IMG/VR virus record: IMGVR_UViG_2690316149_000013
Span: 1-5,026 of that record
From: a virus
Taxonomy: Duplodnaviria > Heunggongvirae > Uroviricota > Caudoviricetes
DNA length: 5,026 nt
Reading direction: 5' to 3' (one strand)
In this document: positions 1 through 5,026 of the stretch, in pieces
Numbering within the stretch: the first letter of the stretch is position 1
Layout: every line of letters begins with the position of its first letter
Notes under the pieces: generated by a model
What the model was told of the DNA's origin: nothing
Seen by the model: only the letters and a program-made list of their open reading frames with translations
Databases searched by the model: none
Program-made: the position numbers and the translations under genes

Positions 1-1
1 C

Positions 2-898
2 CCCGGCTGGCGTCGTGACTGGAATCGTCAGGGCGACTCAATGACCGGAACGATTAATCAGGATGGCGGAAGCCAGAATGCCTATATGTCTACGGCCTTA
101 TGTTCAGGCACCAGAGGCGGCAAAAAATATCTCAGAAAGTTTCGTGGTGGAGAAGGAGACACTATCTGGCATGAAACAGTACAGGGCGGGGTAATTCGCT
201 GGGCGACAGGAAACTATGACGCTCAGGAAGAATTATCACTCAGCTCCGCTTATGGTCTCCGTTCAAGAGGTGAGATTACATCACTCAGTGCTAATGGTCT
301 GCGCATTGCTTATGGCAATTATGGATTCTTTATCAGGAATGATGGCGGCAGCACATATTTAATGCTGACGGCCTCTGGCGATAAATTTGGGACATGGAAC
401 GGCTTAAGACCGCTGACTATCAATAACGCCAATGGCGGAGTGTCAATGGGGCATGGCCTGAGTGTTACAGGTGATATTGTCTCAAGTACCAAAGTACGTG
501 CCGGTAGCGGGAAAAAGTTCACGGTCAGCAGCAGCAATACATCCACGAAGGAAGCCGCATTCAATTTGTGGGGAAACGCAAGTCGTCCGGTGGTGGCTGA
601 ATTAGGTGATGATGCAGGCTGGCATTTTTACAGTCAGAGAAATACAGATAACAGCATCACTTTTGCTGTTAACGGGCAGGTATCACCATCTAACTATGGC
701 AACTTTGATTCACGCTATGTCCGGGATATTAGACTTGGTGGAACAACATGGACGCATCAGGCTCCATCTGGTTGCGCATATACCGGGATTATCGTTCAGG
801 ATACAGGCTCAAACTCTGCCGATAATATTGGTGGTGTTTATTACAGACCAATTCAAAAAAATATTAATGGTACATGGTATAACGTATCGAGTGTTTGA
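2..898 (+). CDS. Tail fiber protein, C-terminal (distal, receptor-binding) portion; 5' end lies outside the window
   Basis: The reading frame is open from base 2 (PGWRRDWNRQGDS... precedes the first Met at 41) to the TGA at 896-898, so the Met at 41 is internal. The product is Gly/Ser/Thr/Asn-rich with Trp/Tyr, typical of fiber distal domains, and is immediately followed by a Tfa-family chaperone gene, the usual fiber-chaperone pairing. Confidence 0.8.
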   Translation, partial: PGWRRDWNRQGDSMTGTINQDGGSQNAYMSTALCSGTRGGKKYLRKFRGGEGDTIWHETVQGGVIRWATGNYDAQEELSLSSAYGLRSRGEITSLSANGLRIAYGNYGFFIRNDGGSTYLMLTASGDKFGTWNGLRPLTINNANGGVSMGHGLSVTGDIVSSTKVRAGSGKKFTVSSSNTSTKEAAFNLWGNASRPVVAELGDDAGWHFYSQRNTDNSITFAVNGQVSPSNYGNFDSRYVRDIRLGGTTWTHQAPSGCAYTGIIVQDTGSNSADNIGGVYYRPIQKNINGTWYNVSSV

Positions 899-900
899 TT

Positions 901-1434
901 ATGATGCATTTAAAAAATATAAAACCGGGCAATCCAAAAACAAAAGAACAGTACCTGTTAACTAAAAACTCCGGCGTTGTCTGGTTATTCGCTGAAGATG
1001 GTAAAAACTGGTATGAGGAACAAAAGAACTTTCAGCCAGACACCATAAAGATTGCATATGATGAAAATAATGTCATATGCGACGTGCAAACGGATGTAAC
1101 TGCAATTTGCCCGGAAGGAAAAAGTGTTGTCGAGTTGCCTAATATTACAGCAAACCGACGCGCTGATATTTCAGGTAACTGGATGTTTAAAGATGGCTCA
1201 GTCATTAAACGTGTGTATACCGAAGAAGAGCAACGCTTGCAGGCTGAAAACCAGAAACAAAGGTTATTACAGCAGGCCAGAGAAAAAACGCAGTTCTGGC
1301 AGACCCAGCTTGCATTAGGGATTATCAGTGATTCAGATAAGCAACAACTGATGCGCTGGATGCGGTACGTGCAACAAGTTGAGACCACTGATACCACTGA
1401 ATTACCCGTTACGTTCCCTGATCAACCAGAATAA
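901..1434 (+). CDS. tfa: Tail fiber assembly protein (Tfa family: lambda Tfa / Mu U / P2 G-like chaperone)
   Basis: Translation MMHLKNIKPGNPKTKEQY...NWYEEQKNFQPDT...ITANRRADISG.WMFKDG..IKR.YTEEEQR...LPVTFPDQPE matches, from memory, the N- and C-terminal signatures of enterobacterial Tfa proteins. The ORF track starts at a TTG at 895; the ATG at 901 (or 904) is the more likely start. It abuts the fiber gene stop (896-898) and ends at TAA 1432-1434. Confidence 0.85.
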   Translation: MMHLKNIKPGNPKTKEQYLLTKNSGVVWLFAEDGKNWYEEQKNFQPDTIKIAYDENNVICDVQTDVTAICPEGKSVVELPNITANRRADISGNWMFKDGSVIKRVYTEEEQRLQAENQKQRLLQQAREKTQFWQTQLALGIISDSDKQQLMRWMRYVQQVETTDTTELPVTFPDQPE

Positions 1435-1440
1435 ACGAAA

Positions 1441-1470
1441 GGCCCGAATATCGGGCCTTATCGTTATTTC
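1441..1470. terminator. Intrinsic terminator hairpin, probably bidirectional, between the convergent tfa and gpU-like genes
   Basis: Perfect 7-bp stem GGCCCGA (1441-1447) / TCGGGCC (1451-1457) with a 3-nt loop ATA, followed on the plus strand by the T-rich run TTATCGTTATTTCTGTTTATC. On the minus strand the same hairpin is followed by TTTCGTTTA. It lies 7 nt after the tfa stop and about 45 nt after the gpU-like stop. Confidence 0.7.
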
Positions 1471-1502
1471 TGTTTATCTAACTATTTGTGATTTGCGTTA
1501 AA

Positions 1503-1997
1503 TCAGAACAGTCCCTTAACAGAACTGACCGCACTGTTAAGGGATGACGCCACCTTATCTTTGAAGCCGGACAGCATATCGCTGAACGATGAGGATTGCA
1601 GGCGCTCCCGCAAATCCTCATCACAGCGTTCAAGGGTCAGTGAAAATTCTATCTTTTTCGCCTTACCGTAGCGATCAAACTCGGAACGGGTCGTATTCGT
1701 TTCAGTCAGCACATACATGCCGTAAATCTGCCCGACACCATCAATCAGAGGCCAGGGGCGTCCTGTATATGCCTGCGTGGTCAGCAACGAAAGCGACACT
1801 TCGCCACCTGTAATTTCAGGATAAAGCACGCCGGAAAGCACGATGCGATCATCACCTGCGCCGATATACTGCCAGCTTGCTGAACGGTTAACGCGTTCAT
1901 TTTTCACATGCCGCCAGCTTTTGTTTTGCTGTAACTGCTGATGCGGCAATGTGCGCAGCTCAAAAACAAACATGCCGTAGATCATCATCATGGCCAT
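1503..1997 (-). CDS. U: Phage tail protein, P2 gpU-like
   Basis: About 160 aa, placed directly downstream of the tape measure gene as in the P2 E-E'-T-U order, with an N-terminus M(A)MMMIYGMFVFELRTLPHQQLQ resembling the Met-rich hydrophobic gpU N-terminus as I recall it. The minus-strand GGAG at 2003-2000 sits 8 nt before the ATG at 1991, so the true start may be 1991 rather than 1997. Confidence 0.8.
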   Translation of the reverse strand: MAMMMIYGMFVFELRTLPHQQLQQNKSWRHVKNERVNRSASWQYIGAGDDRIVLSGVLYPEITGGEVSLSLLTTQAYTGRPWPLIDGVGQIYGMYVLTETNTTRSEFDRYGKAKKIEFSLTLERCDEDLRERLQSSSFSDMLSGFKDKVASSLNSAVSSVKGLF

Positions 1998-2003
1998 GAC
2001 TCC
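1998..2003 (-). promoter_or_regulatory. Shine-Dalgarno (GGAG) for the gpU-like gene, overlapping the tape measure stop codon (translational coupling)
   Basis: Minus strand reads TGA-GGAGTC-ATGGCCATGATGATG, so the tape measure stop at 2006-2004 overlaps a GGAG-containing stretch just upstream of a cluster of in-frame Met codons. Confidence 0.5.
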
Positions 2004-4853
2004 TCAATCTTTATCGTAAAAACTGCCACGCCCGGCACGGGCGCGCCGTTCCATTTCTGCCCTGACCATTTCGCCAACCAGTTTCGCTAGTTCGCGGGGA
2101 TTCTGTGTAACAACGTTATGCAGATGAACATGAATTTCACCGCCAAATCCGGAGGCAACAGGCTCCCGGTTACGGGAAGTTGCAGGAACTGATGCCACTG
2201 GCGATCGTATAGCCTCCGCCACCGGGCGGGAGCTGGCCGCAACAACAGGGACCAGCGCCGGAGGCAGCGGAGCCGGAACCACGGGTGTGATAGTAATTGC
2301 GGGGGCAGGCTTACTGACCTGCGCAATCTTCCGCTCCTGCCACTCCCCACGAACAGCAAGTGCGCGGGGCAGGTTCTTAAAGACAATATCGCCGGGGCCA
2401 ATGCGTTTTTTCGTCTCATCAACCAGCTTACCTGTGTTATCAGCAATTTTGCTGAGTCTGCGTAGCGTACCGGTATTGTTGTCTATGAGCGGTTTGTTGT
2501 CTCTGGGTTTATCGCCTTTTTTGTCGTCGACCTTATCTGACGGGGCCGGGCCGGGAGTCCATGGTTTCTGAACCATTTTCTTGAGAACCGGATCCCATTC
2601 CCACATTACAGGAGCCTTTGAAGCGTTCTCTATTTTCTTTCTCGCCCGTTCCGCTTCATCCGGAAGCACTCCGAGCTTTTCAAGTATCCACGCCAGTGAA
2701 TCCATCAATGCTTTTGTTGGCGTCAGGACAAGCTCTATCGCTCCACCGAGTACCCTGCCGAATACCTCGCCAGCACTGGTACATTTATCCAGCGTTTCCT
2801 TGCTGGACTCCATCGGTGACAGCAGCGATTTAAACCAGTTAAAGACCTGAATAATCCCATCGCGCACGACATCAAAAACTGGACCGAACCGTTCAAAGGT
2901 TTCGCGCAACGGAGCCAGCCGTTCCATAATCCCACTGAACACCCCTGCATAAAACGCCTTGATGGGTTCCCAGTATTTCCAGATGAGAACCGCCGCAGCC
3001 ACAAACGCAGCAGCAATCAATCCGACCGGGCTGAACAGCGCCCCGATAGCGCCCCCCAGTAACGAAACGGAACCCGTCACCATTCCCCATAGTGCTGGCA
3101 GGAGCCTGACAGCATTCATTGATCCGGTCAGGAGGGAAAAGCCAAGACGCAGTTTTGCCAGCGGGCCAGCAAGCACACCAATAGCCAACGACAACGAGCC
3201 GACCGTTGCAGTCATCGCCAGCAATGCCCCACCTGCAATCAGTAGCTGGCGCGTCAGTGCCGGATGGGCCTGCGCCAGCGCCGTCACCTTTGATACCACC
3301 CGCGTGAGCCACTGCGTGACAGAACGCAGCGGACCGTCAATCAGATCTGCAATGCGGATGCGCAACCCTTCCCATGCACTGCCGAGTGATTTCAGATCGC
3401 CGTCAAGGTTGTTGGCCATAACCTTTGCTGTGCGTTCAGCCTCACCGCGCGCGCCTTCAAGTTCTTTTCTCAGTTTGGGTAAGGAGCCGTCACCCGCTGC
3501 ATCAACGAGCGCCATAAACGATGTGAAAGCCTCTTCTCCGGCAATGTCCTTAAAGAACGATACCCGGTCAACTTCCCCGTATTTGCGGGTGGCTTTATAA
3601 AGGTCGGCCAGTACATCCTCCATCGGGCGCATTTTGCCGTTCGCGTCAGAGACAGCCACACCCAGCTCTTTCAGCGCCTCTGCTGCCGCCTTTGGCGGTG
3701 ATGCCAGACGAGCCAGGCTGGCACGCATTGCCGTCCCGGCATCACTCCCTCTGATGCCCATATTCGCCAGCACGCCCGCCATCGCAGCGGCCTGCTCCAG
3801 CGATATTCCCAGCTTACCCGCCACCGGACCTGCATATTTCATGGTTTCGCCCAGCGCGCGAAGGTCAGTGTTGGTACGGGTAAACGCCGCTGTAAGCGTG
3901 TCGCCAACCCGGTCCATCTGGTCAGCAGAAAGGCCGAACTGCGTCAGGATATTTGAGCCAATATCTGCCGTCTCGCCGAGATCCATACCGCCAGCCGTTG
4001 CCATGCTCAGCACTCCGGGAAGCGCAGCCTGAATGGCCTGCGGTGTGAAGCCTGCCATTGCAAGAAATGCCTGCCCACTGGCGGCATCGCCTGCAGTGAA
4101 CTGCGTTTCAGAGCCAAGTTTTAACGCCTGTTCACGCAGCGCCTTAAACTGCGGGCTGTTCTGGTCGATTCGCGTCAGTGCCTGAACGCGGGACATCTCT
4201 TTCCCGAACCCGATCGCAGGCTGCAAAAAACGCCCGGCAGCATAGCTGCCAGCCGCTGCCGCACCAATTGCCAGCGCACCACCTGTTTTCAGTTTTCCCG
4301 CGGTTTCCTGCGCGCGCGAATACCGCTCACGCGCACGTGTTACACGCGCAAGCGCCTGCCGTTCGCGTTCAAGCTGGTTGTTGTACTGTTCGGTGCGTCT
4401 GATGGCCTGCTGGATGGTGTTATCGCTGCCTGTCAGGGAAATGCCGTGGCGTTTCAGCTCTCCGCCAAGCTCCCGCATTTTCTGAATTTCCCGTGTGCGC
4501 GATTCATTCAGGCGTTCAAGCCGGGTGCTTAACTGCTGCATCAGCTTTTGTTGTTTTTCGCTGAGCACTGTACCCGTGCGTTGTAACTGATTAAGGGCGT
4601 TAAGCTGGCGTCGTGCTTTCAATATGCCAGCATCCGCTTTACCGACAGCGTCACGGGCGCGCTCAAATGAACGCGCCTGACGCTCGAGATTTTTGATCGC
4701 CCCCTGCGTTCGCTGGATGGAGTCACCAAACTGCCCCATCAGGCGGCGGGCGTTTTCGGCAGGCCGGGTCAGCCTGTCAACGGCGCTGAAAGCGACCCGG
4801 ATGTCAAGAGTCTTCATTGTCTGCATTCCCGCTGCGAAGTGCCGCCCGCTCAC
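2004..4853 (-). CDS. T: Phage tail tape measure protein (P2 gpT-like tail length determinant)
   Basis: A 949-codon ORF with a coiled-coil-like Arg/Gln/Glu/Leu-rich N-terminal third, a long Gly/Ala/Leu-rich hydrophobic block (…LLIAGGALLAMTATVGSLSLAIGVLAGPLAKL…GLIAAAFVAAAVLIWKYW) and a Pro/Val/Ala-rich C-terminal region, which is the usual tape measure architecture. It sits between an E'-like overlapping ORF and a gpU-like gene. The start is ambiguous: in-frame GTG at 4853, ATG at 4826 and ATG at 4817, the last with GGGA about 9 nt upstream. Confidence 0.85.
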   Translation of the reverse strand: MSGRHFAAGMQTMKTLDIRVAFSAVDRLTRPAENARRLMGQFGDSIQRTQGAIKNLERQARSFERARDAVGKADAGILKARRQLNALNQLQRTGTVLSEKQQKLMQQLSTRLERLNESRTREIQKMRELGGELKRHGISLTGSDNTIQQAIRRTEQYNNQLERERQALARVTRARERYSRAQETAGKLKTGGALAIGAAAAGSYAAGRFLQPAIGFGKEMSRVQALTRIDQNSPQFKALREQALKLGSETQFTAGDAASGQAFLAMAGFTPQAIQAALPGVLSMATAGGMDLGETADIGSNILTQFGLSADQMDRVGDTLTAAFTRTNTDLRALGETMKYAGPVAGKLGISLEQAAAMAGVLANMGIRGSDAGTAMRASLARLASPPKAAAEALKELGVAVSDANGKMRPMEDVLADLYKATRKYGEVDRVSFFKDIAGEEAFTSFMALVDAAGDGSLPKLRKELEGARGEAERTAKVMANNLDGDLKSLGSAWEGLRIRIADLIDGPLRSVTQWLTRVVSKVTALAQAHPALTRQLLIAGGALLAMTATVGSLSLAIGVLAGPLAKLRLGFSLLTGSMNAVRLLPALWGMVTGSVSLLGGAIGALFSPVGLIAAAFVAAAVLIWKYWEPIKAFYAGVFSGIMERLAPLRETFERFGPVFDVVRDGIIQVFNWFKSLLSPMESSKETLDKCTSAGEVFGRVLGGAIELVLTPTKALMDSLAWILEKLGVLPDEAERARKKIENASKAPVMWEWDPVLKKMVQKPWTPGPAPSDKVDDKKGDKPRDNKPLIDNNTGTLRRLSKIADNTGKLVDETKKRIGPGDIVFKNLPRALAVRGEWQERKIAQVSKPAPAITITPVVPAPLPPALVPVVAASSRPVAEAIRSPVASVPATSRNREPVASGFGGEIHVHLHNVVTQNPRELAKLVGEMVRAEMERRARAGRGSFYDKD

Positions 4854-5025
4854 GCCAGCTAACCACTTCGCCGGGCGTCATCATGAAGATTTCGGCGGGC
4901 GACCAGTTAAAAATGGCGGCGATATCTGCCACCAGATCTTCGATGTGCTCAAAGCACACCAGGGTGATTACGCTGCCGTCTCCTGCACGCTCTTCGCGCC
5001 AGAGTCTGGCTCGCTCATAAAATTT
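4804..5025 (-). CDS. Tail assembly chaperone frameshift extension (P2 E'-like / lambda GT-like), partial; 5' end outside the window
   Basis: A minus-strand frame is open from the window edge to the TGA at 4806-4804, giving …YERARLWREERAGDGSVITLVCFEHIEDLVADIAAIFNWSPAEIFMMTPGEVVSWRERAALRSGNADNEDS*. It overlaps the start of the tape measure gene and lies -1 relative to a second frame that is open at the edge, the geometry of the conserved two-frame tail chaperone upstream of tape measure genes. Confidence 0.5.
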   Translation of the reverse strand, partial: KFYERARLWREERAGDGSVITLVCFEHIEDLVADIAAIFNWSPAEIFMMTPGEVVSWRERAALRSGNADNEDS

Positions 5026-5026
5026 A
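4968..5026 (-). CDS. Possible C-terminus of the 0-frame tail assembly chaperone (P2 E-like / lambda G-like), partial
   Basis: The minus-strand frame +1 to the E'-like frame is open at the window edge and ends at the TAA at 4970-4968 (…NFMSEPDSGAKSVQETAA*). Only 19 codons are visible, so this rests on position alone. Confidence 0.3.
   Translation of the reverse strand, partial: NFMSEPDSGAKSVQETAA
5019..5025 (-). other. Candidate -1 programmed ribosomal frameshift heptamer A-AAU-UUU (X XXY YYZ form)
   Basis: The minus strand reads A AAT TTT at 5025-5019, with AAT and TTT as codons in the putative E frame; a -1 slip gives AAA TTT and continues into the E'-like frame. It lies 17 codons before the putative E-frame stop. 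It is at the very window edge, so the upstream context cannot be seen. Confidence 0.3.

Follow-up and report, generated by a model that had tools for sequence, protein, structure and literature searches.

Convergence of the gpU block on the tail fibre/Tfa genes in a 5,026-bp prophage contig follows the usual layout of P88-like phages

In phage P2, the late genes for the tail are carried on a single strand. The annotated record reads V-W-J-I-H-G, a terminator, fun(Z) and then pF-FI-FII-E-E'-T-U-D-ogr, and gpD begins at the last base of gpU. The locus described here does not follow this order. It is a stretch of 5,026 nucleotides (hereafter the window) that makes up the entire 5,026-bp draft contig CXZS01000064.1 of assembly GCA_001284085.1. 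In the window, the genes H-G do not share a strand with the tail-tube genes; H-G and U-T-E' converge, and gpD is absent from the place where P2 has it. A first-pass annotation, made from the letters of the window, had considered this order non-canonical and had attributed it to module shuffling, an inversion, or a degraded or reduced element such as a prophage remnant or tailocin-like locus. The question is thus whether the order marks a damaged or reshuffled element or is the normal layout of a phage lineage other than that of P2. The features of the window are listed in Table 1.

Table 1. Features of the 5,026-nt window and the evidence for each of them.
Feature	Coordinates	Strand	Basis
Tail fibre C-terminus (gpH homologue), last 298 codons	2..898	+	frame open from base 2, stop 896-898
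Tfa, tail fibre assembly chaperone (gpG homologue), 177 aa	901..1434	+	Pfam Caudo_TAP 2.4e-33; PHROG_136 1e-69
Putative bidirectional intrinsic terminator, 9-bp GC-rich hairpin	1439..1459	both	terminator scan, picked up on each strand
Decayed terminator-hairpin remnant (putative)	1470..1495	both	aligns to CCGCTAATCTGACCATTAGCGGTTTTTG of P88, PhiR44_2 and Chuche; stem broken
gpU homologue (tail tube terminator/initiator protein), 164 aa	1503..1997	-	Pfam Phage_P2_GpU PF06995 5.6e-39; PHROG_76 2.6e-74
gpT homologue, tail tape measure, 937 aa from likely ATG at 4817	2004..4817	-	Pfam PhageMin_Tail PF10145 2.3e-58; PHROG_28 2.9e-214
E' frame, C-terminal part of E+E' frameshift product (tail assembly chaperone)	4804..5025	-	Pfam Phage_P2_GpE PF06528 3.4e-12; PHROG_1756 9.4e-29
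Gene E 3' end, last 19 codons and TAA stop (4970-4968)	4968..5026	-	sequence; remainder beyond contig end
Candidate -1 slippery heptamer A_AAT_TTT, E frame	5019..5025	-	sequence; 3 nt upstream of, and overlapping, the T_TTT_TTG/T_TTT_ATG position

Profile searches assign the plus-strand frame at the left end to the tail fibre (Pfam Gp34_trimer, 5.8e-26; PHROG tail fibre, 2.4e-61). This C-terminal part carries the receptor-binding end of the protein, and its 5' part is cut off by the end of the contig; full-length H in related E. coli prophages is 819-863 aa. In BLASTP comparisons with P2, Tfa is 59% identical to gpG, the 164-aa protein is 46% identical to gpU (E=7e-45) and the tape measure is 33% identical to gpT over 732 aa (E=8e-100). 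In RefSeq annotation, gpU of the relatives is given as a 162-aa form. The tape measure gene lies directly upstream of gpU, as in P2-type phages; the gap here is 6 nt. Its reading frame is open to a GTG at 4853 (2004-4853), which corresponds to 949 aa, and gene calling on the source contig, the single contig with a record of this exact protein, gives the 937-aa form. The E' frame is -1 relative to E, shares 14 nt with the beginning of gpT and remains open to the end of the window. The end of gene E aligns with that of a 'tail protein' gene of 121-124 aa, which precedes GpE in P88, PhiSM and the prophages. All five genes of the window are intact, including the 937-aa tape measure. The five gene identities proposed at first reading are therefore upheld by Pfam, PHROG and BLASTP, and its placement of the 164-aa and 949-aa proteins in the gpU and tape measure families passed the homology check.

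The stop codons of Tfa (1434) and gpU (1503) are separated by 68 nt. Within this gap, the GC-rich hairpin at 1439-1459 folds at -20.7 kcal/mol on the plus strand and -22.2 kcal/mol on the minus strand (z of -5.8 and -6.2, none of 200 shuffled sequences being as good), and T-rich tails are present on either side of it. The described convergence of the gpU block on the Tfa/fibre region across a terminator is thus borne out by the coordinates, the short gap and the detection of the hairpin on both strands. Such a hairpin would act as a terminator common to the two converging late operons. Beside it lies a second, broken stem (1470-1495), which folds at only -1.3 and -1.8 kcal/mol on the two strands, no better than shuffled sequences; the corresponding copy in P88 folds at -15.7 and -16.1 kcal/mol. 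P88, PhiR44_2 and Chuche have this terminator beside gpU, whereas in the window it is decayed. The block conserved with other phages begins at 1492. Presumably, the fibre-tip/Tfa cassette brought its own terminator, and this hairpin took over termination from the older, decayed one on the gpU side. An Rfam scan of the window gave no family at threshold, and a sigma-70 promoter scan gave 0 sites against 3.8 expected. P2 late promoters are activator-dependent, and the sigma-70 scan is thus uninformative here.

Comparison at the nucleotide level places the window close to known phages. Bases 1492-5026 are 93.7-94.9% identical to P88, Shae_phiSM, 520873, 503458 and P884B11 by megablast, an identity to Xuanwuvirus members that refers to the comparable 70% of the 5-kb piece. 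Across its whole length, the window is 91-95% identical by blastn to six E. coli prophages that encode the very same Tfa; two of these reach 95.8-96.6% by megablast, and the best full-length match among complete E. coli chromosomes is at 96.6%. The prophages carry genes for the major capsid protein, small terminase and lysis (holin, endolysin) along with R, S, V, W, J and I, and after a full H the order is G, U, T, E', E, FII, FI, D, ogr. Related prophages also include sheath, tube and baseplate genes, replication genes are present in relatives as well, and one further related locus adds the portal and large terminase and has an IS3 inside its fibre gene. The D protein of a related prophage is 49% identical to P2 gpD. 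Thus, the Xuanwuvirus layout is seen in two parts, the convergent part in the window itself and the FI/D part in prophages 91-95% identical to it. The expectation that gpD should come after gpU was correct relative to P2. The proposed inspection of the neighbourhood, carried out on the near-identical prophages, did locate gpD, sheath, tube, baseplate and full fibre genes; in these prophages, gpD lies beyond FI.

These observations bear on the view that the locus is what remains of a degraded prophage, or a reduced element of tailocin type, in which module shuffling replaced gpD by the fibre/Tfa cassette. It is true that gpD, the sheath, tube and baseplate genes and the 5' portion of the fibre gene are not in the window. 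O157:H7 does contain degraded relatives arranged in this way, as in strain F8797, where the tape measure is frameshifted, D is truncated and IS elements are present, and the IS3 in the fibre gene of one close relative points in the same direction. However, as the window is the whole contig, the absence of gpD, the 5' fibre part and the neighbouring genes reflects contig ends and not deletions. The genes that are present are intact, and relatives that carry this junction possess complete sets of head, terminase, lysis and replication genes, with gpD beside the sheath gene in the near-identical prophages. Moreover, the plaque-forming phages P88 and PhiSM have the same order (PMC5285337, PMC6456863), as do the phage genomes PhiR44_2 and SEN4. 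A remnant or tailocin is, on this evidence, very unlikely. Phage-like completeness is shown in the relatives, the source copy being known from this contig alone. Very probably, then, the window comes from an ordinary P88-like (Xuanwuvirus, Peduoviridae) temperate myovirus prophage from E. coli or a very close relative, with the inverted FI-to-U block as the usual layout of its lineage. Nothing in the content of the window is at odds with this reading.

The layout itself can be followed across the family. In P88, V-W-J-I-H-G run rightwards and are followed by an invertible Tfa/fibre segment and a DNA invertase; U-T-E'-E-FII-FI then run leftwards and D again rightwards, with hok further on. The ogr gene is unannotated in the P88 record, and tblastn puts it just after D. 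Convergence of this kind, together with a D gene that diverges from FI, is found in the Xuanwuvirus members P88, Shae_phiSM, 503458, 520873 and PhiR44_2, and in PhiR44_2, as in the window, H-G faces U directly without an invertase. Gemsvirus 500465-2 is convergent too, and so is the Salmonella phage SEN4 (Senquatrovirus), which has no invertase at the junction. A tblastn map of twelve marker proteins revealed the inverted block in SEN4 as well as in Klebsiella Reginaelenavirus and Reipivirus (Kp4878-3, Kp4851-1). The P2 order is kept in Kapieceevirus, ENT90 and P2. Since five Peduoviridae genera have the inverted order, the P2 order defines P2 itself and not the family. From these gene orders, it follows that the six genes FI-FII-E-E'-T-U are cleanly inverted as a unit relative to P2, while D and ogr keep the P2 orientation.

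Functional evidence is available for two of these phages. P88 has been induced, forms plaques and was imaged by electron microscopy (PMC5285337), and PhiSM, which is released spontaneously, produces plaques and establishes lysogeny in K-12 strains (PMC6456863). The inversion is not discussed in either of these papers, and no explicit description of it was found in the literature searched. The convergent tail-gene order is the standard conserved layout of the P88-like phages, a well-known group frequent among E. coli prophages, and it is ordinary. The description of the locus as non-canonical does not hold, because complete functional phages, P88 and PhiSM, share exactly this order. What was called a rearranged known system and not a new one does match the P88-like phages. 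Among the causes offered, an inversion relative to P2 stands, but a shuffled, degraded or tailocin-like locus is not supported, given its P88-like layout and its complete relatives.

The age of the inversion was considered from FI and D. In the inverted-order phages, these proteins are 55-71% identical to the Xuanwuvirus proteins, compared with 45-52% for P2 and Kapieceevirus, the only two P2-order phages mapped. Since FI and D are closer among the inverted-order phages and the orientation is uniform across five genera, the data would fit one old inversion common to a subclade of Peduoviridae. The alternative is a recent flip at the level of the strain, for example by a Gin/Pin-type invertase acting at secondary sites, with both orientations coexisting. 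In its favour, an invertase gene is located directly beside gpU, at the edge of the inverted block, in most Xuanwuvirus genomes. Yet the orientation does not vary among the examined relatives with a gpU identity of 55% or more, which span five genera; SEN4 and PhiR44_2 are inverted with no invertase at the junction; the FI and D identities given above point to an old event; and no P2-oriented close relative was seen in the sampled genomes (n=3). A recent flip is accordingly regarded as extremely improbable, and an old, clade-wide inversion remains the preferred reading.

The distribution of the junction in E. coli was examined next to that of the gpU block. With coverage of at least 80% of window bases 1150-1850 (Tfa-terminator-gpU) as the threshold, 28 of the 5,426 complete E. 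coli genomes carry the junction, at best with 99.9% identity. It is also found in six further assemblies, and bases 740-1800, which include the whole junction, are identical in three related loci. The gpU block is far more widespread, occurring in about a quarter of the complete genomes (~1,481 of 5,426), and the order was convergent in all the three genomes sampled down the gpU ranking. These counts also address an assembly chimera, a concern raised by a 5,026-bp draft contig that ends inside genes repeated among P2-like prophages. The match of bases 1150-1850 to a closed E. coli chromosome at 99.9%, the 28 complete genomes and the six further assemblies speak against it, as does the convergent order in phage genomes that come from independent laboratories, and a chimeric junction can be regarded as next to inconceivable.

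Differences between the window and its relatives are concentrated on the fibre side. GC content is 40-49% in the fibre/Tfa part and 54-60% over most of the tail operon, and window bases 1-738 match fibre genes from P2-like phages of Yersinia pestis, and that of Yersinia phage P37, at 97% identity. The low-GC fibre-tip/Tfa cassette is a host-range module exchanged horizontally. In the assembly collection, 1,463 indexed blocks contain the identical Tfa protein. By experiment, the C-terminal fibre region of P88 determines host range (PMC5285337). The gap between G and U is a variable slot, a site for cargo and host range. In P88, PhiSM, 503458, 520873, 500465-2 and two sampled E. coli prophages, it holds an invertible fibre/Tfa segment with an invertase; in Chuche it holds a glycosyltransferase and in the O157:H7 remnant a serine O-acetyltransferase. 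In PhiR44_2 it measures 253 nt and has no invertase. The slot thus contains invertible fibre cassettes, LPS-modifying enzymes or, as in the window, nothing. In the window, no serine DNA invertase and no second, opposed Tfa/fibre C-terminus were found.

From the gene order, the following scheme can be proposed for expression of the locus. The late operon ending in V-W-J-I-H-G runs rightwards and the sheath-to-gpU operon leftwards. The late transcript with H-G at its end and the one with U at its end would meet and stop at the hairpin of the junction. gpD and ogr would be read from a divergent region of ~157 bp common with the sheath gene FI, whereas P2 has them at the end of the F operon. gpD would thereby be uncoupled from the F operon in this branch, and the acquisition of a late promoter of its own is implied. 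With TGT-N(10-14)-ACA as the pattern for an Ogr-type activator motif, no match was found in the FI/D or P/O intergenic regions of one related prophage. These two regions share the motifs ACAACAAAA(A)GC and C(T/C)TTGTATC.

E and E+E' would be made by a -1 frameshift, as in P2. The frameshift site of P2 is TTTTTTG (PMC3091744). T_TTT_TTG is present in P2, SEN4, Kp4878-3, Kapieceevirus and the P88-type allele, whereas the window has T_TTT_ATG in its place, as do PhiSM, 503458, 520873 and two prophages. In the window, the E' frame, -1 to E and overlapping T, matches PF06528, and A_AAT_TTT is the sole remaining candidate heptamer. This heptamer is kept in both the alleles, slippage there gives the same E' frame, and the peptide of the -1 frame is conserved between the two alleles from A_AAT_TTT onward. 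PhiSM is viable despite TTTTATG, which leaves slippage at A_AAT_TTT or another route to E+E'. Provided that E+E' remains necessary, phages of the TTTTATG allele may shift at A_AAT_TTT, and P2-like phages would then have a second slip site that has so far gone undescribed. We offer this tentatively, as a serious possibility that we still consider somewhat doubtful. If true, the P88-type alleles carry two tandem, overlapping slip sites.

An order that looks wrong against textbook P2 is thus normal for a large and common branch of the same family, and for annotators and scanning tools, a U gene facing Tfa with no D is not to be read as decay or as a tailocin. Among known systems, the window is most like Xuanwuvirus (P88, Shae_phiSM, PhiR44_2, Chuche, 503458, 520873, P884B11), with which it has in common the gpU-T-E'-E end and the inverted block. 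The fibre tip/Tfa cassette of these phages differs from that of the window, which is nearest to the fibres of Yersinia P2-like phages. P88, PhiSM, 503458 and 520873 have a second, invertible fibre/Tfa region and an invertase between G and U, where the window has 68 nt only. P2 has the same gene families in the same order within each block, and its E' likewise overlaps the start of T. It differs in having all of them on one strand, with U followed by D and fun(Z) between G and FI, whereas in the lineage of the window FI to U are inverted and D is apart from U; the slip sites also differ, TTTTTTG in P2 and TTTTATG in the window.

SEN4, Reginaelenavirus and Reipivirus have the same architecture, in which U runs towards the fibre genes (towards G in SEN4) and D-ogr points away from FI. 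Their gpU is only 55-66% identical, and they have other hosts and other fibre modules. As the inverted layout is common to these phages, it would be an old, clade-wide trait. The invertible segments of Mu (G/gin), P1 (C/cin) and e14 (P/pin) have a comparable counterpart in the G-U slot of many relatives of the window. The P88 segment has inverted repeats of 65 nt at its borders. They are located ~1 kb before the stop codon of H, and the corresponding position falls just beyond the left end of the window. In Mu, P1 and e14, the opposed genes are those of an alternative fibre, whereas in the window they are the tail-tube operon. R-type tailocins, such as the R2 pyocin cluster, have homologous sheath, tube and E/T/U/D-type genes and a pair of fibre and chaperone genes. 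The relatives of the window differ from them in possessing capsid, portal, terminase, replication and integrase genes and in forming plaques (PMC5285337).

In the C-terminal third of the tape-measure gene lies a mosaic segment where mismatches to the closest prophages climb to 14-50 per 100 nt, up from 0-5. The segment also has a 7-nt/1-nt indel pair, yet the ORF is still open. In a second relative (prophage L012), the divergence spans 2500-4100 instead. This pattern suggests that recombination has taken place inside the tape-measure gene.

Compared with the closest E. coli prophages, the window's fibre gene has an in-frame deletion of 30 nt, or 10 codons (GASSYKPANN). Its position is the exact end of a 97% match to the fibre gene of Yersinia phage P37, and the deletion is probably a recombination joint, or else an indel, within the tip that binds the receptor. 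In strain HCP5S3_I2, the best-matching complete genome, the fibre gene of this prophage is split by an IS3-family element, and a functional fibre is probably not made from that copy.

At the E/E' slip site, the window allele is TTTTATG, and the sole remaining heptamer is an overlapping A_AAT_TTT, 3 nt upstream. TTTTTTG is kept in P2, SEN4, Klebsiella phages and P88. The TTTTATG allele is also present in phages 503458 and 520873, in prophages L012 and L019, and in PhiSM, a viable phage.

Location of the features described in the text
Feature	Sequence	Position
Fibre gene deletion	Window	739/740
Terminator remnant	Window	1470-1495
Tape-measure mosaic segment	Window	about 2500-3300
7-nt/1-nt indel pair	Window	2540-2586
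E/E' slip site (- strand)	Window	5013-5025
P/O intergenic region, 154 nt	HCP5S3_I2 prophage (L001)	8590-8743
S-V junction	L001	14650-14662
Split fibre gene	L001	18536-19764
FI/D intergenic region, 157 nt	L001	27109-27265
S-V junction	Related prophage (L010)	5053
G-gpU slot: invertible fibre/Tfa segment and DNA invertase	Phage P88 (L002)	25416-27564
G-gpU slot: glycosyltransferase	Phage Chuche (L004)	31-939
G-gpU slot: serine O-acetyltransferase	O157:H7 remnant (L018)	6279-6851

Outside the window, two divergent late intergenic regions, P/O and FI/D, are present in the HCP5S3_I2 prophage. Two motifs, ACAACAAAA(A)GC and C(T/C)TTGTATC, are common to both, and neither region has a match to TGT-N(10-14)-ACA. 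The two regions are candidates for late-promoter elements, and the uncoupled gpD would be served by one of them. In P88-type prophages S is followed by V almost without a gap, whereas in P2 orf30, a terminator and the pV region, all three absent from these prophages, lie between the two genes. The O operon may therefore continue through V-W-J-I-H-G as a single long late transcript.

Adjoining gpU, the window retains a decayed remnant of the terminator hairpin conserved at this place in P88, PhiR44_2 and Chuche; its stem is broken and it folds no better than shuffled sequences. Between G and gpU is a slot that stands empty in the window and carries differing cargo among the relatives. The analogue of this slot in P2 is the fun(Z) slot.

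Follow-up and report, generated by a model that had tools for sequence, protein, structure and literature searches.

The tail-chaperone frameshift has been known for P2 and lambda for decades, and the locus described here leaves the understanding of its mechanism unchanged. Lambda is a siphovirus that shifts on the slippery heptamer G_GGA_AAG, its likeness to our locus is one of arrangement, and we know of no report in the P2 literature of sequence similarity between P2 and lambda G/GT. As summarised in PMC5009743 (Levin et al. 1993; Xu et al. 2004, 2013, 2014), the lambda G/GT pair follows the same logic as the locus described here: two products with a common N-terminus are made in a fixed ratio by a -1 shift near the end of a short open reading frame (ORF), likewise from genes flanked by the major tail gene on one side and the tape measure gene on the other. 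In P2 the corresponding products are E and E+E' of the FETUD tail operon (Christie et al. 2002, cited in PMC3091744); facts about P2 are taken from GenBank record NC_001895 and PMC3091744. Particular to the present locus are a proposed slippery site one codon upstream of the P2 site and a predicted frameshift that is unannotated in all records inspected.

Two overlapping frames upstream of the tape measure gene

The window is the whole stretch of DNA analysed, 5,026 nt in full, and 0 frame and -1 frame denote minus-strand frames at its right edge. It is 95-98.6% identical to Xuanwuvirus phages, which belong to the P88-like group of the Peduoviridae, and a search for an exact match gave none, the best E. 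coli genome having 98.1% identity; across window positions 4300-5026 relatives are ~98% identical. The E/E' module is present in 1379 of 5426 complete E. coli genomes. The following features were assigned:

1503..1997, minus strand: gene for a gpU-like tail protein, 3' of the tape measure gene (PF06995 Phage_P2_GpU, E=5.6e-39)
2004..4817, minus strand: tail tape measure gene (PF10145 PhageMin_Tail, E=2.3e-58)
4804..4959, minus strand: 51-aa ORF starting at GTG 4959, the 'GpE family phage tail protein' of RefSeq/PGAP
4804..5019, minus strand: E' coding part in the -1 frame after the putative shift, first codon TAT 5019-5017, stop TGA 4806-4804
4825..4932, minus strand: Phage_P2_GpE domain (PF06528), residues 32-67 of the -1-frame translation (E=3.4e-12; 46.1 bits, cutoff 23)
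4968..5026, minus strand: 3' end of an E-like tail assembly chaperone gene (0 frame), last 19 codons and TAA 4970-4968
5016..5022, minus strand: position homologous to the P2 heptamer T_TTT_TTG, here TTTTATG (TTG to ATG, Leu to Met); not slippery
5019..5025, minus strand: candidate heptamer for -1 slippage, A_AAU_UUU; P-site codon AAU (Asn), A-site codon UUU (Phe)

The original prediction had two minus-strand frames at the edge, one closed by TAA 4970-4968 and the other by TGA 4806-4804 after overlapping the tape measure start, with a heptamer at 5025-5019, and we found each of these in place. At the edge the 0 frame reads NFMSEPDSGAKSVQETAA* up to its TAA. The -1 frame is open from 5025 through TGA 4806-4804 (73 codons), the third frame is full of stops, and the zone in which the 0 and -1 frames overlap is 103 nt long. 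The window itself holds only the last 19 codons of E, and the N-terminal part (the upstream 316 nt) was read from relatives. In these the 0 frame, far from being closed just beyond the window, runs back to an ATG 316 nt upstream of the edge, giving a complete E of 124 codons (121 in P88) rather than the roughly 90 that had been predicted. The 0 frame has a clear coding signal and the -1 frame lacks any credible separate start, as the prediction also needed.

Both frames have counterparts in P2. By BLASTP the 124-aa E of a relative (L001) is 35% identical to P2 gpE over 89 residues (E=3e-15), with AVNFMS of the window type aligned to VVGFLS of P2 E, and the window E' is 48% identical to P2 E' (E=8e-17). 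On the 0-frame product the profile PF10109 Phage_TAC_7 scored 20.7 bits (E=4.4e-4), under the Pfam gathering cutoff of 25; despite this score the pairwise alignment points clearly to homology with P2 E. NCBIfam profiles gave no match for either product. In P2, as in the window type, PF06528 lies in the -1 frame, and the shift proposed for the window type has the same -1 direction. E is shorter in P2 (91 aa against 124 aa in the window type, which has an N-terminal extension), and the distance from site to E stop is 6 codons in P2 against 16 in the window type, whose linker from the site to the GpE domain is also longer.

In relatives the tail genes run sheath, tube, E (375 nt), E', tape measure, gpU, so that E/E' follows the tail tube gene and precedes the tape measure gene. 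P2 has the same placement: the tube gene (FII), E/E', the tape measure gene (T), whose start is overlapped by E', and then U. With a gpU-like gene 3' of the tape measure gene, the window thus has the P2 order E-E'-T-U. The tape measure ORF extends back to GTG 4853. Relatives share the start at ATG 4817 (MKTLDIR...), from which the gene overlaps E', whose stop ends at 4804, by 14 nt. These comparisons support the proposed identity of the two frames that precede the tape measure gene: one is the 3' end of a gene homologous to P2 gpE, the other its E' extension, read in the -1 frame. Some related records are clearly defective, such as phage 520873 with IS100 inserted in the sheath gene.

Coding constraint across the overlap

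The -1 relation of E' to E holds in 81 of 82 related loci surveyed, and all 81 frameshift-type loci have an in-phase slippery heptamer in the overlap. The heptamers in the survey were TTTTTTG (71), TTTTTTC (5) and TTTTTTA (5). T_TTT_TTN occurs in 79 of the 81 frameshift-type loci; the two without it are the window type (L001) and a Klebsiella michiganensis prophage (L099), whose only motif, C_CCT_TTC, stands one codon upstream like that of the window. No ATG, GTG or TTG is found between the heptamer and the GpE motif in 52 of 75 loci, and a Shine-Dalgarno (SD) motif is found in 0 of 75. One locus (L085) is a real in-frame fusion, in which a single inserted nucleotide, at most ~15 nt past the heptamer, joins the two frames. 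Three others (L005, L006 and L007) were considered as natural in-frame fusions after matching a fused query in one segment, and were rejected: each has a 1-nt indel, in E for L005 and L007 (the latter with the P88-type site) and in E' for L006, and these indels are probably sequencing errors or pseudogenes.

Before the Phe codon of the heptamer the 0 frame is the better conserved at the amino-acid level (identity 0.57, against 0.31 for the -1 frame); after it the order is reversed (0.51 and 0.61). The most variable codon position changes at the same point, from position 3 of the 0 frame upstream (0.51) to position 3 of the -1 frame downstream (0.38). Stops in the -1 frame occur upstream of this codon in 11 of 19 loci, some just 5 codons away, and in P88 such a stop narrows the shift zone to 85 nt. 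Judged from these alignments, constraint passes from one frame to the other, 0 to -1, at a single Phe codon; this is also the codon that carries the heptamer, and the P2 shift site aligns with it. Conservation of the heptamer among close relatives was given no statistical weight, the whole region being nearly invariant. A codon-phase profile of the E' core was flat (0.43 / 0.41 / 0.44; ungapped and anchored on the stop codon) and was discarded, the flatness probably being misalignment from C-terminal indels.

The candidate slippery site

AAATTTT at 5025-5019 stands in the X_XXY_YYZ phase of the 0 frame and is the only in-phase heptamer of this form within the 103-nt overlap zone. The string alone is within chance (1 found against 1.33 expected from shuffles of the window), and its weight rests on phase and position, not on its occurrence. 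It overlaps the position homologous to the annotated frameshift site of P2, where the P2 motif U_UUU_UUG, decoded by Phe and Leu tRNAs in the P and A sites, lies 3 nt downstream of the Asn/Phe pair A_AAU_UUU. The prediction was to fall if homologues placed the shift elsewhere; the classical T_TTT_TTG does differ from the window motif, but lies only 3 nt downstream (5022-5016) and leaves the prediction standing. No relevant report of AAATTTT serving as a slippery site in tail-chaperone genes came up in a literature search.

P88, like other TTG-type Xuanwuvirus phages, has the same genus-level module, with 95% nucleotide identity over the region and an identical A_AAT_TTT. It keeps the P2 heptamer too, both motifs forming the ten-base A_AAT_TTT_TTG, whereas the window type has ATG in place of TTG and reads AAT TTT ATG, with only A_AAU_UUU left. 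This ATG allele is a stable haplotype found in ~110 genuine IMG/VR contigs, in which the E' ORF is intact and conserved. The identical site (gta aat ttt atg agc) is carried by phiSM, a plaque-forming, lysogenising phage (phiSM paper). That paper describes virions with non-contractile tails, at odds with the sheath genes in the genome, and for this reason the link between the phiSM record and the phenotype is not clean.

The ancestral T_TTT_TTG, 3 nt downstream, would have been lost in the window lineage by the change of TTG to ATG, and A_AAU_UUU_UUG of P88 looks like an intermediate in the change of site. On balance we favour a history in which a programmed frameshift site has shifted its place by one codon: in the common AAT TTT ATG lineage of Xuanwuvirus prophages, the family-wide U_UUU_UUG with its Phe and Leu tRNAs was joined by the overlapping A_AAU_UUU and then lost, leaving the Asn/Phe pair. 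As part of the same reading, the Klebsiella change from C_CCU_UUU_UUG to C_CCU_UUC would be an independent parallel to the site move. There too T_TTT_TTG is gone and an X_XXU_UUY motif stands one codon upstream with Phe in the A site; the loss came by TTT to TTC in the Phe codon itself (CCT TTC TTG), not through the codon that follows.

The original prediction had held that the heptamer is not one of the classic efficient sites. This needs correction: motifs of the form H_HH.U_UU.Y rank among the best E. coli frameshift motifs (Sharma et al. 2014, PMC4066793). In the reporter of that study AAAUUUU gave 0.070, 0.355 and 11.4% frameshifting with no stimulator, the IS911 stimulator and the IS3 pseudoknot, respectively, and the P2 motif UUUUUUG gave 0.118, 0.247 and 0.765%. 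The value without a stimulator is close to the reporter background of 0.055 +/- 0.031%, and AAAUUUU in frameshift phase is depleted among E. coli genes (z = -9.1; PMC4066793). These published data show AAAUUUU to be no weaker than the P2 motif in E. coli.

The stimulatory structure that the prediction suggested looking for downstream of the heptamer did not appear: fold z-scores against shuffles (-1.0 and -0.6 in the window, +1.5 and +1.2 in P88) do not stand out, the two haplotypes have no fold in common, and such a structure is evident in neither the window type nor P2. The best local hairpin (-11.8 kcal/mol) begins 14 nt downstream of the heptamer and is missing in P88. A GCCAG-ACU-CUGGC hairpin seen by eye proved to lie outside the minimum-energy fold of the 40-nt segment. 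Inspection by eye of the 18 nt upstream of the heptamer revealed no SD-like motif. At the window site neither of the elements of IS3/IS911/dnaX-type sites was thus found, a 3' structure 5-9 nt downstream or an SD-like motif 6-17 nt upstream.

Predicted products and alternative readings

On the homology of both frames, their -1 relation, the missing start signals, the constraint switch and the phase of the heptamer, we consider it likely that the window edge carries the 3' end of a chaperone gene of the P2 gpE type from a P88-like (Xuanwuvirus) phage or prophage, and that a -1 slip on A_AAU_UUU yields E+E'. Most ribosomes would terminate at TAA 4970-4968 to give E (124 aa). A minority would slip one base back on A_AAU_UUU 5025-5019, tRNA-Asn moving from AAU to AAA and tRNA-Phe from UUU to UUU, and would continue with TAT GAG CGA... 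in the -1 frame up to TGA 4806-4804. Joined to the E N-terminus of relatives, E+E' would be ~179 aa long, with the junction ...AVAVNF/YERARLW..., the predicted junction peptide DFIQLCAVAVNFYER and a C-terminal GpE domain. Slippage of tRNA-Phe alone on U_UUU would yield the same protein as tandem slippage, and the two are indistinguishable here. P2 E/E+E' and lambda G/GT suggest by analogy that both products bind the tape measure protein encoded just downstream, and that the efficiency of the slip sets the fixed, low proportion of E+E' needed for tail assembly. This slippage and the chaperone function of its products are what we infer from the comparison.

It is unlikely that the site has instead decayed, with T_TTT_TTG lost and E+E' made at about background slippage in a lineage that tolerates this or consists of defective prophages. 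The 0.070% of AAAUUUU without a stimulator (PMC4066793), the fold z-scores at the window site and the existence of defective records such as phage 520873 all fit such decay. Against it, the P2 motif is likewise near background without a stimulator at 0.118% (PMC4066793), and PMC3091744 reports no downstream structure for P2. Moreover, the E' ORF is intact across the ~110 contigs of the ATG haplotype, phiSM makes plaques and lysogens with the same site, and the Klebsiella prophage has swapped independently to C_CCU_UUC at the same offset.

A shift further upstream, on an A7 run (AUU AAA AAA AUG) ~45 nt beyond the edge, would make the window heptamer incidental, and we find this very improbable. 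The run is where the -1 frame first opens in window-type relatives: in L001 the frame opens at a TAA inside gaTTAAAAAAAtg (L001 4955-4961), a slip there of tRNA-Lys, which is prone to shifting, would stay in frame through E', and weak shifting has been measured on the A_AAA tetramer (0.26% in combination with a pseudoknot; PMC4066793). However, the run is not an in-phase X_XXY_YYZ heptamer, and in P88, L086 and L007 a -1-frame TGA stands between it and AAATTTT, so that it cannot be the shared site. From the run to the Phe codon it is the 0 frame that is conserved, with its position 3 the most variable, and a slip on A7 would swap a conserved C-terminal segment of E that aligns to P2 E for KNVVTRFYSVVRCGCK. 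The junction expected from the A7 run would be ...IKK-NVVTR....

We also give little credence to a reading without frameshift, in which E' is an independent small gene of 51 aa from GTG 4959, as in RefSeq/PGAP. The annotation as a 'GpE family phage tail protein' is on record and the GTG is found in both Xuanwuvirus haplotypes, but no SD motif stands 4-16 nt upstream of it, and the nearest AGGAG ends 20 nt before it and is lost in P88. The survey likewise argues against separate initiation, with 52 of its 75 loci offering no start codon ahead of the GpE domain. Within the overlap the -1 frame is already the more constrained before GTG 4959 is reached. The P2 equivalent is annotated as a -1 frameshift product and is an essential tail protein that has its N-terminus in common with gpE (NC_001895; PMC3091744). 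The 51-aa ORF is probably an annotation artefact of an unrecognised frameshift.

That RNA polymerase rather than the ribosome slips on the A/T run to make a shifted mRNA is scarcely credible: homopolymer runs can make the polymerase slip and the site is A3T4 (T6 in P88 and P2), but four T in a row are too few for this, and the motif stands precisely in the X_XXY_YYZ phase in every family member, a phase that matters only for tRNA re-pairing. Both ribosomal and transcriptional slippage are treated in PMC5009743, and the P2 frameshift is annotated and described as translational (NC_001895; PMC3091744).

Annotation of E' and the two alleles

All records inspected either present E' as a free 51-aa 'GpE family' ORF or leave it uncalled, and a collection of ~15 billion proteins lacks the predicted 179-aa fusion. 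What is probably the functional product is therefore missing from many annotations. The P88 paper does not mention a frameshift. Pipelines keyed to the P2 motif TTTTTTG would miss the ATG-type lineage.

The ATG-type and TTG-type alleles, both abundant, form a natural pair for relating heptamer identity to chaperone stoichiometry. If the proposed site move is correct, the pair asks how far the heptamer alone sets the ratio of E to E+E', a question to which it is suited because no stimulator is evident.

Reading frames at the window edge

The minus strand at the window edge carries two overlapping open frames, while the third frame in this region has repeated stops. The features are as follows.

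Window 4970-4968, minus strand: TAA of E (0 frame), closing its last 19 codons, …NFMSEPDSGAKSVQETAA*
Window 5025-4804, minus strand: −1 frame carrying E', 73 codons, open from 5025 to TGA 4806-4804
Window 4853, minus strand: GTG opening the 949-aa tape measure ORF, with the conserved start at ATG 4817; overlapped by E'
Window 5025-5019, minus strand: AAATTTT, in X_XXY_YYZ phase relative to the 0 frame

These positions of the stop codons and heptamer had been given correctly in the original prediction, and the window ORFs bear out its description of two frames open at the edge, the −1 frame overlapping the tape measure gene. AAATTTT occurs once in the window against 1.33 expected from shuffles. 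The string by itself is not unusual, so the case for frameshifting rests on phase, position and homology.

The locus probably encodes P2-like tail assembly chaperones

Window positions 4300-5026 are 95-98.6% identical to Xuanwuvirus phages (P88-like, Peduoviridae). In Xuanwuvirus records and E. coli chromosomes the genes for tail sheath and tail tube are followed by a 375-nt "tail protein" gene and a 156-nt "GpE family phage tail protein" gene, after which come tape measure and gpU. The 375-nt gene of these relatives has its stop at the window's TAA and begins 316 nt past the window edge; thus in the relatives the 0 frame is a complete ORF, as anticipated, of 124 rather than about 90 codons. 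The 124-codon E is 35% identical to P2 gpE (BLASTP, E=3e-15) and scores 20.7 bits against Pfam Phage_TAC_7, slightly under the cutoff of 25. The −1 frame contains a Phage_P2_GpE domain (PF06528, 46 bits, cutoff 23) and is 48% identical to P2 E' (E=8e-17), so that both halves match P2. The E/E' module is present in 1379/5426 complete E. coli genomes. Escherichia phage 520873 (NC_049344.1, L001), a relative of the window type, shows at L001 2009-3789 an IS100 (IS21-family) insertion in the tail sheath gene. The gene is annotated in two pieces, and the RefSeq "phage" is likely to be defective.

The switch of constraint between frames maps to a conserved Phe codon

We surveyed 80 loci in which E+E' could be aligned, drawn from species-representative genomes, plus L001, P88 and P2. 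E' lies in the −1 frame in 81 of the 82 loci in which both parts were located, and all 81 have an in-phase X_XXY_YYZ heptamer within the overlap zone (TTTTTTG 71, TTTTTTC 5, TTTTTTA 5). Constraint was measured in a Xuanwuvirus-like subfamily of 19 loci, over the 14 codons on either side of the conserved Phe codon. Upstream of this codon conservation is 0.57 in the 0 frame versus 0.31 in the −1 frame, and −1-frame stops occur in 11/19 loci, some just 5 codons away; downstream it is 0.61 in the −1 frame versus 0.51 in the 0 frame. Codon-phase variability agrees with this switch: upstream, nucleotide variability peaks at 0-frame position 3 (0.51 vs 0.31 and 0.26), and in the overlap at −1-frame position 3 (0.38 vs 0.28 and 0.27).

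One locus, from a Symbiopectobacterium sp. MAG (L085, 1153-1665), has E and E' in one frame: a single inserted nucleotide, about 10-15 nt after TTTTTTG, joins them (...TPFLAPGGAWRIERGGDGD...). This may be a hard-wired fusion, a symbiont pseudogene or an assembly error. The frames fuse within about 15 nt after TTTTTTG, and the insertion marks the E/E' junction independently.

From the heptamer to the GpE motif, the −1 frame contains no ATG, GTG or TTG in 52/75 loci, and a Shine-Dalgarno 4-mer for E' was found in 0/75. GTG 4959, the RefSeq/PGAP start of a 51-aa ORF, lacks a Shine-Dalgarno motif, the closest AGGAG ending 20 nt upstream.

An A7 run (ATT AAA AAA ATG; L001 4955-4961), some 45 nt upstream of the edge of the window, coincides exactly with the opening of the −1 frame in window-type relatives. 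As the common shift site it was excluded because a −1-frame TGA separates the run from the heptamer in P88-type loci, and because only the 0 frame is conserved across the segment from run to heptamer. In window-type relatives the run could give a minor alternative product, ...IKK-NVVTRFYSVVRCGCKFYER...; such a slip would leave the peptide NVVTR after ...IKK.

The proposed slip site of the window lineage

The window's A-V-N-F-M-S aligns with V-V-G-F-L-S of P2 (BLASTP, MAFFT).

Codons at the slip site
P2: GGT TTT TTG
P88, the P88-type locus L007 and a Salmonella prophage (L086): GTA AAT TTT TTG; contain A_AAT_TTT and the P2 heptamer
Window and many close relatives: GTA AAT TTT ATG; P2 heptamer broken, A_AAT_TTT alone remains
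Klebsiella michiganensis DSM 25444 (L099, ~1428-1440): CCT TTC TTG; T_TTT_TTG lost, C_CCT_TTC alone kept

Besides the window type, the K. michiganensis locus is the sole surveyed locus without T_TTT_TTN. It lost T_TTT_TTG independently, and its remaining heptamer sits one codon upstream, the same offset as the window's. The window-type and P88-type 16-mers each occur on at least 120 IMG/VR contigs, so both alleles are common, and among the matches listed about 110 contigs of each allele represent one tight haplotype.

Homology of both frames, heptamer phase and the survey together support the proposed tail chaperone −1 frameshift, with corrections. This kind of element is well known and what is new here is modest: in this lineage the slip site has probably moved upstream by one codon and would engage a different tRNA pair. 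In the window type, slippage at A_AAU_UUU or U_UUU would yield the tryptic junction peptide DFIQLCAVAVNFYER; for P88 the predicted peptide is DFIQLCVVAVNFFER or DFIQLCVVAVNFLER, according to which overlapping heptamer slips.

Competence of A_AAU_UUU

All 64 heptamers were assayed in E. coli by Sharma et al. 2014 (PMC4066793; Table S3). Without a stimulator AAAUUUU (0.070%) and the P2 motif UUUUUUG (0.118%) are both near background in that reporter. With IS911 stimulators the values are 0.355% and 0.247%, and with the IS3 pseudoknot 11.4% and 0.765%. CCCUUUC, the K. michiganensis motif, is among the most efficient heptamers there (0.193%, 1.39% and 23.2%, respectively). In E. coli genes there is also a strong depletion of AAAUUUU in this phase (z = −9.1; PMC4066793). 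Given these reporter values and this depletion, the earlier remark that the heptamer is not an efficient site was too pessimistic when judged against the P2 motif, which is a proven one.

A downstream stimulatory structure was not found: folds are no better than shuffles in the window type (z = −1.0, −0.6) or P88 (z = +1.5, +1.2). A local hairpin lies at window ~5004-4980, 14 nt from the heptamer. Inspection by eye of the 18 nt upstream of the heptamer showed no SD-like element. P2 likewise has no reported downstream structure (PMC3091744).

Function and annotation

For P2, the annotation gives E+E' as the result of a −1 frameshift by slippage on TTTTTTG, with the same N-terminus as gpE (NC_001895; PMC3091744). 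In P2 (E/E+E') and lambda (G/GT) the short and the long product both bind the tape measure protein, the tube protein is recruited by the extension, and frameshifting fixes the ratio of the two products (PMC5009743, PMC3091744). We infer that the window's E/E+E' would serve the same chaperone function. The P2 record join (19430..19685, 19685..19857; L004 2186) translates to ...GFLFAELG..., whereas a slip on T_TTT_TTG followed by the GTC codon would give ...GFLVAELG...; the annotated junction residue (position 19685) may be off by one base.

Citrobacter phage phiSM has exactly gta aat ttt atg agc. Since plaques and lysogens are both reported for phiSM (PMC6456863), a phage with A_AAU_UUU as its sole heptamer appears to build working tails. 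The same report assigns long, non-contractile tails (Siphoviridae) to phiSM and contractile ones to phiNP. By its genome (OR565851.1, L165), phiSM is a P2/P88-like phage that has a tail tube gene and tail genes of P2 type, and a non-contractile tail is odd given its sheath genes; the two morphologies may have been swapped in PMC6456863.

For this locus, frameshift annotation was absent from every record inspected. In PGAP and RefSeq annotation E' appears as a 51-aa ORF of its own, and the phiSM record does not call E'. A collection of about 15 billion proteins lacks the predicted 179-aa fusion, while E and the 51-aa ORF are each found there on about 1000 or more contigs.

Neighbouring features of the window

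Inside the tape measure gene, window 2517-2632 (~115 nt) gave no blastn alignment with relatives otherwise 94-96% identical; this segment is locally variable or has been replaced. Homology with the Xuanwuvirus relatives breaks off at window 1492, which is 11 nt beyond the stop codon of gpU. Beyond gpU the relatives carry a DNA invertase gene and inverted alternate tail-fibre genes; the window has the following.

Window 41-898, convergent with gpU: tail fibre gene, replacing the relatives' invertase region
Window 895-1434, convergent with gpU: tail fibre assembly gene, replacing the same region
Window 1435-1502, between the tail fibre assembly gene and gpU: GC-rich inverted repeat GGCCCGAATATCGGGCC

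The inverted repeat resembles a bidirectional terminator. Fibre sequence at 1-738 is ~97% identical to Yersinia P2-like phages, and window 1-1491 looks like a mosaic, invertase-less tail-fibre module.
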